Sequence record: OR896820.1
Length of the DNA stretch: 64,000 bases
Reading direction: 5' to 3' (one strand)
Source of the DNA: Escherchia phage Stokescottia
Below the pieces are notes generated by a model. It had not been told where the DNA came from. It did not search any database and worked only from the letters and a program-made list of their open reading frames with translations. The translations under genes and the position numbers were made by a program. Below are positions 1 to 64,000 of the stretch, piece after piece. Positions within the stretch are counted from its first letter, which is position 1. The number at the start of each line of letters is the position of its first letter.

Positions 1-1317
1 ATGGAAGTATCAAGACCCTACGTTAACACAGTAGATGTTATTGATTTCGGAATAGACAAACGTTTCTTTCGTCTACCCGTTTCAGGAATACTAGCACAAG
101 AAGGTATTACACCTAATGGTCCTCAAATAGCAATTATCAATGCGCTAGAGGATCCTAGACATCGTTTTGTAACGGCGTGTGTGTCACGCCGTGTAGGTAA
201 ATCCTTCATCGCATACACACTTGGGTTCCTAAAATTGCTGGAACCTAATGTGAAGGTGTTAGTAGTTGCTCCTAACTACTCACTGGCCAACATCGGATGG
301 TCTCAGATTCGTGGTCTTATTAAAAAGTACGGTCTACAAACTGAACGTGAGAATGCTAAAGATAAAGAAATTGAGCTAGCTAATGGTTCTCTATTTAAAC
401 TAGCTTCTGCAGCTCAGGCTGACTCCGCAGTTGGACGTTCATATGACTTTATCATCTTTGATGAGGCTGCAATTTCTGATGTAGGTGGTGATGCTTTTAG
501 AGTTCAGTTGCGTCCTACCCTAGATAAACCTAATTCTAAGGCTCTATTTATCTCTACTCCTCGTGGAGGTAACTGGTTTAAAGAGTTTTACGCCTATGGA
601 TTTGATGATACGTTGCCTAACTGGGTATCTATTCATGGTACATATCGTGATAACCCACGTGCTGATCTGAATGACATCGAAGAAGCACGTCGTACAGTTA
701 GTAAAAACTACTTCCGTCAGGAATACGAGGCTGACTTCTCCGTATTCGAAGGTCAGATCTTTGATACCTTTAATGCTATTGATCATGTTAAAGATCTCAA
801 AGGTATGCGTCACTTCTTTAAAGATGATGAAGCATTTGAAACATTGCTTGGCATTGACGTGGGTTATCGTGATCCTACAGCAGTTCTTACTATCAAGTAT
901 CACTATGATACGGATACTTACTATGTTTTAGAAGAGTACCAGCAGGCGGAGAAAACCACAGCTCAGCATGCTGCTTACATTCAGCACTGTATAGATCGTT
1001 ATAAAGTTGATCGTGTTTTTGTTGACTCTGCCGCAGCTCAGTTCCGTCAGGACTTAGCCTATGAACATGAAATTGCATCAGCTCCAGCTAAAAAATCTGT
1101 CCTAGATGGTCTAGCATGTTTACAGGCGTTATTCCAGCAGGGTAAGATTATTGTAGATGCTTCATGTTCCTCATTAATCCATGCGCTACAGAACTATAAG
1201 TGGGATTTCCAAGAAGGTGAAGAAAAATTATCACGTGAAAAACCACGTCATGATGCTAACTCTCACCTCTGTGATGCTCTGCGCTATGGAATTTATTCTA
1301 TTTCCCGTGGTAAATAA
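1..1317 (+). CDS. terL: Terminase large subunit (complete, or 5'-truncated at the window edge)
   Basis: 438-aa ORF starting at base 1; Walker-A-like 'VSRRVGKSF'; first gene of the head module, followed by portal; length as recalled for T5 TerL. Confidence 0.8.
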   Translation: MEVSRPYVNTVDVIDFGIDKRFFRLPVSGILAQEGITPNGPQIAIINALEDPRHRFVTACVSRRVGKSFIAYTLGFLKLLEPNVKVLVVAPNYSLANIGWSQIRGLIKKYGLQTERENAKDKEIELANGSLFKLASAAQADSAVGRSYDFIIFDEAAISDVGGDAFRVQLRPTLDKPNSKALFISTPRGGNWFKEFYAYGFDDTLPNWVSIHGTYRDNPRADLNDIEEARRTVSKNYFRQEYEADFSVFEGQIFDTFNAIDHVKDLKGMRHFFKDDEAFETLLGIDVGYRDPTAVLTIKYHYDTDTYYVLEEYQQAEKTTAQHAAYIQHCIDRYKVDRVFVDSAAAQFRQDLAYEHEIASAPAKKSVLDGLACLQALFQQGKIIVDASCSSLIHALQNYKWDFQEGEEKLSREKPRHDANSHLCDALRYGIYSISRGK

Positions 1318-1431
1318 ATAAGTATAGGATGGGATACTACTCAGTTGGTATCCCATTCCTGCATTTTAAAATCCCCTTTACAAATTCGATACGATTATGT
1401 ATACTATATTCATACAGTTGAGGAGAACACT

Positions 1432-1869
1432 ATGGCAAGCAATGTAAAATATAAACGCGATGCTATATCCCTTATGAGAGACGGAATAAAAAGTCAATAT
1501 AAAAAAGACTCTCAATGTGCTATCTGCGGTTGTGCTGAAGAATTAGAGCTTCATCATTACCATACGGTGTCTCTACTAGTTAAAAAATTTGCTAAAGAAC
1601 TCCAATTGGATTTCACTGACGAAGAAATAGTCCTTTCAAATAGGACGGCATTCTATGATCGATATAGGCATGAGCTAGTAGAAGACACTGTTACCCTTTG
1701 TGTACACCATCACCAATTATTACATAAGGTTTACACAAAAGAACCTCCTTTATTTTCTGCTAATAAGCAAAAAGTGTGGGTTCAAAAGCAGAAAGACAAA
1801 TTACAGAATCCTCAAGAAAAGACACAAGTCAAGACTGAAACAAAATCAGGATTCGCAAGGTTCTTATAA
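1432..1869 (+). CDS. HNH-like zinc-finger protein between terminase and portal (start taken at MASNVKYK, which has a GAGGAG RBS)
   Basis: Cys/His motifs 'CAICGC...LHHYH' and 'LCVHHHQLLH'; the track ORF begins at 1345 on a start with no RBS. Confidence 0.4.
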   Translation: MASNVKYKRDAISLMRDGIKSQYKKDSQCAICGCAEELELHHYHTVSLLVKKFAKELQLDFTDEEIVLSNRTAFYDRYRHELVEDTVTLCVHHHQLLHKVYTKEPPLFSANKQKVWVQKQKDKLQNPQEKTQVKTETKSGFARFL

Positions 1870-3086
1870 TGGGTTTTAAAAGCTGGATTACTGAAAAGCT
1901 AAATCCGGGTCAACGTATTATAAGAGACATGGAACCAGTTAGTCATCGCACTAACCGTAAGCCTTTTACCACTGGACAAGCCTACAGTAAAATTGAGATC
2001 CTCAATAGAACTGCTAATATGGTTATAGATAGTGCGGCGGAGTGTTCTTATACTGTCGGAGATAAATATAATATTGTCACGTATGCTAATGGCATCAAGA
2101 CAAAGACTCTAGACACTCTCTTAAATGTACGACCTAATCCATTCATGGATATAAGCACATTCCGTAGACTTGTAGTCACTGACCTACTTTTTGAAGGTTG
2201 TGCATACATCTATTGGGATGGCACAGCACTTTATCATGTCCCTGCTGCACTTATGCAAGTAGAGGCAGATGCCAATAAGTTTATCAAAAAATTTATATTT
2301 AATAACCAGATAGACTATCGCGTAGATGAGATTATCTTTATAAAGGATAACAGTTACGTGTGTGGCACAAATTCTCAAATTTCTGGACAATCTCGTGTTG
2401 CTACTGTTATTGATTCTCTTGAGAAGCGTTCTAAGATGCTTAACTTTAAGGAGAAATTCCTCGATAACGGAACCGTGATTGGTCTTATTCTTGAGACGGA
2501 TGAAATCCTGAACAAGAAATTGCGTGAGCGTAAACAAGAAGAATTACAACTAGATTATAATCCTAGTACTGGTCAGTCCTCTGTCCTGATTCTAGATGGT
2601 GGTATGAAAGCTAAACCGTACTCCCAAATATCCTCTTTTAAAGATCTAGACTTTAAGGAAGACATTGAAGGATTTAATAAATCTATCTGTCTAGCCTTTG
2701 GTGTTCCGCAAGTACTGCTTGATGGTGGTAATAATGCGAACATTCGACCAAACATCGAATTGTTCTACTATATGACTATCATCCCTATGCTGAACAAGCT
2801 GACTAGTTCTCTTACTTTCTTTTTTGGTTATAAGATTACTCCTAATACTAAGGAAGTAGCTGCGTTAACACCAGACAAAGAAGCTGAGGCTAAACATTTA
2901 ACCTCATTGGTTAATAATGGTATTATGACTGGTAACGAAGCTCGTTTAGAGCTGAACCTTGAACCTTTAGATGATGAGCAGATGAATAAGATTCGTATTC
3001 CTGCTAACGTTGCTGGTTCTGCAACAGGTGTATCGGGTCAAGAAGGTGGTAGACCTCAAGGTTCCACCGAGGGAGATAAAGAATGA
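1869..3086 (+). CDS. Portal protein (pb7-like)
   Basis: 405 aa, immediately after the terminase region; length and position as in T5. Confidence 0.8.
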   Translation: MGFKSWITEKLNPGQRIIRDMEPVSHRTNRKPFTTGQAYSKIEILNRTANMVIDSAAECSYTVGDKYNIVTYANGIKTKTLDTLLNVRPNPFMDISTFRRLVVTDLLFEGCAYIYWDGTALYHVPAALMQVEADANKFIKKFIFNNQIDYRVDEIIFIKDNSYVCGTNSQISGQSRVATVIDSLEKRSKMLNFKEKFLDNGTVIGLILETDEILNKKLRERKQEELQLDYNPSTGQSSVLILDGGMKAKPYSQISSFKDLDFKEDIEGFNKSICLAFGVPQVLLDGGNNANIRPNIELFYYMTIIPMLNKLTSSLTFFFGYKITPNTKEVAALTPDKEAEAKHLTSLVNNGIMTGNEARLELNLEPLDDEQMNKIRIPANVAGSATGVSGQEGGRPQGSTEGDKE

Positions 3087-3574
3087 TTGATTATAATGGT
3101 CTAAAGACCATTTTTGGTGAAAAACTGCCAGAATCTCATATCTTCTTTGCTACGGTTGCTGCGCATAAATATGTTCCTAGCTATGCTTTTCTGCGTAGAG
3201 AACTAGGACTTTCATCTGCGCATACTAACCGTAAAGTATGGAAGAAATTTGTAGAGGCATATGGTAAAGCAGTTCCTCCTGCTCCGCCTGCTCCGCCCTT
3301 AACTCTTTCTAAAGATTTAGCTGCTAGCATGTCCGTTGAAGAGGGAGCAGCATTAACACTTTCTGTTACTGCAACCGGCGGCACTGGTCCTTATACTTAC
3401 GCATGGACTAAAGATGGTTCTCCTATTCCAGATGCTTCAGGAGCTACCTATACTAAGTCTGCAGCAGCTACTGATGATTCTGGGGTCTATAAAGTAACGG
3501 TTACTGATAGCAAGAAAGTTAGTAAACCTTCTACTGCATGCACAGTAACGGTTAATCCCGGTGTTGGAGGCTAA
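3083..3574 (+). CDS. Capsid decoration protein (pb10-like) with C-terminal Ig-like domain
   Basis: 163 aa; Pro/Ala linker 'PPAPPAPP' followed by an Ig-like segment ending 'TVTVNPG'; sits between portal and protease. Confidence 0.65.
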   Translation: MIDYNGLKTIFGEKLPESHIFFATVAAHKYVPSYAFLRRELGLSSAHTNRKVWKKFVEAYGKAVPPAPPAPPLTLSKDLAASMSVEEGAALTLSVTATGGTGPYTYAWTKDGSPIPDASGATYTKSAAATDDSGVYKVTVTDSKKVSKPSTACTVTVNPGVGG

Positions 3575-3577
3575 TAA

Positions 3578-4210
3578 ATGACACAAGCTGCTATTGACTA
3601 TAACAAGTTAAAATCAGCACCGGTTCATTTAGATGCTTATATTAAATCTATTGATAGCGAATCCAAAGAAGGTGTTGTAAAAATCCGTGGATTCGCTAAT
3701 ACAATTAGTAAAGATCGCGCTGGTGATGTAATCCCTGCTTCGGCATGGAAAACATCTAATGCACTTGCTAACTACATGAAAAACCCGATTATTCTTTTCG
3801 GACACGACCATCGTCGTCCAATCGGCAAGTGTATTGATCTTAACCCTACTGAAATGGGTCTCGAAATCGAATGCGAGATCTATGAAAGTTCTGATCCGGC
3901 TATCTTTTCACTAATTAAAAACGGTGTACTGAAAACTTTTAGTATCGGATTCCGCTGCCTAGACGCAGAGTGGGATGAAGCTACTGATATATTTATTATT
4001 AAAGATTTAGAACTATACGAAGTTTCGGTAGTTTCTGTACCCTGTAATCAGGACTCAACATTCAATCTCGCTAAGAGCATGAATGGTCATGATTATACTG
4101 AATGGCGTAAATCTTTTACTGCAATAAGTTCTAAAGCTGTCCCAGCTCAAGAACGTAATCTTTCTGAACTAGAAAAACTTGCGATAGCTTTAGGCTACGT
4201 TAAAGAATAA
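3578..4210 (+). CDS. Prohead maturation protease (pb11-like)
   Basis: 210 aa directly upstream of the major capsid gene. Confidence 0.7.
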   Translation: MTQAAIDYNKLKSAPVHLDAYIKSIDSESKEGVVKIRGFANTISKDRAGDVIPASAWKTSNALANYMKNPIILFGHDHRRPIGKCIDLNPTEMGLEIECEIYESSDPAIFSLIKNGVLKTFSIGFRCLDAEWDEATDIFIIKDLELYEVSVVSVPCNQDSTFNLAKSMNGHDYTEWRKSFTAISSKAVPAQERNLSELEKLAIALGYVKE

Positions 4211-4227
4211 CGGAGAATTATTTAAAA

Positions 4228-5604
4228 ATGACTATTGATATTAATAAGCTGAAAGAAGAACTTGGTCTGGGTGATCTGGCTAAATCTCTGGAAGGTCTGA
4301 CCGCTGCTCAGAAAGCTGCTGAAGCTGAACGTATGCGTAAAGAGCAGGAAGAAAAAGAACTGGCTCGTATGAATGATCTGGTTTCTAAAGCAGTTGGCGA
4401 AGATCGTCAGAAACTGGAAGAAGCTCTGACTCTGGTTAAGTCTCTGGATGAGAAATCTAAGAAGAGCGCAGAACTGTTTGCACAGACTGTAGAAAAACAG
4501 CAGGAAACTATTGTTGGTCTCCAGGATGAAATTAAATCTCTGCTGGCAGCTCGTGAAGGACGTTCCTTCGTCGGTGATAGCGTAGCTAAAGCGCTGTACG
4601 GTACTCAGGAAAACTTTGAAGATGAAGTTGAAAAACTGGTTCTGTTATCTTATGTAATGGAAAAAGGCGTATTCGAGACCGAGCACGGTCAGAGACACCT
4701 GAAAGCAGTGAATCAGTCTTCCTCTGTAGAAGTTTCTAGTGAAAGCTATGAAACTATTTTCTCTCAGCGTATTATCCGTGACCTGCAGAAGGAACTGGTA
4801 GTTGGTGCACTGTTCGAAGAACTGCCAATGTCTAGTAAGATTCTTACTATGTTGGTTGAACCGGATGCTGGTAAAGCTACTTGGGTTGCTGCTTCTACCT
4901 ATGGTACTGATACTACTACTGGTGAGGAAGTTAAAGGCGCTCTTAAAGAAATTCACTTCAGTACTTACAAACTGGCTGCTAAGTCCTTCATTACTGATGA
5001 AACTGAAGAAGATGCAATCTTCTCCCTGCTACCGCTGCTTCGTAAGCGCTTGATTGAAGCACACGCTGTTTCTATCGAAGAAGCTTTCATGACTGGTGAT
5101 GGTTCTGGTAAGCCTAAAGGTCTGCTGACTCTTGCTAGTGAAGACAGCGCTAAAGTTATTACCGAAGCTAAAGCTGATGGTTCTGTTCTGGTAACTGCTA
5201 AAACTATCTCTAAACTGCGTCGTAAACTGGGCCGTCATGGTCTGAAACTGAGCAAACTGGTACTGATCGTATCTATGGATGCTTACTACGATCTGCTGGA
5301 AGATGAAGAATGGCAGGATGTTGCACAGGTTGGTAACGATGCTGTTAAACTGCAGGGCCAGGTTGGTCGTATTTATGGTCTGCCGGTTGTAGTTTCTGAA
5401 TACTTCCCAGCTAAAGCTACCTCCGCAGAGTTCGCAGTTATTGTTTATAAAGATAACTTTGTAATGCCGCGCCAGCGTGCTGTTACTGTTGAACGTGAGC
5501 GCCAAGCTGGTAAACAGCGTGATGCGTACTACGTTACTCAGCGTGTTAACCTGCAACGTTACTTTAGTAATGGCGTTGTATCTGGTGCTTACGCTGCATC
5601 TTAA
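4228..5604 (+). CDS. Major capsid protein (pb8-like) with N-terminal coiled-coil scaffolding region
   Basis: 458 aa; charged coiled-coil N-terminus; strongly biased high-expression codon usage; followed by a hairpin terminator. Confidence 0.8.
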   Translation: MTIDINKLKEELGLGDLAKSLEGLTAAQKAAEAERMRKEQEEKELARMNDLVSKAVGEDRQKLEEALTLVKSLDEKSKKSAELFAQTVEKQQETIVGLQDEIKSLLAAREGRSFVGDSVAKALYGTQENFEDEVEKLVLLSYVMEKGVFETEHGQRHLKAVNQSSSVEVSSESYETIFSQRIIRDLQKELVVGALFEELPMSSKILTMLVEPDAGKATWVAASTYGTDTTTGEEVKGALKEIHFSTYKLAAKSFITDETEEDAIFSLLPLLRKRLIEAHAVSIEEAFMTGDGSGKPKGLLTLASEDSAKVITEAKADGSVLVTAKTISKLRRKLGRHGLKLSKLVLIVSMDAYYDLLEDEEWQDVAQVGNDAVKLQGQVGRIYGLPVVVSEYFPAKATSAEFAVIVYKDNFVMPRQRAVTVERERQAGKQRDAYYVTQRVNLQRYFSNGVVSGAYAAS

Positions 5605-5624
5605 TACAGGCTTTTCAGCCGATA

Positions 5625-5650
5625 AGGAGAGCTTCGGCTCTCCTTTTTTA
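5625..5650 (+). terminator. Rho-independent terminator after the major capsid gene
   Basis: Hairpin AGGAGAGC-TTCG-GCTCTCCT followed by a T-run. Confidence 0.75.
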
Positions 5651-5663
5651 TTGGGAAAAATAA

Positions 5664-6176
5664 ATGCAAATCATCACAGCCGAAGATTATAGATTATACG
5701 GTAGTTTAAAACGACCTGAATTAGAGTCTGGTGTAGAAATGATGATTACTGCTGCCAATGCGCTGATTACGAGCCTTCTAGGCATGGATGATGCTGATGC
5801 GGTAGACCAGTTAATCAATACAAAACCTACACGTAGGAAATATTTTCTGAGCTCACCATCTGCTACCTCCGTAACTAAAGTGACGATTAACGATAATGAG
5901 ATTGACCCAGAGCAGTATAAACTATACTCTGACGGTATTATCCTTCTCAAATTTAATCCTCCAGAAGGTTATATGGACGTAGCGTATACACAAGGTGGAT
6001 TCAATCCAATGCCTGAAGATCTTAAGCTAGCAGCATGTATGCTAGTAGATCATTGGCATAAACAAGATTACCGCCAAGCTAAAACAATTGGTGGTGAAAC
6101 AGTAACCTTCAATAATACTAAATCTGGTATTCCAGAGCATATTCGTACTATTATTGAAGTATATAGGAGAGTATAA
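5664..6176 (+). CDS. Head completion / adaptor protein (p144-like)
   Basis: 170 aa; position between capsid and tail tube genes. Confidence 0.45.
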   Translation: MQIITAEDYRLYGSLKRPELESGVEMMITAANALITSLLGMDDADAVDQLINTKPTRRKYFLSSPSATSVTKVTINDNEIDPEQYKLYSDGIILLKFNPPEGYMDVAYTQGGFNPMPEDLKLAACMLVDHWHKQDYRQAKTIGGETVTFNNTKSGIPEHIRTIIEVYRRV

Positions 6177-6943
6177 TGTCTCTTTCCGATCTAGCTAAAC
6201 AAATTATTAAAGAGCAGCTAGATACTGCAGGACGATCTGAAAATAATAAGAATACTGTTGTGTACTCTGTTGAAACAGGGTTAAAAGATCCTACTAGAGA
6301 TGGTACTGTTGCTCAAGTATCCTTTAAGTTTTCAAAACCCGTATCACAAGATCTTCTTGATGTTAGAACAGCCTCTATACTAAAAGCTGTATCCTCTAGT
6401 TTAGATCTTTCGGGAGATTTAGGTGCTCTAGAAAATCTTATACAGGCAACCGCAGGTAAAAAATCTGCTGTAGGTAAAAAACGTTCTACAGGCAGAGTAG
6501 AGGTAAACTTTGGAGATCCTAAAGACGTAGAGGATGGATACTCAGGTGCAATAACAGGTGCTTCCGGACGTTTCGTGTCTAATAGCAATATGAAGGTTAT
6601 ATTAGAGATAGTTGCTAAAGAATACTTAATAAAGGATATGAAAAAGACAGGAGCGCCATTAAAATTTAGAACCGGTCGCTTTGCAAATTCTCTAAAAATT
6701 AAAGATGTTATGCTTAGAGACGCAGAGACTAGTAAAGGTTCTCCTGAATTGAACGTAACATATAATTATATGACTCGTCCATATTCTGTATTCAACCCTG
6801 CAGTATCCACCTACAGGAGACTATCTCTACGACCTTATCCTGGTGCTAGAAACCCCCAAAAACTTATTGGTGAGGCTATAGCAAAAGCTGCAAGAGACCT
6901 GATTCACTCCAGATATAAAATTAAGGTTAATCAAGGAACCTAA
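6176..6943 (+). CDS. Head-tail joining protein (p143-like)
   Basis: 255 aa; synteny only. Confidence 0.4.
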   Translation: MSLSDLAKQIIKEQLDTAGRSENNKNTVVYSVETGLKDPTRDGTVAQVSFKFSKPVSQDLLDVRTASILKAVSSSLDLSGDLGALENLIQATAGKKSAVGKKRSTGRVEVNFGDPKDVEDGYSGAITGASGRFVSNSNMKVILEIVAKEYLIKDMKKTGAPLKFRTGRFANSLKIKDVMLRDAETSKGSPELNVTYNYMTRPYSVFNPAVSTYRRLSLRPYPGARNPQKLIGEAIAKAARDLIHSRYKIKVNQGT

Positions 6944-6946
6944 TAA

Positions 6947-7432
6947 ATGGACCATAGAACAAGTATTGCACAAGCTATGGTTGACCGAATCTCTAAACAA
7001 ATGGATGGTTCTCAACCTGACGAATATTTTAATAACCTATACGGAAACGTTTCTCGTCAAACTTATAAATTTGAGGAAATACGAGAGTTTCCTTATGTGG
7101 CAGTTCATATCGGAACTGAAACTGGGCAGTATCTTCCTTCGGGCCAACAGTGGATGTTTTTAGAACTTCCAATCCTGGTGTACGATAAAGAGAAAACAGA
7201 CATTCAAGAGCAACTTGAAAAACTCGTAGCGGATATAAAAACCGTTATTGACACAGGTGGAAATTTAGAATATACTGTTAGTAAACCTAATGGATCGACC
7301 TTCCCATGTGAGGCAACTGATATGATCATTACATCAGTTAGTACAGATGAGGGTCTACTGGCCCCATATGGTTTAGCAGAAATAAATGTAACAGTGAGGT
7401 ATCAGCCTCCACGTAGGTCACTTCGCAGATAA
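6947..7432 (+). CDS. Tail terminator protein (p142-like)
   Basis: 161 aa immediately upstream of the tail tube gene. Confidence 0.4.
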   Translation: MDHRTSIAQAMVDRISKQMDGSQPDEYFNNLYGNVSRQTYKFEEIREFPYVAVHIGTETGQYLPSGQQWMFLELPILVYDKEKTDIQEQLEKLVADIKTVIDTGGNLEYTVSKPNGSTFPCEATDMIITSVSTDEGLLAPYGLAEINVTVRYQPPRRSLRR

Positions 7433-7458
7433 GTTACAGATTAGGAGAAAATAATTAA

Positions 7459-8853
7459 ATGTCTTTACAACTATTACGTAATACTCGAATCTTCGTGTCT
7501 ACGGTTAAGACTGGTCATGATAAGACCAACACGCAAGAGATTCTAGTTCAGGATGATATTTCTTGGGGTCAGGACAGTAACTCAACAGATATTACTGTTA
7601 ATGAAGCTGGTCCGCGTCCAACTCGTGGTTCTAAACGTTTTAATGACTCTTTAAACGCGGCTGAGTGGAGTTTCTCTACTTATATCCTGCCGTATAAAGA
7701 TAAAACTACTAGCAAACAAATTGTTCCTGACTATATGTTATGGCATGCACTTTCTAGTGGTAAAGCTATTAACTTAGAAGGTAATACAGGGGCACACAAT
7801 AACGAAGCTAACTTTATGGTTAACTTCAAAGATAACTCCTATCATGAGTTGGCAATGTTACATATTTATATTCTGACTGATAAAGCATGGAGTTATATCG
7901 ATTCCTGTCAGATTAATCAGGCAGAAATTAACGTTGATATCGAAGATATTGGCCGTGTAACTTGGTCTGGTAATGGTAATCAGCTTATTCCTCTGGATGA
8001 GCAACCATTTGACCCAGATGTAGTAGGTATTGATGATGAAACTTATATGACTATCCAGAGTTCTTATATTAAGAACAAACTTACTATCCTGAAAATTAAG
8101 GATATGGATTCTGGTAAAGCATATGATATTCCTATTACTGGTGGTACTTTCACTATTAATAACAACATCACGTACCTAACCCCGAATATTATGTCTCGTG
8201 TTAATATTCCAATTGGTTCCTTTACTGGTGCTTTTGAATTAACTGGTTCATTAACTGCTTATCTGAATGATAAATCTCTTGGTTCTATGGATCTGTATAA
8301 AGATCTTATCAAAACTCTGAAGGTAGTTAACCGCTTCGAAATTGCTCTAGTACTTGGTGGTGAATACGATGAAGAACGTCCTGCGGCTATTCTGGTAGCT
8401 AAACAAGCACACGTTAATATTCCTACTATTGAAACTGATGATGTACTTGGTACTTCAGTAGAGTTTAAAGCTATTCCATCTGATCTGGATGCTGGTGATG
8501 AAGGTTACTTAGGCTTCTCTAGTAAATATACCAAAACAACTATTAATAACTTGATTGTTAATGGTGATGGTGCTACTAATGCTGTAACCGCAATTACTGT
8601 TAAATCTGCTGGTGATGCTACTACAGTAAACAACTCGGCTACTCTTCAAATGAGTGTTGAAGTTACTCCTTCTTCCGCAAAGAATAAGGAAGTTACTTGG
8701 GCTATCACTGCCGGTGATGCAGCTACTATCAGTGCAACTGGACTGTTAACAGCACATGCTAGTAAAACTGGTGCAGTTACTGTAGAAGCTACTGCTAAAG
8801 ATGGTTCTGGAGTTAAAGGTACTAAACAGATTACTGTAACAACAGGTGGCTAA
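7459..8853 (+). CDS. Tail tube protein (pb6-like) with C-terminal Ig-like (Big_2-type) domain
   Basis: 464 aa; C-terminal Ig-like segment '...TVEATAKDGSGVKGTKQITVTTGG'. Confidence 0.75.
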   Translation: MSLQLLRNTRIFVSTVKTGHDKTNTQEILVQDDISWGQDSNSTDITVNEAGPRPTRGSKRFNDSLNAAEWSFSTYILPYKDKTTSKQIVPDYMLWHALSSGKAINLEGNTGAHNNEANFMVNFKDNSYHELAMLHIYILTDKAWSYIDSCQINQAEINVDIEDIGRVTWSGNGNQLIPLDEQPFDPDVVGIDDETYMTIQSSYIKNKLTILKIKDMDSGKAYDIPITGGTFTINNNITYLTPNIMSRVNIPIGSFTGAFELTGSLTAYLNDKSLGSMDLYKDLIKTLKVVNRFEIALVLGGEYDEERPAAILVAKQAHVNIPTIETDDVLGTSVEFKAIPSDLDAGDEGYLGFSSKYTKTTINNLIVNGDGATNAVTAITVKSAGDATTVNNSATLQMSVEVTPSSAKNKEVTWAITAGDAATISATGLLTAHASKTGAVTVEATAKDGSGVKGTKQITVTTGG

Positions 8854-8857
8854 TTAA

Positions 8858-9757
8858 ATGTACTACTCTCTAATGAGAGAGTCAAAAGTTATAGTTGAGT
8901 ATGATGGTAGGGCATTTCATTTTGATGCCCTATCAAACTATGATATACAGACTTCCTACGAGGAATTCAAGACTCTTCGTAGGACTGTTCATCGTAGAAC
9001 TAACTATGCAGACTCTATTATAAATGCTCAAACTCCCTCTTCTATCTCTCTAGCAGTAAATTTCAGCAATACTCTTACGGAGGCTAACTTCTTTGAATGG
9101 TTAGGTTTTGATAGAAAAGGTAATACTTTCTTACTCCCACTATATAGTAATAATATTGAACCTATTATGTTCAATATCTATATAGTAAATAAAGATAATA
9201 ACTGTGTATATTTTGAAAACTGCTATGTATCTACGGTAGATTTTTCTTTAGATAAGAATATACCAATTCTTAATGTTGGTATTGAATCGGGGAAATTTTC
9301 CGAAGTATCTACGTATAGAGAAGCAGCTTCTATTATACAGGGTGAAGTAATGTCTTATAGCCCAGTAGTAGCTTCTACTAATGGTAGCATCTTACCTGGT
9401 CTTATTTCTGCCTCTTTATCTTTCCAGCAGCAGTGCTCCTGGAGAGAGGATAAGAGTGTTTTTGATATAAATAAAATTTATAATAATAAAAGAGCCTATG
9501 TAACTGAAATGAATGCTTCGGCAACCCTTTCCCTGTATTACTTAAAACGTTTTGCAGGAGATATGGTTTATAATATAGAACCGGAGACAGATGTACCTTT
9601 AACGATAAGAAATAATAATATTTCTATAGATTTTCCTTCAGCACGTATTACAAAACGCCTAGAGTTCTCAGATGTGTATAGAGTTGAGTGGGATATTATA
9701 CCTACTGCTTCTTCAGACCCAGTGAGAATAGATTTCTTTGGAGAAATTAAAAAATGA
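8858..9757 (+). CDS. Minor tail protein (p140-like)
   Basis: 299 aa; synteny between tail tube and chaperone genes. Confidence 0.4.
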   Translation: MYYSLMRESKVIVEYDGRAFHFDALSNYDIQTSYEEFKTLRRTVHRRTNYADSIINAQTPSSISLAVNFSNTLTEANFFEWLGFDRKGNTFLLPLYSNNIEPIMFNIYIVNKDNNCVYFENCYVSTVDFSLDKNIPILNVGIESGKFSEVSTYREAASIIQGEVMSYSPVVASTNGSILPGLISASLSFQQQCSWREDKSVFDINKIYNNKRAYVTEMNASATLSLYYLKRFAGDMVYNIEPETDVPLTIRNNNISIDFPSARITKRLEFSDVYRVEWDIIPTASSDPVRIDFFGEIKK

Positions 9758-10158
9758 TTAATTTAAAAGATATTACTCTTGATACTCGTACTATTACTCT
9801 TTCCTACCCAGGTATGCCGAACTTTAAACTAGAACTTAACTATATGTCTCGTGCTACCTCTAAACGTGTTATTTCTTCTGCTAAACGCGATGAATGGGTT
9901 AACGGTACTTTGGTTCAGGTACAGGATGATGATAAATTCATTGAAGCCTTCGTTGATGCTGCGATTAAAGGTTGGACTGGTTTGACTGTAGGTGACGTTG
10001 AAAAACTGATGCTGATTGAAACAGATGCTGATCCTGAGACTGAAGTTCCTTTTAGTCGCGATAATGCTGTAATGCTTATGCAGAACTCTGCTGCGTTTGA
10101 TTCTTGGATCAACCAGACAGTGTTCCACTTAGACACTTTTCGTAGCCCAAAAGCGTAA
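9754..10158 (+). CDS. Tail assembly chaperone (G-like)
   Basis: 134 aa directly upstream of the tape measure region; GGAGA RBS. Confidence 0.45.
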   Translation: MINLKDITLDTRTITLSYPGMPNFKLELNYMSRATSKRVISSAKRDEWVNGTLVQVQDDDKFIEAFVDAAIKGWTGLTVGDVEKLMLIETDADPETEVPFSRDNAVMLMQNSAAFDSWINQTVFHLDTFRSPKA

Positions 10159-10219
10159 AGAACTTCTAGATGCTGTTGCTGATTTTGCAGATAAATGTAT
10201 TAAAAGCTCAGCATCTAAA

Positions 10220-10588
10220 ATGACCAAACAACAATATTTAATACTTTGTGAGTCAATGGGTATAGAGCCGGATCCTAAGGCTATGCCCGTTGAACTTGAG
10301 GATTTTCCACCTATTGTAGCTATTAGTATGAATATTTATAACAGTCTAATTGACTGTTTCATACCGGGTGACTTTCCTATTTTTATAGGTAAGGATAAGG
10401 CTGCATTAGGTGTTTTATTTGATATTTACGGGATTACTGATCCTATAGAAAAAGAATTTGTTCTACACATTATCAATATATTTGATGCTAAAGCTGTAGA
10501 TGCTGCACGTAAACGTGCTGAGAAGCATAAACCGCAAAACGGGAGGATTCCTAACGTTAAGCCACATGCTAGATCTCGTGCACGGTAA
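10220..10588 (+). CDS. Tail assembly chaperone, downstream ORF in the +1 frame (possible frameshift extension)
   Basis: 122 aa; no Shine-Dalgarno before the ATG; its reading frame stays open back into the 3' end of the preceding ORF. Confidence 0.4.
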   Translation: MTKQQYLILCESMGIEPDPKAMPVELEDFPPIVAISMNIYNSLIDCFIPGDFPIFIGKDKAALGVLFDIYGITDPIEKEFVLHIINIFDAKAVDAARKRAEKHKPQNGRIPNVKPHARSRAR

Positions 10589-10624
10589 AAGTTTCCTCCA
10601 ATGGGCGTTCCACGATGAGGCTTG

Positions 10625-10656
10625 GCTCTGGGTGATTTGCCCAGAGCCTTTTTTAT
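10625..10656 (+). terminator. Rho-independent terminator upstream of the tape measure gene
   Basis: Hairpin GGCTCTGGG-(7 nt)-CCCAGAGCC followed by TTTTTT. Confidence 0.7.
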
Positions 10657-10671
10657 TGGGAAAAATAAAAC

Positions 10672-13600
10672 ATGACTGATAAGCTAATACGAGAATTACT
10701 AATAGACGTTAAACAGAAGGGGGCAACTCGTACTGCAAAGTCTATTGAAAACGTATCTGATGCATTGGAAAACGCTGCTGCTGCTTCCGAACTGACAAAT
10801 GAGCAGTTAGGTAAAATGCCCAAAACTCTTTATTCCATTGAGAGGGCAGCAGACAGAGCAGCGAAAAGTCTTACTAAAATGCAGGCAAGCAGAGGCATGC
10901 TTAGTGTTACTAAATCTATAAATGATATAGGAGCTAAGTTAGATGATCTCGCTATTACAATGATTGAAGTAGCAGATAAGTTAGAAGTCGGATTTGATGG
11001 GGTTTCTAGATCTGTTAAAACAATGGGTAATGATGTTGCAGCTGCAACAGAAAAAGTCCAGGATAGATTATATGATACTAATAGAGCATTAGGTGGCACA
11101 GCTAGAGGTTTTAATGATACTGCTGGTGCTGCTGGCAGAGCTTCTAGAGCTATTGGTAATACTTCTGGTTCAGCACGTGGTGCAACTCGTGATTTTGCGG
11201 CAATGGCTAAGATCGGTGGTAGTTTACCTATTATGTACGCAGCTCTTGCTTCCAACATCTTCGTTTTGCAATCTGCATTTGAACAACTTAAACTAGGTGA
11301 TCAGCTAAATCGTCTAGAAAAATTTGGTGTTATAGTAGGTACTCAGACAGGTACTCCTGTTCAGACCCTTGCTAGATCACTACAAGAAGCTGCTGGATAT
11401 GCTATTTCTTTTGAGGAAGCAATGAGACAGGCATCTTCAGCATCTGCTTATGGATTTGATGCCGAACAACTTAATAAATTTGGTTTAGTAGCTCGTCGTG
11501 CGGCTGCTGTTCTTGGCGTTGATATGACTGATGCACTTAACCGTGTAATTAAGGGCGTATCTAAACAAGAAATCGAACTTCTGGATGAACTTGGTGTCAC
11601 CATCCGTCTTAATGACGCATACGCTGATTATGTTAAACAGTTAAATGCTGCAAACACAGGTATAACATATAATGTTAATAGTCTTACCACTTTCCAGAAG
11701 CAACAAGCATACGCTAACGCGGTAATTGCTGAATCTACTAAGCGGTTTGGCTACCTAGATGAAGTACTACGTGCAACTCCATGGGAGCAATTTGCTGCTA
11801 ATGCAGATGCTGCACTAAGAAAAATACAACAAGCTGCTGCTAAGTATTTAGGGCCAGTAATTGATGCTATCAACACAGTATTTTATACATCTCAGGCTTC
11901 TATATCTGCTGAGGCAGCTAGAGCTCAAGAAAAAACTAATAGACAGATAGACCCTACCAACGTTGGTGCTGTTGCTTTAAGTTTAGCTGCTTCTGAAGAA
12001 GGCTATAATAAAGCTCTAGATATGTATAAGGAATCTCTTGATAAGCGTAATAAGCTAAAATCTGAGTTCGATAAACGAATGGAACAAGCAGATTTCTATA
12101 CAAAACTAGCTATACGTCAAGTTGGTGAAGGTATTCCTGTTGGTCTTGCAGCAGCAGGTGCTTCGGAGGCCAATAAGCAATTTGTAGCAGAAACTGCAGC
12201 TATGGGTCTACAAGTAACTAGACTTGGTAAGGAAGTAGAGGATTCTACAGAGAATCTCAATGCTTGGAAATCAGCGTATCAAGCTGCTGGGGCTGCTGCT
12301 GCAAAGGCTAGTCCAGAGTTTCAGAAGCAAATTAATTTACAGAGAGATACTACTGATCCTGATGCTGTATACGATTTTAACTCTACTGTATTAAAAGGGC
12401 TAACTGAGCAGCAGAAAGCATACAATCAGACTAAGAAAACTGCTAGTGACTTAGCTAATGATATACAGAACGTTGCTCAGAATACAGATACTGCTGCTAA
12501 AACTAGTGCTACTTTAGCAGATGCTATAAAAAACATAGAATCTCTATCTCTAGGTACTGGTAAGAGTGCTGATGAGTACGTTAAAAATCTTAACCTAGGC
12601 TACAACACTCTGTCTGAAATGAAAACTGCATCTCAGGCTCTATCTGAGTATGTTAAACTAACTGGTAATGAAACTAAAAATCAGTTAGCAGTCCAACAGA
12701 AGATAGCTGATGTATATAACCAAACTAAGGATAAAGAAAAAGCACAGGAAGCCGGTAGGCGTTTAGAACTCCAACAGTTAGAAGAGCAAGAAGCTGCTTT
12801 ACGCCGTGTTCTTCAAACAAACCAGGGAAATAAAGCTGTTGAGAAAGAAATTGAAAAAATTCAGCTGGAGAAACTTAAACTTACTAATCAGGGTATGGAG
12901 GCTCAGAAGAAAGTTAAGGATTATACAGATAAAATTCTTGGTGTAGATCGTGAGATAGCTCTCTTAAATAACCGTACTATGACAGATACTCAGTATCGTC
13001 TAGCACAGTTAAATCTTGAATTGACCATTGAAAAAGAGAAGTACGAATGGTACACAAAACAAGCTGATAAACAGAAAGAGGCTGAACAGTCTAGACGTTC
13101 TCAAGCCCAAATTGAACGTGAAATATGGAAATTCCGTCAGGATCAGCAAGCTGAAATGACCAGTAAAAGGCAAGAAGCCTTTGAAAATACTCTAACTTCC
13201 ATGTTCCCTCTGGCAGGGGAAATGCAAAAAATGGAAATGCAGTTAGATTTTTATACTCAGATGAAAGAACTTACTAAAGGTAATGCTAACGAGCAAATGC
13301 GCTGGAATGCTGAAATAGCCAAGACAAGGGCTCAGATGTCGGCTTTAACAGCACAACGTAATGCTCAGATGCAGCAACAGGTAGGGTCTTCTTTAGGTGC
13401 TGTGTATACTCCTACAACTGGACTATCTGGAAAAGACAAAGATTTTGCTGATATGGGAAATAGACTGGCTTCTTATGATCAGGCAATCTCTAAATTATCT
13501 GAGCTAAACTCCGAAGCAACCGCTGTAGCTCAAAGCATGGGTAATTTAACTAATGCTATGATTCATTTCTCCATGGGGTCTTTAGACACTACTTCCTTAA

Positions 13601-14355
13601 TTGCTGCTGGTATGCAATCCGTATCCTCGATGATTCAATATAGTACTAGTCAACAGGTTAGTGCAATTGATCAGGCTATTGCAGCAGAGCAGAAACGTGA
13701 TGGTAAATCAGAAGCATCTAAAGCTAAGTTGAAGAAGTTGGAAGCTGAAAAGCTGAAGATTCAACAAGACGCAGCTAAGAAGCAGATTATTATCCAAACT
13801 GCAGTAGCTGTAATGCAGGCGGCAACAGCTGTTCCATACCCGTTCTCTATCCCTCTGATGGTAGCGGCAGGTTTAGCAGGTGCTCTAGCCCTCGCCCAAG
13901 CATCTTCTGCATCGAGTATGTCGAGTATTGCTGATTCGGGAGCTGATACAACTAGTTACTTAACCTTAGGAGAGCGTCAAAAGAATATAGATGTGTCCAT
14001 GTCTGCTAATGCAGGTGAACTATCTTATATTCGTGGCGATCAAGGTATAGGTAGTGCCAACTCTTTCGTTCCTCGTGCTGAGGGTGGTAATATGTACCCA
14101 GGGGTTAGCTACCAAATGGGTGAACATGGTACAGAAGTAGTTACCCCTATGGTTCCTATGAAAGCTACGCCTAATGATGAGCTAAAAACCTCATCTAACT
14201 CAACTTCAGGAAGACCTATCATCTTGAATATTAGTGCTATGGATGCTGCAAGTTTTAGAGAGTTTGCTTCTAGTAATAGTAGCGCTCTAAGAGACGCAGT
14301 AGAATTAGCTCTGAATGAGAACGGTGCTAGTCTGAAAACATTAGGAAATTCTTAA
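10672..14355 (+). CDS. Tape measure protein (pb2-like)
   Basis: 1227 aa, Ala/Gln-rich coiled coil, hydrophobic segment near the C-terminus; followed by a hairpin terminator. Confidence 0.85.
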   Translation: MTDKLIRELLIDVKQKGATRTAKSIENVSDALENAAAASELTNEQLGKMPKTLYSIERAADRAAKSLTKMQASRGMLSVTKSINDIGAKLDDLAITMIEVADKLEVGFDGVSRSVKTMGNDVAAATEKVQDRLYDTNRALGGTARGFNDTAGAAGRASRAIGNTSGSARGATRDFAAMAKIGGSLPIMYAALASNIFVLQSAFEQLKLGDQLNRLEKFGVIVGTQTGTPVQTLARSLQEAAGYAISFEEAMRQASSASAYGFDAEQLNKFGLVARRAAAVLGVDMTDALNRVIKGVSKQEIELLDELGVTIRLNDAYADYVKQLNAANTGITYNVNSLTTFQKQQAYANAVIAESTKRFGYLDEVLRATPWEQFAANADAALRKIQQAAAKYLGPVIDAINTVFYTSQASISAEAARAQEKTNRQIDPTNVGAVALSLAASEEGYNKALDMYKESLDKRNKLKSEFDKRMEQADFYTKLAIRQVGEGIPVGLAAAGASEANKQFVAETAAMGLQVTRLGKEVEDSTENLNAWKSAYQAAGAAAAKASPEFQKQINLQRDTTDPDAVYDFNSTVLKGLTEQQKAYNQTKKTASDLANDIQNVAQNTDTAAKTSATLADAIKNIESLSLGTGKSADEYVKNLNLGYNTLSEMKTASQALSEYVKLTGNETKNQLAVQQKIADVYNQTKDKEKAQEAGRRLELQQLEEQEAALRRVLQTNQGNKAVEKEIEKIQLEKLKLTNQGMEAQKKVKDYTDKILGVDREIALLNNRTMTDTQYRLAQLNLELTIEKEKYEWYTKQADKQKEAEQSRRSQAQIEREIWKFRQDQQAEMTSKRQEAFENTLTSMFPLAGEMQKMEMQLDFYTQMKELTKGNANEQMRWNAEIAKTRAQMSALTAQRNAQMQQQVGSSLGAVYTPTTGLSGKDKDFADMGNRLASYDQAISKLSELNSEATAVAQSMGNLTNAMIHFSMGSLDTTSLIAAGMQSVSSMIQYSTSQQVSAIDQAIAAEQKRDGKSEASKAKLKKLEAEKLKIQQDAAKKQIIIQTAVAVMQAATAVPYPFSIPLMVAAGLAGALALAQASSASSMSSIADSGADTTSYLTLGERQKNIDVSMSANAGELSYIRGDQGIGSANSFVPRAEGGNMYPGVSYQMGEHGTEVVTPMVPMKATPNDELKTSSNSTSGRPIILNISAMDAASFREFASSNSSALRDAVELALNENGASLKTLGNS

Positions 14356-14362
14356 AACTGGA

Positions 14363-14389
14363 GGAGGACTTTGAGTCCTCCTTTTCTTT
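14363..14389 (+). terminator. Rho-independent terminator after the tape measure gene
   Basis: Hairpin GGAGGAC-TTTGA-GTCCTCC followed by a T-run. Confidence 0.7.
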
Positions 14390-14408
14390 ATGGAAAAATA
14401 AAAATTTC

Positions 14409-14437
14409 TTGATAAAATTTTCTAATACTATTATAAT
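14409..14437 (+). promoter_or_regulatory. Sigma70-type promoter (TTGATA-N17-TATAAT) upstream of Dit/pb9
   Basis: Hexamers with 17-nt spacing, followed by RBS 'ATTAAAGAGGAGAAATTAACTATG'. Confidence 0.6.
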
Positions 14438-14464
14438 ATTGTTATTAAAGAGGAGAAATTAACT

Positions 14465-15079
14465 ATGAGATTACCAGACCCATACACGAATCCAGAACTT
14501 TCAGGCTTAGGATTCGAAAGTGTTAACCTGATTGATAATGACCCAGTAATTCGTGATGAGTTACCAAATGGTAAAGTTAACGAAGTTAAGGTATCTGCTC
14601 AATACTGGGGTATAAATATTTCTTATCCAGAATTATTTCCAGATGAATATAGTGTTCTAGATGCTTTTATTCTAGAATACAAAAGGACTGGTAGTTATAT
14701 AGATGTTATATTACCCCAATACGAAGCTTTTAGAGTTAGAGGTAATACTAGTCTAGTAAATATACCTGCTGGGCAGAAGGGTTCTAATATAACTATGGAT
14801 ACAAAAGGACTTCTTATAGGCACCCCAAAACCGGGGGATCTATTTAAGCTATCTAACCATCCAAAAGTATATAAAATAACATCATTCAACAAATCAGGTA
14901 ATACGTGGTCTATAAACTTATACCCTGATTTATTTATAACTACTACGGGGGCTGAGAAACCCGTGTTTAACGGAATACTATTTAGAACAAAACTCATGAA
15001 TGGTGATGCTTTCGGATCTACATTAAATAATAACGGAACATATTCCGGCATCTCATTAAATTTACGGGAAAGTTTATGA
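14465..15079 (+). CDS. Distal tail protein Dit (pb9-like)
   Basis: 204 aa immediately after the tape measure gene; own promoter and strong RBS. Confidence 0.6.
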   Translation: MRLPDPYTNPELSGLGFESVNLIDNDPVIRDELPNGKVNEVKVSAQYWGINISYPELFPDEYSVLDAFILEYKRTGSYIDVILPQYEAFRVRGNTSLVNIPAGQKGSNITMDTKGLLIGTPKPGDLFKLSNHPKVYKITSFNKSGNTWSINLYPDLFITTTGAEKPVFNGILFRTKLMNGDAFGSTLNNNGTYSGISLNLRESL

Positions 15080-17925
15080 AGAAAATACTAGATAGTGCTA
15101 GAAACTACTTAAAAAATAATAGCAGAATAAAAACTGCTAGTCTAATTTCCCTAGAATTACCTGGCTCTACTGGTACTAGTACTGCTTTTATTTATTTAAC
15201 TGATTATTTTAGAGATGTACTATATAATGGTATTTTGTACCAGGCCGGTAAGGTTAAGTCCATTAGCACACATAAACAAAATAGAGATTTATCTATTGGC
15301 AGTCTATCTTTTACTATTACAGGTACAGCGCAGGATGAAGTACTGAAACTAGTGCAAAATGGTGTGTCCTTTTTAGATAGAACAGTATCAATCCACCAAG
15401 CAATTATTACAGAGGATGGTTCTATTTTACCTGTAGACCCAGACACAAATGGCCCTTTATTATACTTTAGAGGGAGAATTACCGGTGGTGGTATTAAGGA
15501 CAACATTAGTACTTCTGGGGTTGGAACCTCCACAATTACTTGGAATTGTTCTAACCAATTCTATGATTTTGATAGGGTTAATGGTAGATTTACTGATGAT
15601 GCTTCTCATAGAGGGCTTGAGGTTGTAGCAGGGCAATTAGTTCCATCTAACGGGGCTAAAAGACTTGAGTACCAAGAAGATTATGGGTTCTTTCACGCCA
15701 ATAAAAGTATCTCTATTCTAGCAAAATATCAGGTACAGGAAGAAAGATACAAGCTAAAGTCTAAGAAAAAACTATTTGGCCTATCTAGAAGCTATAGTCT
15801 TAAAAAGTACTATGAGACTGTTACTAAAGAAGTAGATATAGATTTTAACCTTGCTGCTAAGTATATACCAGTAGTTTATGGTGTACAGAAAATACCGGGA
15901 ATACCTATTTTTGCGGATACGGAATTACACAATCCTAATATAGTTTATGTAGTATACGCCTTTGCTGAAGGGGAGATAGACGGTTTTCTTGACTTTTCCT
16001 TTGGTGATAATCCTATGATTTGTATGGACTCTAATGATAGCTCTGCTAGAACCTGCTTCGGTGTTAAAAAAATAGCAGGAGACACCATGCAAAGAATAGC
16101 ATCAGGAATATCTTCTAGTAGTCCTTCTGTGCATGGCCAGGAATATAAATATAACGATGGTAATGGTGATATAAGGATTTGGACTTATCATGGAAAAGCC
16201 GATCAAACGGCTTCTGAAGTATTAGTAAATATAGCGAAGGAACGTGGGTTCTACCTCCAAAATATGAATGGTAATGGGCCTGAGTACTGGGATGCTAGAT
16301 ATAAACTATTAGATACTGCATACGCGGTAGTACGCTTTACTATTAATGAAAATAGAACTGAGATCCCAGAAGTTAGTGCTGAGATTCAGGGTAAGAAGAT
16401 AAAAATCTATCATTCTGATGGTAGAGTAACTGCTAATAGCACTAGTTTAAATGGTATCTGGCAAACACTTGATTACTTAACTTCAGATAGATACGGTGCT
16501 AACATTACTATTGATCAGTTCCCTCTCCAACAATTGATACAGGAAGCTGCTATCCTAGATATTATAGATGAATCTTACCAAGTATCCTGGCAGCCATACT
16601 GGAGATACGTTGGGTGGACTGATCCATTAGCAGAAAATAGACAAATAGTACAAATGAATACTATTCTAGATACGTCTGAATCAGTATTTAAAAACGTGCA
16701 AGGTTTGCTAGAGTCCTATGGCGGGGCTATTAACAACTTATCTGGTCAGTATAGGATTACTGTAGAAAAATACTCTAATACTCCGTTAGAGATTAATTTT
16801 CTGGATACTTATGGTGATTTAGAGCTATCAGATACTACTGGTAGAAATAAATTCAACTCAGTTCAAGCATCCATCGTAGACCCAGCTCTTAGCTGGAAAA
16901 CTAACTCTATTACCTTTTACAACTCTAAATATAAAGAGCAGGATAAAAATTTAGACAAAAAATTACAATTATCTTTTGCAAATATAACTAACTACTATAC
17001 TGCTAGAAGTTTTGCAGACAGAGAACTTAAGAAATCTAGGTATTCTAGAACCCTCTCATTTTCTTTACCATACCAATTCATTGGTATTGAGCCTAACGAT
17101 GCTATTGCATTCACATACGACCGTTACGGATGGGATAAGAAGTATTTTTTAGTAGATGAAGTAGAAAACTCTCGAGAAGGAAAGATAAACGTCACCCTAC
17201 AGGAGTATGGAGAAGATGTATTTATCAACTCTGATCAAGTAGATAATAGTGGTAATGATATACCAGATATTAGTAACAATGTTCTTCCTCCTAGAGATTT
17301 TAAATATACCCCTACACCCGGTGGTTTAGTTGGCTCTATAGGAAAAAACGGTGAGCTATCTTGGCTTCCAAGTTTAACTAATAACGTAGTTTATTACTCT
17401 ATTGTGCATTCAGGCCATGCTGAGCCCTATATCGTGCAGCAACTAGAAACAAATCCCAATGAACGCATGATCCAAGAGATAATTGGAGAGCCTGCAGGTT
17501 TAGCAATATTTGAAATAAGGGCTGTGGATATAAACGGTAGAAGAAGTTCTCCAGTAACATTATCTATAGAACTTAACTCTGCTAAAAACCTAAGCGTAGT
17601 ATCTAATTTTAGAGTAACTAATACGGCCTCTGGGGATGCAACTGAGTTTGTAGGCCCAGATGTAAAACTAGCTTGGGATAGGATACCGGAAGAAGATATA
17701 ATAGAAAGTATATTCTATACTCTGGAGATCTATGATTCTCAGAATAGAATGCTAAGAAGTGTACGCATTGAAAATCAGTATACTTATGACTATTTATTAA
17801 TGTATAATAAGGCAGATTTTGCTCTTCATAACAGTGGTGCTCTAGGGATCAATAGAAAACTATATTTTCGTATTAGAGCAGAAGGAGATGATGGAGAACA
17901 GTCTGTGGAGTGGGCATCCATTTAA
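15076..17925 (+). CDS. Baseplate hub / tail tip protein (pb3-like)
   Basis: 949 aa following Dit; length as recalled for T5 pb3. Confidence 0.65.
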   Translation: MKKILDSARNYLKNNSRIKTASLISLELPGSTGTSTAFIYLTDYFRDVLYNGILYQAGKVKSISTHKQNRDLSIGSLSFTITGTAQDEVLKLVQNGVSFLDRTVSIHQAIITEDGSILPVDPDTNGPLLYFRGRITGGGIKDNISTSGVGTSTITWNCSNQFYDFDRVNGRFTDDASHRGLEVVAGQLVPSNGAKRLEYQEDYGFFHANKSISILAKYQVQEERYKLKSKKKLFGLSRSYSLKKYYETVTKEVDIDFNLAAKYIPVVYGVQKIPGIPIFADTELHNPNIVYVVYAFAEGEIDGFLDFSFGDNPMICMDSNDSSARTCFGVKKIAGDTMQRIASGISSSSPSVHGQEYKYNDGNGDIRIWTYHGKADQTASEVLVNIAKERGFYLQNMNGNGPEYWDARYKLLDTAYAVVRFTINENRTEIPEVSAEIQGKKIKIYHSDGRVTANSTSLNGIWQTLDYLTSDRYGANITIDQFPLQQLIQEAAILDIIDESYQVSWQPYWRYVGWTDPLAENRQIVQMNTILDTSESVFKNVQGLLESYGGAINNLSGQYRITVEKYSNTPLEINFLDTYGDLELSDTTGRNKFNSVQASIVDPALSWKTNSITFYNSKYKEQDKNLDKKLQLSFANITNYYTARSFADRELKKSRYSRTLSFSLPYQFIGIEPNDAIAFTYDRYGWDKKYFLVDEVENSREGKINVTLQEYGEDVFINSDQVDNSGNDIPDISNNVLPPRDFKYTPTPGGLVGSIGKNGELSWLPSLTNNVVYYSIVHSGHAEPYIVQQLETNPNERMIQEIIGEPAGLAIFEIRAVDINGRRSSPVTLSIELNSAKNLSVVSNFRVTNTASGDATEFVGPDVKLAWDRIPEEDIIESIFYTLEIYDSQNRMLRSVRIENQYTYDYLLMYNKADFALHNSGALGINRKLYFRIRAEGDDGEQSVEWASI

Positions 17926-19982
17926 TGATTTCGAATAATGCACCAGCCAAAATGGTCTTAAATAGTATAATGACTGGATATACAATGGCGTATGTCCAGC
18001 ACTCTATATATACTGACTATGACGTTATTGGTAGATCTTTTTGGTTAAAGACAGGAGAAAGTATAGATAGACGTGATTATACTGGTATAGATACTTTCTT
18101 CGTAATGATTAATAACCTGACCCCTTCAACCTCTTATGAGATTCAAGGGGCTTTTTATGATTCTATTATAGATTCAGAGCTACTAGAGGCTAAAATTGGT
18201 ATAAACTTATCCAATAAAACTACCTTTAATACTAAGAGAAAACCTACTATTACTGCCGCTAGATCAGAAGCTGATCCAGTAGATGTGGGTGTAGGTGCCC
18301 CTATAGTAGTTATAGAGACTACAGGAGAAGCTAGTTATTGTACTATTGAGTTAAAAAGTACTCAACCTTCAAATAGCCCGTGGGTAAAGTATTATATAGG
18401 CCCACTATCTCCGACTATTAGATTTGGTGGTGTTCCTATTGGGGATTATAAAGTACGTATATCAGGGCAAGTTACTATGCCTGATGGTGTAACTGTAGAC
18501 TCCTCTGGATACTTTGAGTTTTCTAAAGTTCTTACTGTAGAGTATAACTTTGTACCTCCCACTGCTCCTAGCAATATTACCTTCAAGGCTGCAAGAATTG
18601 CAGATGGTAAAGAACGTTATGATTTACGTGTGCAATGGGATTGGAATAGGGGGTCTGGAGCCAATGTTCGTGAATTTGTTGTTTCTTATATAGACTCCGC
18701 AGAATTTGCAAGAACTGGATGGACTAAGGCCCAAAAAATTAACGTAGGTGCTGCACAAGCGGCAACTATTATATCGTTTCCGTGGAAAATTGAGCATAAA
18801 TTTAAAGTCTCCTCTATAGCGTGGGGGCCAGATGCTAAAGATGTAACAGATTCTGCAGTACAGACTTTTATACTAAATGAGGATACTCCTCTTGATAATA
18901 GTTTTGTTAATGAAACTGGTATCGAAGTAAACTATGCGTATATTAAAGGTAAGATTAAAGATGGCTCTACGTGGAAGCAAACATTTTTAATTGATGCCTC
19001 TACTGGTGCTATTAATATAGGTCTTCTGGATGCAGAAGGAAAAGCACCAATATCTTTCGATCCTATTAAAAAGATAGTTAACGTTGATGGTAGTGTTATA
19101 ACCAAAACTATCAATGCTGCTAATTTTGTAATGACTAATCTAACTGGCCAAGATAATCCGGCAATCTATACTCAAGGTAAAACTTGGGGAGATACAAAAT
19201 CTGGTATCTGGATGGGAATGGATAACACTTCTGCTAAACCAAAGTTAGATATAGGTAATGCTACTCAATGGATACGTTATGATGGTGATACTCTTCGTAT
19301 TTCTAGCGGGGTTGTTATTGGGACTCCTAATGGTGACGTAGATATTGGTACTGGGATGCAGGGTAAACAAACAGTATTTGTTTATAAACTTGGTAAAAGC
19401 TTGCCAGCAAAACCATTGGAGCAAGATTACCCACCTCCTGGTTGGTCAAAAACTCCACCCAACCGTACAGATATGACACAAAATATCTATGCGACTACAG
19501 GTACACTTGATCCAGTAACTAATAAGCTACTTGCAGGTACTAGCTGGTCTGATGTAGTTCAATGGAGTGGTACTGAAGGTACTATCGGTGCAGATGGGCA
19601 AAGAGGTCCTGGCATGTATTCCTTAGGTATTCCAGATCTTGGTGGTTGGGATGATGGGCAAGCTAATACCTTTTTCCAGAATAACTTTGGTAGTCCCCCA
19701 GTTAGATATGATGTATTGACTGAGTTTAATAGTAATGCTCCGCAAACAGCATTTACTCGTCAATGGAATGGTTCCGGTTGGATTAACCCTGCAATGGTTC
19801 TTCATGGCAACATGATTGTTAATGGAACTGTGACTGCTGATAAGATTGTGGCAGGAAATGCCTTCTTATCACAAATCGGTGTTAATATAATCTATGATAG
19901 AAATGCTGCGTTATCAGGGAACCCGGAAGCCTATTACAGAATGAAGATAGACCTGCAAAACGGGTACATTCATATAAGGTAA
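17910..19982 (+). CDS. Tail tip protein pb4-like (start may be the in-frame ATG at 17925, which overlaps the pb3 stop as TAATG)
   Basis: 690 aa; synteny. Confidence 0.6.
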   Translation: MGIHLMISNNAPAKMVLNSIMTGYTMAYVQHSIYTDYDVIGRSFWLKTGESIDRRDYTGIDTFFVMINNLTPSTSYEIQGAFYDSIIDSELLEAKIGINLSNKTTFNTKRKPTITAARSEADPVDVGVGAPIVVIETTGEASYCTIELKSTQPSNSPWVKYYIGPLSPTIRFGGVPIGDYKVRISGQVTMPDGVTVDSSGYFEFSKVLTVEYNFVPPTAPSNITFKAARIADGKERYDLRVQWDWNRGSGANVREFVVSYIDSAEFARTGWTKAQKINVGAAQAATIISFPWKIEHKFKVSSIAWGPDAKDVTDSAVQTFILNEDTPLDNSFVNETGIEVNYAYIKGKIKDGSTWKQTFLIDASTGAINIGLLDAEGKAPISFDPIKKIVNVDGSVITKTINAANFVMTNLTGQDNPAIYTQGKTWGDTKSGIWMGMDNTSAKPKLDIGNATQWIRYDGDTLRISSGVVIGTPNGDVDIGTGMQGKQTVFVYKLGKSLPAKPLEQDYPPPGWSKTPPNRTDMTQNIYATTGTLDPVTNKLLAGTSWSDVVQWSGTEGTIGADGQRGPGMYSLGIPDLGGWDDGQANTFFQNNFGSPPVRYDVLTEFNSNAPQTAFTRQWNGSGWINPAMVLHGNMIVNGTVTADKIVAGNAFLSQIGVNIIYDRNAALSGNPEAYYRMKIDLQNGYIHIR

Positions 19983-19985
19983 ATA

Positions 19986-20408
19986 ATGAGTACTGAAAAT
20001 AGAGTTATAGACTTAGTAATAGATGAAAAAGTACCTTATGGTTTAATGATGCAGTTCTTAGATGTTGATGATAGTACTTATCCACCTACAAATACCCCTG
20101 TTAATTTAACGGGGTATTCTCTAAGAGGTGTTATAAAAAGTAGTCTAGAAGAGAACGCAGAAACCCTAGCATCCTTTACTACTAGTATTATTGATGCTGC
20201 CCAGGGAGCTGTGGCTATAAGTTTGCCAGTAGAATCCGTGGAAAATCTAGGAGCTAAAGCGTCTAAAGATAGAGATAAATATAACCCACGTCAGCGATTC
20301 GCAGGATACTATGATATAATTATGACTAGAGATGTTGTAGGATCTGCAATTAGCTCCTTTCGCATAATGGAGGGTAAAGTATTTATCAGTGATGGGGTAA
20401 CTAAATAA
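19986..20408 (+). CDS. Tail collar protein (p132-like)
   Basis: 140 aa between pb4 and the fibre gene. Confidence 0.45.
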
Positions 20409-22780
20409 TGGCAGTAACTACTAAAATTATCGTACAGCAGATATTAAATATTGATGATACTAAAGCTACTGCTAGTAAGTTTCCTAGATATACAGTAACT
20501 CTAGGTAACTCTATTAGTTCTATTACTGCAAGTGAGCTAGTATCGTCTATTGAGGCAGCAGCTAAGTCTGCTGCAGCTGCAAAAGATTCTGAGATAGCTG
20601 CTAAGACTTCGGAACTTAACGCTAAGGATTCTGAACAAGAAGCTGCTATATCTGCTGGAGCTTCTGAAGCCTCTGCCACTCAGTCCGCTACATCTGCTAC
20701 TCAATCTGCTGCATCAGCGGATAGATCTGCAGAATCAGCCGCAGCAGCTAAAGTATCTGAGACTAATGCGAAAGCTAGTGAAACTAAGGCTAAAACCTCA
20801 GAGACTAATGCAAAAGTATCAGAAACTAATGCTAAGACTAGTGAAACCAAAGCTAAAGCCTCCGAGACTAATGCTAAAACTAGTGAGACTAACGCTGCTG
20901 CTTCCGCTGCTGCTGCAAAAATTAGTGAGACTAACGCTAAAATTAGTGAGACTAATGCTGCTGAATCTGCTGCCGATTCTAGAGGTTTTAGGGATGAAGC
21001 AGAAACATTCGCTAGACAAGCTGCAGCATCTGCATCTGCTGCTAAAGTATCTGAGACTAATGCAAAAGCATCCGAGACTAATGCAAAAGCATCAGAAACT
21101 AAAGCTAAGGCTAGTGAAACTAATGCAGCTAGTTCTGCAACTTCAGCTAGTCAATCAGTAACCACTATTCAAGGTCTAAAATCAGATGTTGAGATATTAA
21201 AATCTGATACTCAAACCATTAAAGATAGTGCTGTAGCTGAAACTACAGCTTTAAAATCAGATGTTGAGACATTAAAATCTGATACTCAAGCCATCAAGAA
21301 TAGTGCTGTAACTGAGACAACAGCTTTAAAAAATCAAGCGGCTACTTCTGCAACTAATGCTGCTGCATCTGCTACTGAAGCGGGAAAACAAGCTACTAGT
21401 GCTGCTAATAGTGCTAATAATGCTAAAACTGAGGCAGATCGTTCGAAAACTGAGGCGGATAGATCAGAAGCTGCTGCCAATGCTACCCCTGATATTCAGC
21501 CCCTCCCAGATGTATGGATACCATTTAATGATTCTCTAGATATGATCACTGGATTCTCCCCTAGCTATAAGAAAATAGTGATTGGCGATGATGAAATAAC
21601 TATGCCTGGAGATAAGATTGTTAAATTTAAACGCGCATCAACTGCAACTTATATTAATAAATCCGGAGTTTTCACTGTTGCGGAAATTGATGAACCACGT
21701 TTTGAACGTGATGGTCTGCTTATTGAAGGTCAGAGAACTAACCTGTTAATCAATTCAACCAATCCTACTAAATGGAACAAATCGTCAAATATGATCTTAA
21801 GTACGTCAGGTGTAGATGATTTCGGATTCCAGTACGCAAAATTTACACTAAAGCCAGAAATGGTAGGGCAAACTTCAGCGATTAACATAGTAACCGTTAG
21901 CGGCAGTAAAGGTTTTGATGTAACAGGCGACGAAAAGTACGTAACTGCATCATGCAGGGTACAAAGTGGAACACCAAATTTAAGATGCCGATTGCGGTTT
22001 GAAGAATATAATGGATCTGCTTACACTTTTCTCGGTGACGCATACTTAAATTTGACAGATTTATCTATTAAAAAAACAGGTGGAGCAGCAGGTCGTATTA
22101 CTGCAAGAGCTGTTAAAGATGAAGCAAGTAAATGGATTTTCTTTGAGGCAACAATTAAAGCTCTTGATACAGAAAATATGATCGGTGCGATGGTGCAATA
22201 TGCTCCACCAAATGGAGGATCTGGAACTGGTGCAGATGATTATATTTATGTCGCAACTCCTCAGGTGGAAGGTGGTTCTTGTGCTTCTTCATTCATTATT
22301 ACTGAAGCAACACCAGTGACAAGAGCTAGCGATGTTGTCACTATTCCATCACAAAACAACCTTGCTGTTAGGCCATTTACTGTTCTTTGTGAAGTAAACA
22401 AAAATTGGACTACTCCACCAAATGCAGCTCCACGTATATTTGACGTTGGTGGACATCAGATTGATGATAATTATCTGTCACTTGGTTTTGTCTCAACAGG
22501 AAAGCTGGCCGCAAATGTCGGAATGACTCAACCGCTAATCGCTGTTGATGGTGATAAGTTTGTTGTTGGTTTAAGGGCTAAATCAGATTTATCCGTTAAT
22601 GCTATATTTAATGGCAGCTACACAATAAACCCTAACGGTAAAGTGTTCAGAATTACGGCAACATCGTACCGATTTGGAGGACAAACTGCTGCTGGGTCGC
22701 GCCATTTATTTGGGCATGTTAGAAACTTCCGTATTTGGTTTAAAGAGTTAACTGATAAACAAATAAAGGAGTATATATGA
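20408..22780 (+). CDS. L-shaped tail fibre protein, first gene (LtfA-like): N-terminal attachment region, SETNAKx heptad repeats, C-terminal globular domain
   Basis: 790 aa; Ala-rich 7-aa repeats over residues 115-240; about 400-aa non-repetitive C-terminal domain. Confidence 0.7.
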   Translation: MAVTTKIIVQQILNIDDTKATASKFPRYTVTLGNSISSITASELVSSIEAAAKSAAAAKDSEIAAKTSELNAKDSEQEAAISAGASEASATQSATSATQSAASADRSAESAAAAKVSETNAKASETKAKTSETNAKVSETNAKTSETKAKASETNAKTSETNAAASAAAAKISETNAKISETNAAESAADSRGFRDEAETFARQAAASASAAKVSETNAKASETNAKASETKAKASETNAASSATSASQSVTTIQGLKSDVEILKSDTQTIKDSAVAETTALKSDVETLKSDTQAIKNSAVTETTALKNQAATSATNAAASATEAGKQATSAANSANNAKTEADRSKTEADRSEAAANATPDIQPLPDVWIPFNDSLDMITGFSPSYKKIVIGDDEITMPGDKIVKFKRASTATYINKSGVFTVAEIDEPRFERDGLLIEGQRTNLLINSTNPTKWNKSSNMILSTSGVDDFGFQYAKFTLKPEMVGQTSAINIVTVSGSKGFDVTGDEKYVTASCRVQSGTPNLRCRLRFEEYNGSAYTFLGDAYLNLTDLSIKKTGGAAGRITARAVKDEASKWIFFEATIKALDTENMIGAMVQYAPPNGGSGTGADDYIYVATPQVEGGSCASSFIITEATPVTRASDVVTIPSQNNLAVRPFTVLCEVNKNWTTPPNAAPRIFDVGGHQIDDNYLSLGFVSTGKLAANVGMTQPLIAVDGDKFVVGLRAKSDLSVNAIFNGSYTINPNGKVFRITATSYRFGGQTAAGSRHLFGHVRNFRIWFKELTDKQIKEYI
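20750..21127 (+). repeat. Tandem 21-bp (heptad SETNAKx) repeats inside LtfA, two blocks (20750-20959 and 21041-21127)
   Basis: Repeating 'tctgagactaatgcaaaagca'-type units visible in the DNA and as SETNAKA/SETKAKT in the protein. Confidence 0.8.
21176..21334 (+). repeat. Two copies of a roughly 63-bp unit (LKSDVExLKSDTQxIKxSAVxETTA) inside LtfA
   Basis: Direct repeat seen in both DNA and protein. Confidence 0.7.
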
Positions 22781-23055
22781 AAGATTTAATCCTAAAGTTT
22801 AGTAATAAACAGGCTTATAAAGATTTTCTCATTCAAATAGGCTGGGAAAATAATGACGAACTCCAAAATTATATTATGCTTGATGAGATTGGCTACACAT
22901 ATACTGAAACCTCCCAGCCAGGTGACGAGGAGCCAACATATATTCGTAATGAAGGATATTATGTTAATGTAAGGATTCTTGATGAATCCTTTACTTACGA
23001 ATACTTTGAGCCTTTTATAGTTCAGTTGGAACAGCCTCTTAGAGAGTGGGCATAA
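22777..23055 (+). CDS. Hypothetical protein between the two fibre genes
   Basis: 92-aa ORF overlapping the LtfA stop by 4 nt. Confidence 0.3.
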   Translation: MKDLILKFSNKQAYKDFLIQIGWENNDELQNYIMLDEIGYTYTETSQPGDEEPTYIRNEGYYVNVRILDESFTYEYFEPFIVQLEQPLREWA

Positions 23056-23064
23056 GGTTTTATA

Positions 23065-24795
23065 ATGGTAACTAAAACAGTAATTCCTACGGATATTACA
23101 AAACTTAAAAATGAGTCACTTAATAAGAATAATAATTTAAGTGATTTAGCAGATCGCGCAGCTGCATGGCTAAATGTGCGTCCTATTGGATCTACCCCTC
23201 TTGCGGGGGATCCTGTTAGTGACTATGATGCTGTTACTAAGCGTTGGGTAGAAAATAAAATTAATACTGGTACAGTAGGGCCAACAATGAATGGCGTTAT
23301 GAATTACGGGGTTGGCGATTTCCACCTGCGTGATAGTCGTGCGTATATTCAACCTTACGAGGTGGTTTCCGATGGTCAATTGCTGAACCGTGCTGACTGG
23401 CCGGAACTTTGGGCATATGCTCAAATGTTAAGTCCTATCAGTGATGCAGAATGGTTAGCAGATCCACATGAGAGAGGCAAATACTCAGTTGGTGATGGTC
23501 AAACAACCTTCCGTGTTCCTGATCGAAATGGTGTTCAATCTGGTTCCTTTAAGGGTCTTTTTGGACGTGGTGATAGTGGGGTAACTTCTAACCTTGGTAG
23601 AGCGAATGAGTCTTCTGCTCCTAACTTAACTGCCTACTTCAGAACCGTAACTGATACGTCAATTATTGAAAATGATGCTGCAAGTGGTGCTGGATACCCA
23701 ACCGAGGTATTCCAAAAATATGCTCGGCTAAGCGCTATTAAAGAAGAGGCTGCACCAGAAATATACCCCCGTAGGTGGAACTTTGATGCTTCTCGCCAAT
23801 CTAGTGTATATGGTCGTTATGGTAATACAGATGAGATTACACCTAATAACTTCACCGGTGTATGGGTAATCCGGGCGTCCGGTGGTTTCGTTGCAGCAAA
23901 TACATCATGGAGTGTTATTAACGCTGATAAAACAACCCCCGATTCAGGTGTTGTTGTTTCTGGTGGTAGTGTTAAATCTGAATATAAATCGCCCAGTGCA
24001 AGTGTAACAGCGGAACTAAAATCAAGTAAAGTAATTAATGGTGCATGGGGTGTTAGCTTAACTATAACAGATGATAGAGGGATCCCTGTAAGCATTAAGT
24101 ATGACAGTAATGGTCAGTTTTCAACATCTCATAGGCCATCTGGAGTCGGTACTGGGAGTTCCTATACTCACTGCGCTTATCGTGCGCCAGACTGGTGGAA
24201 TAACACAGGATATAGTGCCTTCGTACCAATTCTTGGAGGTGGTAGCGGTAATTCACTAAAGAACTATAGATCTTTTGCTTGTTTTGGACAACTATCTTAT
24301 CCTGATTCTAGTAATAGTTATCCTAGAGCTGCAATTGCTCAAGTAAGGGATTGGGCATTACCAGATGGTGAACAAGGTAACGGCAAGAGTATTACCGTGT
24401 TTACGTTTATTGATAATTCATTTGATCTTCAATATGGGTACAACGATGGTTCGCTAAACTATATTTTTTCAAAATCTCCGATTTGTGATGAAAGATTAAA
24501 GAAAAATATTCAGTCCATTGATACTAATATTGCAATAGGTAATATTAAGCAGATGCCCTATAAATCATACATCTATAAAAATGATGAGAATGAACAGGTG
24601 AGGCGCGGTTTTATAGCTCAGGATTTACAGAAAATAGATCCCCAATATGTACGGGAATACGGAGATCCCGGAAGAGAGAAAACGTTAGCCATTGATGAAA
24701 ATGTTATGTTGCTTGATTCCGTTGCTGCGATTAAGTGGCTTATTAATAAAGTTGAAGAATTGCAAGAAGAAATAAATATATTGAAAGCTAAGTAA
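23065..24795 (+). CDS. Tail fibre protein, second gene (LtfB-like) with tail-collar domain and C-terminal intramolecular chaperone (S74-type)
   Basis: 576 aa; 'DYDAVTKRWV' and collar-like 'ADWPELWAYAQ...TTFRVPDRNG'; C-terminal 'KKNIQSIDTN...RGFIAQDLQKIDPQYV...' resembles the auto-cleaving chaperone domain. Confidence 0.7.
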   Translation: MVTKTVIPTDITKLKNESLNKNNNLSDLADRAAAWLNVRPIGSTPLAGDPVSDYDAVTKRWVENKINTGTVGPTMNGVMNYGVGDFHLRDSRAYIQPYEVVSDGQLLNRADWPELWAYAQMLSPISDAEWLADPHERGKYSVGDGQTTFRVPDRNGVQSGSFKGLFGRGDSGVTSNLGRANESSAPNLTAYFRTVTDTSIIENDAASGAGYPTEVFQKYARLSAIKEEAAPEIYPRRWNFDASRQSSVYGRYGNTDEITPNNFTGVWVIRASGGFVAANTSWSVINADKTTPDSGVVVSGGSVKSEYKSPSASVTAELKSSKVINGAWGVSLTITDDRGIPVSIKYDSNGQFSTSHRPSGVGTGSSYTHCAYRAPDWWNNTGYSAFVPILGGGSGNSLKNYRSFACFGQLSYPDSSNSYPRAAIAQVRDWALPDGEQGNGKSITVFTFIDNSFDLQYGYNDGSLNYIFSKSPICDERLKKNIQSIDTNIAIGNIKQMPYKSYIYKNDENEQVRRGFIAQDLQKIDPQYVREYGDPGREKTLAIDENVMLLDSVAAIKWLINKVEELQEEINILKAK

Positions 24796-24802
24796 AAGAA
24801 AA

Positions 24803-24830
24803 CCCCAGTGGACAAAATCCACTGGGGTTT
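24803..24830. terminator. Bidirectional terminator between the convergent LtfB and dut genes
   Basis: 10-bp stem CCCCAGTGGA/TCCACTGGGG flanked by A-run and T-run. Confidence 0.75.
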
Positions 24831-24854
24831 ATTATTATTTATTTGACTGATAGA

Positions 24855-25301
24855 TTATTTGCTTCCCGAACTTCCAAACCCGCCTTCACCACGATCAGTC
24901 TCTCCTAGTTCGTCAACAATTTCAAAATTATGAGTTGAGTAGTGTGGTACTACTACCAACTGGCAGAGTCTTTCAAAATTTTCCAGGGTTTGCATTTCAG
25001 AACCATAGTTGAACAGATTCATCTTAATAGTTCCACGATAGTCTGAGTCGATCACTCCTGCGGTATTTGCAATCATCAGATGGCGCTTACCTAAAGAGCT
25101 GCGAGGAACTACCAAACCGAACCAACCTCGCGGAATTTCTACCGCGACACCGGTGTCAATCATCAAGGATTTGCCTGGTGCAATAGCACGTAAATCTGCA
25201 GCAGGGTTAGTACCAAAGAATGCCCGCAGATCCATACCTGCGGCATCTTCGGAACCAATCTTAGGCATACAATCTGGATGAGTTAATTTAATTTTAATCA
25301 T
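24855..25301 (-). CDS. dut: dUTPase
   Basis: 148 aa with dUTPase motifs 'AGMDLRA', 'PRSSLG', 'GVIDSDYRG', 'RGEGGFGSSG'. Confidence 0.85.
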   Translation of the reverse strand: MIKIKLTHPDCMPKIGSEDAAGMDLRAFFGTNPAADLRAIAPGKSLMIDTGVAVEIPRGWFGLVVPRSSLGKRHLMIANTAGVIDSDYRGTIKMNLFNYGSEMQTLENFERLCQLVVVPHYSTHNFEIVDELGETDRGEGGFGSSGSK

Positions 25302-26173
25302 TGTTCTGCAATCTCCAAAATATCTTTTGTAAACTTATCTAATACATCTTGACCTACAGCAGCAATAGCATCCACACAGTAGGTTGGTAAATCAACCAGA
25401 ATTAGGTTTCGGTAAAGCAATTCTTCCGAAGCATTTAAGTTCTGTATATATTTCTGTTTTCCAGGCAAGGGAAGCTGATCAATAATATCCAGAACGTTAC
25501 CAAATTCACGAATAATATTATACCCGCGTTTTGCCCCAATACCCTCGACACCACGGATATTATCTCCTAAATCACCCATAATTGCTTTCAGAGAGATAAA
25601 CTGCTCTACATCGTCAACATTATGATGCTCATACATATCACGAAGATGGTACTCACGACGTGTTGTGAAAGAAAAACGAGAAACTTTATCAGTTAATAAA
25701 GTATCCCAGTCACCATCAGTAGAAATCAACCAAACGTGATCATACAGATGTCCAATGAGTTTAACGATATAAGCCGCCATATCATCTGCTTCTACACCAC
25801 GAATAGTGAATGTTGGGAATGTAGTTTCACATAATTCGAAAGCATCTTTCAAATACTCGAAGAACTGCTCATCTAACGCTTTCTCCTCTTCCGTACGCTG
25901 AGAGTATTTCTCATCTCGATTACCTTTATACTCGGGGAGATGCTCTAAGCGGAATGCAGACTTCCCTTTATCTCCTAAAACTATTGTAGTTCTAGCTGAA
26001 TAAGATTTTGCTAGAGACTGAATAGTGGAAACATAACTTGAGGCAAATGGTTTTTTACTATTGTTATGCTTGAAGCGAAAGCCTAAGTTAGTTCCATCGA
26101 CAATCATTAGGTTACGACGGGAAGCCATTTCAGCTTCCTCTTCTTCAATAAATTTTCCCCAGGATTTACTCAT
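25298..26173 (-). CDS. Flap endonuclease / 5'-3' exonuclease (T5 D15-like)
   Basis: 291 aa; 5' nuclease features and H3TH-like 'GVEGIGAKRG'; length as recalled for T5 D15. Confidence 0.8.
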   Translation of the reverse strand: MSKSWGKFIEEEEAEMASRRNLMIVDGTNLGFRFKHNNSKKPFASSYVSTIQSLAKSYSARTTIVLGDKGKSAFRLEHLPEYKGNRDEKYSQRTEEEKALDEQFFEYLKDAFELCETTFPTFTIRGVEADDMAAYIVKLIGHLYDHVWLISTDGDWDTLLTDKVSRFSFTTRREYHLRDMYEHHNVDDVEQFISLKAIMGDLGDNIRGVEGIGAKRGYNIIREFGNVLDIIDQLPLPGKQKYIQNLNASEELLYRNLILVDLPTYCVDAIAAVGQDVLDKFTKDILEIAEQ

Positions 26174-26655
26174 TATTTAATTAAGTCCTCAACAGATGCA
26201 TGATGTAGCCACGGCTCAAATAAACCAATTACGATTTCCATGTCTTTCTTATTTAACACCATATGGGTACGACTCATTAAGTTGTCAACCATCGGGTCTG
26301 AGCTATCCAAAGCTATTAACCACTGTCCTCTGTCTTTTTTGAATATTAATGCAGGTTTGGAGTTCATCTGCTCACCTTCACGTGAGCACTGCTGCCACCA
26401 CTTCTCTAGAGTGGATTCACCAACATTAAATAAATTACTTGATATATTATCATCTTTATACCACTTAACTTCGAAGCAGTATTTACTAATGTGTCCGCTT
26501 TGTGGTGGAAGGTAGATGTCACCTTTCAGTCCGTGGCTCTGGCCAAAAGCACCAGAACCAGGAACACGTTCCCACTCAAGACCTGTACGATCACGTAGAA
26601 TATCTCTTACCTGATATTCACCACGTTTACCTTTCTCTCTACTATCTACGGCCAT
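26173..26655 (-). CDS. D14-like protein, possible nuclease
   Basis: 160 aa; position upstream of D15 in the recombination cluster. Confidence 0.35.
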   Translation of the reverse strand: MAVDSREKGKRGEYQVRDILRDRTGLEWERVPGSGAFGQSHGLKGDIYLPPQSGHISKYCFEVKWYKDDNISSNLFNVGESTLEKWWQQCSREGEQMNSKPALIFKKDRGQWLIALDSSDPMVDNLMSRTHMVLNKKDMEIVIGLFEPWLHHASVEDLIK

Positions 26656-26658
26656 GTT

Positions 26659-28497
26659 TTATTCTAAGTAGGAAAATCCTTCTGCATCTTTTTTGACAGT
26701 AATCTTATGGGCCAATGGATGCGTATGCCCATGAGAAACAATGATAGAATTTAGACTTTCTTCCTCATTTAATAATTCAACAAGGGTGTCAAGTCCTTTA
26801 GTATCAATAAAGCTAATTACTTCATCAAGGAATAGAAGATTAATATTAACTTTACTAATAGATGTTAGTAGCATTCGAATAGCTAACAGAGTTGCTAGAT
26901 TAATTCTACTTTGTTGACCAGTAGAGCAATTCTCCATACTGGTACGATTTCCATCATTGAAGATTACTACTTGTAATTTTGTTTCATCAAGTTCAAATCC
27001 AAGTGCGAATTTACCGCCAGTCATAATAGAAAGGTATTTATTTATTAATTCTTCAAATACTTTCACACTATGCTCTAGTTTATACCCTACCAGATTTTTC
27101 AATGCAGCGATCAGAATATCAAGATCAGCAACAGCTTCTGATACTTCATCCAGTTTGGACGTTATCTCAGACATTTCTGCCTCAGCTTTTTCAATCTGTT
27201 CTAGTTTCGCTTTATATTTTGCATTGGCTAATTCAACATTTGCATTATGCTCTTTGGCAATTGCAACCTTAGAACGGCCATCAGCTATTTCCTGTTCTAG
27301 TTGTCGGATTTGCACCTGTAGGTTTTGCACATTGAGTTCTTCAAAAGAAGCATCACTCATTGAATTTTTGAACTCGTCTCTAGCTGCTACTGCTTTATCC
27401 AAAGCATCCTTTGCTCTAATATATGTAGTGTACTCAAGTTGTTCTTTCTTCAACTGTTCTAACTTAGCTTCAAGAGATTGTTTCTCTTTGAACAGAGGAT
27501 CATATTCTGTTCTAGCCATATCCATTGCTTTTTGAGCAGCAGTTGTATCCAGATGAGTACCACAAGTAGGACATTCAGTATTTGAAGCCTCTTGCTTGAA
27601 CTTCTGATAACGTTTCTTAACTTCGCTCGCACGTGAGGTCACAATCGTTAGGTCACGCGTAACACTCGAGATCTCTTCGTTTTGGTCAGTGGGCGCAGGT
27701 AAATTTTTGAAAGGCTCGAAAGATTGTTCGGCAACTTGTACAGCTTTGTCCAAATTACGCAACTTAGTAATATTAGCCTCTTGTGACTTGGCTAATGCCG
27801 CCTTAATTTTCGATTCAGTAAGTTCTTGTGCTAAGGGTTCTTCGTCAAACTCAGGCACTTCGACTGGTTCTTGTAAGGTTCCCAAGTTATTCTTTCCATT
27901 AAGGATTTTCGTAATTACAGCCATTTGGCCCTGCAAATTATTTAAGGTATTTGCTATTTCTTTACGGTCAGCCTTAATAGTTTCTGACATTTCTTTATAC
28001 TGTTCTTGATTGAACAAGTTAACAAGAAAAGCCTTACGTGTTGCATCTGTTGCTTTTAGAAAATCTAGGTTGGAACCCACTGATTGATAAATTAGTTTGG
28101 TGAATGTTTGGAAGTCACCACCCATAATCTCTTCAATCATCTTGTATGTTTGGGTTGCCGTATGCCCACTAATATCTTCTCCATTCTTAATAAGAGTTAC
28201 TTTAGCAGTTGATTTAACTACTTTATGCAGTTCGTACTCATCTTCATCTTTCGAGAAGTAAGCGTGCATATCGTATTCTTTTTTCGGAGAAGACCAGGAG
28301 AACAGAGCATCCTTCTTAATACCGCGTGAGTTCTTATTATAAAACAATTCCTCGATAACCGTGGCGATGGTGGATTTCCCTAGCCCATTGCCACCAATTA
28401 ATTGAGTAACTGGGTTCTTATTGAAATGAATTACGATGTCCTTACCGTAAGACATAACGTTACTAAATTTTAGTGTCTTAATTGTAATCTTTGACAT
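26659..28497 (-). CDS. SbcC/Rad50-like ATPase (D13-like); start taken at MSKITIKTL, the track's longer ORF starts at 28572
   Basis: Walker A 'GGNGLGKST', long central coiled coil with CxxC hook 'CPTCG', C-terminal signature region. Confidence 0.7.
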   Translation of the reverse strand: MSKITIKTLKFSNVMSYGKDIVIHFNKNPVTQLIGGNGLGKSTIATVIEELFYNKNSRGIKKDALFSWSSPKKEYDMHAYFSKDEDEYELHKVVKSTAKVTLIKNGEDISGHTATQTYKMIEEIMGGDFQTFTKLIYQSVGSNLDFLKATDATRKAFLVNLFNQEQYKEMSETIKADRKEIANTLNNLQGQMAVITKILNGKNNLGTLQEPVEVPEFDEEPLAQELTESKIKAALAKSQEANITKLRNLDKAVQVAEQSFEPFKNLPAPTDQNEEISSVTRDLTIVTSRASEVKKRYQKFKQEASNTECPTCGTHLDTTAAQKAMDMARTEYDPLFKEKQSLEAKLEQLKKEQLEYTTYIRAKDALDKAVAARDEFKNSMSDASFEELNVQNLQVQIRQLEQEIADGRSKVAIAKEHNANVELANAKYKAKLEQIEKAEAEMSEITSKLDEVSEAVADLDILIAALKNLVGYKLEHSVKVFEELINKYLSIMTGGKFALGFELDETKLQVVIFNDGNRTSMENCSTGQQSRINLATLLAIRMLLTSISKVNINLLFLDEVISFIDTKGLDTLVELLNEEESLNSIIVSHGHTHPLAHKITVKKDAEGFSYLE

Positions 28498-29455
28498 ATT
28501 TCGCAGCTCTAGCCAAGATTCTATCAATGTCGCCTTGAGATAGCTTCTCGACTTCACGGAAGTAAAGTTCAAGTTCGCCTAACATATCAAGATCAACAAG
28601 ATTTAACTTAGCATCTTTAGTAACTCGATGGTTAATCTTCTTATCTAATAAATCAGAGTCTTTAATAGACTTTAATTGAACAACATCACCAGTAACTTCA
28701 TAGACTACACGATCGTAATCACTAGGTTCCATCTCTTCACCAGCTCCGATTGTTTTACGAATCAGTTGTGGTAAATCACCGAGTTCAATCCATTCTACTT
28801 TTAATGTATCGGTATCAATGATAAAGCAACCATTTGTACCTTTTGTGCGTTCTCTATGGAACGATGTAGTTAATGGAGAGCCTGGGTAGAGGAGTCTAGT
28901 AGATCCGATAGTCTGGCTATTAGTATAAGAATGTAAATCGCCAGCAATTACAGTATCATAACAGTTATACTTAGTTAGATCAATTTCTGGTTTTACATGT
29001 GGAGGGATTTCACCACGAACATGCGTGAAACATAGTTTTGATTCAGATGGTTTCCACTTAGACTTATGGATCTCATCATATGGAACAATATCAAATTCAG
29101 GGGAACGATATGGTTTGGTAATTACTTCCCACTTTCCACTAGTTACTTTATTAATAACTCCTGCATAATGATATAGGCATGAAATGGTTTTAGTTAACAT
29201 TTCATGATTTCCAGTAAAGATTTTGCCTGGATGGTCAAGTCTTGACATGAACTGTTCAAGCAGTTCTATTTCTTCTGACGACGGGTCGGCAACATCAAGT
29301 ATATCACCACCAGCAATATGAAGATCACAGTTATGATTATGGAATATATCATTTAACCGTTCTCCTAGCATCAGGAAGCGACGCTTCTGCCATTCCTTTG
29401 GAACTTTATCTTGTCCTAGTTTGATATGATGATCAGCACTAAATAATATTCTCAT
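28478..29455 (-). CDS. SbcD/Mre11-like nuclease (D12-like)
   Basis: 325 aa; calcineurin-like phosphoesterase motifs 'SADHH', 'GGDILD', 'GNHE'. Confidence 0.75.
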   Translation of the reverse strand: MRILFSADHHIKLGQDKVPKEWQKRRFLMLGERLNDIFHNHNCDLHIAGGDILDVADPSSEEIELLEQFMSRLDHPGKIFTGNHEMLTKTISCLYHYAGVINKVTSGKWEVITKPYRSPEFDIVPYDEIHKSKWKPSESKLCFTHVRGEIPPHVKPEIDLTKYNCYDTVIAGDLHSYTNSQTIGSTRLLYPGSPLTTSFHRERTKGTNGCFIIDTDTLKVEWIELGDLPQLIRKTIGAGEEMEPSDYDRVVYEVTGDVVQLKSIKDSDLLDKKINHRVTKDAKLNLVDLDMLGELELYFREVEKLSQGDIDRILARAAKYVKDYN

Positions 29456-29457
29456 TG

Positions 29458-29483
29458 GTTAAAAAGAAAGGGGCCGAAGCCCC
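29458..29483 (-). terminator. Terminator hairpin after the SSB-like gene, immediately before the D12 start
   Basis: AGGGGC-CGAA-GCCCCT, with T-run on the minus strand. Confidence 0.6.
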
Positions 29484-29491
29484 TCTATTTA

Positions 29492-30265
29492 TTAGTCGTC
29501 CAGATCGCTTGCAGCTTCTGTGTCAATACCTTTCTGGGAGCCTGCATTGCTATTACCAGATTTGGCATCATCATCTTTATTCTCACGACCCTCCATGAAG
29601 GCTTGAATTGCTTCTTTCTGCTCTTCATAGGTAGGAACCGGATAGGTTTGTTCCAGAGAAGGAACTTTTTCGAACTTAATGATGTCGCCATCTTCATCAC
29701 ACATAGCTTCACCGATCAGATCTACATCCGCAGCATATTGCTTGGATTCCGCACTGTTAGGATCTTGCAGCTTAATCTGGAACTGCATAGCAGCAATCTG
29801 CTGTACATCATACTCAGTATCGAAACCTTTACCTTTTTTCTCGATAGAAATATCAATATCAAACGGAGTTGCCAGATTCAACTGCTTCATGATAGACTGG
29901 ATGCCTTTCAGAATAGTAGCCTTGACTTCCATTACTTTCAGTTTGTTATCAGAACGGTCGATAACAAAAGCGATATAGTTTTTCTTCGGCTTCAGCGGAA
30001 CACGATTACCATCTTTATCCAGCTCTTTCTCGAAGAAGCCCATCTCATGAACTGGATCAGCTTTACCACGAACAAAGCTCTCTTTGTCACGGTTAAAACG
30101 GAGACATTCGAAAGGAGCTACGTTACCCTCTTTATTAGTCAGCCAATAGACATAACGTGGAAGAACACCAGAAACGATACGAACACGAGTGATACCGTTG
30201 TTGAACTTCAGGAATTCGATTTTATCGTTAGAACCGCCAGTAGTTTCGCCCCAAGACTTAGCCAT
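29492..30265 (-). CDS. Putative ssDNA-binding protein with acidic C-terminal tail
   Basis: 257 aa ending 'DTEAASDLDD'; location inside the replication module; followed by a hairpin terminator. Confidence 0.35.
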   Translation of the reverse strand: MAKSWGETTGGSNDKIEFLKFNNGITRVRIVSGVLPRYVYWLTNKEGNVAPFECLRFNRDKESFVRGKADPVHEMGFFEKELDKDGNRVPLKPKKNYIAFVIDRSDNKLKVMEVKATILKGIQSIMKQLNLATPFDIDISIEKKGKGFDTEYDVQQIAAMQFQIKLQDPNSAESKQYAADVDLIGEAMCDEDGDIIKFEKVPSLEQTYPVPTYEEQKEAIQAFMEGRENKDDDAKSGNSNAGSQKGIDTEAASDLDD

Positions 30266-30542
30266 ATTTTATTTCCTCTTTAAAGATTAATTTCGATTTG
30301 TTAATTGCGATTAGTGGGTTAGTGTCGATTACTAAACGTGGTATCCATACTGGAACATATTGTATGTCCAAATTAGGATCGTTTGTAAACTTGTATTCGG
30401 CATAATTTCGTAGACTTAAAATTCCTAGATATTCTGCCAGTTGTCTATTAGACAATTTATTTGGATTATCAACTATTGTTGATTCATTCAAAATGAATGA
30501 GGAACCGACCAATAATTGGTGAGCATCAGGCTCTGTAAGCAT
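30258..30542 (-). CDS. Hypothetical protein
   Basis: 94-aa ORF behind a TTGCTA-TATAAT promoter. Confidence 0.3.
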   Translation of the reverse strand: MLTEPDAHQLLVGSSFILNESTIVDNPNKLSNRQLAEYLGILSLRNYAEYKFTNDPNLDIQYVPVWIPRLVIDTNPLIAINKSKLIFKEEIKYG

Positions 30543-30649
30543 TCTTTTGAATAGCTTAATAATTAGGTCGGAATTTCCTCTAGCTAGTAAGTATAGCTTT
30601 TCATAATCGAAGAATTTAATTTTTGTTTTCTCCTCGAATTTATGTATAT

Positions 30650-30679
30650 ATTATACTAGATTTCGAGAGAATTTAGCAA
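30650..30679 (-). promoter_or_regulatory. Promoter (TTGCTA-N18-TATAAT) downstream of the D10 helicase gene
   Basis: Hexamers on the minus strand; the -10 and leader cassette is duplicated at 30728-30758. Confidence 0.5.
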
Positions 30680-30762
30680 CTAAAATTTTTATTTTTCTGC
30701 TTCGGACTTTCTTATCAATCCGAAACTTTCTCTCTCAAATTTATGTATATATTATACATCAT

Positions 30763-32115
30763 TTATGAGCTGTTGCCAAATGCAATTTTAGCTAATTGAA
30801 CTGCTTTCTCTGGAGTCATGGTAATAGTTTTCCACCCGTTGTTACGATATACTGCCATACGTCCAGAAGCCTGTCTTAGTCCAGTGCCACCTTTCATAAT
30901 TAGGTCTACAACAATAGGGTCGAGTTTACCATCGACAATACGTTGAACACGACCTGCAAGCTGTTCAATGAGAGATTCATTATTAATGAGACTTCCCATT
31001 ATTAAACAAGATAACTCATTAAGAGAAATACCTTCAGAGAAGATACTTTGAGCTGCTGCAAGTACACAAGGTCCACCTTTTGCTATATCTTCCTGAATTT
31101 TTAATCGGTCATCTAAGTGGGTTGCCCCTATAATTTCATATGTTGTAACACCACGCTGTGCAAGAGCTTCTAGTACTGTTTGGATTAACTCTGTTCTGTC
31201 ACTTACAATGAGTACTTTATGCCCCATATTCACGTATAAATGTGCTAGATTTATAATAGTCTCTCGATATTCAGGATGATTGTACACATCATTAGCACGT
31301 AATGCCCATGGTACGTTTTGGTTTCCTGATAGCTCAACAGGTACTGAGTACCTATGGATTGTGGGTGCAACAGTATTATTAACCGGCGGACTAAATATCT
31401 TATATCCAAAGAAATCTTTGAACATAACTTGTAGACCATCTTTCCGTTTTAATGTTCCAGATAGTCCAATCTTATAGCGAGCACATGATATTTCTAGGAA
31501 GTTAGTGAAAGTTGTAGCCACACAATGGTGAACTTCATCAACTATAACAGTACCGAATACTTTAGAAAGATTATTCGCATGTTTATTCACTGTTTGAATA
31601 TTACTGACCACAATTGGTGGATCAATATTGTATTTCCCAGAACCTATGATGCCTGGTTCAAACCCAAACCATTTACGAACTTCTGCTGCCCACATCTCAC
31701 GAATGGATGTATTCGTACAAATTACCAAAGTTTTCTGGCCAAATTTATACGCAAGTGCAAGAGCTAGGATAGTTTTGCCAAATCCGGGCTTACCATTAAT
31801 AATACAGGTATCATCACACTCTTCATATATTGGGAGCTGGTCTTCTTCACGCAGTTTGAACTTAGGTTTTGGTATATCTACCGGAGCTAATGTGCGTTTA
31901 TCAACTAATTCGTATTTTACTCCTTTAGCATCTAGTAAATCCAGACGCGTGATAGGAATCCACTTAATCTCTTTAGCAACAACACCACTATTCTTATACA
32001 TAATAGGGTATTTACTAGTCATTGTCTCTATGTGATAAGTGGTTTGCTTACTACAATAATCCCAAAGTTCATCATCGGGCTTGAAATAGGCTTTATTAGA
32101 TATAACAACCTTCAT
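30763..32115 (-). CDS. DExH-box SF2 helicase (T5 D10-like)
   Basis: 450 aa; Walker A 'GKPGFGKT', Walker B 'DEVHH'. Confidence 0.7.
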   Translation of the reverse strand: MKVVISNKAYFKPDDELWDYCSKQTTYHIETMTSKYPIMYKNSGVVAKEIKWIPITRLDLLDAKGVKYELVDKRTLAPVDIPKPKFKLREEDQLPIYEECDDTCIINGKPGFGKTILALALAYKFGQKTLVICTNTSIREMWAAEVRKWFGFEPGIIGSGKYNIDPPIVVSNIQTVNKHANNLSKVFGTVIVDEVHHCVATTFTNFLEISCARYKIGLSGTLKRKDGLQVMFKDFFGYKIFSPPVNNTVAPTIHRYSVPVELSGNQNVPWALRANDVYNHPEYRETIINLAHLYVNMGHKVLIVSDRTELIQTVLEALAQRGVTTYEIIGATHLDDRLKIQEDIAKGGPCVLAAAQSIFSEGISLNELSCLIMGSLINNESLIEQLAGRVQRIVDGKLDPIVVDLIMKGGTGLRQASGRMAVYRNNGWKTITMTPEKAVQLAKIAFGNSS

Positions 32116-32609
32116 AATTTTATTCTAAGTCTAGGAATTTCAGGCTCCTCTTGATGGACTTGGTAAATAACAGGGCTATTATTTACCAGAATATAGCTTA
32201 TATAAGCTGGAACATAGGATAATACAAATGGATATGGAACTTTAGCTACATAGCATTGGTATTTTCCGTTATAAATTCTAGCTGAATGCAAAACTTTAGA
32301 GGTGACAACATCATAGAACGTAGTTTTCTTCCAGTTAATAAGATTTCCATCAGAATCTATAAATTGGCTACGTTTTGACCCAACTAATTGAGACAACATT
32401 GATATTCTACCTCTAATAGGATAGAGCTTATATGGTAATTCTTTCCGTTTCTCAAATAGGATAAGCCTACGTTGAGAAAACGTGCCAGGCAACTTCCTGT
32501 TATCTAGCACATATTTATTATATCTTGTTGTAATTACGGAATAATCACCTTCTTGCTCAATTGATACAAACGCCCGTAAAGCATATACGGGCAATTTGAA
32601 ATCAAGCAC
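32112..32609 (-). CDS. Hypothetical protein
   Basis: 165-aa ORF between the polymerase and helicase genes. Confidence 0.3.
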   Translation of the reverse strand: MLDFKLPVYALRAFVSIEQEGDYSVITTRYNKYVLDNRKLPGTFSQRRLILFEKRKELPYKLYPIRGRISMLSQLVGSKRSQFIDSDGNLINWKKTTFYDVVTSKVLHSARIYNGKYQCYVAKVPYPFVLSYVPAYISYILVNNSPVIYQVHQEEPEIPRLRIKL

Positions 32610-35169
32610 CGAGAATCCTTCTCACGTTATCCAAATCTTTACATACAGCAATAAACTTATCATCCTTGTATTTGCTATGATCTGGATGCTCTTTATCCAT
32701 TGCAGCTAGTTTCTTATACTCGAACTCTGCATCAAGTAATACACCCTTGACATAACGAGTATACTCATCATCATCAATACAAGCGATTGATGGGTGCTGT
32801 TTCTTCATCTTACCACAAGAGTAGTCACGAGAACCTCCAGCTTCAGAATCTGAATCAATACCAATCGGACAGCCAGGAATACTGATACCACGGTCTTTCT
32901 GAATATTACGAATCAGGATTTCATTGTATTGGTCGATCAAATCCTCACGAACAATAGCAACTACGGAGTCGTGAACCAGCATAACAATCTTCATCTCTTG
33001 TTCTAGGCCAAGAGAAATGATCTCATTATCCGCATCTACAGCCCCTAAAAGGAGACTATCAGAAGAAGCAGACTGAATGATTGCGTTAAATCCAGAACGG
33101 ATTTCTTCACCCTGAACACCACGGTCTTCGGAGTGAATATTATGCAGACGACGTTTACGACCAAAGTGACTATAGATAAATCCATGATTCTTGATCTGAT
33201 CGTGGCACTTATCAATCCAACGCTTAAGCTGCGGGAACTGACCGAAGTAAGTTTCAATGTACTCTTTAGCATCCGCAACAGTACATTCAACAAACGGTTC
33301 GCCTGTCTTAGCAGCCTGTTCCAGAAGAGCTTCGTTAACAGAATGAGCTACTTTAGCTGGGCCAGAACCATACAAAATACCGAAGGTGATTGCCTTAGCA
33401 GCCTGACGCAGAGCTGGGAATAACTTTTTAACATCACGAGGTTCGCATTGTAGCTTAAATACCATATGTGCGATGTTAGAGTGGAAGTCAGGGTATTTAT
33501 CAGGTTCATTTCTCATGTTGATAAATACCTGTTGCATATTTCTATCACCAGATAGAACAGCAGCATAATAAACTTCCGCAGTTGTTAAGTCCCATGCGAT
33601 TACACGATACCCGGGAGGAGCTACTACACAACCCTTGATAATAGATTCATCACGAGGTAGCTGTTGCAGGTTCAGTTTACCAGAAGAACTCAAACGACCA
33701 GAAGTAGTCATGTGTTCATGGAAGCCAGTACGAATGCAACCATCAGCATCAATGCTCAGAAGAATCTTCTCAATGTAAGTAGAGATCAGCTTGGTCAGCT
33801 TACGAATCTCTAGTAGGGTCTTAGCAATTGGATGCTGCGTAGCCAATTCGTTCAAGGCTTCTGCATCTGTAGAGTCTGCTCCAGTATCCGTCAATTTACC
33901 TGTTGGAGTTAAGCCAACATAATCAAATAGAAGAACACGTAGCTGCTTAACAGAGTTAGGATTAAATGCTTCATTCTGATCTTTCTCTAGCTGAACTACT
34001 TCTGGATAAGTATACAGCTTCTCACGAGCTTTATTCAGATTATGAGTTAACTGATACTGAGCTTCTTTCAAGCGATCAATAGAAATTGGTACACCACGAT
34101 CCTCAACACGCTGGAGAAATACACAACCAGGCATTAGAACATCATAATACAGACTGCAAAGTTTTTCATTCTTCTCAATTTTTGGTAAGAAGAAATTGTG
34201 CAAACGTAGGGTGGCATCGGTATCTTTTGCAGCGTAAGGCCACATAATATCAAACGGAATTAAATCATAGGTGAAATCTTCTTTCTTGATTTTATGTGCT
34301 TTGCAGTAATCATCCTTGAACTTATCTAGTTCAAAGTCATAGTCACCCATATCGGTATACTTCATTGCTAGAGATTTCAAGCCATGAGTACCACGACGTT
34401 CATCTAGAACATAATGCTGCAACATAGTATCATGGAGCCTACGTTCTTTATGTGCTTTATCAAAAGTAAGTCCCAGATGGTACTTATAAAAGTGCATATC
34501 AAACTTCAAGTTGTGAAAAACAATAGTGTGGTTTTCACTATCCAGGATTTTCTGGAGATAATATACTGCAACCTCTGTGAGACAATCAGAATCGATATAT
34601 ACACCCTGATACTCTTGGTGAGACATAGAAACACCAAGCAGATAACCATCTCGACAGTATAGTGCTGAGGTTTCGGAGTCAAATGCGACAGGTCCGATAA
34701 CCATATTATACACCATCTTGATATATTCTTCCGCCTCATCAGGGTCAGTAATAGGACGGTAATCACCAGCTTTTGCAATCTTCTCACGACCATTGATAAT
34801 ATCGTGGATATTCTCTACTGTTGCATCAAAAACTGGTTTCATTTCAGGTTTAAAGTGTAACTGGGCTGGGCTGATACTCGCAATCCAGTTAGCATATCCA
34901 TTATACTCTACACGTTTACCAGTATAGTCACCAATGCCTTTCTTACCTGCGAAGTACAGGAAAGGTTCAGCACCTACTAGTATAACAAAATCATAATCAT
35001 TCGGATCAAATGGGTTTTCTGGTGTTCCAATAGTAATATGCTTTTTAAGCAAACGACCAGATAACTTCTCGTTACACATATGGAATACATCAACTTCCTC
35101 GCCGTATAGCTGGAAATGTTTATCATAACGAGTGTTATTTAGAGCTTTATCAACTACTGCGATCTTCAA
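32602..35169 (-). CDS. DNA polymerase, family A, with 3'-5' exonuclease domain (apparent TTG start)
   Basis: 855 aa; exonuclease-like 'FDSETS' and polymerase motifs 'RRLHDTMLQHY...', 'KAITFGILYG', 'LVHDS'; GAGGAG RBS. Confidence 0.85.
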   Translation of the reverse strand: MKIAVVDKALNNTRYDKHFQLYGEEVDVFHMCNEKLSGRLLKKHITIGTPENPFDPNDYDFVILVGAEPFLYFAGKKGIGDYTGKRVEYNGYANWIASISPAQLHFKPEMKPVFDATVENIHDIINGREKIAKAGDYRPITDPDEAEEYIKMVYNMVIGPVAFDSETSALYCRDGYLLGVSMSHQEYQGVYIDSDCLTEVAVYYLQKILDSENHTIVFHNLKFDMHFYKYHLGLTFDKAHKERRLHDTMLQHYVLDERRGTHGLKSLAMKYTDMGDYDFELDKFKDDYCKAHKIKKEDFTYDLIPFDIMWPYAAKDTDATLRLHNFFLPKIEKNEKLCSLYYDVLMPGCVFLQRVEDRGVPISIDRLKEAQYQLTHNLNKAREKLYTYPEVVQLEKDQNEAFNPNSVKQLRVLLFDYVGLTPTGKLTDTGADSTDAEALNELATQHPIAKTLLEIRKLTKLISTYIEKILLSIDADGCIRTGFHEHMTTSGRLSSSGKLNLQQLPRDESIIKGCVVAPPGYRVIAWDLTTAEVYYAAVLSGDRNMQQVFINMRNEPDKYPDFHSNIAHMVFKLQCEPRDVKKLFPALRQAAKAITFGILYGSGPAKVAHSVNEALLEQAAKTGEPFVECTVADAKEYIETYFGQFPQLKRWIDKCHDQIKNHGFIYSHFGRKRRLHNIHSEDRGVQGEEIRSGFNAIIQSASSDSLLLGAVDADNEIISLGLEQEMKIVMLVHDSVVAIVREDLIDQYNEILIRNIQKDRGISIPGCPIGIDSDSEAGGSRDYSCGKMKKQHPSIACIDDDEYTRYVKGVLLDAEFEYKKLAAMDKEHPDHSKYKDDKFIAVCKDLDNVRRILGA

Positions 35170-35231
35170 ATTTAATCTCCTCTTGGTAAGTAAGTATAAC
35201 TTCAGTGTTTCTTCTCTAACTTACCAATATA

Positions 35232-36122
35232 TTATACCAAATCTTTAAGCGATTCAGCAACTAAAATTTCAATACGTTTTGCTAACATATCAATTTCTTC
35301 TTTATTTAAGTCACCAGGGTCTTTACCTTCAGGCAGAAGAAAGTTAGCAACTACAGGTGTTAAACGCGTTTTTGTACGAATTAGCTTGGCCAACGCTTGT
35401 GCAGCTTTGTTACCAGAAGCATCATTATCTAGTAAGATAACAACAACTTTTACACCAGCAATAATATAAGGACTGAACTTATCTGCAATGTTATCCGAAG
35501 TAAACTGATGTGTACCAAAGCAGCAAGAAGCATAGTCTATACCATTATCCTCTAGGTTCAGCATATCAAAGATACCTTCAACTAGAATAAGAACTGGAGT
35601 ATTATATCGTACAGGGAAAATCGGTGGTGAAACTTGCTTTGGTTTTACTAAGTATTTAGGAGGGGCAGAACTGTTTATAGAACGACCCAAAAATAGGATA
35701 TTGCGTCCAACAGCATCTGTGATTGGGAATACAATTCTGCCTTCCCAGTCTGCTTGGTGTTGGAAAGCAAAATATTTCTTCAAGGTCTTAGAACTTATAC
35801 CTCGGAAATCACCTTCGAAAAGGTAAGCAGATTCAGGAATTGCAAGATTCGTAGATCCATTCCTAATCTCTGAAATCTTTTTACGTACCTGCGATAGTCT
35901 TGGGGACTGTCGGTACTGAGTCTCATTAAAATAATGGTAAATGCTCGGTATACCTTTACCGAAGCCACAACTCAAGCAGTGCATAATACCTGTTTCAGGA
36001 TCAATACGCAAACTTGGGTGTTTATCGTCATGATCTGGATTGAGACAACAGATGAGGATGTCCCCACCTGTGTCTTTATATTCAATGCCTTTCAGATCAA
36101 GTAGTTCTGTTATTCTACTCAT
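35232..36122 (-). CDS. DNA primase (zinc finger plus TOPRIM)
   Basis: 296 aa; 'CCLNPDHDDKHPS...HCLSCGFG' zinc finger; TOPRIM-like 'LVEGIFDM'. Confidence 0.7.
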   Translation of the reverse strand: MSRITELLDLKGIEYKDTGGDILICCLNPDHDDKHPSLRIDPETGIMHCLSCGFGKGIPSIYHYFNETQYRQSPRLSQVRKKISEIRNGSTNLAIPESAYLFEGDFRGISSKTLKKYFAFQHQADWEGRIVFPITDAVGRNILFLGRSINSSAPPKYLVKPKQVSPPIFPVRYNTPVLILVEGIFDMLNLEDNGIDYASCCFGTHQFTSDNIADKFSPYIIAGVKVVVILLDNDASGNKAAQALAKLIRTKTRLTPVVANFLLPEGKDPGDLNKEEIDMLAKRIEILVAESLKDLV

Positions 36123-37591
36123 ATATCGCTGGCCTGTTCACCTGTTGAATTTTCAGCTTTGTCTTTCTTAGCACGTTTAGGTTGAGCCGGCTTATCCTTC
36201 TCAATAGGGATAATGAACTCAGCTTCCATTTGAGATATATCTTCCATTGCTAGGTTGGTAGTGTTATCCATCCGCAGGGTTTCCCAGTTCATTTTAGGCA
36301 TAAACTTCACGCTATCAGAAGAACGAGTCTTAACGAAGTCAAACATAATAGCACCTTGACCATTATCAGCTTTTGCAGCATTAAGATTAGCAGCCATGTC
36401 AGCGGAATCAAGAATCCCCTTTGACATACGTGTTCTACCATCTTGATCAATCTGGTAAGGAGCTACACCAGCCACATTATGTTTCTGGCAGATAGATTTG
36501 AAAGACGAGCTGACAACCATCTGTTCTTTCCAGTCATACATATCAATGGTTTTAGAGTCTGGAAGTCTGGTCTGGTTAATATAGTCCAGTAAAGCTACTG
36601 TAACTTTATCTCCGTATCTAGCAACTAATTTATTTAATTCTACGTCAACTGTTGTAATAGACAGCTCAGGGTCATAAACAATAATCATAGGAGTATGTAG
36701 CTCATACCCTTCTATTAGCTTACTCTCCATATCGTAGAAATCACTCATCTTAGCCATTGTGTACTGTTTAACGAAGCTATCGAAAAGCTCTTCACCACCA
36801 TTAAACATTCTAGCTCTAGTTCTGGCTAATCTCAATAGAGCTGCACCTTCTAGAGTATTATTACGCATTGCTAATGCTGATACACCAGCTAACATGGCTA
36901 GATTACGTCTAAATACTTCATGTTCTTTCATCTCAATTGAGAAGTATGGAGCAATATCCCCATTCAAATATTGCTGAACCTGTATGTTTGAACAGATAAT
37001 GGATTTACCAGTACCACGCCAACCACCAAGCAGTAACGTTTCTGTGCGAGCTAAACCAATTTGAGCGTCGAACTCATTACAAATACCAAGAGCGATTAAG
37101 TTCAGTTTGGTATCTTCTTCTCTCTGGAAAATACGCATGTTATCTGCGTTGAATACTTTTCCAGTATTCGTTACTTTCTCTTCTAATTTTAAGTGAAGGG
37201 AGGCAACTCGGTTGAGAATTTCTCCCTGATCCAGCATTGTTAAATCTTGAAGCACGTCTGTTTCTAGAAGCTTCAGGAATAAATCCTGTGTATATTCAGC
37301 CTCTAGGACTTCAAGTGCCTGTTCCATGCTCACTTCTGGAATTTGAGTGTTAGCTAAGACGACTAGAGCTTGAGAAAGGCGGGCGTTCCTATTAGCCTCA
37401 AGCATCAGTGCGTCAATGGACGGCATTGTGTTATATTTTTTATAATAATTCTGGACGGCTTGGTAAATTGAGGAGAAAGCGTCATTAAAATGATCTTTAT
37501 GCAGTTTTGAGAATGTTTCCAATGCTATTTGCTTCTGTTCAGAAGCTAGAAGCATCTTCAACACTACAGCTTGCACGTTAAACAAGGTCAT
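36119..37591 (-). CDS. Putative replicative helicase (DnaB-like P-loop ATPase); start taken at MTLFNVQ, the track ORF starts at 37642
   Basis: Walker A 'GGWRGTGKS'; AAGGAGA immediately upstream of the chosen ATG; the alternative start lies inside a terminator hairpin. Confidence 0.55.
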   Translation of the reverse strand: MTLFNVQAVVLKMLLASEQKQIALETFSKLHKDHFNDAFSSIYQAVQNYYKKYNTMPSIDALMLEANRNARLSQALVVLANTQIPEVSMEQALEVLEAEYTQDLFLKLLETDVLQDLTMLDQGEILNRVASLHLKLEEKVTNTGKVFNADNMRIFQREEDTKLNLIALGICNEFDAQIGLARTETLLLGGWRGTGKSIICSNIQVQQYLNGDIAPYFSIEMKEHEVFRRNLAMLAGVSALAMRNNTLEGAALLRLARTRARMFNGGEELFDSFVKQYTMAKMSDFYDMESKLIEGYELHTPMIIVYDPELSITTVDVELNKLVARYGDKVTVALLDYINQTRLPDSKTIDMYDWKEQMVVSSSFKSICQKHNVAGVAPYQIDQDGRTRMSKGILDSADMAANLNAAKADNGQGAIMFDFVKTRSSDSVKFMPKMNWETLRMDNTTNLAMEDISQMEAEFIIPIEKDKPAQPKRAKKDKAENSTGEQASDI

Positions 37592-37673
37592 TCTCCTTTG
37601 CACGCTTTCGTGCCTTCTAAATGCAAAAAGGGGAAGGAGCATAGCCCCCTCCCCTTAGGTTTAATTTACCAGA

Positions 37674-38441
37674 TTATTCAGCAGCCGCAGCTTTTGCATC
37701 CAGTTTAGCACGCTTAGCGGCACCATCATAGTCCTTAGCAACCAGACCACGACGAGACAGCATAGATTTAACACCACGCTCAGACTTACCAGTTTTCTCA
37801 GCGATCTCAGCAACAGTCATGTTAACCAGATCTAGACCTTCTAACAGATCTTCACGAGTTTTAGCACTTGAAGTTTCCTGTACCGGCATAGCAGCAATAC
37901 GACCTTCACGAAGCAGGCTCAGAGCTTTACCACGGATCTGCTTAATATTGCGACCGAAGTGAGCAGCGATAGCTTCAATAGTAGCACCAGCAACAACCTG
38001 ATTAACAAAATCAGTTTCTTCATCCGGAGTGAAGGAACGAACAGCAGCAGCTTTTTCAGTTGGTTTAACAGAAGCGGTCATTTCCAGACTCAGAATCTTA
38101 CCTTGTACCTGCTTAGCACCGAACTGACCACCAGCTACAGCAGCAGCGATTTCAGCATAGGTATACTGACCAGCATGAGCATTCAGGAAATCAACCAGTT
38201 CAGCTTCCTGCTCAGGAGTCCACGGGGATTTCTGTACTTCGTTAGCTTTCTGTACTTCAAAACCTTCTTTACGCAGTTTAGAGCCAACAGAGCGAGCGGT
38301 AACGTCTTTGCCAGTTTCAGCGGCCAGTTCAGCAGCGATAGCAGCTACTTGTTCTTGAGAGATTACAGCAACACCCAGAGCAGTGGCTTTTGCTTTCAGA
38401 GACTCGGTTACACCTTCTACGTTCCAGTTCAGTTTAGACAT
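37674..38441 (-). CDS. DNA-binding protein with four tandem HTH-like repeats (possibly T5 D5-like)
   Basis: 255 aa; four repeats of roughly 'IAxxxGxxxxxVxxKxLxLxREG'; biased high-expression codon usage. Confidence 0.4.
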   Translation of the reverse strand: MSKLNWNVEGVTESLKAKATALGVAVISQEQVAAIAAELAAETGKDVTARSVGSKLRKEGFEVQKANEVQKSPWTPEQEAELVDFLNAHAGQYTYAEIAAAVAGGQFGAKQVQGKILSLEMTASVKPTEKAAAVRSFTPDEETDFVNQVVAGATIEAIAAHFGRNIKQIRGKALSLLREGRIAAMPVQETSSAKTREDLLEGLDLVNMTVAEIAEKTGKSERGVKSMLSRRGLVAKDYDGAAKRAKLDAKAAAAE

Positions 38442-39207
38442 TATTATTTTTCTCCAATAGTTCTTTAATCGACAGGATTTCTATCCCATTCGTTTCGGCT
38501 TTCTTATAAGATGAGGAAGAACGTTTTGATTCATCCTCACAGATTAGGTATTTGACGTCTTTGGTAACGGATTTCTTAACCGTATATCCTAGACCTTCTA
38601 AATAGTTTGTTGCATCCGTTCGATTTGCAAAATCTTGCAAAGATCCGGTAATACATACCACGATTCCATTTGGCTGGGCAACTAAATCATCAGTAACGAC
38701 AGTTTTAGCTTTAGCACCAGTTGAGAATTTCCACGGTAGTTCGATAACATCCTTGCCTTGTGGGGAATTTAGCCAGGCTTTGTAGTTTTCTCCAGCCTTG
38801 CCGTCAGCCTTCACATCGTGGAAGCTAGTGCAATTTTGGGATAATTTCTTTGCTGCAACCTCTCCGATTAGAGGGATTCCTAAAGAACCGAGAACTGAAC
38901 CAAAGTCAATGTCTCCGCGAACTTTAGTATTTAATTCGCTAATTAACTTAGCTGCAACCTTGCTACCCACGGCTCTAACTAAATCTTCTTCGGTTAGGTA
39001 AAATAGTTCTGAAATCTTCGTCAGCTCCAGCTTCTCAATAGTTTTTGGGCCAAAGCCCTTTAACTTCATTTTTGTACAGAAGTTCTCAATTAACTTACTT
39101 GATTGCGCTGGACAGTTGGACTTATTCCTACAGAATAATTGTCCGTTGACAAGATCTAGCTTAGAACCACAAGAGGGACATTGTGTTGGAATTTCGATTT
39201 TCATCAA
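38434..39207 (-). CDS. NAD-dependent DNA ligase, C-terminal subunit (Zn finger, HhH, BRCT)
   Basis: 257 aa; 'CPSCGSKL...CRNKSNCPAQ' zinc finger then HhH-like 'GPKTIEKL'; own promoter. Confidence 0.65.
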   Translation of the reverse strand: MMKIEIPTQCPSCGSKLDLVNGQLFCRNKSNCPAQSSKLIENFCTKMKLKGFGPKTIEKLELTKISELFYLTEEDLVRAVGSKVAAKLISELNTKVRGDIDFGSVLGSLGIPLIGEVAAKKLSQNCTSFHDVKADGKAGENYKAWLNSPQGKDVIELPWKFSTGAKAKTVVTDDLVAQPNGIVVCITGSLQDFANRTDATNYLEGLGYTVKKSVTKDVKYLICEDESKRSSSSYKKAETNGIEILSIKELLEKNNNV

Positions 39208-39234
39208 ATTTCTTCCTTATCAATTTATATAAAT

Positions 39235-39263
39235 ATTATAGCAAGTATTTAAGCATTTAGCAA
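39235..39263 (-). promoter_or_regulatory. Promoter (TTGCTA-N17-TATAAT) between the two ligase subunit genes
   Basis: Hexamers with 17-nt spacing in the 200-bp gap. Confidence 0.55.
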
Positions 39264-39406
39264 CTACAATTTTAACTAACTTTGCTTACCCTCGCCATAA
39301 CTTTCTATCCCTCAACTGAATGATAATAGTATATACCTAAGCGGCGAAAATGTCAATAACCACTTTATAATTCCGATATGGTAGATGGGTAGCAAAGGGT
39401 TATGTA

Positions 39407-40378
39407 TTAATCGTATACTCGCTCTACTATGCACGGGATTACACCACCAGCACGAATTACTCGAATCTGGCAACCGATCTCTAGATCAAGAGAGTTAATA
39501 TAATCAACGTTATTAAGAGTCGCTTTAACAATTGTAGCATCATCAATAATTACCGGTTCGAAATAACCAACTGGAGTTACTTTACCAGAAGCCCCTACCT
39601 GCCACTCAACTTTAGTAAGAGTTGTAATCTCGCCTTCTTCATCCTCTTTAATAGCGAATGCTCCACGAGGGAATTTATTAGTCCAGCCTTCTCGGAAGAA
39701 TTTGTTGTTGTCATTAATACGAACAACTTTACCGTCCGTCGGAATCCATTTAAAGAATGAACGCACATTAACAACTGTTAAGAAGTCTTCATTCTCTAGC
39801 CAAAGCATATCTTTTAAATATGCTTCTGTAATACCTACAGATTCAGCAGAACACTGGATACCATATGCAACGAAGATTAAACCACCTTCCCCGATACGTT
39901 GTACGAAATCATCGCTATCTTTGAGGTTAATAGCACCAGAGGCAAAGTTACGTTTATTCTCTACTTCTTTTGTAATTAGAACTTCACCAGTGATTTGAGT
40001 AGGTACTTTTTGGGAAATCTTTTTAGGGATGTTCAGCAATCTTACGTTGCTTGTGACATCATTCCCTAGAATACCGTTACCACGAGTTAGTGCTTGAACA
40101 AATTCTCCATTAATATATAACAGAGAAATCGCACAACCATCTAATTTATCAGTTTCTACCTGACCTAATGGGTTAAACGGAGGTTTATCTCCACGATTAT
40201 AATAAACTTTCTGTAAAGAATACATACGATACAGATGTGGAATATCACCCTTAGGCCCGATCTCTTCTTCTAACGGGAAGCGTTTTACCAGGCAATCATA
40301 CTCCTCATCAGAGATTAAAGACATGCCTTGATAATATGCTTCTTGACAGCGTTTAATAAATTCTTTTACATTAGTCAT
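39407..40378 (-). CDS. NAD-dependent DNA ligase, N-terminal adenylation/OB subunit
   Basis: 323 aa; adenylation 'KLDG' motif in 'ETDKLDGCAISLLY'. Confidence 0.7.
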   Translation of the reverse strand: MTNVKEFIKRCQEAYYQGMSLISDEEYDCLVKRFPLEEEIGPKGDIPHLYRMYSLQKVYYNRGDKPPFNPLGQVETDKLDGCAISLLYINGEFVQALTRGNGILGNDVTSNVRLLNIPKKISQKVPTQITGEVLITKEVENKRNFASGAINLKDSDDFVQRIGEGGLIFVAYGIQCSAESVGITEAYLKDMLWLENEDFLTVVNVRSFFKWIPTDGKVVRINDNNKFFREGWTNKFPRGAFAIKEDEEGEITTLTKVEWQVGASGKVTPVGYFEPVIIDDATIVKATLNNVDYINSLDLEIGCQIRVIRAGGVIPCIVERVYD

Positions 40379-40651
40379 TTATTCTGCCTCATAGTACGTG
40401 GGCTGTCTAGTGGACCCGTGCCATGTATAGTTTTTGCAAAGATGCAAATATGTAGTTTTTACTAGCCTATCTGACAACGGAGAGTATATTTCAGCTGTTA
40501 ATACTTCTTTTTCGTAATGAAGTGAAATCAGCTTATACCCACTTCTAGTTTTAGTATACTTTTCTCCATTAATCTTCTCCTCCCACATAAGTATAAGAGG
40601 CTGTCCGATGTATGGGAAAGGTTTAAGTGTACTTATATTTATCTTTTTCAC
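40379..40651 (-). CDS. Hypothetical protein
   Basis: 90-aa ORF. Confidence 0.3.
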   Translation of the reverse strand: MKKINISTLKPFPYIGQPLILMWEEKINGEKYTKTRSGYKLISLHYEKEVLTAEIYSPLSDRLVKTTYLHLCKNYTWHGSTRQPTYYEAE

Positions 40652-40738
40652 TTTGCAACCCTCTCATTAATTTATATAAATATTATATAACAAAACTGAG
40701 TTGAAAGCAAATACATTTATAAATAAAAAAGCCAAGAA

Positions 40739-41047
40739 CTAGGCATTCTTGGCTTTGAGTTCTTCAGCTCGTTTCTGTACTTCATGTAAAACCTCAGATT
40801 CGCTAAGAATCTGTGTAAATGCATAGAAAAGCTGTGATGTTGTTTCTAGGGTGTAAGGAAAAGAGAAGCCAGATTTCGTTGGAAACCATTCATCATTAAT
40901 ATCAAGAAGCCAGTAACGAATACCCATGTATAGATTCCCACGAAATTCAGATACTGTTAATCTTACTTGTTCTCCCTCCTTCTCCCAAAGTATGATGGAC
41001 TGGTCATCAACGTGTCCTTCATAGTTTTGATTTACCTGTTCGCTCAT
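40739..41047 (-). CDS. PC4-like ssDNA-binding protein
   Basis: 102 aa; 'VRLTVSEFRGNLYMGIRYW...WFPTKSGFSF' matches the PC4/p15 fold signature. Confidence 0.55.
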   Translation of the reverse strand: MSEQVNQNYEGHVDDQSIILWEKEGEQVRLTVSEFRGNLYMGIRYWLLDINDEWFPTKSGFSFPYTLETTSQLFYAFTQILSESEVLHEVQKRAEELKAKNA

Positions 41048-41061
41048 TTACATATCCCAAA

Positions 41062-41087
41062 TACACAAAAAGCCCCATATAGGGGCT
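41062..41087 (-). terminator. Terminator after gene 41098-41394
   Basis: AGCCCC-ATATA-GGGGCT, with T-run on the minus strand. Confidence 0.6.
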
Positions 41088-41097
41088 AATTGGTTTC

Positions 41098-41394
41098 TTA
41101 TCGGCCTACTGGAGAAGCACGATCTAACTCTGATTGGAGGCTAGTCACACGACGGACTTTCTCGACAGGAATAAAACGGAAGCTATCATTAGTACGAGAG
41201 AAGACAAGGATTTCATCATCTTTCGCTTTACGAATACGTTCACGTTTAATACGCTCAGCCAGATATTTATCTTGGGCTGGATCAAATTCCATCGTACCCT
41301 GAAGGTACGTGGTTCCTTTCTGACGAAGTTTCTCGTAATGAAGATAAAACTCACCAAATTTTTCACATTGTGCGATAATTTCAGCTTTGGTCAT
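41098..41394 (-). CDS. Hypothetical protein
   Basis: 98-aa ORF followed by a hairpin terminator. Confidence 0.3.
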   Translation of the reverse strand: MTKAEIIAQCEKFGEFYLHYEKLRQKGTTYLQGTMEFDPAQDKYLAERIKRERIRKAKDDEILVFSRTNDSFRFIPVEKVRRVTSLQSELDRASPVGR

Positions 41395-41430
41395 AACTGT
41401 ATTCCTTTTGTTGGTGGATTTATCTAAAAA

Positions 41431-41841
41431 TTACTTAGTGATAGCTCGGATTGCTTCTGCCAGATGAGCGGCTGCTTTACCGGTCAGTTTGTCGATAATT
41501 GCATCATCCAGAAAATCTGGTGCTAAGCCAGCATCAGAAAATGCTGAACGAAGATCGGCATGAGCTTGGGCTTTGGAAGTACGAGAACCACCAGAAGCTT
41601 TTTCTCCAGTAGATGCGCTAGATTTAGAAGCAGAGCCAGCAGCTTTCTTGATATACAAACCTGCTTTAGTCAGCTTCATACGAAAACCGTTCGGAGTTAC
41701 ACCATTTTCCTGGGCAATTTCGCTAACAATTTCCATGCTAACACCCGGACGTTCATCCTCTGGGAATTGCTCCATACGAGCAACGTATTCGGAAGACATT
41801 TTTTCGAACAGTTCATCAGTCCACTGAGTTGGAGTAGTCAT
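41431..41841 (-). CDS. Hypothetical protein
   Basis: 136-aa ORF. Confidence 0.3.
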   Translation of the reverse strand: MTTPTQWTDELFEKMSSEYVARMEQFPEDERPGVSMEIVSEIAQENGVTPNGFRMKLTKAGLYIKKAAGSASKSSASTGEKASGGSRTSKAQAHADLRSAFSDAGLAPDFLDDAIIDKLTGKAAAHLAEAIRAITK

Positions 41842-41944
41842 ATTTTATATTTCCTTAATTAAGAATTAAACAGAATAGTTCTTTCAAACTATGAGAATAT
41901 TATATCAAGAATAATAGGATTAAGCAACTGAAATTTTTCTGTAG

Positions 41945-42220
41945 TTACTCCACCAGGCCAACAGCGAGCATATCATCAATGCTGGCAATCTCCCAATCGT
42001 CGGCAATAGCTTCGCATACTGTTAACGTAACAACCTCACTATAGGGATAATTACCAGCTACCCAGGTATGTTGGGTAACTACATCCAGATCAGTATCCAA
42101 AGTTAATAATACTAAACCGTTATTATCGTTATTCCAACTTTTACGATATACGGTTTTTGTTTCACCATCTTTGAGCAAATCTGTTAGCTTACTCACGGCG
42201 TTTTCCTTTTTCTTTATCAA
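41945..42220 (-). CDS. Hypothetical protein
   Basis: 91-aa ORF. Confidence 0.3.
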   Translation of the reverse strand: MIKKKENAVSKLTDLLKDGETKTVYRKSWNNDNNGLVLLTLDTDLDVVTQHTWVAGNYPYSEVVTLTVCEAIADDWEIASIDDMLAVGLVE

Positions 42221-42893
42221 GTTTCAGGGCAGCCTTAACAGCTTCGTTAATCAACGTAATAATTTCTTCACGAGTCCACTTGTATCCTAGAGATTTTACG
42301 TCTACCCCTAGTTTTTCCAGATGTTTAACAGAAGCCAGCTCGTAATTCATATAATGGACGTTCTGTTGTTTGCCTTCTGATAGAAGCCATACACGGTAGC
42401 AACCAACAGGATTATCCATTGCTTTTTTGATTTCACCGATACACTGGTATCCAGGGACCCAAACAAGCTCACCAACTGCAAATTCTTCTGCTACAGCATC
42501 ATCAGGAATAATTGGAGGATTCAATGGATCTACAATATCGTTCAAACGAAGTAGAGCACCATATCGTTCCAGAACGGATTTAACCATTGCTACAGAGCGG
42601 TAATTACGATCGGCAATTTCTTCGAAAGAATCACCAGATAAATACTGTTCAATAACGTTGGCTAACTCGATGCCTTCAATTAGTGTGCCACGTTTCTTTT
42701 TCTTCATTTCGGCAACTTGAATTTGGCGATCTTGCCACTCTTCAATCATCCTTTCCATAGTTGGATTGGATGATACGCCGAGCATTTCACATGCTGCTTT
42801 CTTAGTACCACCGTTCTCCAGATGCTCTATAACCTTTTTAAAGACTTCATCCGGGATTTCATGGATATGTTTCTTTCTACGAGAACCAGCCAT
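42189..42893 (-). CDS. HTH-containing early protein
   Basis: 234 aa; N-terminal HTH-like 'GGTKKAACEMLGVSS'; driven by a promoter nearly identical to T5 PN25. Confidence 0.35.
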   Translation of the reverse strand: MAGSRRKKHIHEIPDEVFKKVIEHLENGGTKKAACEMLGVSSNPTMERMIEEWQDRQIQVAEMKKKKRGTLIEGIELANVIEQYLSGDSFEEIADRNYRSVAMVKSVLERYGALLRLNDIVDPLNPPIIPDDAVAEEFAVGELVWVPGYQCIGEIKKAMDNPVGCYRVWLLSEGKQQNVHYMNYELASVKHLEKLGVDVKSLGYKWTREEIITLINEAVKAALKLDKEKGKRRE

Positions 42894-42924
42894 ATTTAAA
42901 CTCCTCTCTCAAATTTATGAATCT

Positions 42925-42953
42925 ATTATACAGAAATTTTTTGAACTATGCAA
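42925..42953 (-). promoter_or_regulatory. Early promoter nearly identical to T5 PN25 (TTGCAT-N17-TATAAT)
   Basis: Minus-strand 'ctgtataatagattcataaatttgagagaggag' matches the N25 promoter core as recalled. Confidence 0.7.
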
Positions 42954-42961
42954 ATAAATTT

Positions 42962-43204
42962 TTACGATTCCTTGAGCAAAGAAGCAAGTTCAGCATAGAC
43001 TTTATCTAACTCAAAGCCGATGCGAAGAGACACGTTTGTTTTCCGTTGTTTAAGTAACCACTCGGATATGTTAGGGATGCCAGCTAATCTATGCGGTACC
43101 ACCCTACATAGCTTTTCCGAAGTGTCGTAAACAGGAACTTTACGTTCTTTTACTGGGAACTTCCTTGTTTCCCATTTTTTATTCTTCACTGTCATTTCTA
43201 GCAC
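42962..43204 (-). CDS. Hypothetical protein
   Basis: 80-aa ORF. Confidence 0.25.
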   Translation of the reverse strand: MLEMTVKNKKWETRKFPVKERKVPVYDTSEKLCRVVPHRLAGIPNISEWLLKQRKTNVSLRIGFELDKVYAELASLLKES

Positions 43205-46046
43205 CTAGCTCTGCCATTGCTTCATCATGCATATGTTTCTCCTCATCAGTCATAAACTTATACGGGATTGGCATACACTCGATTTTACAATAGGTTCTGT
43301 ACCAGTCTACAATATTTTCAGTGTTCATATCCTTACCAATACCCATCATACCAAGATACATTCTGGCGTATTTTGGGTTAGCACTCTGGCCTGTTTTAAG
43401 GAAGAAATCTTTCTTCTTACCTTTCAGAGCTTCTATGAATGGTTTGATAGTGACATTTGAACACTTCTTAATATCTTCCCAGAACATCTCGTGCATTTTA
43501 TGGAAGAATGCCGCTCGATCATTCGGTTTATCCTTGATATACTGTTCAACATGCTCAACTGTTACATCTTTAATAGACTCAAGATGATAATAGCGAACAA
43601 GAAGTAGTTTAGCTTCATACGCATCTGCATGGCGTGGAGCACAATAATCAGGAGTTGAATACAAAATAGCTTTGATTCGCTCTTCCGTATACTCTTTTCC
43701 TGCACCTTCGATAGTTCCCCAGCTTTCACTGAAAATATCAATAGTTGCACCCTGATCAAGCAAGTAATAACGTAAAGTACTAGTATAATTCCTAGACTCC
43801 AGCTCCCTGCGACGTGCGTATAATTGCTGTGCTAACTCCAGCCAACCTTCATCAATGTTATATTGCTCAGAACCTGCGGAGAACCCACTCGTAGATTTAT
43901 CAATAAAATAATAAATGTTCTGAGCGCCACGGTCGCGCCTGATTGCTTGGAAACGCATGTTTGGCGCTTGGTTTGAGGTTCTAGTAATAACGAATACGTT
44001 ATCAAAGTAGTTAAAGTCAACACCACTTGTTACGGATGGACTACATAATAAGCAATCAATTTGTTGATCAATTAGCTCATTAGTTGTGTAATCCAGAATA
44101 CGTCTAATATCCACATCAGACGTAGAGTTTGAGTGGATTTCCTTAACTAACGCACCCGTATTACGACGCAGAGCCATACCCTTCTCATTCAGTTCATCCG
44201 GCCCACAGTCAGATACTAGGATAGATTTCTCCCCCATCTCTAGAGAAGTCTGAAGTGCAACCCAAATACTGGATTCATCCGGGAACTCATAAGCATGAGC
44301 TTTTGATAGCATTTTACGGTGATGATTATAAAATGCAACCGGTTTATCAAACTCAATCAAAGAACCATATGCTTCAATGGTTTCTGCACTAATATCCCCA
44401 TCAGATAATATAATGATTTTTGCAGTTGCAAGAATATCCCGAAGAACCTGAATACATTCACGACGTTGTTTAACAACCGGGGCGAATAATAGGTCATTCA
44501 TTACAGCATCACATTCATCGATAAAGATTGCATCAATTTGACCAATAAAACTCTTGAACTTATGCAAAGAATGTATAGTTGTGGACATACGGTCAATAGC
44601 GCCACGCTTAAAATTAAGCATATCTACAGACTTATCATATTGTCCTGCACTAAATTTCTTAGCATTTGAAGATACCAGTGCTCGAGTATTGGTAATTGCT
44701 AAGAAATTACCTTTAATAACTCCTGAATCTAACCAACGCACAACCGCTGTAGTTTTACCTGTACCTAGACTTGCTTTTACAAAAGTCATATAACCTTCTG
44801 GTGGTACAGTATTTAATTTCAAGAAGTTATCAGTTTCTAGAGAATTAGTTTCTAGCTTTTTAAGTGGAATACCTTTTAAAACATCAGGTATATCACGTTT
44901 AGAATTATTAACAAACGCTTTCAGAGCCTGTTTACGACCGTTATTAAAGTAATCTTGAATATTACGACTATTATCTTTAGTTGCAATATATTCTGATAAG
45001 GCTGGGCGGATTTCTTTTTCTAGCCATGCAAAATCAACACCATCCTCTAAAGCTCTGTGATAGAGTTTAGGAATAATACGTAGATACACTCCATCCTCAG
45101 CTTCTTCTAGTTCGCTGATAGTTTCCTCTACTTTATCAGAGGCAGCTTTTTTACCTTTAATTTGGTCGAGTAAAGAGTAAAACTCCTCCTTAAACTCACC
45201 TCTAGTTGTTTCATAGTCAACCAGATTATTAGGTAAATTTACTTTAGAACCCTTAACAAATACCAGACGTGAAGCACCCTCCGCTTTAAACGGATCTACT
45301 ATACCATCGGTAAATAACGGATCTGCAAAATAATGGAGCTGTACGGAAGAGTAATAAGCTAAGTCGGCAATATCAAAGCCATACTTTTGTCTACTACTTT
45401 CGTTGATAGATGTAAATAAGAATTTGATTTGACCCTGAGTTACTTTAACATTAGATTCTAGTATTAAGTGCATTCGGATACCTGGTTTTAGCCCAGCCGA
45501 AGACGATGCATGAGCGATAAACCCTGCATCAAGAGGAAACATATCCTCACTAATACTATTTAACATTCTAATAATATGTCTAGCCATGCCAACAAGATCA
45601 AACTTGTTACAACCACCTGTATCTACAATACCATCCACATCCATTGCAATTATATGGCTTGGGTTAGATACATTAAAGTTGCCCTTCTTACGCCGCACAT
45701 TATTTTTAGGTGCAAGACATCGACCTCGTACCGCAACGATATGAGGGTCAGACGTTAAACGTCTCATAAGAGGAAGCATTTCTACTAGAGTTTGCGGATC
45801 AACTTCATCAATTACATCAAACTTGAAGGGCATTGAAGCTGGTTTACCTTCAGGATGCTTTGAGGAGAATCTTTTAGCAAAAAGATAGTCTTCTGCTTTA
45901 ACTTCTCGCCAATTGCCTGTGGCTAAATCGCGATGAAATCCTGCATGACCTTGTAGGATTGAGAACACAACAATACTCCTGTGTTGGAAATGAAATAAGT
46001 TTTCTTTAGGACTATTCAGAAAGAATAGAACAACTGTTACTGTCAA
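43179..46046 (-). CDS. Large P-loop ATPase / putative SF2 helicase, possible replication initiation protein (start uncertain; the track uses TTG)
   Basis: Walker A 'SLGTGKTT', Walker B 'IFIDECD'; first ATG with any RBS is about 70 codons inside the ORF. Confidence 0.5.
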   Translation of the reverse strand: MTVTVVLFFLNSPKENLFHFQHRSIVVFSILQGHAGFHRDLATGNWREVKAEDYLFAKRFSSKHPEGKPASMPFKFDVIDEVDPQTLVEMLPLMRRLTSDPHIVAVRGRCLAPKNNVRRKKGNFNVSNPSHIIAMDVDGIVDTGGCNKFDLVGMARHIIRMLNSISEDMFPLDAGFIAHASSSAGLKPGIRMHLILESNVKVTQGQIKFLFTSINESSRQKYGFDIADLAYYSSVQLHYFADPLFTDGIVDPFKAEGASRLVFVKGSKVNLPNNLVDYETTRGEFKEEFYSLLDQIKGKKAASDKVEETISELEEAEDGVYLRIIPKLYHRALEDGVDFAWLEKEIRPALSEYIATKDNSRNIQDYFNNGRKQALKAFVNNSKRDIPDVLKGIPLKKLETNSLETDNFLKLNTVPPEGYMTFVKASLGTGKTTAVVRWLDSGVIKGNFLAITNTRALVSSNAKKFSAGQYDKSVDMLNFKRGAIDRMSTTIHSLHKFKSFIGQIDAIFIDECDAVMNDLLFAPVVKQRRECIQVLRDILATAKIIILSDGDISAETIEAYGSLIEFDKPVAFYNHHRKMLSKAHAYEFPDESSIWVALQTSLEMGEKSILVSDCGPDELNEKGMALRRNTGALVKEIHSNSTSDVDIRRILDYTTNELIDQQIDCLLCSPSVTSGVDFNYFDNVFVITRTSNQAPNMRFQAIRRDRGAQNIYYFIDKSTSGFSAGSEQYNIDEGWLELAQQLYARRRELESRNYTSTLRYYLLDQGATIDIFSESWGTIEGAGKEYTEERIKAILYSTPDYCAPRHADAYEAKLLLVRYYHLESIKDVTVEHVEQYIKDKPNDRAAFFHKMHEMFWEDIKKCSNVTIKPFIEALKGKKKDFFLKTGQSANPKYARMYLGMMGIGKDMNTENIVDWYRTYCKIECMPIPYKFMTDEEKHMHDEAMAELGARNDSEE

Positions 46047-46503
46047 TTTCTCAACAAATTAATTGCAAATACTGAAGTGGGGTGGCAACTTCCACTTTCA
46101 CGCTGCGCTGCTGCTTTGCTATACCGCACAAATCCTTGAGGATGGCCGCTAAGCCAGATTTGCTCACCTAATGCTTCATATACTAGCTCATACTAGATGC
46201 AATATAACTTACAGAATCACGTCTCGGAGTTTTTCACTCCTCCCGTCTCACTTCACAACCACCTCTATCTAGGTTGCTTCGAGGCCTTACCAGGGTTCCT
46301 ACGGGACGCAGATCGCTAAGTATTCTATTAACTATTTGTTTAAAAACCAACACGTAACAGTTAAAACAACCCTTAATGGGGCAGCCTAACTGTTCCGTAT
46401 CGCGGATTGTAAACAAGAAAAATTAGCAAAATCAATTTTTACTAATGTCTCTCATTTATGGGAATATTATACTATAAAATAATACTCCCTTGCAAATGAA
46501 ATT

Positions 46504-47019
46504 TTACTGAATTGATTCCCTACCATATAATTGGCCCCTAAACATCTTGGCCATAGAACATGCAACTTCATAGTTATCATATGTTCCTTTAACTACTCGT
46601 TTACGATTAATAGTAAATACTACTTGCCAGTTCTTACTACCAGAAGGGTAAACATGCATTCCTTTCTTATATTTGGTATTTCTTAGATTACCAGTTACTG
46701 TCTGATCCCTAAGATTTTCAATACGATCATCGCCTTTTATAGTGTTCTCATGATCTACCAAATCAGGTAAGTATCCATGATGCATTAAGAAGATAGCTCT
46801 GTGTCGGAGCATAGTTCTACTCCCTAGAGAAATACGGTAATAACCATTCCCCGTTGAAACACAACATTCCTTGCCTGCATTTCTTCCTGTAGTTCTAAAT
46901 AATTTTCCATCTTCATATCGGAAATTATCTAAAAGTTCTTGTTGTGTGAGCGACATCTTTACCTCCAATACATATATTATTACATAATCCATCCAATTTG
47001 TCAATGACAATTTATTCAT
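46504..47019 (-). CDS. HNH homing endonuclease
   Basis: 171 aa; HNH core 'VDHENTIKGDDRIENLR' followed by an AP2-like DNA-binding segment. Confidence 0.6.
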   Translation of the reverse strand: MNKLSLTNWMDYVIIYVLEVKMSLTQQELLDNFRYEDGKLFRTTGRNAGKECCVSTGNGYYRISLGSRTMLRHRAIFLMHHGYLPDLVDHENTIKGDDRIENLRDQTVTGNLRNTKYKKGMHVYPSGSKNWQVVFTINRKRVVKGTYDNYEVACSMAKMFRGQLYGRESIQ

Positions 47020-47098
47020 ACTGTCAATTAACTGGAAAGATTAGGTAATAATCCGAGCACTAATAGCCCGGATTATAGAGTTCAGCTAATAAAAATCA

Positions 47099-47488
47099 TT
47101 AGTCACTTAACCCCGGAACATAGATCCCAACACGGTTTAATTGTTCTTTAGCTTCTTTGAGTATATCTGGAGTGTACTCCCAAATATCATCTTCCACCTG
47201 TAAAAGATGGGGCGAACAACCGTCATCAGGCACACGACATATGGCCAAACCACGTGGATGGAACAAAGAGAAATTTAGGGCAACAATTAAACCCATAGCA
47301 GACAATTCATTCCAATCCAATTCCCATTCCCCGGCGTATCCAGACAGGAAAATGCCAATGCATGGATCATCTATTTGCTGCTCCGGAAAAGTGAAGGAGG
47401 CTTGTCTTACCCCCAACCAACGTTGTAGCAGCTTCTCCGCACGTTTCACCAAACTAGGGTCAATCTGACGCCAATATACTTGTTCCAT
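47099..47488 (-). CDS. Hypothetical protein, tandem paralog A
   Basis: 129 aa; shares 'PCIGI', 'MGL..ALN..LF.P' and 'PGL' anchors with the adjacent ORF. Confidence 0.35.
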   Translation of the reverse strand: MEQVYWRQIDPSLVKRAEKLLQRWLGVRQASFTFPEQQIDDPCIGIFLSGYAGEWELDWNELSAMGLIVALNFSLFHPRGLAICRVPDDGCSPHLLQVEDDIWEYTPDILKEAKEQLNRVGIYVPGLSD

Positions 47489-47497
47489 CCTGCCTCC

Positions 47498-47926
47498 TTA
47501 AGCAGTTAAACCTGGGATCATATACCCGAAACGTCGAAGTTTCTGAATCCCATCATTTACTTCTTCCGGTGAGTAAGACCAACCATAACGTTCATTAACC
47601 TGAAAACCAGGAGATTCACTAGTTTTATAGTTAACAACGAGGCGATGCTTAGCAGGCATAAACAGCTTATAGTTTAACGCAAAAACTAAGCCCATTTCAT
47701 CTAACTCTTTCCAGCCGACAATCTCTTCAAGACCCTCCTCTACCTGAACAATTAAACCAATACAGGGGGCCTCATCAATATCATCTTTAAAAGCAAAGGA
47801 GATTTCGTTATTCTCACACCATATTTTCAAAGAGTTAATAGCCTTATTATACAGGCTAGCTGGGAGAGTACGCCAAAAGTTAACCAAAATTGGGTTAGCT
47901 TCTTTAGAGAATACATTATTAAACAT
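47498..47926 (-). CDS. Hypothetical protein, tandem paralog B
   Basis: 142 aa; paralog of 47099-47488. Confidence 0.35.
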   Translation of the reverse strand: MFNNVFSKEANPILVNFWRTLPASLYNKAINSLKIWCENNEISFAFKDDIDEAPCIGLIVQVEEGLEEIVGWKELDEMGLVFALNYKLFMPAKHRLVVNYKTSESPGFQVNERYGWSYSPEEVNDGIQKLRRFGYMIPGLTA

Positions 47927-47928
47927 AT

Positions 47929-48441
47929 TTACACCTTAAATTGTTGTAGGGCTTTACACATTTCAAGATCTGGACTAAATTCTAACATATAGCTAACAGC
48001 TTTTAAATCTTGAAGATTTATTCCAGTCCTACCGTTGACTATAACCGTTGGATACTGATACATCATAGCACCCGCATCGTCAAGCACACACCAATGTTTG
48101 AGCCTATGCTTTTCAACGAAGCGAAGAACAGAATTACCCCTAGATAATCCACCCCCGGTAAAATCCGTTGTACCAAGAAAACGATCGATAAGGCCTAATC
48201 CGGTCATAATCTGAACATTCTCCATCTCATTTCTGACAGAGAACCAAGATGATACTCCAACAATCATTATCGGGGAAGGACGAATAAAGTCCTGAAAAGC
48301 CTTGAGAAGCGGTTTGAAAACCCAGTCACTCCCAAAGAAAATCTTTTCATCATCAGGTGCATGATGGTGGGAGATGCTCGAATTGAGCACCCCATCAATG
48401 TCTAGAAAAATAATTGGAGTATTACTTATTTCCTGATACAT
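47929..48441 (-). CDS. HAD-superfamily phosphatase-like protein
   Basis: 170 aa; motif I 'FLDIDGVL'; start overlaps the Sir2-like gene end. Confidence 0.5.
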   Translation of the reverse strand: MYQEISNTPIIFLDIDGVLNSSISHHHAPDDEKIFFGSDWVFKPLLKAFQDFIRPSPIMIVGVSSWFSVRNEMENVQIMTGLGLIDRFLGTTDFTGGGLSRGNSVLRFVEKHRLKHWCVLDDAGAMMYQYPTVIVNGRTGINLQDLKAVSYMLEFSPDLEMCKALQQFKV

Positions 48442-49237
48442 AAGGTCTATCCCCTAAATGAGCTTCTACACGAGCAATAAAATCAGGATCACTGAAAGCA
48501 TCTACCGCACCTTTACTCCAGTAAGGGATACCGCGTTCTTCCAGCTGGTACATCTCACTACGAGTCATACCTTGATAGCCCGGTTCCACCGCTAGGGCAC
48601 TATCATAGTAGTTAACAACCATTAGCTTGGCAGCAGTCAAATTAAGAACAGGAAATAATTCCCAGTAGAAATTAATTACTTGGTTAGAGCAACCAACCAC
48701 AATGATCATATCTTGACTGGTAATACCATCAAAAATATTGTACATCTCCGCATATGCTGGAGCATGCTCTCCAAAGAAGATTACATTAGGTTTAACCCAT
48801 TTATAATCATCTGGATCAATAGAATTGTATCCTACATCAATAATCCGTTTATTGCTACTATTGTAGCTATCAGCTACAACAACCTCTTTTAAATATCCGT
48901 GAATGTGCAGAATGTCACTATGTGAAACGCCAGCACGCTCAATAAGGTCATCAACGTTGGTAGTCAAGTTTACTACTTGACCTGGATATTGTTTATACCA
49001 TTCACCAATACGCAAATGCGCAAGATTGGGTTCAACAGTTTTTAGCTCTTCACGACGCTTGTTGTAAAACATATGGGTTTTATGATAAAAATTACCACGA
49101 AAGGCATGAATATTACATACTTCTTCTAGATCATAATCATCCCACAGTGCTTTACCACTAGCAGTATCAGTACGAAAAGCTCGTACACCACTTTCAACAC
49201 TCAAACCTGCACCGCTAATAATAATTAATCTACGCAT
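48422..49237 (-). CDS. Sir2-family NAD-dependent protein (sirtuin-like, no zinc ribbon)
   Basis: 271 aa; sirtuin motifs 'GAGLSVESGVRAFR', 'TTNVDDL', catalytic 'HG', 'PNVIFFGE', 'VVGCS'; no CxxC pairs. Confidence 0.65.
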   Translation of the reverse strand: MRRLIIISGAGLSVESGVRAFRTDTASGKALWDDYDLEEVCNIHAFRGNFYHKTHMFYNKRREELKTVEPNLAHLRIGEWYKQYPGQVVNLTTNVDDLIERAGVSHSDILHIHGYLKEVVVADSYNSSNKRIIDVGYNSIDPDDYKWVKPNVIFFGEHAPAYAEMYNIFDGITSQDMIIVVGCSNQVINFYWELFPVLNLTAAKLMVVNYYDSALAVEPGYQGMTRSEMYQLEERGIPYWSKGAVDAFSDPDFIARVEAHLGDRPYVSGNK

Positions 49238-49451
49238 TTTTCACCTGTTCTCTGAAGTTTTGCCCAATACTGTCTAATAGCTCAGCTAATTCTTTATTGC
49301 CTTTCTCCATTAAGGTATTAGCAATAACTTCTAGCATAGTAGCGCAGGATTCAACACCATCCTTATAGCCAGTTTCCCAGTGCTGCATTAATGCGTTTTC
49401 CAAAGCGGCGTTTAAACCCTTATCTGGTAGCATCGGCTTCGAGAATGCCAT
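49230..49451 (-). CDS. Hypothetical protein
   Basis: 73-aa ORF overlapping the Sir2-like start. Confidence 0.3.
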   Translation of the reverse strand: MAFSKPMLPDKGLNAALENALMQHWETGYKDGVESCATMLEVIANTLMEKGNKELAELLDSIGQNFREQVKNA

Positions 49452-49623
49452 AAAGTTTCTCCTCTAGTTCCATAACACGATTTTCATAAGAGGCACGCAA
49501 CTTTTCAATTGCCAGCGCACGCACTGTAACCTCATTAGAATTAATAGCTAATTGGGCCAGGTCTTCTGTTTCCATACGTCCGTTGTAAATTAAGCGATAT
49601 TTAAGATGTTTTACGTTTTTCAT
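49420..49623 (-). CDS. Hypothetical protein
   Basis: 67-aa ORF in the same overlapping operon. Confidence 0.3.
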   Translation of the reverse strand: MKNVKHLKYRLIYNGRMETEDLAQLAINSNEVTVRALAIEKLRASYENRVMELEEKLYGILEADATR

Positions 49624-49832
49624 TCTTGTTCCTCAAACATTTCAATTTCTGCATTAGCAATAGAAAGGGCGGGCTCAGATAAGCACAATCCCATCCTAGG
49701 ATCGATCTTCCCTTCGCCAATCCAAGTACTTACTAAACATAATTTAGTTATATCCTCACGGAGAATCGAACCATATGCCCCAGAATCCATAATAAAATAG
49801 ATACGTTCTTTATCTACCTTGTGAACTCTCAT
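49620..49832 (-). CDS. Hypothetical protein
   Basis: 70-aa ORF, first gene of the operon; TTGCTT-N17-TATAAT promoter and GAGGAG RBS upstream. Confidence 0.3.
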   Translation of the reverse strand: MRVHKVDKERIYFIMDSGAYGSILREDITKLCLVSTWIGEGKIDPRMGLCLSEPALSIANAEIEMFEEQE

Positions 49833-49860
49833 AGCTTTCTCCTCTCAAATTTATAAATCA

Positions 49861-49889
49861 ATTATACATAAATTTTTGGCTGAAAGCAA
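49861..49889 (-). promoter_or_regulatory. Early promoter (TTGCTT-N17-TATAAT) for the Sir2 operon
   Basis: Hexamers with 17-nt spacing; 'aaatttgagaggag' leader. Confidence 0.6.
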
Positions 49890-49931
49890 ATAAAATAAAA
49901 GCCAGGTCGACTAGCAACCCGGCTGATTAGC

Positions 49932-51806
49932 TTACTTAGCTCGAATATCCTGATGCTTCACTCTGCCCATCACCTCGTGCTGTTTGCCAGGGTTAAATGG
50001 ACGAGCACCTGGATTTCCAAGATACCCACAAACTCGACGAGTTACTTCAAGAGTTTCGGGGTCATGATTACCACAGATAGGGCACTTAAATCCATCTTCG
50101 GATGCTATTGTTTCACCTAAGAATCCACATTTACCACAAGAATCCACTGGAGTATTAATACCAAAGTAATGAACCTTACTAGCCGCATAATTAATAACCC
50201 ATTCCAGTGCATCTGGGAATCGTTTCATATCCGGTAGTTCTACATAGGAAATGCACCCACCAGAAGCAATCGGAGTAAAGTTAGACTCATAATCAAATTT
50301 CACGTTAGGAGCAACTTTACGTTCCACATCAAGGTGGTGAGAGTTAGTGTAGTATCCTTTGGACAGAATATCTTCATGCTCCGGGAAATATTCACGGTCT
50401 AGACGACAAAAACGGTCACATAGGGATTCTGATGGTGTAGCATACAGGCTATAGCCTAACTTAGTTTCTTCCTTCTTCTGATCGACTCTATCCCGCATGT
50501 ACTGCAATACACGCTGAACAAACTTGATGCAGGTCTCGGACATTGTGTCCACATCTTTGCCAAACATGAACTGTAGCATTTCATGGCAACCAATATACCC
50601 TAGAGATACAGAAGCACGGTTATAGAAATGATCGAATACATATTCATCAGGCTCCAAGCGTAACCCAAAGGCTCCTGACATATAGAGGATGGGTGCAGCT
50701 TTAGCTTGGATGTATTTTAAGCGATCAACTCTCCACTCCAATGCTTTTAACGCTGTATCCACACGTAGCTCAAGCAAATCAAAGAATAGATCAATATTTC
50801 CTTCAGCTTCGATAGCAATTCTAGGCAAGTTTACAGAAACAACACCTAAGTTATTACGACCGGCAGTTTCACCGTCTTCTGTAGCAGCTAGGAATGAACG
50901 GCAGCCCATAGAAACTTTATAGTCTCCAGTAACTTCCACAACCTTATCATAGCTGATATAATCTGGATACATACGTTCAGACGTACATTTCATAGCTAAC
51001 TTCTTGATGTCATAATTAACATCTCCTGGTTTCATGTTAACACCATCACGAAGTACAAATACCAGTTTCGGGAAGATAGCTGTACGTTTATTGATACCTA
51101 AACCATCCATGCGTACTTTCAGTATTGCTTTCTGTACTAGACGTGCTTCCCAAGAAGTTCCTAGACCAAAACCAAAGGCAATAAAGGGACTCTGACCATT
51201 AGAGTTAAACATGGTATTGATTTCATATTCTAAACCCTGACAAGCGTCATAGACTTCTTTTTCAGTCATCTCCGTAGCCATTACGGATGCTTTGGCTTCA
51301 TCCTTAGTCCAACGTTTTGCAAACGCATGATTTTTGTCATAGGATTTACGAACATAAGGAGCTAATACTTCATCAAGGCGATCTACAGAGGTACCACCAT
51401 ACTGATGGGAGCTAACTTGAGTGATAATCTGAGCAGTAATAGCCGCCGCAGTAGTGATAGAGTTTGGAGTGCTAATTTCAGCATTACCAACCTTCATACC
51501 ATTCTTCAACATATCTTCCAGGGCTACCAGACAACAGTTAGTCATGCCTAATGCAGCATAATCAGCATCATGGAAATGAATATCCCCAATCATATGAGCA
51601 TTTCGAATCTGAATTGGCATTTCTTCTAGAATTAGATACTTACTCAATTCACCTGCAAGCATATCCCTTTGTGTAGGGAAACGTTCTGAGGGTTTATTGG
51701 CATTATTAAATAACAGTTCTTCATCTGCTGACCCTTCGATAATCTCTTTGCAGTTTCTAATTAATGCCTGCATTTCTTTATATTTTAGTTCTTCATTACG
51801 ATTCAT
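49932..51806 (-). CDS. nrdD: Anaerobic ribonucleoside-triphosphate reductase (class III)
   Basis: 624 aa; C-terminal zinc site 'CGKCGF...CPICG' and glycyl-radical motif 'RRVCGYLG'; consensus TTGACA-N17-TATAAT promoter. Confidence 0.7.
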   Translation of the reverse strand: MNRNEELKYKEMQALIRNCKEIIEGSADEELLFNNANKPSERFPTQRDMLAGELSKYLILEEMPIQIRNAHMIGDIHFHDADYAALGMTNCCLVALEDMLKNGMKVGNAEISTPNSITTAAAITAQIITQVSSHQYGGTSVDRLDEVLAPYVRKSYDKNHAFAKRWTKDEAKASVMATEMTEKEVYDACQGLEYEINTMFNSNGQSPFIAFGFGLGTSWEARLVQKAILKVRMDGLGINKRTAIFPKLVFVLRDGVNMKPGDVNYDIKKLAMKCTSERMYPDYISYDKVVEVTGDYKVSMGCRSFLAATEDGETAGRNNLGVVSVNLPRIAIEAEGNIDLFFDLLELRVDTALKALEWRVDRLKYIQAKAAPILYMSGAFGLRLEPDEYVFDHFYNRASVSLGYIGCHEMLQFMFGKDVDTMSETCIKFVQRVLQYMRDRVDQKKEETKLGYSLYATPSESLCDRFCRLDREYFPEHEDILSKGYYTNSHHLDVERKVAPNVKFDYESNFTPIASGGCISYVELPDMKRFPDALEWVINYAASKVHYFGINTPVDSCGKCGFLGETIASEDGFKCPICGNHDPETLEVTRRVCGYLGNPGARPFNPGKQHEVMGRVKHQDIRAK

Positions 51807-51835
51807 TATACCCTCCTTCTCTAACTAAGACTACT

Positions 51836-51864
51836 ATTATAACTCATTCGAGGGCGGATGTCAA
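51836..51864 (-). promoter_or_regulatory. Consensus sigma70 promoter (TTGACA-N17-TATAAT) for nrdD
   Basis: Perfect hexamers with 17-nt spacing upstream of the nrdD RBS. Confidence 0.65.
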
Positions 51865-51915
51865 CAATATTTTACTATAAAGTTCTGTAACATGATCTGA
51901 GTCAAAAAATTTTAT

Positions 51916-51944
51916 TTGCCAACCTCTATTAAAAATTGTATAAT
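51916..51944 (+). promoter_or_regulatory. Promoter (TTGCCA-N17-TATAAT) in the divergent control region
   Basis: Hexamers with 17-nt spacing and A-rich upstream sequence. Confidence 0.5.
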
Positions 51945-52056
51945 CACGCACTCGTGTATGCGATATAAAATGATTATCTAGTATCACACATCTCCCGTTA
52001 AAAGCAAGCAAATTTTTTATTTAAATGCAATATCATAGGCTTATTTAAAATTGTAG

Positions 52057-52085
52057 TTGCTTTTTACTGTATATATTGGTATAAT
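52057..52085 (+). promoter_or_regulatory. Promoter (TTGCTT-N17-TATAAT) for phoH
   Basis: Hexamers with 17-nt spacing about 70 nt upstream of the phoH start. Confidence 0.6.
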
Positions 52086-52158
52086 ATATTTGTAAGTTGA
52101 TAAACAAGATCTTTTTGTTGATCCTCTGTTAGCGAAGTACACTATAGGAGTGTTATTT

Positions 52159-52911
52159 ATGGGAAAAGCACGTCAAAAAAGAGAGAACCGCAATGGTTCA
52201 AGAAAGCGTGGCAACAAATATGAGAACAACGTAATTCAGGCTGATTTTTCTAATGATTACGCTAATCCAGTTGCTAAATCCCTAGTAGGTAAAAACCGCG
52301 AGCAAAAATCATATATCAATATGATCAAGAACAACACAGTGACTGTGGGTATCGGTGAGCCAGGTACTGGTAAAACCTTTATTCCGTCCGTTCTTGCAGC
52401 TCAGGAACTCGTAGACATTCACTCAGATATTGAGCAGGTGATTCTCGTACGTCCTAATGAACCTCTAGGTAAGTCTCTTGGTATGCTTCCTGGTGATCTA
52501 GCAGAAAAGCTAGAGCCTTGGTTAGAGCCAATAGCTGATGGTATGAAATGGGCCATCGGTGATCATGCCTATAAGGGATATGTCGAACGTCAGAAAATTA
52601 AATTTTTGGCTATCGAACATGCTCGTGGCAGAACTTTCAACAACTCCTATGTAATTGTCGATGAAGCTCAGAATATTTCCGTTGAGGCAATGATTTGTCT
52701 CCTAACTCGTGTAGGACAAGACTGCCGTTTAATTATCTGCGGAGATATAGCTCAGAAAGACATTAAAGGTGACTCAGGTCTAGCACTCCTTATGGAAGTC
52801 TATGAGAAATACGAAAATGCCCCATTCTCAATGATCGAATTGATTGATAACGTTCGTTCTGTTGAGTCTAAAGCATTCTATGATATTTTTAAAGACATGG
52901 GGAAGGTGTAA
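52159..52911 (+). CDS. phoH: PhoH-like ATPase (start at MGKARQ; the track uses GTG at 52150)
   Basis: Walker A 'GEPGTGKTF', Walker B 'VIVDEAQN'; AGGAG RBS 8 nt upstream. Confidence 0.75.
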   Translation: MGKARQKRENRNGSRKRGNKYENNVIQADFSNDYANPVAKSLVGKNREQKSYINMIKNNTVTVGIGEPGTGKTFIPSVLAAQELVDIHSDIEQVILVRPNEPLGKSLGMLPGDLAEKLEPWLEPIADGMKWAIGDHAYKGYVERQKIKFLAIEHARGRTFNNSYVIVDEAQNISVEAMICLLTRVGQDCRLIICGDIAQKDIKGDSGLALLMEVYEKYENAPFSMIELIDNVRSVESKAFYDIFKDMGKV

Positions 52912-52912
52912 T

Positions 52913-53155
52913 ATGGGAAACGTCGTTCATCTGAGCCGTAAAACTAAAATACATCGTACTTCACTGAGTGCTGCTAATATGATTACACGTAAGGAAGGGG
53001 AAGAAAGTCCTAAGACAGCCCTAGCGTGGAAAATTGTAACCTCAAATCCAAATAAACCATTCAATTATAACGAGCTGAGCACCTCCATAGATATTCTATT
53101 AAAAGAAGTTGCTAGAGCTAAAGTAATTGAACAAGCTAAAAAGCTAGACTGGTAA
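52913..53155 (+). CDS. Hypothetical protein
   Basis: 80-aa ORF with GGAAGG RBS (inner start of the track ORF 52844-53155). Confidence 0.3.
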   Translation: MGNVVHLSRKTKIHRTSLSAANMITRKEGEESPKTALAWKIVTSNPNKPFNYNELSTSIDILLKEVARAKVIEQAKKLDW

Positions 53156-53275
53156 TATACAGGCCTGGGTATGAAAATACTCGGGCCTTTTCTATCAGAA
53201 AATTTTATTTGCCTAATGACCGATAATAAAGTAGAATATTCCTTAAATCCTGATAACTATAAAAAGGAAAGCCAA

Positions 53276-55606
53276 ATGAGCCATCGCATTGAAAAAGTAA
53301 TTAAACGTGACGGTACTGTAGAAGACTTTGCTCCTGAAAAACTCAATGGTTGGGCGGAGTATGGTTGCAAAACAGTTGATGTAAGTTGGTCAGCCATTAC
53401 TATGGCTGCTCAAAAAACTCTGCCTAAAGGGGTTGTAGATTCCGACACTCTGATGGATGCATTAATTAAAGCTGCTGAAAGTCTTATTAAAGATAATCCA
53501 GCATATGATGTGCCAGCAAAGGAGTTACGTCTTGCGCAAATGCGTAAACGCCTTTATGATTCTTTCGAACCACCTTCTCTACGCTTCTTCCATGACCATA
53601 TGGTTAGCGTAGGTGCATGGGAAGACATGAGTGCATGGATTACCGATGAACAATTTGAAGCTCTGAATCAGGTTATCGACCATGATCGTGATCGTCTTTT
53701 TACTAGTGGTGGGCTGAAGCAGTTCTTTGATAAATATTCCCGTCGTAACATAGCCACTGGTGAAATTTATGAAACTCCGCAGTTTGCCTACATGGGTATG
53801 GCAATGGCGATGCTATCTCAACCTAACTGGACAATTCTAGATGCAATCGACCTCTACAACGCAATGTCACTCCACAAAATCAACGTTCCTACGCCGCCAT
53901 TGGTTGGTCTGCGCTCTAGTGACCGTGGATTTGCTAGTTGCTGCCTCGTGGATTCCACTGACACGTTGGATTCAATTGACACCGCCGAGCACATCGTCTT
54001 CAAAATGGTCGCAGCCAGAGCGGGAATCGGGTATCATCTTGAAAGCCGATCAATTGCTGATCCGGTGCGAAATGGGGCATTCCCGCATTCCGGAAAACTG
54101 CCATATTATCGACACATTGACCGCTCAGTAAAGGCCAATACTCAGCAAACTCGTGGTGGTTCTGCCACAGTGTCTTATCCATACTTCGACCCTGAAATCA
54201 TTCAATTGATGCAGGTTAAGCAACAACGTGCTACAGATGAGAATAAAATCGATAAGATGGATTATTCCCTGAGCTTTAACAATCTTTTGTTAAAACGTTA
54301 TCTTAAAAACGAAGATATTACGCTAATGTCATACTTCTATGCTCCAGAAGTTCATGAAGCGTTTTATAGTGATGACGAGGCTAAATTTGAAGAAATCTAC
54401 GTGGCAGCGGAGAAACGTGTGGCATCTCTTACAAAAATCGACCATGAAGGAAAAACAGTTCCTGCAGCTCCTAAAGTCTCCGCAAAAGAAATCCTAGATA
54501 CTTGGCTACGTATTCGAATGGAAACAGGACGTATGTACGCTCATCACATCGGGGAATCTAACCGTCACGGTAACTTCCTTGATCCGATCCGTATGACAAA
54601 CCTTTGTGTTGAAATTACTCAGCCTACACGCCCGTTCCATCATATCACGGAACTGTATAAAACAAAAGAACAACTCGATCAAATGAAGCCGGAGGATATT
54701 GGTGAAGTATCTCTGTGTAACTTAGGTGGTGTTGTACTTGGACGCATGGAATCTCTGGCCGAGTGGGAAAAAACCTGCTACATCCTCCTGAAATTCGTTG
54801 ATACAATTATTGAAATTCAGGATTATCCGTTCCCAACTATGGAATATACTGCTAAGAAACGTCGTAATGTTGGTATTGGCCTGATGAACGCAGCAGGTGC
54901 AATGGCAGCAGAAGGTCTGGCTTATGAAGGTATTGAAGCCCGTAACTGGATTCACCGTGAGGCTGAAAAACTGTCTTACTTCCTGCATAAAGCCTCTGTA
55001 CGCCTAGCTAAAGAACAGGGTGCATGTGAGTGGTTTGATCGTACTAAACCATCTAAAGGAATTCTGGTAATCGACACGTACAAGAAAACTGTTGATGAAC
55101 TGGTATCCGTAGGTCTAGAAATGGATTGGGAGTCTCTGCGTGCAGATATTCTGAAATATGGTATGCGTAACTCTGTTCTGACTGCTCAGATGCCGGGAGA
55201 AAGTTCTTCTGTTCTGTTAGGTGTTACTAACTCTATTGAACCGCCTCGTAAGATTGTATCTATCAAAGGTAGTGCAGTAAATAAAGTAATTGCAATTGCT
55301 CCAGGTGCAACCGATTGGGAAACGTTAATGAGCTATAAACTGGCTTATGATGTAGATCGTATCGAGTGGATCAAGTGGGTAGCAACTATGCAGAAATTCT
55401 TCAGTCAGTCTATCAGTACGAATATGTACTATGACTACACCAAGTTTGAGAATGAAATCATTCCTGGCCCAGTAGTAGTTCGTGATTTCATGACTGCTGT
55501 TAAGTATGGGTGGAAAACTTGGTATTATGCTAACTTCAATACCGCAAATGGTGGAGGTGCTGGAGAAGAAGCAGCCGGTTGTGCATCCGGTGGTTGTACT
55601 ATTTAA
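53276..55606 (+). CDS. nrdA: Ribonucleotide reductase class Ia alpha subunit
   Basis: 776 aa from MSHRIEKVIKRDG (ATP-cone start); C-terminal 'CASGGC' redox pair; AAGGAAA RBS. Confidence 0.85.
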   Translation: MSHRIEKVIKRDGTVEDFAPEKLNGWAEYGCKTVDVSWSAITMAAQKTLPKGVVDSDTLMDALIKAAESLIKDNPAYDVPAKELRLAQMRKRLYDSFEPPSLRFFHDHMVSVGAWEDMSAWITDEQFEALNQVIDHDRDRLFTSGGLKQFFDKYSRRNIATGEIYETPQFAYMGMAMAMLSQPNWTILDAIDLYNAMSLHKINVPTPPLVGLRSSDRGFASCCLVDSTDTLDSIDTAEHIVFKMVAARAGIGYHLESRSIADPVRNGAFPHSGKLPYYRHIDRSVKANTQQTRGGSATVSYPYFDPEIIQLMQVKQQRATDENKIDKMDYSLSFNNLLLKRYLKNEDITLMSYFYAPEVHEAFYSDDEAKFEEIYVAAEKRVASLTKIDHEGKTVPAAPKVSAKEILDTWLRIRMETGRMYAHHIGESNRHGNFLDPIRMTNLCVEITQPTRPFHHITELYKTKEQLDQMKPEDIGEVSLCNLGGVVLGRMESLAEWEKTCYILLKFVDTIIEIQDYPFPTMEYTAKKRRNVGIGLMNAAGAMAAEGLAYEGIEARNWIHREAEKLSYFLHKASVRLAKEQGACEWFDRTKPSKGILVIDTYKKTVDELVSVGLEMDWESLRADILKYGMRNSVLTAQMPGESSSVLLGVTNSIEPPRKIVSIKGSAVNKVIAIAPGATDWETLMSYKLAYDVDRIEWIKWVATMQKFFSQSISTNMYYDYTKFENEIIPGPVVVRDFMTAVKYGWKTWYYANFNTANGGGAGEEAAGCASGGCTI

Positions 55607-55615
55607 TAAAAACAA

Positions 55616-55643
55616 GGAGATCTTCGGGTCTCCTTTTTCTTTG
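55616..55643 (+). terminator. Terminator after nrdA
   Basis: GGAGATC-TTCG-GGTCTCC followed by TTTTTCTTT. Confidence 0.7.
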
Positions 55644-55652
55644 AAATTTTAC

Positions 55653-55681
55653 TTGCTAATCGCTACCAGATTTGCTATAAT
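55653..55681 (+). promoter_or_regulatory. Promoter (TTGCTA-N17-TATAAT) for nrdB
   Basis: Hexamers with 17-nt spacing just after the nrdA terminator. Confidence 0.6.
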
Positions 55682-55712
55682 ATTCCTGAAATAGTGAGAA
55701 AGAGGAAAATCA

Positions 55713-56858
55713 ATGACTACTTTACTAAACCTGAATTGGGATCATACTAACGCTGACCTTTTCCTGGGAGATTCTCTCGGTATCGCAGATTATGTACGTG
55801 TAGCACATCCAGAACTAGAACGTCTGGCACTTCTGCAACGCTCTCAATTTTGGACTGAAACTGAAATCAGTCTGGAAGCAGATAAGAAACAATGGCCTAA
55901 TCTCCCGCGTGAAATTCAGGAAATTACACTCCTGAACTTAGCATGGCAGACTCAAACTGATTCCTTTATCAGTCGTGCTCCTGAAGCAGCTATTATGCCG
56001 CTTGTAAGTCGTCCAGAATTGGAAGGTATGCTCAAGCAGTGGAGCTACTTCGAAGATCTGCATAGTCGTGCTTATAGTAATATTATTCGTAATGTACTGA
56101 CTGATCCAGCAGAATTTATTGATTCTGTAACCAAAAACCAGGAAGCATTCGCACGAATCGCTGATTCTGTTGAGCTATTTGATGAGCTATATCAGTTAGG
56201 TCAGTATTTCATCGCAGTACGTGATCATCGTGGTGACAATACATATCCAGAAACTGAGTTCCCTGAAGTTAAACGTGAAACTCAGGCTAAACTATTAGAC
56301 GCTTACTTTGCGATCTATGGTCTGGAAGCAATGCAGTTCTACGCATCCTTTGCATGTACCTTTGCATTAGCAGAGAACGATATTCTGCAAGGTATTGCTA
56401 AAAATCTGCAATTAATCGCTAAAGATGAAGCTCTGCACACTCAGATGTCCAAAGCAATCATCCAGATTATGTTCCAGCAGTTTGACAAAGATCTGGTGGA
56501 TGAAGCAGTGGCTAAAGCACCAGCACAGCTCCTGAAAACTCTGAAAACTGAAATTGAATGGGGTCATTTCATCTTCAAAGGTCGTAGTCTGATTGGCTTG
56601 AATGCAGAACTTCTAGAAGAATATCTGTACTTTGTGGGGCGTAATGCATTTATGCACATCGGTGTAGAATGGCCTAGTCATTTACCAGTAATCACCAAAA
56701 ACCCTATTCCGTGGATCATGAACTGGTTGGATACCACTTCTTTACAGCCTGCTCCACAAGAAATCCAGATTGGTGCAGCATATCGTGTAGGTCAGGTAAC
56801 TGAGACCTCTACTGATACTCTGAAAGATCTGGGTAATGAATTTGGAGATTTCTTATGA
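55713..56858 (+). CDS. nrdB: Ribonucleotide reductase class Ia beta subunit
   Basis: 381 aa directly downstream of nrdA; own promoter. Confidence 0.75.
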   Translation: MTTLLNLNWDHTNADLFLGDSLGIADYVRVAHPELERLALLQRSQFWTETEISLEADKKQWPNLPREIQEITLLNLAWQTQTDSFISRAPEAAIMPLVSRPELEGMLKQWSYFEDLHSRAYSNIIRNVLTDPAEFIDSVTKNQEAFARIADSVELFDELYQLGQYFIAVRDHRGDNTYPETEFPEVKRETQAKLLDAYFAIYGLEAMQFYASFACTFALAENDILQGIAKNLQLIAKDEALHTQMSKAIIQIMFQQFDKDLVDEAVAKAPAQLLKTLKTEIEWGHFIFKGRSLIGLNAELLEEYLYFVGRNAFMHIGVEWPSHLPVITKNPIPWIMNWLDTTSLQPAPQEIQIGAAYRVGQVTETSTDTLKDLGNEFGDFL

Positions 56859-57388
56859 TTACAGCAATGTATGCAGTTGGGCCGAATGGGGAGTTCGGCC
56901 TCCGCGGTAAACTTCCATGGGGTTCCTTCAAAGAAGAACTAGATGCTTTCTATTCTCAATTGGACGTGTTGAATCCAGATAACATCATCATTGGTGCTGG
57001 TACTTATTTAGCTCTCCCATACGCCGTTAGGGAACGTATGATTGGAGCTTCCGACCTATTTATTCGTGCTGATCGTCCACTGCCAGACGATATTACACAT
57101 GATATTTACACCCCAATTTCTAAGATCGGGGATACATTGCCTACGTTCTTAAAAGATCAACAGACAGTGGTTTTAGGTGGTGCAACATTACTGTACGAAA
57201 TGTATATTCATGGTCATATTGAAAGTGCTTTCGTATCCACAATCTTTAGTAATCAAAAACTAGAGGCAGATGTACATCTGGATAATACGATTCTAGATTA
57301 CAACTATGAATCTACTCGTTTAGTTTACGCAACCGGCGCAAACAGTGATAACAGCCTGCGATTTGTACAGGAATTGGTTACTTATTAA
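56855..57388 (+). CDS. frd: Dihydrofolate reductase
   Basis: 177 aa; N-terminal '[22 protein letters not shown]'. Confidence 0.8.
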
Positions 57389-58242
57389 TGGATCAGTATA
57401 TCGAAGTTGGAAAACGTATTCTATCAGAGGGTCAGTGGGTAACGAATCCTAGAACAGGGGTTCGTTGCCTCACTATTATTGATGCAGACTTTACTTTTAA
57501 CGTAGGTGCAGGTGAATTTCCACTTATTACTACTCGTAAGGCGTTTGCAAAACAAGCAATAATGGAAATGATTGGGTATCTACGTGGGTATGATTCAGCA
57601 GCACAATTCCGCGCTATTGGTGTTAACACATGGAATGCTAATGCAAATGAAAACTTAGCTTGGCTAGACAATCCATACCGTAAAGGTGAGGATGATATGG
57701 GACGAGTCTATGGTGTTCAAGGACGTCAGTGGACTAATTCCGATGGTCTTATGTTTGACCAACTAGCCAAGATTTATCATAATCTGAAAAATGGCATTGA
57801 TGATCGTGGGGAAATTCTAACATTCTGGAATCCGGGAGAGTTCTCAAAGGGTTGCTTACGTCCATGTATGCACACTCATCAGTTCTCTATTTTGGGAGAT
57901 ACATTATATCTGAACTCTTTCCAGAGATCTAATGACTTCCTGTTAGGCCAAGTATTTAACATGGTTCAGTGCTATACGCTTCTAGCATTAATGGCACAGA
58001 TTACAGGCCTTAAACCAGGAATTGCACGCCAGAAGATTATCAATCTTCATATCTATGAGGATCAGTATAACGTTCTTATGGAGCATAAGCAATTCGATCG
58101 TGAACCTTTTGCACCTCCTACTCTAGAAATCAATCCAAATATCCGAACTCTGGAGGATGTATTGACCTGGGTAAATAAGGATGATTTTACTGTTCGTGGT
58201 TACAAACACCATCCTGCTATTGCATACCCCTTTACGGTATAA
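57388..58242 (+). CDS. thyA: Thymidylate synthase
   Basis: 284 aa; catalytic Cys in '[10 protein letters not shown]'. Confidence 0.8.
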
Positions 58243-58245
58243 TAT

Positions 58246-58599
58246 ATGTTTACAATATTATTATTTGTTATATTCTTCCTGAAACATTTTATGGCTGATT
58301 ATCCCCTCCAAACTCCATACATGTTAAGGAAGACTCACAAAATAGGATGGAAACTTCCATTACTAACCCATTCTCTAGTACATGCTGGACTAACCTTTAT
58401 AATTCTTACTATGTTCACATCACTAGGAATGGCTATAACTTTAGCTATAATGGAATTAATCCTACACTTTATCATAGATTACTGGAAAGCACAACGCTGT
58501 AAATACGATATAAGTGATTCCAAGTTTTGGATAGCTTTAGGATTTGATCAGTTACTCCATTACTTAACCTATGCTCTCATAATCTTGATTATAATTTAA
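58246..58599 (+). CDS. Small hydrophobic membrane protein
   Basis: 117 aa, AT-rich, several hydrophobic helices. Confidence 0.3.
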   Translation: MFTILLFVIFFLKHFMADYPLQTPYMLRKTHKIGWKLPLLTHSLVHAGLTFIILTMFTSLGMAITLAIMELILHFIIDYWKAQRCKYDISDSKFWIALGFDQLLHYLTYALIILIII

Positions 58600-58604
58600 C
58601 TCAA

Positions 58605-58630
58605 ATAGCCCTTCGGGGCTATTATATTTA
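58605..58630 (+). terminator. Terminator-like hairpin after the membrane-protein gene
   Basis: ATAGCCC-TTCG-GGGCTAT followed by a T-rich stretch. Confidence 0.45.
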
Positions 58631-58638
58631 AATTTCAT

Positions 58639-58667
58639 TTGCTTATTTAGTGAAATTTAAATATAAT
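58639..58667 (+). promoter_or_regulatory. Promoter (TTGCTT-N17-TATAAT)
   Basis: Hexamers with 17-nt spacing upstream of gene 58693-58974. Confidence 0.55.
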
Positions 58668-58692
58668 ATATTTTATAAATTGGAGGTATATA

Positions 58693-58974
58693 ATGATTTC
58701 AGCCAAAGAAGCTCAAGAACTCGCAGGATTAACAGAAGTACCCGCATTTCTAAAGTTTATAGAAGAAAAGATTGTAGAAGCTGCTAAGTCTGGAAATACA
58801 GAAGTAATTATTCGAGATAATCCTTACGCTAGGTGGCTATATAATCCTAGAGAAATGCCAGGAGCAGCTAAATCAGTACTAAAAACCTTATCGGATAAGG
58901 GGTATCATCTCTCACAATACTACCGAGAAGCCGCCTTTGTAGACATGGGTCTTAAAATTAGTTGGGAGGTATAA
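58693..58974 (+). CDS. Hypothetical protein
   Basis: 93-aa ORF with GGAGGT RBS and own promoter. Confidence 0.3.
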   Translation: MISAKEAQELAGLTEVPAFLKFIEEKIVEAAKSGNTEVIIRDNPYARWLYNPREMPGAAKSVLKTLSDKGYHLSQYYREAAFVDMGLKISWEV

Positions 58975-59450
58975 TGTCGGTTTTCCACATTTACACAGAT
59001 GGTGCTTGTAAGTCTAACCCAGGTCCAGGTGCTTGGGGTTTTATTGTCTATGATGATAACGACGATCGTTTAGGTTCTAAATCTGGTTATAATCCTAAAA
59101 CTACAAATAATGAGATGGAACTCACAGCTATTGTAGAAGCTCTACGTTGGTCCGTTAAAAAAGATAATAGACCAATTGCTATCTATACTGACTCTGCTTA
59201 TTGCAAAAACGGCATGGAAAGTTGGATGTTTTCTTGGCAAAGGAAAGGCTGGAAGAAAGCAGATGGTGAAGTTCCTCTTAATCTAGAACTTTGGCAGGAA
59301 GCATTTAAATTAACACAGCAGTATATCAACTTTCATAATACTAATCCTACCTTTATTAAGGTTAAAGGACATTCTGGTATTAGTGGTAATGAAGCTGTAG
59401 ATGCATTGTGTAATACTGTTATTACTGAGCAAGAACTTGCCGAGATGTGA
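58974..59450 (+). CDS. rnhA: Ribonuclease H (start at MSVFHIYTDG; the track uses 58962)
   Basis: RNase HI motifs 'YTDGACKSNPGPGAWG', 'EMELTA', 'IYTDSAY'. Confidence 0.8.
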   Translation: MSVFHIYTDGACKSNPGPGAWGFIVYDDNDDRLGSKSGYNPKTTNNEMELTAIVEALRWSVKKDNRPIAIYTDSAYCKNGMESWMFSWQRKGWKKADGEVPLNLELWQEAFKLTQQYINFHNTNPTFIKVKGHSGISGNEAVDALCNTVITEQELAEM

Positions 59451-59470
59451 TAAATAAATTAAAAATTTTC

Positions 59471-59499
59471 TTGCTTAAAGCCCTCTAATTTAGTATAAT
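59471..59499 (+). promoter_or_regulatory. Promoter (TTGCTT-N17-TATAAT) for the NADAR gene pair
   Basis: Hexamers with 17-nt spacing, then GAGGAG RBS. Confidence 0.6.
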
Positions 59500-59526
59500 A
59501 TTCATATTGAAAGTGAGGAGGGCTTT

Positions 59527-59811
59527 ATGCGGATTTATAACTCAAATTCATTAGGATTTAAACCATTGAGAAAACGTGCACAATCACCTCGTCAAATAAG
59601 AAAGGCTAATATTGGTGAGCCAGAGACACGACTTCCACCTCCTCCAGAACAACGTTTAGTTTATCTGGACGAAGAATTAGCGGAATGCGAAAGAAAAGCT
59701 CAAGAAGAGATTGAGCGTAAGAAAATGTGTACTGCTCCAGCCTACTCCAAAGGGGCTTATCAGTATATCTATACAGCCGAGGAGGCTAAAGATGCGGGGC
59801 GTAAAAAATGA
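59527..59811 (+). CDS. Hypothetical protein, translationally coupled to the NADAR gene
   Basis: 94-aa ORF whose stop overlaps the NADAR ATG (ATGA). Confidence 0.3.
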   Translation: MRIYNSNSLGFKPLRKRAQSPRQIRKANIGEPETRLPPPPEQRLVYLDEELAECERKAQEEIERKKMCTAPAYSKGAYQYIYTAEEAKDAGRKK

Positions 59812-60257
59812 AGATTACTGAATTTAAAGGTACTTATAGTTTCTTATCAAACTTTTATTTATCACCAATTACTTTCGAATATCTAAATGAAATATGGCAT
59901 GCTGATACTGTAGAACATGCTTTTCAGGCTATGAAATCCGACCAAAAAGATGATGTAGCTCATGTACTGCGCTCCCTAAATGCAGGAGTTGCCAAACGTA
60001 GAGGACGTAAATTAACTCTACGCTCTGACTGGGATAAGGTAAAAGATGATGTAATGCTAGAGCTTTTACGGTTAAAGTTTGCAATCCCTGATTTGAGAGA
60101 CAAACTGTTAGCAACAAAAAATGCAACTTTGATCGAAGGAAATACCTGGGGAGATACATATTGGGGTGTTTGCCGAGGCATTGGGGATAATACTCTAGGT
60201 GTTCTTTTGATGCAGGTAAGGTCTGAAATTAAAAGAAGCTTACAGTTAATAAATTAA
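59808..60257 (+). CDS. NADAR-domain (YbiA-like) protein
   Basis: 149 aa; 'FLSNFY', 'EHAFQAMK', 'KF..P.LR..LLAT....L.E....DTYWG'. Confidence 0.65.
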   Translation: MKITEFKGTYSFLSNFYLSPITFEYLNEIWHADTVEHAFQAMKSDQKDDVAHVLRSLNAGVAKRRGRKLTLRSDWDKVKDDVMLELLRLKFAIPDLRDKLLATKNATLIEGNTWGDTYWGVCRGIGDNTLGVLLMQVRSEIKRSLQLIN

Positions 60258-60265
60258 AAATTCAT

Positions 60266-60294
60266 TTGCTAAACGCTTCAAATTCTCGTATAAT
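60266..60294 (+). promoter_or_regulatory. Promoter (TTGCTA-N17-TATAAT)
   Basis: Hexamers with 17-nt spacing upstream of gene 60333-60848. Confidence 0.6.
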
Positions 60295-60332
60295 ATACTT
60301 CATAAATTGATAAACAAAAAGGAAAACAAATA

Positions 60333-60848
60333 ATGGCTAAGCAGAAAAACGCAAAAACTCAAGCAGCTCCGGCAGTTAAAACTTTCCCGCAGACCGAGGC
60401 TAATCGCAAAGATCGCCTGGAACGTCACCTGCGTAAGCATCCTACCGATACCCAGGCTGCGCAAGCACTGAATAATCCGGCTCCGATTCGTCAGAAGCCT
60501 AAAGCTAAAAATGCCACCCGTAAATCCTACAAAATGGTTATGTATGTAGAAAATTACGGCCACAAATCTGTCCCAGTTTCCCTGAGCTTTAACGCTGGGG
60601 CTGAATTGTTCTCTCGTAATGGTATGTCTATGAAAGACTATGAGAAGGCAGTTAACCAGAAGCGTAAACCAACAGCAGATGTATTGCGTGATACTCGTGG
60701 ACAGTTTGGTTCTGTTAAGCCAAATATCTTTGGCGTAGAGTATAGTAAAGATAATGTTCGTGCTCTGTGTTACGGTGTAGGCATTAAGTTCACGGGTGAT
60801 TCTGCTCGTAAATCTGCTAAACCAGCTCGTAAGCGTAAAGCGAAGTAA
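60333..60848 (+). CDS. Hypothetical basic protein, probably abundant
   Basis: 171 aa, Lys/Arg-rich termini, high-expression codon bias, own promoter. Confidence 0.35.
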   Translation: MAKQKNAKTQAAPAVKTFPQTEANRKDRLERHLRKHPTDTQAAQALNNPAPIRQKPKAKNATRKSYKMVMYVENYGHKSVPVSLSFNAGAELFSRNGMSMKDYEKAVNQKRKPTADVLRDTRGQFGSVKPNIFGVEYSKDNVRALCYGVGIKFTGDSARKSAKPARKRKAK

Positions 60849-60912
60849 TAGATAAATAGGGGCGAAAGCCCCTACAATCGATTAATTCTCTAACTAATCA
60901 AGGATATTTTTT

Positions 60913-61128
60913 ATGTTCTCTAAGAAACCACGTTCTGTTACTGAAATTGTTGCTTCCTTTACCACTATCACTGATGAACTTCAAGCTCGTATTGAGGCTG
61001 ATCAAAAAATCGCAGCTGATATTCAGAAACAGCAGGAAGAACTCGCTTTAAAGTTGGCTGAAACTAACAAGAGTGAAAAATCTGCCCAAACTATTATGGA
61101 AAATATCCTTAAACTGCTGGGCAAGTGA
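60913..61128 (+). CDS. Hypothetical coiled-coil protein
   Basis: 71-aa ORF. Confidence 0.3.
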   Translation: MFSKKPRSVTEIVASFTTITDELQARIEADQKIAADIQKQQEELALKLAETNKSEKSAQTIMENILKLLGK

Positions 61129-61169
61129 TTTAAATCAGGGGGCAAAAGCCCCTCTTATTTGGAGAAACT

Positions 61170-61391
61170 ATGCGTAATTTTGTAGCAAAGAATGATTTTA
61201 ACCGTGCTAGCACCCATAAGTCAGCTAGGGATTATACACGACTTTCTAGTCATGAGGTAATGGATTTAGCAGTGGATGAGTTAGACTTAGATGACCCCTA
61301 TATGGAAGAGAACTGGGATGTCAGTGAGGATATGCTTCCTGGTTTTAAAGACCCCAAGAAGTGGGAGTCTATTAAAGAGACAGCTCTTTAA
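61170..61391 (+). CDS. Hypothetical acidic protein
   Basis: 73-aa ORF. Confidence 0.3.
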   Translation: MRNFVAKNDFNRASTHKSARDYTRLSSHEVMDLAVDELDLDDPYMEENWDVSEDMLPGFKDPKKWESIKETAL

Positions 61392-61419
61392 TAGTTTTCT
61401 ACACAATAAAGGATAAGTT

Positions 61420-62121
61420 ATGAAAGTAAAACCATTTGGTATGCTAGATATTGAATCTCTAGGAACTCCAGGAGATTGTGGTACTACTCATATCGCAATG
61501 CCTTCTTTCGCTTTTGTGGCTATGCATGGAATTGATAAAGACCCTGATCTAGTATTTGTTACTTTGGATGTGCAAGATCAACTTAATTCTGGTGCCAAAG
61601 TCACAGCATCTACTCTAGCATTCTGGATGGATCAAGCTAAAAATAGTCCGTCTGCTATCCACATTATGGAAGCTATGAAGGAACGTAATCCAAAACTGAT
61701 TGCCTTCCAAAATGGTAAACATCATTGCACTAATAAATTAGGCTCAAACTATGCTGCCTTCTCTATGGCTCAAAATATTATGGAGTTGGCTCTAGGCGAA
61801 AATGCTTTGTATTATGGCAATGGCCCAGAGTTTGATATGACTATCTACTCTGCAAATACGTTCCATGCTGGAACCAATGAAGAGGTAGTTCCGTGGAAAT
61901 TCTGGAATTTGGGCAATGTTCGATCTCTTCGTAATCTCTGGATGCAAGCTGGATACAGTTATAAAGCTCTAGAGACCGAAGGTATTAGCTGGGCAATAGC
62001 TAAAATGGAGAAGATGGACACTATTCGTTATGGGATCTATCCAGTTAAGCACGACCCAGCATTCGATGCCTTAGTTGAGAGCTATTGTGTTGCAGCTATG
62101 ATCGAAAAAATGAAAATTTGA
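61420..62121 (+). CDS. Putative DEDDh-type 3'-5' exonuclease
   Basis: 233 aa; candidate Exo I 'LDIESLG', Exo II 'PEFDM', Exo III 'HDPAFDAL'. Confidence 0.45.
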   Translation: MKVKPFGMLDIESLGTPGDCGTTHIAMPSFAFVAMHGIDKDPDLVFVTLDVQDQLNSGAKVTASTLAFWMDQAKNSPSAIHIMEAMKERNPKLIAFQNGKHHCTNKLGSNYAAFSMAQNIMELALGENALYYGNGPEFDMTIYSANTFHAGTNEEVVPWKFWNLGNVRSLRNLWMQAGYSYKALETEGISWAIAKMEKMDTIRYGIYPVKHDPAFDALVESYCVAAMIEKMKI

Positions 62122-62122
62122 T

Positions 62123-62151
62123 TTGCTTCCGGCTCCAAAATTCTGTATAAT
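62123..62151 (+). promoter_or_regulatory. Promoter (TTGCTT-N17-TATAAT)
   Basis: Hexamers with 17-nt spacing upstream of gene 62192-62374. Confidence 0.6.
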
Positions 62152-62191
62152 ATATTCATAAATTTGAGAAAACAATAAAAGGAAAACAAAT

Positions 62192-62374
62192 ATGCCAGTA
62201 TCTAAAAATGTTCGTAAAAATGGTAAGAAAGCTACTCGTGATCTGGGTATCCGTCGTATGGCTGAACGTCAATCAGGTATCCAGAAAATCTTTAATCTAC
62301 TAAATCGTGCTAATCCTAAAATTGATAACAGTAACGATACTGTTCTGCGCACTCTGCTGGCAATTGGTCTGTAA
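62192..62374 (+). CDS. Hypothetical small basic protein
   Basis: 60-aa ORF behind a TTGCTT-N17-TATAAT promoter. Confidence 0.25.
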   Translation: MPVSKNVRKNGKKATRDLGIRRMAERQSGIQKIFNLLNRANPKIDNSNDTVLRTLLAIGL

Positions 62375-62427
62375 TAGACCAAATTTAAACAAATTCAAAT
62401 CTCAAACTTCGTATAAGGAAGCAAATA

Positions 62428-63066
62428 ATGACTACTCGTATTTCTAAAACTCGCGCTCTGGCAACTATCAAATCTCTGGAAGCTAAAATCCGTAAAGCTA
62501 CTGAACAGCAGCTTCTGATTGCTGTTGGTGAAGGTAAGGATAAAAACCAGGTTGTAGTTGGCGCTGCAATCGAAGTAGCTGATCTGTCTACCCGTATTAA
62601 GACTGATTTCCAATCTCTGCTGGATATGATGTCTCAGCGTGATCGTATCAAATCTGCTCTGATTAAGAGCAATGCAGAAACAATCGTTGAGATCGGTTCT
62701 CGTAAAATGACTGTTGCGGAAGCAATTGAAGCTAAGCGCTCTATGGAGCTTAAAGCTCAACTGCTGGCTAACATGCGTAAGCAGTTCCATGCCGCTACGG
62801 TTAAATTTAATACGCAGAAAGCACAATTTGATGCTAAATATGAGCGTTTACAGGATAGTATGGCTACTCGCGATAAGAAAACTTCCGAAGATGAAGTTAA
62901 AATGCAGCTCAACCTGCTGGAACTCAAGAATACTCCATTCTTGATTGACCCGCTGGAACTGGAAAAGCTGATTAAGCAGCATGACGAGGAATATCAGGAC
63001 TTTGCAACAAATGTTGACTTTGTTCTGTCCGAGTCTAACGCCTCTACCTTCATTGAAGTAGAGTAA
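62428..63066 (+). CDS. Hypothetical coiled-coil protein, probably abundant
   Basis: 212 aa with high-expression codon bias. Confidence 0.35.
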   Translation: MTTRISKTRALATIKSLEAKIRKATEQQLLIAVGEGKDKNQVVVGAAIEVADLSTRIKTDFQSLLDMMSQRDRIKSALIKSNAETIVEIGSRKMTVAEAIEAKRSMELKAQLLANMRKQFHAATVKFNTQKAQFDAKYERLQDSMATRDKKTSEDEVKMQLNLLELKNTPFLIDPLELEKLIKQHDEEYQDFATNVDFVLSESNASTFIEVE

Positions 63067-63449
63067 TAATTTAAAAGCTAGTAAATCGGTAGACGAAAGC
63101 CCAAGCATCTTACCTCGCAGCAGCGGTTGAAATACGAGGTTAAATAAGACCGCTGACCATACTATAAAGTATAATCTATTGGAGATTATGTTTATTACAC
63201 CAGCCTTTTAAGCTGACACGTAAGAACAAAGCGTCGTTGATATTACCGACACAACTTCAAAGATCAACATTTAAGTATGAAAGCTGAAAAGTTTAAAGAA
63301 CTCAAACTTCTAAACTTCTAAAGCTAAAAGATGCAAAGTATTCGTTGATGATTCAAACCCTAGATCAAAGGTACATGGCTCATAAGATATGGCCTGTGGC
63401 GCCTCTAGGCTGTTTATCGGTTTACTAGTTTCACAATTTAAAAATGTAT

Positions 63450-63478
63450 TTGCTAATTTACTAAGTTATCTGTATAAT
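63450..63478 (+). promoter_or_regulatory. Promoter (TTGCTA-N17-TATAAT)
   Basis: Hexamers with 17-nt spacing upstream of the receiver-like gene. Confidence 0.6.
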
Positions 63479-63508
63479 ATATTTTTAAATTGATGAAACG
63501 AGGCTATT

Positions 63509-63826
63509 ATGACTTTTCATATTTTGATTGATGATGTGCGTAATCTTCACGGAATGGACATTATCATTCGAACCCCAGAAGCCGCTGTAGAGTTTCTGAA
63601 TAAAACTGATACCACAGGCCATTTCGTTTATATGGATAATGACTTGGCTGTAGATGGTATGGAGGGTTATCAAATTCTTCGTTTACTCTTAGAATTTGGG
63701 CAGAGACCAAAGAAAGTGGTACTAGTAACCTCGAACCCAGTAGCTAAGCAAAATATGCGTAATGATTTGCTTGACTTAGGGTATAAAGAAAATCCCAATC
63801 GTGTTGAATATGATTGGCAGGAGTAA
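63509..63826 (+). CDS. Standalone CheY-like receiver-domain protein
   Basis: 105 aa; 'ILIDD', 'VYMDNDLAVDGMEGYQIL', 'VVLVTS' resemble the receiver fold. Confidence 0.4.
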   Translation: MTFHILIDDVRNLHGMDIIIRTPEAAVEFLNKTDTTGHFVYMDNDLAVDGMEGYQILRLLLEFGQRPKKVVLVTSNPVAKQNMRNDLLDLGYKENPNRVEYDWQE

Positions 63827-63831
63827 AAAGA

Positions 63832-64000
63832 ATGAAGGCAGCTTTGCTTTTAGTAGCTGCCCTTACCTTCAGCTTTAGTAGTCAGGCATCGCACGATGCA
63901 AGAGAAATAGATTGCATTGCTAAAAATATCTATTTCGAAAGTCGTGGTGAGGGCATAAAGGGAATGACGGCGATTGCACATGTTACTAAAAACCGTGTAA
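63832..64000 (+). CDS. Secreted cell-wall hydrolase-like protein (SleB/CwlJ-type), 3'-truncated at the window edge
   Basis: Signal peptide 'MKAALLLVAALTFSFSSQA' then 'NIYFESRGEG...AIAHVTKNRV'; AGGAG RBS; not in the ORF track because it is truncated. Confidence 0.4.
   Translation, partial: MKAALLLVAALTFSFSSQASHDAREIDCIAKNIYFESRGEGIKGMTAIAHVTKNRV

Follow-up and report, generated by a model that had tools for sequence, protein, structure and literature searches.

Between the tail tube and tape measure genes of the window, by which we mean the whole stretch of 64,000 nucleotides that was analysed, lie two small open reading frames, here called ORF1 and ORF2. Judged from its sequence the window comes from a T5-like phage (Tequintavirus); the 1 kb that surrounds the site discussed below shares 99.3% identity with Escherichia phage Lindwurm, and 443 T5-like genomes match it at >80% identity. 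The two ORFs hold the same place in the gene order of all annotated relatives inspected. Their counterparts in phage T5, T5.143 and T5.142, are separate CDSs that are each annotated as "tail assembly chaperone". None of the public records inspected carries a joined (fused) CDS, the locus being given either as two separate CDSs or as ORF1 alone. The question is whether these are indeed two genes, or whether the ribosome joins them by a programmed change of frame, as in the G/GT pair of coliphage lambda.

We consider it highly probable, from the comparative analysis that follows, that ORF1 and ORF2 are a lambda G/GT-type pair joined by a +1 slip at UUU_CGU. A programmed +1 frameshift of this kind had been proposed in a sequence-only reading of the locus, and it is now supported by four lines of evidence, namely the +1 relation of the two ORFs in 16/16 lineages, an invariant TTT_CG(T/A), a linker that is constrained in frame 2 but has no start codon, and a -1 heptamer which marine relatives carry on the same Phe codon.

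Gene layout

The features of the locus are as follows.

7459-8853: tail tube protein gene, pb6-like
8858-9757: minor tail protein gene, 299 aa
9754-10158, + strand: ORF1, G-like tail assembly chaperone, 134 aa, frame 1, with its stop codon TAA at 10156-10158; PHROG 313; T5.143 homologue
10130-10132, + strand: TAG in frame 2 (the +1 frame), the 5' limit of the possible shift region
10138-10143, + strand: proposed +1 shift site UUU_CGU, at the invariant TTT_CG(T/A) and the switch in coding constraint
10142-10219, + strand: linker as read in frame 2, VAQKRKELLDAVADFADKCIKSSASK; called intergenic in the public records inspected
10220-10588, + strand: ORF2, T-like domain, 122 aa as annotated, frame 2; PHROG 3914, and PHROG 313 positions 170-258
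9754-10588, + strand: predicted GT-like frameshift fusion, 277 aa, in which 9754-10140 (129 aa, ...HLDTF) would be joined to 10142-10585 (148 aa, VAQKRK...)
10624-10657: rho-independent terminator
10672-14355, + strand: tape measure / pore-forming tail tip protein gene, pb2-like, 1227 aa, according to neighbour annotations

The tape measure / tail tip protein is presumed to be the client of the chaperones.

Reading frames and initiation signals

The sequence agrees with the ORF coordinates first put forward, that is, 134 aa for ORF1 and, for ORF2, an ATG at 10220, an end at 10588 and a length of 122 aa. It agrees also with the geometry, ORF2 lying in frame 2 and hence +1 relative to ORF1, and with the peptide that had been quoted for frame 2 across the gap, which reads ...KRKELLDAVADFADKCIKSSASK-MTKQQ. 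What does not hold is the extent of the open frame, said to begin at 10073 and to overlap ORF1 by 28 codons. Frame 2 has stop codons at 10070 (TAA) and at 10130-10132 (TAG); the latter had been missed. Because of this TAG, frame 2 opens only at 10133 and a shift must fall within 10133-10155. The overlap is reduced to 23 nt before the ORF1 stop codon (26 nt including it), or about 8 codons. Based upon the 9 stops found in the 126 upstream frame-2 codons of ORF1, the chance that the 29 codons of 10133-10219 would be free of stops is ~12%, so that the open stretch is not significant by itself; significance comes from the comparative data.

The conventional alternative is that the two chaperones are translated independently, ORF2 from its own ATG at 10220 or 10256 by re-initiation or leaky scanning, with the upstream open frame being incidental. 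This matches the treatment of the pair in all annotated public records inspected. Both ATGs are present, the one at 10256 having been picked as the ORF2 start by the Lindwurm annotators, and certain lineages have, 24-50 codons deep in the +1 frame, an ATG preceded by a fair Shine-Dalgarno (SD) sequence (e.g. Shiner, -6.6 kcal/mol, and D378, -6.4 kcal/mol), from which a shorter T protein might be started independently. Against this, the ATG at 10220 is essentially without an SD sequence, as had been claimed from the start: its anti-SD duplex is worth -0.1 kcal/mol, compared to -4.2 to -9.1 kcal/mol for nine neighbouring genes. Nor is the position of the ATG conserved. The first ATG in the +1 frame is found 24-48 codons after the proposed site, varying by lineage, and the residue which aligns with Met-10220 is elsewhere Ile, Val, Leu or Phe.

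Conservation of the frame relation and of the proposed shift site

A tblastn search with the hypothetical fusion gave about 900 phage records, essentially Demerecviridae. The comparison set comprised 50 Demerecviridae loci, which represent 16 lineages. These include the T5-like phages, Epseptimavirus, Sugarlandvirus Shiner, Erwinia KEY / Pantoea AAS21 and Enterobacter KKP_3711; the Vibrio phages X1, Ceto, D51, D378 and phi3; Proteus M4H10_20, Providencia PSTCR5 / PR1, Pectobacterium DU_PP_V and My1, and Serratia Slocum; and one metagenomic 106-kb contig. Their fusions show 25-91% identity to that of the window.

ORF2 is +1 to ORF1 in all 16 of these lineages; the lineages being related, these counts are not wholly independent, although at such distances synonymous sites have reached saturation. 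The frame relation, which had been named as a point to be checked in relatives, is therefore kept throughout the set. Between the end of ORF1 and the start annotated for ORF2 the spacing differs among lineages, from -38 to +94 nt, and both the +1 relation and TTT_CGN have remained invariant despite these changes in spacer length, which argues against an ORF2 with a start of its own.

A search for a slip site in 10073-10158 located a candidate at 10138-10143. In each Demerecviridae locus compared, TTT_CG(T/A) occurs in frame just once, 0-11 codons ahead of the ORF1 stop, and no stop interrupts the +1 frame for at least 130 codons past it. The motif is invariant, in the ORF1 frame, in 50/50 loci (16 lineages), with the Arg codon being CGT in 12 lineages and CGA in 4. 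In 9/16 lineages a +1-frame stop lies exactly two codons before TTC. The overlap comes to just 11 nt in Vibrio D378 (ACAACTTTCGT) and Pectobacterium My1 (ACTCCTTTCGT), where the ORF1 stop directly follows CGT and a +1-frame stop is present two codons upstream; within these 11 nt, UUU to UUC is the sole possible one-base-forward re-pairing. The site Phe is always encoded by TTT and the site Arg always by CGT or CGA. In the 11 lineages sampled, TTT accounts for 39-67% of Phe codons and CGT/CGA for 12-57% of Arg codons, and in most of them AGA is the commonest Arg codon.

Coding constraint in the linker

The linker was compared in 32 distinct haplotypes from T5-like and Epseptimavirus phages, using a gapless alignment. 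In the stretch 10159-10219, variable columns at frame-2 codon positions 1, 2 and 3 amount to 5/20, 1/20 and 15/21, respectively, with an excess at position 3 (Fisher p=2.9e-5). The corresponding values are 26/127, 4/126 and 87/126 in ORF1, and 18/122, 12/122 and 75/122 in ORF2. As far as sequence variation can tell, the linker pattern, which resembles that of ORF1 and ORF2, is one of coding constraint in frame 2. The 32 haplotypes specify only four linker peptides, with zero stops, zero indels and one double change, CTT to TTA, that exchanges Leu for Leu. Conservation of the linker at the protein level extends to distant lineages, where it is as low as 25-56% identity; an example of the likeness is VAQKRKELLDAVADFADKCIK in the window and VAQNRNLLLKEIDAFAERCVK in Shiner.

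No ATG, GTG or TTG occurs in frame 2 over 10133-10219. Only ribosomes that come from another frame can thus translate the linker. This is difficult to reconcile with independent initiation of ORF2, in which case the 61-nt "spacer" and the overlap would be under frame-2 purifying selection with no start codon to translate them from.

The point at which the constraint changes frame is narrowly defined. Upstream of TTT, the variable base 10134 is synonymous in frame 1 (GAC/GAT). Downstream, variation at bases 10147 and 10153 replaces an amino acid in frame 1 (P/S and A/T, respectively) but is silent in frame 2 (GCC/GCT and AAG/AAA, respectively). Constraint switches between 10134 and 10147, and this brackets the shift to 10135-10146, i.e. 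ACT TTT CGT AGC. The predicted junction is ...HLDTF-VAQKRK, which upon digestion with Asp-N would give the junction peptide DTFVAQKRKELL; the predicted linker peptides of the fusion are VAQK and ELLDAVADFADK.

Marine relatives with a -1 arrangement

Homologs of both ORFs were found in uncultured marine phages (loci L046-L125), the ORF1 match having a BLASTP E-value of 8e-28. In these phages ORF2 is in the -1 frame in 70/70 loci with a full upstream ORF. A single GAA_AAT_TTT_A, containing the heptamer A_AAU_UUU, is present in 80/80 loci, and it is in register in 70/70 with a complete upstream ORF. In a joint alignment, the Phe specified by UUU of the marine heptamer falls in the invariant column of window residue F129, making it the junction residue in both groups. 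Whereas UUU is the A-site codon of a canonical -1 heptamer in the marine phages, it would be the P-site codon of a +1 shift in the T5-like phages.

After this Phe, ORF1 of the marine group has Thr and the fusion has Tyr; in the T5-like group the next residue is Arg in the zero frame and Val or Glu in the +1 frame. From the marine Thr and Tyr it follows that the invariant CG after TTT is not a family-wide requirement of the protein, and on the strength of this alignment it most plausibly belongs to the recoding signal. The presence in these relatives of a textbook heptamer at the very same codon is a further argument against an ORF2 with its own start. We therefore regard two independently translated chaperones as an improbable explanation of the locus, and note that a low level of independent ORF2 initiation could coexist with frameshifting.

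Protein family relationships

ORF1 matches PHROG 313 ("tail assembly chaperone") with an E-value of 1.3e-33 over profile positions 12-139 of 258, and ORF2 covers positions 170-258 of the same profile in addition to its match to PHROG 3914. The 277-aa fusion aligns to PHROG 313 as one continuous stretch, with residues 1-262 placed onto positions 12-258 of 258 (183 bits).

An exhaustive HMMER search with the extended ORF2 against 1.84 billion representatives yielded 146 clusters, of which 144 are 67-178 aa in length. In the two longer ones (554 and 1455 aa) the match consists solely of short stretches that recur. Judged by size and architecture, the 146 clusters of the ORF2 family include no fusion of ORF1 and ORF2 in frame, which suggests that the two-frame arrangement is maintained and not merely tolerated.

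Other searches added little. Pfam and NCBIfam gave no meaningful match to the window proteins, Phage_TAC_5 was matched weakly by 2 of 8 family members (E=0.006), and a sequence search of the PDB revealed no relative. The single-sequence AlphaFold model of ORF1 was unusable (pLDDT 33.6). Queries P0035 and P0062 had no match among viral contigs. A protein homologue search with a version of the fusion made at AAA_G (10150-10153) found none at E<=0.001, a result that is uninformative, as ~900 phage genomes encode these proteins.

Proposed mechanism

Most ribosomes would read ORF1 to its stop codon and produce the 134-aa G-like protein. In a minority of cases, with peptidyl-tRNA-Phe in the P site on UUU (10138-10140, Phe129) and CGU in the A site, the tRNA-Phe (anticodon GAA) would slip by one base and re-pair with UUC (10139-10141), exchanging its third pair for a better G-C pair. 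The next codon to be read would be GUA (10142-10144) in frame 2, and translation would proceed through the linker and ORF2 to the TAA at 10586-10588, giving the 277-aa fusion. The ORF2 domain would exist chiefly, if not exclusively, at the C-terminus of this protein. By analogy with lambda, we infer that the two products would have separate tasks: the short protein, in many copies, would form a coat on the tape measure protein, the T domain of the rare fusion would recruit the tail tube protein, and neither chaperone product would end up in the virion.

The general ingredients have precedents. The tail-assembly pair of tailed phages uses -1, -2 or +1 shifts, and in bacteria a +1 shift is particularly likely at UUU_Ynn (PMC5009743). 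For influenza A PA-X, mass spectrometry has proven +1 shifting at UCC_UUU_CGU (PMC3498833). In E. coli CGU is a common and well decoded codon, with a frequency of 20.2 per 1000 (PMC3498833), and the stimulus of a slow A-site codon is therefore not evident here. A rare or slow A-site codon would fit the CGA lineages only; within these phages AGA and CGT dominate.

Stimulatory elements were also sought. No SD-like element upstream of the site is conserved across the lineages, Vibrio phage phi3 alone having GGTGGG next to TTT. The downstream structure for which the sequence-only reading had suggested a search proved to be absent at any suitable distance: the one hairpin on that side (10167-10217, z=-2.2) has its start 29 nt past UUU, too distant to influence a ribosome positioned at the site. 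The 64-kb window contains no phage tRNA genes able to bias decoding. Shift efficiency is presumably a few per cent, and such a low, unstimulated efficiency would suit a GT-like product.

The fusion might be reached from another site or by another route, namely if tRNA-Lys slipped by +1 at AAA_G (10150-10153), if the ribosome shifted by -2, or if Val-tRNA paired out of frame with GUA with no slippage in the P site. AAA_G (AAA_A in Epseptimavirus) is within the permitted interval of 10133-10155, and tRNA-Lys reads both AAA and AAG. It is missing, however, from most lineages: Shiner has AAA_T, and KEY, X1, Ceto, D51, D378 and My1 reach their stop before any such codon. Furthermore, bases 10147 and 10153 behave as third positions of frame 2, placing the shift upstream of both and thus against AAA_G, which was rejected as the main site since it is not conserved outside the T5-like phages. 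A -2 shift is documented for the G/GT pair of phage Mu (PMC3498833; PMC5009743), but here tRNA-Phe would have to re-pair with CUU or ACU, neither of which pairs. P-site slippage and A-site occlusion both fit the present data; we favour the P-site slip over out-of-frame binding in the A site. Altogether, a fusion made at a different place or in a different way from the proposed slip on UUU_CGU seems quite improbable. Among the other candidates in the region was C_CCA_AAA (10146-10152) as a -1 site; this leads into frame 3, with a stop at 10167, and many close relatives have CTCAAAA.

Transcriptional slippage, or a sequencing or assembly error, which would make this a single gene with a T inserted into or deleted from a TTTT run, can be dismissed for practical purposes: the window does have four consecutive T residues (ACT TTT CGT), but most lineages have only three (ACC TTT, AAC TTT, GGG TTT), a run far too short for polymerase slippage, the same frame break recurs in 50/50 Demerecviridae loci from many independently sequenced genomes, and no cluster of the family is sized or built like the in-frame product.

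Novelty and significance

A genome note describes the T5 tape measure chaperone as being without a predicted frameshift signal (PMC6256483, citing Zivanovic 2014). Our literature search, which did not extend to Zivanovic 2014, found no report of a +1 frameshift in T5-like chaperones. The G/GT chaperone frameshift as a kind is already known, and variants other than -1 have been noted for HSTV-2 (probable +1) and Mu (-2). Three points appear to be new, all of them drawn from comparison of sequences: the site and direction of the putative shift in T5 and the whole of the Demerecviridae; the occurrence in phage chaperones of the UUU_CGN cassette, otherwise known from eukaryotic viruses; and the fact that in homologous phages a -1 shift falls on this very Phe codon.

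[quoted passage not shown] If the proposed +1 shift does take place, T5 and roughly 900 sequenced Demerecviridae would be no exception to the near-universal G/GT rule, the annotations of these genomes should carry the 277-aa fusion, and this protein would be needed for reconstitution or engineering of the T5 tail. It would also represent a family-wide, naturally selected bacterial use of UUU_CGN, so far known from influenza A and other eukaryotic viruses. As the host reads CGU efficiently, the T5-like case would provide a direct test of why UUU_CGN shifts, and the homologous -1 relatives would offer a natural swap experiment.

Perhaps the findings can be combined, though we offer this only tentatively and with more doubt than confidence. 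UUU_CGN may be a minimal +1 cassette that operates on bacterial and eukaryotic ribosomes alike, and a single Phe UUU may have switched in evolution between a -1, A-site role in the marine phages and a +1, P-site role in all Demerecviridae. In both domains the tRNA that decodes CGN is the inosine-containing tRNA-Arg(ICG). If the cassette works in both, shifting would reflect an intrinsic property of peptidyl-tRNA-Phe beside CGN rather than codon rarity. Were the switch real, both arrangements would have kept a two-product chaperone system.

Comparison with known systems

In lambda, gpG has 140 aa and gpGT 279 aa. In the G/GT class the short product exceeds the fusion by roughly 30:1, and both are needed for tail assembly while being absent from virions. 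The locus described here shares with lambda G/GT the location of two small ORFs, immediately before the tape measure gene and after that for the tail tube, a shift, proposed in our case, that falls in the last few codons of the first ORF, and a second ORF which lacks a conserved start of its own. It would likewise specify a short product and a fusion about twice its size, 134 and 277 aa as against 140 and 279 aa. It differs in that the predicted shift is +1 and not -1, with a single P-site slip on UUU_CGN in place of a tandem slip on X_XXY_YYZ. There is also no detectable sequence similarity to G or T; only PHROG 313 and 3914 are matched, and the roles of the T5-like proteins are predicted. 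Conservation of the gpG/gpGT frameshift among long-tailed phages was established previously (Levin 1993, Xu 2004, as summarised in PMC5009743).

With influenza A PA-X the locus has in common the core UUU_CGU and the same proposed slip of tRNA-Phe from UUU to UUC beside an Arg CGN codon, and My1 and DU_PP_V match the full cassette, carrying the exact TCC_TTT_CGT. As with PA-X, there are no obvious flanking stimulators, which implies low efficiency. UUU_CGN sites occur in amalgaviruses and chronic bee paralysis virus as well (Firth 2012, PMC3498833). Unlike PA-X, the ribosome is bacterial here and eukaryotic there, and neither the genes nor their products are related. In vertebrates CGU is a rare codon, in E. 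coli a common one, so that the rationale of a rare A-site codon does not carry over.

Bacterial +1 sites of the UUU_Ynn type are represented by the error site of E. coli argI and by the YopN-TyeA fusion of Yersinia (PMC5009743). Like these, the T5-like site would be a bacterial +1 shift on UUU before a pyrimidine with no adjacent stop codon, and the Yersinia case also fuses adjacent ORFs. In contrast to the T5-like pair, argI is an error site and YopN-TyeA a secretion regulator; neither is an assembly chaperone or known to be virus-family-wide.

Lastly, phage Mu shifts by -2 at a different kind of site, and the haloarchaeal virus HSTV-2, with its probable +1 shift, infects archaea; neither is related to T5. 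Both indicate that entry into the +1 frame is compatible with a G/GT arrangement.

Start of ORF1 and the proposed shift region

ORF1, which encodes the 134 aa G-like tail assembly chaperone, possesses a Shine-Dalgarno sequence of its own (GGAG). At 9754–9757 (ATGA) its start overlaps the stop codon of the 299-aa minor tail gene lying 5' of it, the usual sign of translational coupling.

Among the 16 Demerecviridae lineages compared, nine have TAG or TAA in the +1 frame exactly two codons 5' of the TTC at the proposed shift site; in the window this stop codon occupies 10130–10132. It is formed where a conserved Leu/Ile codon (TTA, CTA or ATA) has a purine after it. Its presence could be fortuitous; alternatively, it could halt ribosomes which have shifted prematurely. 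A formally canonical -1 heptamer, C_CCA_AAA, was also located in the ORF1 frame at 10146–10152 and was rejected, the -1 frame closing at 10167. It is unconserved, with many relatives possessing CTCAAAA instead.

RNA hairpin in the linker

The stretch joining the proposed shift site to ORF2, the T-like chaperone ORF, contains the following structure:

10167–10217, RNA hairpin CUAGAUGCUG...CAGCAUCUA, lying within the linker, its 3' end 2 nt before the ATG at 10220

Its z-score was -2.2 against shuffled sequences. One relative (locus L030) shows a compensatory change from U-A to C-G at 10174/10210, and in another single relative an A-to-G change results in a G-U pair. The hairpin is too distant from the UUU to stimulate frameshifting; it might block internal initiation at 10220.

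From ORF2 to the tape measure gene

Downstream of ORF2 we found a second element:

10624–10657, strong rho-independent terminator between ORF2 and the tape measure protein (TMP) gene; 11-bp stem GGCTCTGGG...CCCAGAGCC, then TTTTTTATT

This element is annotated as a terminator in the Lindwurm and T5 records, and its position implies that transcription of the chaperone genes is partly uncoupled from that of the gene for their client, TMP. In phage T5 (L040, NC_005859, 651–1403) a 250-aa endonuclease gene, T5.141, is inserted between ORF2 and pb2. It is missing from the window (10589–10671 compared) and from most relatives.

Protein searches

A word-index search for homologous proteins using the 277-aa fusion gave no match, though relatives are encoded in approximately 900 phage genomes and make up 146 representative clusters; these proteins are apparently out of reach for this type of search. 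In the HMMER search with extended ORF2, two long proteins matched the query repeatedly: P0006 (1455 aa) in eight separate stretches and P0142 (554 aa) in four. The query residues matched by P0006 and P0142 were about 89–130 and 36–77. This suggests that a T-domain-like motif is present in repeated copies in these unrelated large proteins.

Comparison with marine phages

Homologous chaperone genes are present in a large uncultured phage group represented by marine metagenome contigs (loci L046–L125), in which the ORF1 product terminates in ...DLENFTGNK*. In this group the chaperone genes are joined via a canonical -1 site, GAA_AAT_TTT_A, the motif occurring as a single copy in all 80 loci.

What the first reader, a model, noticed from the sequence alone, without database searches (positions are those of the whole stretch)
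46047..46503. Non-coding gap of about 450 bp between the HNH endonuclease and the large ATPase gene
The gap has no convincing ORF, is locally GC-richer and lies just downstream of a TTGCAA-N18-TATAAT promoter on the minus strand. It could encode a structured RNA or mark a remnant of a homing-endonuclease insertion. The downstream ATPase has only a TTG start with no RBS, so its true 5' end is also unresolved.
Basis: seen in the sequence. Interest (0 to 1): 0.4.

Follow-up and report, generated by a model that had tools for sequence, protein, structure and literature searches.

The report
Conserved structured leader RNA before T5 helicase
The gap is a ~490-nt, highly folded non-coding RNA transcribed from an early promoter directly upstream of the replication helicase gene D2 in T5-like phages; its fold is kept by compensatory mutations, it matches no described RNA family, and its function is unknown.

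Summary
The window is a T5-like phage (Tequintavirus) and all genes here are on the minus strand. The gap is real and larger than reported, at 45969-46503. The "large ATPase" is the T5 D2 helicase ("replication origin binding protein"). It starts at GTG 45968 behind an AGGAG site conserved in 40 relatives, not at the TTG.

The TTGCAA-N18-TATAAT promoter (46495-46466) is real. The HNH gene is an insertion upstream of it, and HNH-less relatives including T5 keep the same gap. So the gap is not an insertion scar.

The transcribed 488 nt (46453-45966) form a 5' hairpin, a 30-40 bp long-range stem and a ~215-nt multi-helix core. Compensatory changes support the fold: 6 pairs within type A, 12 within type B, and 22 of 38 across types A, C and D. 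Slid controls gave 0-1.

Two allotypes exist, A (this window) and B (T5, Eps7). Their central 300 nt are ~44% identical, but length and helix positions match. A covariance model built without type B or the Klebsiella type finds both at the homologous place.

There is no Rfam, tRNA, E. coli or plasmid match, no conserved ORF, and no paper found among those searched. This is most likely a new structured leader RNA functionally tied to D2. Its mechanism (cis control or processing, origin transcript, or a free ncRNA) is unresolved.

The parts
46466..46495 (-). Sigma-70 promoter of the leader RNA. The -35 is TTGCAA (46495-46490) and the -10 is TATAAT (46471-46466), followed by ATT (TATAATATT). The transcription start is inferred near A46459.
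   Evidence: Promoter scan. The homologous site is annotated as a promoter in T5 NC_005859. TTGC..N17/18..TATAAT is conserved in all types. ATATT in the discriminator is the signature of T5 early promoters (PMC7472727). The start site is inferred, not mapped.
45966..46453 (-). Conserved structured leader RNA, 488 nt from the conserved GAGAG to the GTG start codon of D2 (type A allotype).
   Evidence: Present at this place in 445 phage records. Minimum free energy -134.3 kcal/mol, z = -2.9. 158 consensus pairs, 29 of them G-U in this sequence. No Rfam match.
46415..46453 (-). H1: a 5'-terminal hairpin (GAGAGA/UUUCUU plus AUUAGUAAAA/UUUUGCUAAU).
   Evidence: The hairpin is kept with different sequences in the Pectobacterium and Klebsiella phages.
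46378..46401 (-). J1: the conserved stretch GAUACGGAACAGUUAGGCUGCCCC between H1 and the long stem.
   Evidence: Nearly invariant in types A-D and recognisable in E. The pattern ATACRGAACAGTNNGGCTGC occurs exactly once per T5-like contig (32 of 32).
46319..46363 (-). P1 5' arm of the long-range stem.
   Evidence: Pairs with 46031-46073: 39 inter-arm pairs, 7 of them G-U, z = -5.0. The equivalent stem has 30-40 bp in types B, C and D, with unrelated sequences. In most type B phages the arm base reads AACUAUUAC/GUAAUAGUU against type A AACUGUUAC/GUAACAGUU, a G-C to A-U compensatory change; T5 itself keeps the G as a G-U pair.
46031..46073 (-). P1 3' arm of the long-range stem.
46100..46316 (-). 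GC-rich multi-helix core: P2 (46311-46306/46108-46103), P3 with hairpins P3a and P3b, P4 hairpin, joining strand GAGACGUG (46225-46218), and P5 with P5a, P5b and P5c.
   Evidence: Helix coordinates are. Compensatory pairs occur in P2, P3, P4 and the P5 extension within type A, and in P2, P3b, P5, P5a and P5b within type B. 22 of 38 pairs are compensatory across types A, C and D.
46129..46162 (-). P5b/P5c module: the P5b helix (46162-46156/46135-46129) encloses the invariant hairpin GGCUUAGCGGCC (46155-46144).
   Evidence: The flanking helix is present with seven unrelated sequences in groups A-G. 9 of 11 pairs are compensatory. Model R1 gives a single significant hit in the 64-kb window, here, at E = 3.7e-13; the window sequence is one of its training rows, and the next hit scores E = 0.78.
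46075..46097 (-). P6 hairpin (AAGUGG/CCACUU) with the loop motif GUUGCCACC.
   Evidence: Compensatory changes within type A (U-A to G-C) and within type B (two pairs). The loop motif is shared with the Pectobacterium and Klebsiella phages.
46012..46028 (-). H7 hairpin (CUAUUC/GAAUAG) between the long stem and the ribosome-binding site.
   Evidence: Invariant in types A and B, so it is uninformative for covariation.
45976..45980 (-). Shine-Dalgarno AGGAG of D2.
   Evidence: Conserved in 40 relatives.
43179..45968 (-). D2 bipolar SF2 helicase ('replication origin binding protein'), 929 aa, with true start at GTG 45968.
   Evidence: D2 biochemistry and the no-DNA-synthesis phenotype of amber mutants are in PMC3632103.
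46504..46956 (-). HNH homing-type endonuclease gene. It is an insertion and not part of the RNA.
   Evidence: PF13392 match. Absent from T5, Eps7 and DT571/2. The cassette lies between a diverged copy of the ancestral promoter (47004-46976) and position +1 of the RNA, and carries the second promoter copy.

Best explanation
SHOWN. The gap encodes a long, highly structured non-coding RNA on the minus strand. It is made from a conserved early-type sigma-70 promoter and is contiguous with the D2 helicase gene, so it is the D2 5' leader. Its parts, in order, are: a 5'-terminal hairpin; a conserved single-stranded stretch; a 30-40 bp irregular long-range stem (P1) that holds a ~215-nt GC-rich core of two three-way junctions (P2-P5c); hairpin P6, which lies between the 3' strands of P2 and P1; then a short AT-rich spacer with one more hairpin and the D2 ribosome-binding site. 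The fold is under purifying selection. It is maintained by compensatory substitutions. It is shared by two allotypes with about 44% identity in the central 300 nt (A in this window, B in T5 and Eps7). Recognisable versions exist in the Pectobacterium and Klebsiella phages, and the P5b/P5c module also occurs in the Proteus phages and in one further lineage.

INFERRED. Adjacency to D2 is kept in every lineage while the upstream neighbours change. I therefore think the RNA works together with D2, most likely as a cis-acting leader that sets how much D2 (the presumed replication-initiator helicase) is made. P1 is long enough to be an RNase III substrate. Cleavage there would excise the core and leave a D2 mRNA with a short leader that begins near hairpin H7. 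The 5' hairpin would protect the primary transcript. What the core senses or binds is unknown.
For: Promoter: and PMC7472727.

Same gap in HNH-less relatives and across the family.

Covariation: type A has 6 pairs changed on both sides and about 18 one-sided G-U-type changes. Type B has 12 pairs changed on both sides, 99.7% of cells paired, 0-1 such pairs when partners are slid by 1-3 columns, and 0 of 500 shuffles reaching the observed values. The P5b/P5c module has 9 of 11 compensatory pairs across seven lineages. The P5-P6 domain has 22 of 38 across types A, C and D.

Helices sit at the same coordinates in A and B despite ~44% identity. Their predicted structures share 34 pairs, against 3.1 +/- 3.9 for shuffled controls.

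Model R2, trained without B or E sequences, finds full-length matches at the homologous site in E (4.6e-6) and B (2.8e-4 to 7e-3).

Strand: 29 of 158 pairs are G-U, which would be C-A mismatches on the other strand. The minus strand folds at -152.9 kcal/mol against -122.5 for the plus strand.

Selection: between T5 and an Epseptimavirus the RNA is 86-99% identical, while the genes upstream of it are 58-83% identical and D2 is 70-97%.

P1 has 30-40 bp with z of -4.7 or lower in four lineages.

No conserved ORF.
Against: There are no transcript data, so the start site, 3' end, processing and stability are all unmeasured.

No expression platform was found. No terminator is present. The one predicted helix that would mask the start codon (RNA 43-57 with 478-488) is not conserved in types C-E. 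This weakens a simple riboswitch or translational-control model.

Proteus phages carry a perfect consensus promoter between the RNA and D2, so there D2 need not depend on the leader.

D2 does not obviously co-vary with the RNA allotype beyond linkage.

Thermodynamic z-scores are modest (-2.9 here; -1.7 and -1.05 for the Proteus and Vibrio leaders).

The RNAalifold structures were derived from the same alignments on which their pairs were counted.
Confidence: 0.55

Rival explanations
1. Origin-of-replication transcript. The strong promoter and folded RNA would act as in ColE1 RNA II or the T4 oriF/oriG R-loop origins. The transcript would hybridise to or open the DNA next to the initiator helicase gene, priming replication or helping D2 load. 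The RNA fold would control that step.
For: The RNA is always next to the gene for the presumed initiator D2. D2 amber mutants make no DNA, and the T5 origins are undefined (PMC3632103). The locus lies at ~59.5 kb of the 121.75-kb T5 genome, roughly at its centre. In the Proteus phage D2 has its own promoter, so the upstream RNA may have a role other than as a leader. Cassette-like allotypes recall the specificity types of replicon control RNAs.
Against: Nothing links this DNA to initiation. No iterons or repeated boxes were found, only weak two-copy repeats. No antisense promoter lies inside the RNA. The conserved feature is RNA pairing with many G-U pairs, not DNA sequence. D2 does not co-vary with allotype.
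Confidence: 0.2
2. A free-standing, trans-acting stable ncRNA. The core would be cut out of the primary transcript at P1 by RNase III, as rRNA is from its precursor. It would then act on a host or phage factor, for example as a decoy or sponge for a host nuclease, an RNA-binding protein or a defence sensor. Its linkage to D2 would be only transcriptional.
For: A 30-40 bp closing stem is typical of excision sites. The core is large and has conserved loops: CUUAGCGG, GUUGCCACC and GAGAAGUG. Whole-core replacement between allotypes, with the fold kept, would fit an arms race. Vibrio-phage leaders show the same pattern of conserved ends and a replaced core. The Proteus phage has a separate D2 promoter.
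Against: No terminator or other defined 3' end exists before D2. Strict adjacency to D2 over deep divergence is not needed for a trans-acting RNA. There is no evidence of accumulation or of a partner.
Confidence: 0.18
3. Debris of the HNH homing-endonuclease insertion, or a degenerate group I intron that once carried it.
For: An HNH gene lies immediately upstream. The first ~50 bp of the gap belong to its cassette.
Against: The same RNA is present in T5, Eps7 and many other phages without the HNH gene. There is no group I intron or any other Rfam match at E <= 1. The flanking genes are complete and separate. The HNH ORF lies upstream of the promoter, not inside the RNA.
Confidence: 0.02
4. One or more unannotated small protein genes. 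Some GenBank records do call 'hypothetical proteins' here.
For: Automatic annotation of phage MM-1 places two small CDSs in the region. The window has a 60-aa TTG ORF.
Against: The ORFs differ in frame, strand and position between types. The 60-aa ORF is cut to 21 aa in Eps7. Substitutions follow base pairing, not codon positions.
Confidence: 0.02
5. A DNA-level element, either a cruciform or protein-binding inverted repeats, with no role for the RNA.
For: P1 is also an imperfect inverted repeat in the DNA (I2).
Against: 7-10 of the P1 pairs are G-U in types A and B, and these would be C-A mismatches on the complementary strand. Covariation extends to many short internal helices.
Confidence: 0.03

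Closest known systems
Large orphan structured RNAs of bacteria and phages (GOLLD, ROOL, raiA, OLE; from my own knowledge of the literature)
   Same: A long, multi-junction, GC-enriched RNA in an AT-rich phage genome. It is recognised only by covariation, and its function is unknown.
   Different: No sequence or structure match to any of them (Rfam 15). It is not near the tRNA genes, since ARAGORN finds none in the window. It is fixed in front of one gene, D2, as a leader, and it is enclosed by a 30-40 bp stem.
ColE1 RNA II pre-primer, and the promoter-plus-transcript origins of T4 (oriF, oriG) and T7
   Same: A strong promoter drives a ~0.5-kb non-coding transcript beside replication functions. 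In ColE1 the RNA fold decides function, and sequence types diverge while the fold is kept.
   Different: No evidence of an origin, an RNase H site or a DNA start here. No antisense RNA I-like promoter inside the RNA. The transcript continues into a protein gene.
RNase III processing stems (rRNA precursor stems, T7 early mRNA sites, lambda N leader)
   Same: Long-range pairing of sequences ~250 nt apart forms an irregular helix of 30 bp or more that brackets a folded RNA.
   Different: Cleavage is untested, and no sequence rule was checked.
Riboswitches and other structured 5' leaders, and cis-acting antitermination RNAs (HK022 put, EAR)
   Same: A conserved folded domain sits in the 5' leader of the gene, with invariant unpaired nucleotides at the junctions.
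   Different: It is about two to five times larger than typical aptamers. No terminator or conserved SD-masking alternative helix was found. No ligand or RNA polymerase link is known.
Group I introns carrying homing endonuclease genes (T4 td, nrdB; SPO1; Twort)
   Same: A structured RNA next to an HNH gene in a phage replication or nucleotide-metabolism region.
   Different: It does not interrupt a gene. There is no RF00028 match. The HNH gene is outside the RNA and is optional.

Membership tests
Group I intron with homing endonuclease | Interrupts a host gene, with exons that join into one reading frame or RNA. | tested here: not met
   The upstream gene (DUF7415, 47488-47099) and D2 are complete, separate genes. 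No relative has continuous coding sequence across the site.
Group I intron with homing endonuclease | Conserved catalytic core (P3-P9) detectable with the Rfam RF00028 model. | tested here: not met
   cmscan at E <= 1 returns nothing for the window region or for ten related loci.
Group I intron with homing endonuclease | Endonuclease ORF embedded in a peripheral loop of the RNA. | tested here: not met
   The HNH ORF (46956-46504) lies upstream of the RNA's promoter and is absent from most relatives.
Homing-endonuclease insertion remnant | The sequence is absent from relatives that lack the endonuclease. | tested here: not met
   T5, Eps7 and DT571/2 lack the HNH gene and keep the whole RNA.
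Any Rfam 15 family (4227 models), tRNA or tmRNA | Covariance-model or ARAGORN match. | tested here: not met
   No hit at E <= 1 within the leader. The only hit in all scans is a chance SCARNA7 match at E = 0.78 in a Vibrio phage locus. ARAGORN finds 0 genes in the window.
Conserved structured RNA (generic criterion) | Base pairs maintained by compensatory substitutions beyond what relatedness gives. | tested here: met
   12 pairs changed on both sides against 0-1 in slid controls, and 0 of 500 shuffles reaching the observed values. 6 pairs in type A. 22 of 38 pairs and 9 of 11 pairs across lineages.
Riboswitch / translational-control leader | Expression platform: a terminator, or an alternative helix that masks the SD or start codon. 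| tested here: inconclusive
   No terminator-like site. The predicted 5'-3' helix over the start codon is invariant in types A and B and absent from C-E. The J1/P1a alternative pairing (I4) is not conserved in types C and D.
Riboswitch / translational-control leader | Specific ligand or protein binding that changes expression. | not testable with these tools
   Needs in-line probing, reporter fusions or pull-downs.
RNA-primed / R-loop replication origin (ColE1 RNA II, T4 oriF type) | A promoter directing a non-coding transcript into the origin. | tested here: inconclusive
   The promoter and a ~490-nt non-coding transcript unit are present, but no origin has been mapped.
RNA-primed / R-loop replication origin (ColE1 RNA II, T4 oriF type) | Persistent RNA-DNA hybrid and an RNA-to-DNA transition point. 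| not testable with these tools
   Needs DRIP or 5'-end mapping of nascent DNA.
RNA-primed / R-loop replication origin (ColE1 RNA II, T4 oriF type) | Antisense regulator (RNA I-like) promoter within the primer region (ColE1 type only). | tested here: not met
   The plus-strand promoter-like sites lie only at 46503, 46715 and 46950, outside the RNA.
RNase III processing site | A double-stranded helix of about 20 bp or more. | tested here: met
   P1 has 39 inter-arm pairs here and 30-40 in types B, C and D.
RNase III processing site | Cleavage in vivo that depends on rnc. | not testable with these tools
   Needs Northern blots or 5'/3'-end mapping in wild-type and rnc hosts.

The most novel reading that the evidence does not exclude
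This may be the founding member of a previously undescribed class of large structured phage RNAs, here called the 'D2 leader RNA' of Demerecviridae. It would be built as a cassette: constant 5' and 3' ends with a swappable core that exists in discrete allotypes sharing one fold. It would act in starting phage DNA replication (as an origin transcript or helicase-loading RNA) or as an excised decoy against a host factor, rather than as a passive untranslated region.
Probability: 0.3. Interest if true: 0.8.

Novelty: new member of a known kind. Interest (0 to 1): 0.6.

Why it matters
T5 is a classic model phage, yet its replication origins and the control of its early replication genes are still undefined. 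D2 is the only candidate initiator (PMC3632103).

A ~490-nt RNA sits directly in front of D2 in hundreds of T5-like phages. It is more conserved than the neighbouring proteins within an allotype, and it is replaced wholesale between allotypes. That gives a concrete, testable handle on these open questions. It also adds a large, covariation-supported RNA fold to the short list of big orphan RNAs in phages.

There is a practical consequence too. Many GenBank records mis-annotate this region, either with a TTG-extended D2 start or with small 'hypothetical proteins' inside the RNA.

Tried and rejected
Known-family searches:
- Rfam scans of the window region and ten related loci found nothing.
- ARAGORN found nothing.
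- BLAST of the core against E. coli genomes and plasmids gave no match, so the RNA is not host-derived.

Widening the set of sequences:
Only 9 carried the downstream CUUAGCGG motif at the family spacing, and all 9 are type A or B. The other 17 lack the motif or end before it, so it added little diversity.
- Structure-aware MAFFT (Q-INS-i) is not installed, so cross-type alignments are plain MAFFT and undercount pairs.
- Models R1 and R2 do not detect the Vibrio-phage leaders. R2 also misses the Proteus group and the L039/L040 group. I therefore do not claim homology for those beyond the P5b/P5c module (Proteus, L039/L040) and the shared design (Vibrio).

Structural ideas that did not hold up:
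- A per-helix search at mapped positions gave individually weak p-values for short helices. It was used only to locate helices.
- A 5'-3' closing helix over the start codon is not conserved, so it was rejected.
- A J1/P1a alternative 'switch' helix (I4) is absent in types C and D, so it was rejected.
- A possible GCUAA/UUAGC loop contact between the H1 region and P5c was seen by eye in types A-D but not E. It was not tested.

Other checks:
- Iteron-like direct repeats were not found.
- Literature searches for a T5 ncRNA, leader or origin at this locus found nothing relevant. The Rad anti-retron gene of T5-like phages is a protein elsewhere in the genome.
- The 1976 electron-microscopy paper on T5 origins (PMC515544) is not held.

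Full report
WHAT THE WINDOW IS.
BLAST of 45800-47100 finds 490 phage records. All the best ones are T5-like phages of E. coli and Salmonella (Demerecviridae, Tequintavirus and Epseptimavirus). All genes around the finding are on the minus strand. In transcription order the locus holds:
- a DUF7415 gene (47488-47099);
- an HNH endonuclease gene (46956-46504; PF13392);
- the gap;
- a 929-aa SF2 helicase (PF02399 Herpes_ori_bp).
The helicase is annotated in relatives as 'replication origin binding protein'. In T5 it is gene D2, a bipolar helicase whose amber mutants make no DNA (PMC3632103).

CHECKING THE OBSERVATION.
The gap is real, but its lower edge was misplaced. The ORF that starts at TTG 46046 is a mechanical upstream extension. 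The sequence AGGAG-N7-GTG at 45980-45966 is conserved in 40 related loci, with ATG in the Klebsiella, Pectobacterium and Proteus phages. It is the start annotated in T5, and distant homologues align from residue 1 of that protein. The non-coding stretch is therefore 45969-46503 (535 bp).

GC rises to 0.48 at 46100-46299, against 0.31-0.41 on either side. The promoter TTGCAA-N18-TATAAT is at 46495-46466 on the minus strand. T5 RefSeq annotates a promoter at the homologous position. The -10 context TATAATATT carries the ATATT discriminator reported for T5 early promoters (PMC7472727).

No ORF is conserved. The longest differ in frame, strand and position between sequence types. The 60-aa TTG ORF of the window is only 21 aa in Eps7.

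THE HNH GENE IS AN INSERTION AND THE GAP IS NOT ITS SCAR.
T5, Eps7 and DT571/2 have no HNH gene, yet keep an intergenic region of about 615-715 bp before D2. In T5 it contains a terminator, the promoter and ~470 nt of leader. Gaps of 598-820 bp precede D2 in Pectobacterium, Klebsiella, Proteus and Vibrio Demerecviridae.

I aligned the window with an HNH-less type A relative. The cassette (RBS, HNH ORF and a second promoter copy) sits between a diverged copy of the ancestral promoter (TTGACA-N17-AATAAT, 47004-46976) and position +1 of the leader. Only 46454-46503 of the gap belongs to the cassette.

THE LEADER IS A CONSERVED STRUCTURED RNA.
The gap sequence is found in 445 phage records. Its ends are nearly invariant. 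The central ~300 nt occur in two discrete forms, type A (this window, roughly 160 records) and type B (T5, Eps7, roughly 280 records). The central 300 nt are only ~44% identical between the two forms, yet total length agrees within 2-3 nt.

Between T5 and an Epseptimavirus, both type B, the RNA is 86-99% identical while the genes upstream of it are 58-83% identical and D2 is 70-97%. Between a type A and a type B Tequintavirus, the genes on both sides are mostly 80-97% identical, but the core drops to 32-58%. This pattern indicates purifying selection within a type and cassette-like replacement between types.

RNAalifold on 13 distinct type A sequences gives 158 pairs. Six of them changed on both sides, in P2 (two pairs), P3, P4, the P5 extension and P6. 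There are many G-U to G-C or A-U one-sided changes.

On 18 type B sequences it gives 153 pairs, 12 of them changed on both sides, in P1, P2, P3b, P5, P5a, P5b and P6. Counting on that alignment shows 99.7% of cells paired. It shows 12 double-change pairs against 0-1 when partners are slid by 1-3 columns, and none of 500 shuffles reached the observed values. These within-type alignments are essentially gap-free and so were not fitted to the structure.

THE TWO ALLOTYPES SHARE ONE ARCHITECTURE.
The predicted helices fall at the same coordinates in both types:
- H1: 0-38 in both.
- P1: 90-134/380-422 (A), 90-130/380-420 (B).
- P2: 142-147/345-350 (A), 140-145/344-349 (B).
- P5: 245-256/324-335 (A), 250-255/325-330 (B).
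- P5b/P5c: around 286-324 in both.
- P6: 356-378 (A), 356-377 (B).
- H7: 425-441 (A), 423-439 (B).
Their single-sequence minimum-free-energy structures share 34 pairs in the diverged region, against 3.1 +/- 3.9 (maximum 13) for dinucleotide-shuffled controls.

P2 reads differently in each lineage: CUGCG/CGCAG (A), CUACA/UGUAG (an A variant and both Pectobacterium phages), CUGUG/CACAG (B) and CUAGAA/UUCUAG (Klebsiella phage).

The invariant hairpin G-GCUUAGCGGC-C is flanked by a helix with seven unrelated sequences in seven lineages. A naive MAFFT alignment of it still gives 9 of 11 compensatory pairs. For the P5-P6 domain, types A, C and D give 22 compensatory pairs out of 38.

Covariance model R2 was built from that alignment, with no type B and no Klebsiella sequence in it. 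It finds full-length matches at exactly the homologous place in the Klebsiella phage (E = 4.6e-6) and in type B (2.8e-4 to 7e-3). Model R1, for the P5b/P5c module, gives a single significant hit in the 64-kb window, here; the window sequence is one of its training rows, and the next hit scores E = 0.78.

The long stem P1 has 30-40 pairs in types A, B, C and D, with z-scores from -4.7 to -7.4.

STRAND.
29 of the 158 pairs are G-U in the window sequence. The minus strand also folds better than the plus strand, -152.9 against -122.5 kcal/mol. The promoter, the genes and the wobble pairs all point to a minus-strand RNA.

WHAT IT IS NOT.
- No Rfam 15 family matches at E <= 1 in the window region or in ten related loci.
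- No tRNA or tmRNA is present.
- There is no similarity to E. coli genomes or plasmids.
- It does not interrupt a gene.
- The papers I could search describe no RNA here.

HOW IT MAY WORK (INFERENCE).
The RNA is fixed immediately upstream of D2 in every lineage, although the upstream neighbour changes: a DUF7415 gene, the HNH gene, other small genes, or nrdD in the opposite orientation in a Vibrio phage. That argues for functional coupling with D2.

I rank three models.
1. Cis-acting leader (most likely). It would control or process the D2 message. P1 is a plausible RNase III site. Cleavage there would release the core and leave a short-leader D2 mRNA, while the 5' hairpin stabilises the primary transcript.
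2. Origin transcript. This would resemble ColE1 RNA II or the T4 R-loop origins. It fits the position next to the presumed initiator, near the middle of the T5 genome.
3. Excised trans-acting RNA, acting elsewhere on a host or phage factor.

Against a simple riboswitch, there is no terminator and no conserved SD-masking helix. The perfect consensus promoter between the RNA and D2 in Proteus phages counts against a purely cis role. None of these models can be decided without transcript and genetic data.

LIMITS.
- The transcription start, RNA ends and processing are inferred.
- The consensus structures were predicted from the same alignments on which their pairs were counted. The slid controls and the model trained on other lineages mitigate this but do not remove it.
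- Cross-type alignments are not structure-aware.
- Homology with the Vibrio-phage leaders is not shown. They resemble this RNA only in design: conserved 5' hairpins, a replaced core, and an optional ~95-nt insertion.

VERDICT.
The structured-RNA reading is right and the insertion-scar reading is wrong. The D2 start is resolved. The feature is a well-supported structured leader RNA that I could not find described, in a classic phage family, and its mechanism is open.

Noticed in passing
window 46454-47030 (minus strand); L035:~880-1020: The HNH cassette sits between a diverged copy of the leader's promoter (TTGACA-N17-AATAAT, 47004-46976), which now drives HNH, and position +1 of the leader. 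It carries a second promoter copy (46495-46466). In L035 the HNH-type promoter and a full copy of hairpin H1 are followed by the ordinary promoter and H1, so the start of the leader is duplicated. This looks like homing with co-conversion of flanking sequence.
   Followed up: partly
L005:~1250-1350 (DT571/2), also L019 and L041; L048:~720-815: A ~97-nt insertion lies directly after hairpin H1. It is flanked by a TTTTTCTT direct repeat and is present in both type A (SP3, NR01) and type B (DT571/2) leaders. A Vibrio phage (L048) has a ~95-nt insertion at the equivalent place, and it also begins with TGAAGC. There is no Rfam match and no unusual folding energy. It may be a small mobile insertion or an optional RNA domain.
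   Followed up: partly
L047, L048, L055 versus L051 (Vibrio phage loci, ~650 nt upstream of the D2 homologue): The Vibrio Demerecviridae leaders repeat the same design. The first ~100 nt, with two hairpins, and the last ~50 nt are conserved, but the ~500-nt middle is replaced between phages. Neither covariance model detects them.
   Followed up: partly
L045:1434-1463 and L008/L046 (Proteus phages): A perfect consensus promoter (TTGACA-N17-TATAAT) lies between the ~700-nt structured region and the D2 start. The region also carries a second CCUUAGCC motif just upstream of that promoter. In this lineage the RNA and D2 can be expressed separately.
   Followed up: no
L001 (phage SP15) CDS at 3555; L114 (mar003J3) CDS at 734; L002 (MM-1) CDS 2185-2337 and 2434-2550: Public annotations disagree here. 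MM-1 calls two small hypothetical proteins inside the RNA. T5 RefSeq uses the GTG.
   Followed up: yes
window 46352-46363 and 46387-46398: The J1 segment ACGGAACAGUUA is 92% complementary to the 5' base of P1 (UAACUGUUACGU) (I4). It could therefore compete with formation of P1. The pairing holds in type A and in T5 itself. It is weakened in most type B phages and absent from the Pectobacterium types, so it may be fortuitous.
   Followed up: partly
window 58336-58423 (minus strand); window 37712-37721 (plus strand): There is a weak R2 match at 58336-58423 (12.2 bits, E = 0.049, only 88 nt for a 155-position model) and an exact GCTTAGCGGC at 37712-37721. Both are at chance level and neither was examined further.
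   Followed up: no

Follow-up and report, generated by a model that had tools for sequence, protein, structure and literature searches.

Phage Stokescottia carries a gene for a Sir2-like protein directly beside one for a HAD phosphatase, both within a run of seven closely packed genes, which raises the question of what a phage-borne sirtuin does and which of its neighbours take part. The initial annotation of the window (the whole 64,000-nucleotide stretch of OR896820.1 that was analysed) regarded the locus as an undescribed system with no assigned role. The window belongs to a Tequintavirus and is approximately 94–96 % identical in DNA to phage SP15. In Iyer, Burroughs, Anantharaman & Aravind 2022 (Viruses 14:1977, PMC9503650), SP15 is the prototype of a 'type 3' neighbourhood of a sirtuin and a "Swiss-army-knife" HAD, for which NAD+-dependent RNA repair is predicted, with the sirtuin stripping 2'-phosphates in the manner of KptA/Tpt1. 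Stokescottia belongs to the same phage group and has the same genes in the same adjacency, with proteins 96 % (Sir2) and 98 % (HAD) identical to those of SP15. In the neighbourhoods delineated in that text, a sirtuin of the phage-specific clade adjoins an enzyme that processes RNA ends or cyclic phosphates (HAD_SAK, cREC, 2H or RNA ligase); here the sirtuin gene overlaps a HAD_SAK_2 gene, and the locus is orthologous to the SP15 prototype. The Sir2-HAD operon is thus a re-discovery of a published prediction, already known, and not an undescribed system. The statement that it had no assigned role holds for experimental function, as no experimental work on phage sirtuins was present in the searched literature, and fails for predicted function. 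In T5 relatives the sirtuin gene has been annotated as Sir2-like for years.

A conserved early operon of T5-like phages

Seven minus-strand ORFs occupy positions 49832–47099 of the window, at the coordinates originally assigned to them, with successive junctions of −4, −32, −8, −20, +2 and +9 nt. Such tight gene packing is normal in T5 early operons. A Shine–Dalgarno-like motif precedes each of the seven starts, and all seven products had strong matches to PHROG families (E from 7e-31 to 6e-120), indicating that these are genuine genes and not chance ORFs.

Transcription of the minus strand can be assigned to a T5 early-type sigma-70 promoter at 49889–49861, composed of TTGCTT (49889–49884), a 17-nt spacer and TATAAT (49866–49861), with an AT-rich tract upstream. 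This promoter was missed by a generic promoter scan because its −35 element, TTGCTT, matches at only three of six positions. Across Tequintavirus, Epseptimavirus and the Klebsiella and Enterobacter T5-likes, TTGCT and TAtAAT vary little or not at all, and the promoter resembles the classical T5 early promoters. A terminator-like hairpin on the same strand (49924–49900; a 10-bp stem with six GC pairs, then a T-run) closes the upstream nrdD gene and is conserved among T5-like phages. A 9-bp hairpin without a U-run, read from the sequence 3' of the last gene (47074–47050, minus strand), is a possible weak end of the operon and was not called by the terminator scan. The flanking genes are nrdD and an HNH endonuclease gene, and the operon lies among nrdD, nrdAB, thyA and frd. 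No Rfam family and no tRNA was found anywhere in the 64-kb window. The original layout of overlapping or near-abutting ORFs behind a single promoter at 49861–49889, between nrdD and the HNH endonuclease gene, was therefore confirmed, and the locus is a conserved early operon of T5-like phages.

The first three genes, all on the minus strand, are small. orf70 (49832–49620) encodes a small acidic protein of 70 aa that matched phrog_20147 (E=1.5e-36) and had no match in Pfam, NCBIfam or PADLOC; it fills a variable slot that in SP15 holds an unrelated 126-aa gene, and it was also found in DT57C and in one Klebsiella T5-like phage. orf67 (49623–49420; T5.101 family, 67 aa, phrog_5236, E=3.7e-46) is 100 % identical over residues 2–67 to its homologues in SP15 and 8sent1748 and is kept in DT57C. 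orf73 (49451–49230; 73 aa, phrog_5827, E=7e-31) overlaps orf67 by 32 nt and had no Pfam domain match. SP15 also differs in having a 60-aa ORF between Sir2 and HAD; this ORF is missing in Stokescottia, which accounts for the 20-nt overlap of the two genes.

The seven ORFs had been proposed to act as one module. In such a module the small ORFs and the tandem DUF7415 pair at the end of the operon would regulate or adapt the sirtuin and the HAD. The single conserved promoter and the tight ORF overlaps are consistent with this, and comparison among T5-like phages agreed in part: the order Sir2-HAD-DUF7415-DUF7415 was the same in the Tequintavirus and Epseptimavirus representatives examined, and homologues of the HAD and of full-length DUF7415 were present in roughly 450–520 phage records. 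Elsewhere, however, parts have been lost or rearranged. In DT57C, Sir2/HAD is reduced to a 90-aa remnant beside a retained DUF7415 pair and retained small ORFs, the Klebsiella T5-likes have Sir2 and DUF7415 without HAD, and Enterobacter phage KKP_3711 and contig L015 have a HAD that is only 39–41 % identical, located upstream of Sir2, and no DUF7415. The slot between Sir2 and HAD, like the first slot, holds different genes in different phages. DUF7415 was absent from every sirtuin locus examined outside the T5-likes, and DUF7415 proteins with a single domain turn up in unrelated settings, one of them the gap between nrdD and nrdG in Klebsiella T4-likes. A single multi-component system is therefore very improbable. 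Since Sir2/HAD occurs apart from the DUF7415 pair, and apart from the small ORFs, in natural variants, the seven genes are not one system, and the five other ORFs look like unrelated passengers, co-transcribed as early genes. DT57C is a viable isolate despite its loss of Sir2-HAD. A 116-aa HAD partner considered as common to L015 and L019 was rejected, the two proteins not being homologous.

A zinc-less, CobB-like sirtuin

The sirtuin gene (49237–48422, minus strand) encodes a 271-aa protein of the T5.102 family that matched phrog_2162 (E=6e-120) and Pfam SIR2 (PF02146, E=4.2e-25), covering profile positions 1–178 of 180. The Rossmann NAD+-binding motif GAGxSxxxG(I/V)xxFR is present, reads GAGLSVESGVRAFR in this protein and is invariant in 33 clade members. 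The clade-invariant positions comprise GAGxSxxSG, FR, F57-Y58-x-x-R61-R62, T93-N94-V95-D96-D97, H113-G114 and FFxE, and so include the catalytic H113-G114, N94 and D96; in the (T/S)QNxD motif, T stands in place of Q (TTNVDD). The stretch F57-Y58-N-K-R61-R62 aligns with FYNARR of CobB and contains the class III Tyr-x-x-Arg pair, which in SIRT5 (Y102/R105) and CobB (Y92/R95) binds acidic acyl groups. In canonical deacylase sirtuins (CobB, Sir2Tm, SIRT1–7) the zinc-binding small domain has a conserved Cys cluster, with four Cys arranged as CxxC...CxxC in most structures. The segment of the phage sirtuin aligned to the Cys-bearing part of CobB has no Cys, and the only two conserved Cys of the clade, C41 and C183, both lie outside the small domain. 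The zinc ribbon is thus absent and the core sirtuin motifs are present, as first described.

The nearest solved structure is that of Escherichia coli CobB (1s5p, E=1.3e-17), and in sequence the phage protein comes closest to CobB, Sir2Af and SIRT5 (E from 1e-17 to 3e-12). The Rossmann NAD+ site, catalytic His, NxD motif, FGE loop and Tyr-x-x-Arg pair are shared with CobB and SIRT5, whereas the zinc cysteines are missing and the Q of TQNID has become T. In NCBIfam all the top matches are to deacylase models, although the scores fall far below the family cut-offs (100 bits against 243 for NF001753, and 90 against 320 for the CobB model NF040867). Homologues were present in about 1007 phage records, including T5-, V5- and phi92-like phages and jumbo phages, and the clade was hardly ever found outside phage genomes and phage-sized contigs.

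The locus had also been likened to defence Sir2 NADases, with the sirtuin acting as an NADase, or modifying ADP-ribose signals, for host takeover or counter-defence and the HAD processing the products. The phage sirtuin shares the Sir2 superfamily fold and the use of NAD+ with ThsA, DSR1/2, SIR2-HerA and SPARSA. NAD+ is an established point of conflict, the NARP3 pathway for rebuilding it is present in T5-likes such as TrudiRoth, the HAD of some myophages is linked to NARP1-type genes (see below), and one phi92-like phage has its sirtuin in a block that also contains a gene of the Acb2/Tad1-hairpin family. However, the phage sirtuin is phage-encoded and belongs to another clade, none of the seven proteins had a PADLOC match (E<=0.1), and no sensor or regulatory domain (SLOG, HerA, pAgo or TIR among them) was fused to the sirtuin or present in its neighbours. 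A free-running NADase would in addition be self-harming, as T5-likes need NAD+ for their NAD-dependent DNA ligase and some rebuild it. A defence-type NADase was rejected, given CobB-like best matches and no match in PADLOC, and NADase or signal-modifying activity in general is unlikely. Judged by its nearest relatives and the invariant Tyr/Arg pair, the phage sirtuin is CobB-like (class III) and not of the defence type.

These affinities raise the alternative of an NAD+-dependent protein lysine deacylase like CobB or SIRT5, which would act as a deacetylase or desuccinylase and reset the acylation of host or phage proteins early in infection. The HAD would then be unrelated to the sirtuin beside it and could be, for instance, a nucleotide- or sugar-phosphate phosphatase of the nucleotide-metabolism block, and the position of the operon among nrdD, nrdAB, thyA and frd is consistent with this. 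Across the clade no variation was seen in the catalytic Asn, Asp or His, in the FFGE loop or in the class III FYxxRR motif. The lack of cysteines in the zinc module of phage Sir2/CobB had been noted before by Skliros et al. 2016, who nevertheless argued for a deacetylase function. The low NCBIfam scores count against a deacylase, as does the loss of the zinc module from the entire phage clade. To our knowledge this module is present in all characterised deacylase sirtuins. A deacylase is a possible reading, though less likely than not, and the gene contexts described below bear on it further.

The HAD phosphatase, gene contexts and predicted RNA repair

The 170-aa protein encoded at 48441–47929 (minus strand), whose gene start overlaps the Sir2 stop, is a capless HAD phosphatase of the HAD_SAK_2 family (PF18143, E=7.5e-20) with a Rossmannoid HAD fold. 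Only HAD motif I had been recognized previously; all four motifs, DxDG(T/V), S/T, K/R and DD, are present. Among 26 homologues D14/D16, S64/S65, R101 and D121 were invariant and D122 nearly so, and on this alignment the catalytic residues are intact. The sequence had no match in the PDB even at E<=10, and among its best structural matches are capless HADs whose substrates are macromolecules or sugar phosphates. Identity to capless (C0) HADs of the MDP-1 and SCP1/Fcp1 type is 13–15 %, and motif III of the phage protein has Arg where these have Lys.

In three myophages of ~150 kb, HAD_SAK_2 lies immediately upstream of a PRPP-synthetase-like and NAPRTase gene pair, with no Sir2. This pair is of the NARP1 type, which rebuilds NAD+ from ADP-ribose, and its adjacency, a new observation of this analysis, ties the HAD to ADP-ribose/NAD+ turnover and suggests that it may act on an ADP-ribose phosphate. 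In one T4-like phage a HAD_SAK_2 homologue lies close to dUTPase and primase genes, again without Sir2, as would fit a deacylase with an unrelated HAD beside it.

Sir2 orthologs with 58–66 % identity were found in arrays of RNA_lig_T4_1, cREC (PF20274, E=2e-17 and 8e-15), AAA_33 kinase, Sir2 and DNA ligase in Mydo, nomo, pEa_SNUABM_55 and a 50-kb contig (Vequintavirinae). The ligase, cREC and kinase constitute a healing-and-sealing enzyme set of the yeast type, a pathway that needs a 2'-phosphotransferase. In Mydo and pEa_SNUABM_55 the Sir2 cluster is also flanked by the PRPP-synthetase-like and NAPRTase pair. Why a deacylase should turn up repeatedly next to RNA ligase, cREC, kinase or HAD_SAK genes in separate phage groups is not obvious. 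In phi92-likes, repair genes were absent near Sir2. Homologues of the Mydo RNA ligase, cREC and kinase were found neither in the window nor in SP15 1–85 kb (tblastn, E<=0.01, BLAST-level sensitivity), and no RNA ligase, cREC or polynucleotide kinase was annotated in the T5-likes examined. The heal-and-seal set seen in related phages therefore has no detected counterpart here, and host enzymes would have to complete the pathway.

From the domain identities, catalytic residues and gene contexts we infer that the sirtuin and the HAD are the functional core of the operon, and that they may carry out NAD+-dependent clean-up of damaged RNA, probably tRNA. We prefer this reading tentatively, at somewhat less than even confidence. 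The sirtuin would move ADP-ribose from NAD+ onto an RNA 2'-phosphate in the fashion of Tpt1/KptA, yielding nicotinamide and ADP-ribose (cyclic) phosphate and leaving the RNA with a 2'-OH. The HAD would then dephosphorylate either the end of the RNA or the ADP-ribose-phosphate by-product, removing a terminal phosphate; the gene contexts suggest that the by-product is at least as likely a substrate. This role is the one predicted for the SP15 group in Iyer et al. 2022, and it is favoured by the location of Sir2 orthologs in ligase-cREC-kinase arrays and by the survival of the Sir2-HAD pairing through rearrangement in KKP_3711 and L015. It is also favoured by the intact catalytic residues of the HAD and the macromolecule- or sugar-phosphate-directed HADs among its structural matches, and by the adjacency of HAD_SAK_2 to a NARP1-type pair that elsewhere flanks the Sir2 cluster. 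The 23 tRNA genes carried by T5-likes are plausible clients, and the clade-wide loss of the zinc module sets these sirtuins apart from characterised deacylases.

Besides the absence of a detected RNA ligase, cREC or polynucleotide kinase in T5-likes, other observations argue against RNA repair. The sirtuin retains all the features of a deacylase, among them the FFGE loop and the class III Tyr/Arg pair, and it is acidic (clade median pI 5.2), an uncommon property in an enzyme that binds RNA. Pairing with the HAD is facultative, with Sir2 but no HAD in Klebsiella T5-likes, HAD but no Sir2 in myophages, and no repair genes close to Sir2 in phi92-likes; DT57C is viable with only its remnant of the two genes; and synteny inside one phage lineage is weak evidence for functional coupling. 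The likeness to Tpt1/KptA would be confined to the proposed chemistry, in which NAD+ donates ADP-ribose to the 2'-phosphate of an RNA, and to a location beside RNA ligase, kinase and cyclic phosphodiesterase genes in related phages. According to Iyer et al. 2022, Tpt1/KptA belongs to the ART superfamily, and its fold is unrelated to that of the sirtuin.

A fuller cycle can be envisaged in which the sirtuin is an RNA 2'-phosphate ADP-ribosyltransferase, convergent with Tpt1/KptA, and the HAD is an ADP-ribose-phosphate phosphatase that feeds NARP1-type recycling, making tRNA repair NAD+-neutral and countering host tRNA nucleases. The sirtuin half is part of the 2022 prediction, whose text (section 3.7.3) mentions only the sirtuin and the HAD for the SP15 neighbourhood; the gene contexts found here suggest that the HAD is linked to NAD+ recycling. 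The complete cycle is speculative and on balance doubtful. If RNA 2'-phosphates are removed, sirtuin chemistry would extend to nucleic acids, this would be the first sirtuin to work on a nucleic acid, and phages would have a widespread answer to tRNA-cleaving defences. If the sirtuin is a deacylase, phages would reprogram host protein acylation. The clade is present in about 1000 sequenced phages, and either outcome is tractable on a classical model phage.

The DUF7415 paralogs

The last two genes, on the minus strand at 47926–47498 (protein a, T5.106 family, 142 aa) and 47488–47099 (protein b, T5.107 family, 129 aa), had been described as duplicated unknowns in tandem. Both matched Pfam DUF7415 (PF24187), with E=1.5e-35 and 1.5e-31 and 121.6 and 108.8 bits against a gathering cut-off of 27, and they are indeed paralogs, with 32 % identity (E=3e-21). 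Literature searches found no paper that mentions DUF7415. The Pfam model matches two stretches in each protein; half-against-half alignment gave no significant internal duplication (z = 0.4–2.4). A link with NrdD, considered from the single-domain homologues between nrdD and nrdG, was rejected because homologues in RB43, Aeromonas phage 65 and TW1 sit in unrelated contexts. No more than 50 representatives of the family were retrieved from 1.84 billion proteins by an exhaustive HMM search (E<=1e-3). The long matches P0150 and P0195 were discarded as low-complexity or cadherin-repeat noise, and the one informative fusion, to a thymidylate-kinase-like domain in P0182, is too thin a basis for assigning a function. 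The C-terminal half of protein b matches single-domain proteins of ~72 aa in T4-like and other phages.

A seven-gene block behind a conserved promoter

The initial annotation described seven overlapping or nearly abutting minus-strand ORFs at 49832–47099 behind a promoter at 49861–49889, and this arrangement was confirmed. The junctions along the block are −4, −32, −8, −20, +2 and +9 nt, and a Shine–Dalgarno-like motif precedes each of the seven starts. All seven proteins match phage families (E 7e-31 to 6e-120), indicating that these are genuine genes. The promoter read from the sequence (TTGCTT-17 nt-TATAAT, 49889–49861, minus strand) lies downstream of a hairpin with a T-run, located by sequence scan, that ends nrdD (49924–49900, minus strand). 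It was not called by a generic promoter scan because the −35 hexamer matches at only 3 of 6 positions. An alignment of the corresponding intergenic region, covering seven T5-like phages from several genera, shows that both hexamers are kept despite variation in the first gene after the promoter. No Rfam families or tRNAs were found across the whole window. Megablast matched the window to 448 phage records, the best being Tequintavirus genomes (93–96 % identity), which already label a 'Sir2-like protein' at this locus; in Salmonella phage 8sent1748 a neighbouring gene is annotated 'RNA repair protein'.

An HNH endonuclease gene lies downstream of the block (46504–47004, minus strand), with its start most likely at 46956 (150 aa, SD GGAGG) and its own near-consensus promoter (TTGACA-17-AATAAT + TG, 47004–46976). 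It is missing at the corresponding position in DT57C, the T5-like Klebsiella phage and KKP_3711, a patchy presence that fits expectation for a free-standing homing endonuclease.

Natural variants of the block

The seven genes had been read as one module. Judged by natural variants, the block is not one system, and a true seven-gene system is very improbable. Sir2, HAD and the DUF7415 pair occur together in the window, SP15 and 8sent1748 (all Tequintavirus) but are split in four variants. In DT57C (Tequintavirus), a natural deletion joining Sir2 169–233 to HAD 130–170 has left only a 90-aa remnant (2354–2626 of stretch L012), with the DUF7415 pair and the small ORFs intact; since DT57C is a viable isolate, Sir2 and HAD are both dispensable for propagation. 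Klebsiella phi1_146058 has Sir2 and the DUF7415 pair and lacks HAD, while in Enterobacter KKP_3711 and contig L015 HAD (39–41 % identical) lies upstream of Sir2 and the DUF7415 pair is absent. The Sir2–HAD pairing is therefore the sole one to survive rearrangement, and even that is facultative.

SP76 (Epseptimavirus; 5001–8096 of stretch L002) showed sharp mosaicism, with a Sir2 only 52 % identical to that of the window next to HAD (91 %), the DUF7415 pair (95–99 %) and, immediately downstream, HNH (99 %). Such divergence amid 91–99 % identical neighbours indicates an allele swap at Sir2, and these alignments imply that sirtuin alleles are exchanged by recombination between Tequintavirus and Epseptimavirus. 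The position next to the promoter behaves as a variable cassette: it is taken by orf70 (49620–49832) in the window and by an unrelated 126-aa gene in SP15 (4680–5060 of stretch L007). Contig L015 carries a homologue of the SP15 gene (743–1093), placed between its HAD and Sir2 genes. An extra ORF of ~60 aa separates Sir2 from HAD in SP15 (6260–6583 of L007), 8sent1748 and SP76; the window lacks this ORF and ~320 bp, which leaves the end of Sir2 and the beginning of HAD overlapping by 20 nt (48422–48441).

The last two genes are the tandem paralogs first proposed (DUF7415 a and b, 32 % identical, E=3e-21). Searched exhaustively by profile, 1.84 billion representatives yielded just 50 DUF7415 relatives. 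Single-domain versions of ~72 aa are present in T4-like and other phages. In T4-like Klebsiella phages, such as KpV477 (3495–3713 of stretch L008), a 72-aa gene lies between nrdD and nrdG, and the T5-like pair follows nrdD at a distance of ~2 kb; the single-domain genes of RB43, Aeromonas phage 65 and TW1 have unrelated surroundings and show no such link. The sole informative fusion (P0182, 515 aa) has an N-terminal DUF7415 and a C-terminal thymidylate-kinase-like P-loop kinase. Some records mislabel DUF7415 genes as 'tail tube protein', others as 'exonuclease'.

Identity of the sirtuin and the HAD protein

The 271-aa protein, initially recognized by sirtuin motifs without a zinc ribbon, falls inside the SIR2 family in a profile search (Pfam, E=4.2e-25). 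Across 33 diverse aligned homologues GAGxSxxSG, FR, T93-N94-V95-D96-D97, H113-G114 and FFxE are invariant, as is F57-Y58-x-x-R61-R62, the class III Tyr/Arg pair. No aligned member of the clade has zinc-ribbon cysteines, and only C41 and C183 are conserved. The clade is acidic (median pI 5.2) and was found by tblastn in 1007 phage records, spanning T5-likes, Vequintavirinae, phi92-likes, Vibrio schizoT4-likes and jumbo phages; the Sir2 of SP15, a phage among the megablast matches, is 96 % identical to that of the window. Among solved structures E. coli CobB is the closest (E=1.3e-17), ahead of Sir2Af1/2, SIRT5 and Sir2Tm, and NCBIfam matches are all to deacylase models, with scores far under their cut-offs. 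A likeness to defence Sir2 NADases had been suggested and was not upheld: no PADLOC defence model matched the sirtuin, so a ThsA/DSR/HerA-type NADase identity was rejected.

The HAD assignment of the 170-aa protein (47929–48441) also held. It matches HAD_SAK_2 (Pfam, 'HAD domain in Swiss Army Knife RNA repair proteins', E=7.5e-20), and D14/D16, S64/S65, R101 and D121 are invariant, with D122 nearly so, in 26 homologues. A PDB sequence search found no relative; AlphaFold2 modelled the protein with high confidence (pLDDT 93.9). The C-terminal half is matched by phrog_18062 (92 positions, E=1e-57), labelled 'Sir2 (NAD-dependent deacetylase)', which matches Sir2 itself weakly. This label looks like an annotation artefact of a profile built from DT57C-like 90-aa fusion remnants, which would explain the two 'Sir2' genes annotated here in many RefSeq records.

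Gene contexts and possible roles of the Sir2–HAD pair

The initial observations were confirmed, and their interpretation was partly supported. The Sir2–HAD element, first put forward as a candidate undescribed system, has been published before, together with a predicted role. In Iyer et al. (2022, PMC9503650), KptA-like action is predicted for the phage sirtuin, which would strip 2'-phosphates from RNA cut by metal-independent nucleases, with partners opening the cyclic phosphate or processing an ADP-ribose cyclic phosphate by-product. Skliros et al. (2016, PMC5107563) had earlier discussed the absent zinc-finger cysteines of phage Sir2/CobB and proposed a deacetylase role, with T5 listed. The literature searched yielded no experiments on any phage sirtuin; ~1000 phages carry the clade, and its biochemistry is easy to test.

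In Mydo, nomo, Erwinia phage pEa_SNUABM_55 and a 50-kb contig, Sir2 orthologs (58–66 % identical) occupy the array RNA_lig_T4_1–cREC–AAA_33 kinase–Sir2–DNA ligase. Ligase, kinase and cyclic phosphodiesterase correspond to the yeast Trl1-type toolkit, a pathway that leaves a 2'-phosphate at the junction and requires a 2'-phosphotransferase (Trl1/Tpt1). Contig L025 (1–5786) has a second, inverted array copy, probably an assembly artefact or terminal repeat. Our tentative reading is that Sir2 and HAD may form an NAD+-dependent pair processing RNA 2'-phosphates or ADP-ribose phosphates, in which HAD would dephosphorylate an ADP-ribose phosphate or else trim RNA ends. Against RNA repair, no RNA ligase, cREC or polynucleotide kinase is detectable in T5-likes, so the missing steps would fall to host enzymes; DT57C does without the pairing, within-lineage gene order counts for little and the sirtuin is acidic. 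The sirtuin has also lost none of the deacylase hallmarks, the acidic-acyl Tyr/Arg pair among them, and a CobB-like deacylase with an unrelated HAD is a possible, if rather doubtful, alternative.

For the processing-pair reading, further context came from Serratia phage ChuuTotoro, phage ABPH49 and a 152-kb metagenomic phage, ~150-kb myophages in which a HAD_SAK_2 homologue (36–38 % identical) lies directly upstream of PRPP-synthetase-like and NAPRTase-family genes (~6001–9570, stretches L017–L019), with no sirtuin within 6 kb. In composition this gene pair corresponds to NARP1 (ADPS + NAMAT), a pathway regenerating NAD+ out of ADP-ribose and nicotinamide, although Prs + NAMPT would look the same to Pfam alone. 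The Sir2 clusters of Mydo and pEa_SNUABM_55 likewise have a Prs-like gene at their flank, joined in Mydo by a NAMPT-like gene. By gene neighbourhood, the NARP1-type contexts, which go unmentioned in the accessible text of Iyer et al. 2022 (PMC9503650), link HAD to putative ADP-ribose/NAD+ turnover, making ADP-ribose-phosphate dephosphorylation at least as likely as RNA-end trimming.

That the sirtuin is an NADase or counter-defence enzyme is improbable. A free-running NADase is unlikely in T5-likes, which encode an NAD+-dependent DNA ligase and, in some cases, the NAD+-restoring pathway NARP3. In the phi92-like Escherichia phage ECO340P2 (940–5816 of stretch L023), no RNA-repair genes were found near the orthologous sirtuin, which lies ~4 kb from, and in the same block as, a gene of the Acb2/Tad1-hairpin family of anti-CBASS/Thoeris sponges.

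What the first reader, a model, noticed from the sequence alone, without database searches (positions are those of the whole stretch)
47099..47926. Tandem duplicated paralogs of unknown function
Two adjacent ORFs (129 and 142 aa) share ordered anchors (PCIGI, W.EL, MGL..ALN..LF.P, PGL) but are otherwise diverged, indicating an old tandem duplication under diversifying pressure. That pattern is typical of proteins interacting with variable host targets.
Basis: seen in the sequence. Interest (0 to 1): 0.5.

Follow-up and report, generated by a model that had tools for sequence, protein, structure and literature searches.

The report
Conserved T5 paralog pair, DUF7415 family
These two neighbouring genes are real, ancient duplicates, the counterparts of phage T5 genes T5.106 and T5.107 in the uncharacterised DUF7415 family, and they evolve conservatively rather than in an arms race, so the finding is catalogued and fairly ordinary although the function is still unknown.

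Summary
The minus-strand ORFs 47498-47926 (A, 142 aa) and 47099-47488 (B, 129 aa) are paralogs (BLASTP E=3e-21, 32% identity over 125 aa).

The window is a T5-like phage. A and B are orthologs of T5.106 and T5.107, and both belong to Pfam DUF7415 and PHROG 2502.

The pair is adjacent and in the same order in about 520 Demerecviridae genomes, including the distant Klebsiella phage Sugarland. The duplication is therefore old.

The "diversifying pressure / variable host target" reading is not supported. Pairwise dN/dS is 0.08 for A and 0.21 for B, similar to the Sir2 and HAD neighbours, and no 20-codon window exceeds 0.63.

New details:
- Each protein has a divergent N-lobe, a ~50-aa DUF7415 core (alpha-alpha-beta-hairpin) and a C-terminal helix.
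- B keeps the family's near-invariant core motif, whereas the A lineage has lost it.
- The core occurs alone in many phages and prophages, and is occasionally fused to nucleotide enzymes.

A and B are the last two tightly packed cistrons of the early Sir2-HAD operon downstream of nrdD.

Best guess, which is inference only: a small, acidic, non-catalytic binding pair with a conserved partner. Interest is low to moderate.

The parts
47498..47926 (-). Gene A, 142 aa, ortholog of T5.106 (two-lobed DUF7415 protein, derived copy)
   Evidence: ORF. Pfam DUF7415 at 121.6 bits and PHROG 2502 at E=3e-62. T5.106 sits at the same syntenic position. AF2 model has pLDDT 88.5 and pTM 0.82.
47099..47488 (-). 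Gene B, 129 aa, ortholog of T5.107 (two-lobed DUF7415 protein, conservative copy)
   Evidence: ORF. Pfam DUF7415 at 108.8 bits and PHROG 2502 at E=1e-60. 95% identical to T5.107 by tblastn (H144).
47732..47884 (-). A N-lobe (aa 15-65): strand, helix, beta-hairpin
   Evidence: On its own it matches Pfam DUF7415 at 70 bits. Secondary structure is E14-16, H23-36, E43-46, E55-61. Homology to the core is only weakly supported by independent tests.
47573..47728 (-). A core (aa 67-118): degenerate DUF7415 core (FMP in place of FHP, KHR in place of GLA)
   Evidence: Pfam 55 bits, but only 23.5-24.8 bits against an HMM built from single-domain members alone.
47327..47482 (-). B N-lobe (aa 3-54); its hairpin and linker form the most variable, indel-prone segment of the pair
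   Evidence: Pfam 59 bits. Highest pN/pS windows of the pair, 0.46-0.63. Indels visible in alignment A2.
47174..47323 (-). B core (aa 56-105): canonical DUF7415 core, DWNELS.MGLIVALN...FHPRGLA..R....G.SP
   Evidence: 62-64 bits against the single-domain HMM. Pfam 54 bits.
47932..47937 (-). Shine-Dalgarno AAGGTG for A; the HAD stop codon TAA lies 2 nt before the ATG of A
   Evidence: Read directly from the sequence.
47493..47499 (-). Shine-Dalgarno AAGGAGG for B, overlapping the TAA stop of A; 9-nt intercistronic spacer
   Evidence: Read directly from the sequence.
47048..47076 (-). 11-bp hairpin 23 nt after the stop of B; probable operon terminator
   Evidence: Fold energy -19.9 kcal/mol for the 77-nt stretch, z=-4.0. 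T5 and AKM_ECS annotate a terminator at the same place. The simple scan did not call it because the T tail is weak.
47929..48441 (-). Upstream cistron: HAD_SAK_2 phosphatase (T5.105 ortholog)
   Evidence: Pfam PF18143, E=7.5e-20.
48422..49237 (-). Upstream cistron: Sir2-family protein (T5.102 ortholog); overlaps the HAD gene by 20 nt
   Evidence: Pfam PF02146, E=4e-25, and PHROG 2162.

Best explanation
A and B are the T5.106 and T5.107 orthologs of a T5-like phage. They are two products of a tandem duplication that predates the radiation of the Demerecviridae.

Each is a small acidic protein (pI 4.9 and 4.6). Each consists of a divergent N-lobe, the ~50-residue DUF7415 core (two helices plus a beta-hairpin) and a C-terminal helix ending in PGL.

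After the duplication the copies diverged asymmetrically. B kept the near-invariant family motif (DWN..S..GL...N....HP.GLA..R....G.S). A lost it. Both have been under purifying selection since.

They are the last two cistrons of the early Sir2-HAD operon just downstream of nrdD, with a 2-nt and a 9-nt spacer.

Inferred mechanism, not shown: the two proteins act by stoichiometric binding rather than catalysis, probably together as an A/B hetero-oligomer. In this picture B supplies the canonical binding surface and A acts as a specialised scaffold. The partner is conserved, not fast-evolving. My favoured partner class is the phage's own early nucleotide / NAD-RNA-end metabolism, or a nucleotide-derived ligand.

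My rough probabilities:
- identity, orthology, old duplication and purifying selection: above 0.9
- non-catalytic binder: about 0.6
- A/B heteromer: about 0.5
- nucleotide/NAD-linked partner: about 0.3
For: Paralogy is shown. Family membership is shown. Orthology and invariant synteny (nrdD, small ORFs, Sir2, HAD, A, B, terminator, ori-binding gene) are shown.

523 phage records carry A, with 1035 matching places, about two per record. Sugarland carries the pair in the same order next to Sir2. Reciprocal best hits and an NJ tree place gp118 with A and gp117 with B.

Purifying selection: omega 0.08 for A and 0.21 for B, no window above 1.

Asymmetry: against the single-domain HMM, 13 of 15 B-side sequences score 46-78 bits (P0083 31, P0090 21) and the nine core A-clade sequences score 8-28 bits. 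The A clade lacks the HP motif in every lineage sampled, including Sugarland.

Fold: the AF2 models are confident. A and B share one fold.

Both proteins are acidic, and 103 of 115 single-domain relatives have pI below 5.5.

Coupled cistrons and a terminal hairpin are seen.

Nucleotide link:
- The core is fused to dATP/dGTP pyrophosphohydrolase PF04447 (P0157, P0161) and to a thymidylate-kinase domain (P0088).
- It is inserted between nrdD and nrdG in Jiaodavirus T4-like phages.
- It lies one gene downstream of nudE in RB43.
- The T5-type Sir2-HAD neighbourhood has been predicted to be an NAD-dependent RNA-end repair module (PMC9503650, section 3.7.3).
Against: There is no direct evidence for any binding partner or for an A/B complex. 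I could not run a multimer prediction.

Phage MM-1 carries a 1-nt deletion that frameshifts B. B may therefore be dispensable, or this may be a sequencing error.

Many single-domain relatives sit in contexts with no nucleotide genes:
- between gpL and gpX of P2-like prophages
- between terminase subunits
- near rIIA/B
- after P2 gene A
- among anonymous small ORFs

HAD_SAK_2 genes in three other phage groups have no DUF7415 gene within 4 kb. Sugarland has the pair but no HAD.

Several invariant polar residues (N, H, S, R, E) could equally mark a catalytic site.
Confidence: 0.4

Rival explanations
1. Host-takeover or counter-defence inhibitors that bind a conserved host or defence protein. The small acidic proteins would block a host factor by direct binding early in infection.
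For: Both proteins are small and acidic and lie in an early operon. The single-domain core is scattered like a moron across T4-like, P2-like, lambda-like and jumbo phages and prophages, with no constant neighbour. A review-type statement says that most unassigned T5/BF23 early genes probably serve host takeover or anti-immunity (PMC10644984).
Against: No match to any characterised inhibitor. PADLOC gives no hit, but it holds defence proteins, not anti-defence proteins. No literature exists on the family. The fusions to nucleotide enzymes are not explained by this reading.
Confidence: 0.25
2. Arms-race paralogs under diversifying selection that track variable host targets.
For: A and B are only 32% identical. 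The N-lobe hairpin and linker of B carry indels and show the highest pN/pS of the pair.
Against: Gene-wide omega is 0.08 and 0.21, the same range as the enzymatic neighbours. No window exceeds 0.63. Orthologs stay 65-99% identical across Escherichia, Salmonella and Yersinia phages. The core motif is conserved across phages of Pseudomonas, Vibrio, Aeromonas and enterics.
Confidence: 0.07
3. RNA-binding, KH-like accessory subunits of the predicted Sir2-HAD NAD-dependent RNA-end repair system, which recruit the enzymes to broken tRNA or RNA ends.
Confidence: 0.1
4. A very small enzyme, active as a dimer or pseudo-dimer, that acts on a nucleotide-derived substrate. B would be the active copy and A an inactive regulatory copy.
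For: Eleven positions are invariant among 96 single-domain sequences, including N, H and S; R, E and D are near-invariant. B keeps the His-Pro and A does not. The core is fused to nucleotide enzymes.
Against: A 50-residue core with no cofactor motif. No similarity to any enzyme fold or sequence in the PDB.
Confidence: 0.08

Closest known systems
Phage T5 genes T5.106 (YP_006934) and T5.107 (YP_006935), hypothetical proteins
   Same: Orthologs. They occupy the same position (after T5.105 HAD, before a terminator and the ori-binding gene) in the same order. Lengths are 142 and 130 aa. B is 95% identical to T5.107, and A differs from T5.106 at dN 0.04.
   Different: Nothing substantial. In this window an HNH homing-endonuclease ORF (46504-47019) lies between the terminator and the ori-binding gene, which is not the case in T5.
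Pfam PF24187 (DUF7415), PHROG 2502, and the single-domain PHROGs 3954, 33705 and 1812
   Same: Both proteins score far above the Pfam cut-off. Their C-halves carry the family core. The predicted alpha-alpha-beta-hairpin core matches the model of a 69-aa Pseudomonas prophage member.
   Different: Most of the family are 60-110-aa single-core proteins. The T5-type proteins add an N-lobe and a C-terminal helix with a PGL tail, and they come as a fixed A/B pair. The core of A is degenerate.
Type I KH domain (for example KRR1, FUBP1)
Sir2 plus 'Swiss-army-knife' HAD neighbourhood of SP15/T5-like phages (Iyer et al. 2022, PMC9503650)
   Same: A and B are the two cistrons immediately downstream of that Sir2-HAD pair in every Markadamsvirinae genome examined.
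   Different: The passages I read (keyword look-ups for HAD, SP15 and Figure 5) do not mention these two genes. The RNA-repair role is itself a computational prediction. Sugarland keeps Sir2 and the pair but lacks HAD.

Membership tests
Pfam DUF7415 (PF24187) | Whole-protein score above the gathering cut-off (27 bits) | tested here: met
   A scores 121.6 bits and B 108.8 bits. Each half scanned alone also passes: A-N 70.4, A-C 55.1, B-N 58.9, B-C 54.2.
Pfam DUF7415 (PF24187) | Conserved core motif DWN..S..GL..(R)IN.E.LHP.GLA..R....G.S | tested here: met
   B keeps it, scoring 62-64 bits against an HMM built only from single-domain members. A is degenerate (23.5-24.8 bits; His replaced by Met, GLA by KHR). 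The feature is met for B and only partly met for A.
Pfam DUF7415 (PF24187) | Shared helix-helix-beta-hairpin core fold | tested here: met
   Model of A: H72-77, H80-89, E94-99, E104-110. Model of the single-domain protein P0223: H9-14, H17-29, E31-36, E41-47. BFVD DUF7415 models match with Foldseek probability 1.0.
Internal tandem repeat (N-lobe homologous to the core) | Significant N-half versus C-half similarity that does not depend on the Pfam model | tested here: inconclusive
   The Pfam model hits both halves. However, hhalign of the T5-only halves gives E=0.61, and the single-domain HMM against N-halves gives E of 0.28 or worse. With diverse alignments hhalign gives E=0.0012 over 45-51 collinear columns, at only 19% probability.
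T5.106/T5.107 orthologous pair (PHROG 2502) | Full-length match plus conserved synteny and gene order | tested here: met
   PHROG 2502 at E=3e-62 and 1e-60, end to end. Identical gene order in T5, OSYSP, ESCO40, 3-29, DaisyDussoix, AKM_ECS, GreteKellenberger and MM-1.
Type I KH RNA-binding domain | GXXG loop between helices 1 and 2 | tested here: not met
   The inter-helix segment is E-M-G-L-V in A and A-M-G-L-I in B, with a single conserved Gly.
Type I KH RNA-binding domain | Significant structural or profile similarity to KH domains | tested here: not met
Paralogs under diversifying (positive) selection | dN/dS above 1, gene-wide or in a contiguous region | tested here: not met
   Median omega is 0.08 for A and 0.21 for B. 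The maximum window pN/pS is 0.63. Site-level likelihood models were not run.
'Exonuclease', 'tail tube protein' and 'MazG-like' labels found on orthologs in GenBank | Any profile or structural support for those functions | tested here: not met
   No Pfam, NCBIfam or PDB sequence hit other than DUF7415. The labels occur and look like annotation carry-over.
Known anti-phage defence proteins (PADLOC-DB) | Profile match | tested here: not met
   No families at E up to 1. No anti-defence protein library was available, so that membership was not tested.

The most novel reading that the evidence does not exclude
DUF7415 is a previously unrecognised fold with no solved relative. It would serve as a compact partner- or ligand-binding module of phage nucleotide/NAD metabolism. 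In T5-like phages it would have been fixed for a very long time as a heteromeric pair, made of one canonical subunit (T5.107-type) and one degenerate subunit (T5.106-type). That pair would regulate or target the Sir2-HAD / nrdD early gene block.
Probability: 0.2. Interest if true: 0.55.

Novelty: already known. Interest (0 to 1): 0.3.

Why it matters
The genes themselves are catalogued (T5.106/T5.107, Pfam DUF7415, PHROG 2502), so nothing categorically new is present in this window.

The modest value lies in the family:
- It has a strongly conserved ~50-residue core: 11 invariant positions in 96 sequences.
- It is spread over T5-like, T4-like, P2-like, lambda-like and jumbo phages and many gammaproteobacterial prophages.
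- It has no solved structural relative and no paper.
- It occurs in a model phage where knock-outs are easy.

The asymmetric A/B pair (canonical plus degenerate copy) gives a concrete, testable starting point for assigning a function to the whole DUF.

Tried and rejected
- **Solved structures.** Sequence searches of the PDB with A, with the family alignment and with the core alignment gave nothing better than E=0.35.
- **Other libraries.** PADLOC and NCBIfam gave no hits for A or B.
- **Literature.** Searches for DUF7415 and for T5.105/106/107 found no papers.
- **HAD-DUF7415 linkage.** I tested whether it is conserved outside T5-like phages. It is not: Proteus Pm5461, Aeromonas Aes508 and Serratia ChuuTotoro have no DUF7415 gene within 4 kb of HAD_SAK_2.
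- **The PF04447-DUF7415 fusion.** I looked for it in isolated phages. Only the pyrophosphohydrolase part is found, so the fusion is metagenomic and rare.
- **A+B complex prediction.** MAFFT stacked the B-type homologs onto the A part, so no usable block alignment resulted. No job was submitted.
- **Internal repeat.** The first two independent tests were negative and the third was only weakly positive. It stays unproven.
- **Other strand and RNA.** An Rfam scan and a family scan of the antisense ORF both found nothing.

Full report
**What is there**

The region holds two minus-strand ORFs: A (47498..47926, 142 aa) and B (47099..47488, 129 aa). BLASTP of one against the other gives E=3e-21, with 32% identity over 125 residues and a single gap.

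Each ORF has its own Shine-Dalgarno sequence:
- AAGGTG precedes A. The stop codon of the upstream HAD gene lies 2 nt before the ATG of A.
- AAGGAGG precedes B and overlaps the stop codon of A, leaving a 9-nt spacer (sequence).

An 11-bp hairpin follows B (fold energy -19.9 kcal/mol for the 77-nt stretch, z=-4.0). T5 and another phage annotate a terminator at this position. The antisense ORF has no family match, and the region has no Rfam match.

**Identity**

The window is a T5-like phage, up to about 95% identical in DNA to Tequintavirus genomes. A and B are the orthologs of T5.106 and T5.107.

Both match Pfam DUF7415 (PF24187; 122 and 109 bits, cut-off 27) and PHROG 2502 (E about 1e-60), and nothing else in Pfam, NCBIfam or PADLOC.

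The neighbours on the same strand, in transcription order, are nrdD, a terminator, three small ORFs, Sir2, HAD_SAK_2, A, B, the hairpin, an HNH ORF and the ori-binding gene. Apart from the HNH ORF, which some of them lack, and a varying number of small ORFs, this order is the same in all eight other Markadamsvirinae examined.

**Age of the duplication**

tblastn with A finds 523 phage records and 1035 places, about two per record. Klebsiella phage Sugarland belongs to a different lineage of the Demerecviridae. It has the pair adjacent and in the same order, just downstream of Sir2 with one small ORF between.

A hits the upstream Sugarland-type gene best and B the downstream one. An NJ tree puts gp118 with A and gp117 with B (the tree is rough and has no support values). 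The duplication is therefore older than the family's radiation.

**Selection**

I computed Nei-Gojobori dN/dS over 8-9 phages.

| Gene | Median omega |
|---|---|
| A | 0.08 |
| B | 0.21 |
| Sir2 | 0.16 |
| HAD | 0.06 |

In 20-codon windows the highest pN/pS is 0.63, in the N-lobe of B. That segment also carries indels. No window reaches 1.

The 'diversifying pressure' reading is therefore not supported at this resolution. The low A-B identity reflects age and an early asymmetric divergence.

**Architecture**

An AF2 model of A is confident (pLDDT 88.5, pTM 0.82). Its elements in order are E14-16, H23-36, E43-46, E55-61, then E67-70, H72-77, H80-89, E94-99, E104-110, then H120-132. A BFVD model of a B ortholog superposes with TM 0.86/0.92, so A and B share one fold.

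An exhaustive HMM search of 1.84 billion representatives finds 151 relatives. Most match only profile positions ~55-112, which is the C-half core, IDWN..S..GLI.RIN.EILHPLGLA..R.PETG.S.G.LV..DG.WEY.

The core occurs in two forms:
- as stand-alone proteins of 60-110 aa;
- fused to other regions, including dATP/dGTP pyrophosphohydrolase PF04447 (twice) and a thymidylate-kinase domain.

A model of a 69-aa Pseudomonas prophage member has the same helix-helix-hairpin core, with block-mean pLDDT of 88-96 over residues 1-50.

The Pfam model also matches the N-halves of A and B (70 and 59 bits). This suggests that each protein is an internal repeat. Independent tests are negative or weak:
- hhalign of the T5-only halves gives E=0.61.
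- The single-domain HMM against N-halves gives E of 0.28 or worse.
- hhalign with diverse alignments gives E=0.0012 over 45-51 collinear columns.

I rate the internal repeat as likely but unproven.

**Asymmetry between the copies**

I scored the two-lobed proteins against an HMM built only from single-domain members. Thirteen of the 15 B-side sequences score 46-78 bits (P0083 scores 31 and P0090 21), and nearly all of them keep the His-Pro motif. All core A-clade sequences, including Sugarland gp118, score 8-28 bits and have lost it: FMP, LLR, LLG or LYP stand in place of FHP.

B is therefore the conservative copy and A the derived one, and this state has been maintained across the family.

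**Structural relatives**

**Genomic context of the wider family**

Some contexts involve nucleotide metabolism:
- the T5 operon downstream of nrdD;
- the gap between nrdD and nrdG in Jiaodavirus T4-like phages;
- one gene downstream of nudE in RB43;
- the fusions listed above.

Others do not:
- between gpL and gpX in P2-like prophages;
- between terminase subunits;
- near rIIA/B;
- after P2 gene A;
- among anonymous small ORFs.

HAD_SAK_2 genes in three other phage groups have no DUF7415 neighbour.

Iyer et al. 2022 predicted that the SP15/T5-type Sir2-HAD neighbourhood is an NAD-dependent RNA-end repair system. The passages I read, reached by keyword look-ups, do not mention these two genes (PMC9503650). 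No paper mentions DUF7415 or T5.106/107.

**Interpretation**

These points are shown:
- real genes and real paralogs;
- T5.106/T5.107 orthologs and DUF7415 members;
- an ancient duplication with asymmetric divergence;
- purifying selection on both copies;
- the last cistrons of the early Sir2-HAD operon;
- no solved structural relative.

The following is inferred. The proteins are small acidic non-catalytic binders that probably work together. B would carry the canonical surface and A a specialised one. Their partner is conserved. I marginally favour a partner in the phage's nucleotide / NAD-RNA-end metabolism (about 0.3) over a conserved host or defence protein (about 0.25). RNA binding and a mini-enzyme are less likely. 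The arms-race reading is the least likely (about 0.07).

**Verdict**

The finding is a correct observation of a catalogued, uncharacterised gene pair. It is not novel as a kind. Its interest is low to moderate and rests on the wide distribution, strong conservation and apparently unrepresented fold of the DUF7415 core.

Noticed in passing
window 46504-47019 (-): An HNH (HNH_3, PHROG 99) homing-endonuclease ORF lies between the operon terminator and the ori-binding gene. T5, OSYSP and several others lack it at this site, and only 42 of 440 matching records cover at least 80% of the 2.1-kb query that includes it. It is probably a mobile insertion.
   Followed up: partly
L001 4697-5088 (Escherichia phage vB_EcoS_MM-1, PV577657): The T5.107 ortholog carries a 1-nt deletion (CCGGAG to CC-GAG). 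This frameshifts it, and it is annotated as two 66-aa CDS. It is either a sequencing error or evidence that B is dispensable in the laboratory.
   Followed up: partly
window 47929-48441 and RefSeq records of T5-like phages: The HAD_SAK_2 phosphatase (T5.105 ortholog) is labelled 'Sir2 (NAD-dependent deacetylase)' in many RefSeq records through PHROG 18062. DUF7415 orthologs are variously labelled 'exonuclease', 'tail tube protein' or 'MazG-like'. None of these labels has profile support.
   Followed up: yes
L018 3980-7196 (Serratia phage ChuuTotoro, ON287369): Here the HAD_SAK_2 homolog sits directly upstream of ribose-phosphate pyrophosphokinase and nicotinamide phosphoribosyltransferase, a set of NAD+ salvage genes. 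This hints that this HAD clade may act in NAD/ADPr metabolism rather than, or as well as, RNA-end repair.
   Followed up: no
protein P0056 (718 aa): A metagenomic protein made of about 13 perfect tandem copies of a 53-aa unit. Its end (WAFSVEMLQDGIKEAVRFGHSVW) resembles the C-terminal helix region of A (WSYSPEEVNDGIQKLRRFGY). Several other very long proteins (1371-2734 aa) also match that segment repeatedly. The origin is unexplained; it may be an assembly artefact or an unrelated repeat protein.
   Followed up: no
window 51836-51864 (-) and 49900-49924 (-): A perfect sigma-70 consensus promoter (TTGACA, 17 nt, TATAAT) lies upstream of nrdD, and a strong terminator-like hairpin lies directly after it. 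Together they delimit nrdD as its own transcription unit ahead of the Sir2-HAD-A-B operon.
   Followed up: partly
L019 3480-3713 (Klebsiella phage ValerieMcCarty05) and similar Jiaodavirus records: A 77-aa single-core DUF7415 gene is wedged between nrdD and nrdG and overlaps both ends. This arrangement recurs in many T4-like Klebsiella phage records.
   Followed up: partly
L021 2758-3210 (P2-like record OU784549): A 150-aa ORF directly after the P2 replication gene A carries a DUF7415-like core. The T5 annotation notes that T5.106 is 'similar to ORF91 TrEMBL Q858T3'. From memory, which I did not verify, P2 orf91 occupies this position.
   Followed up: no
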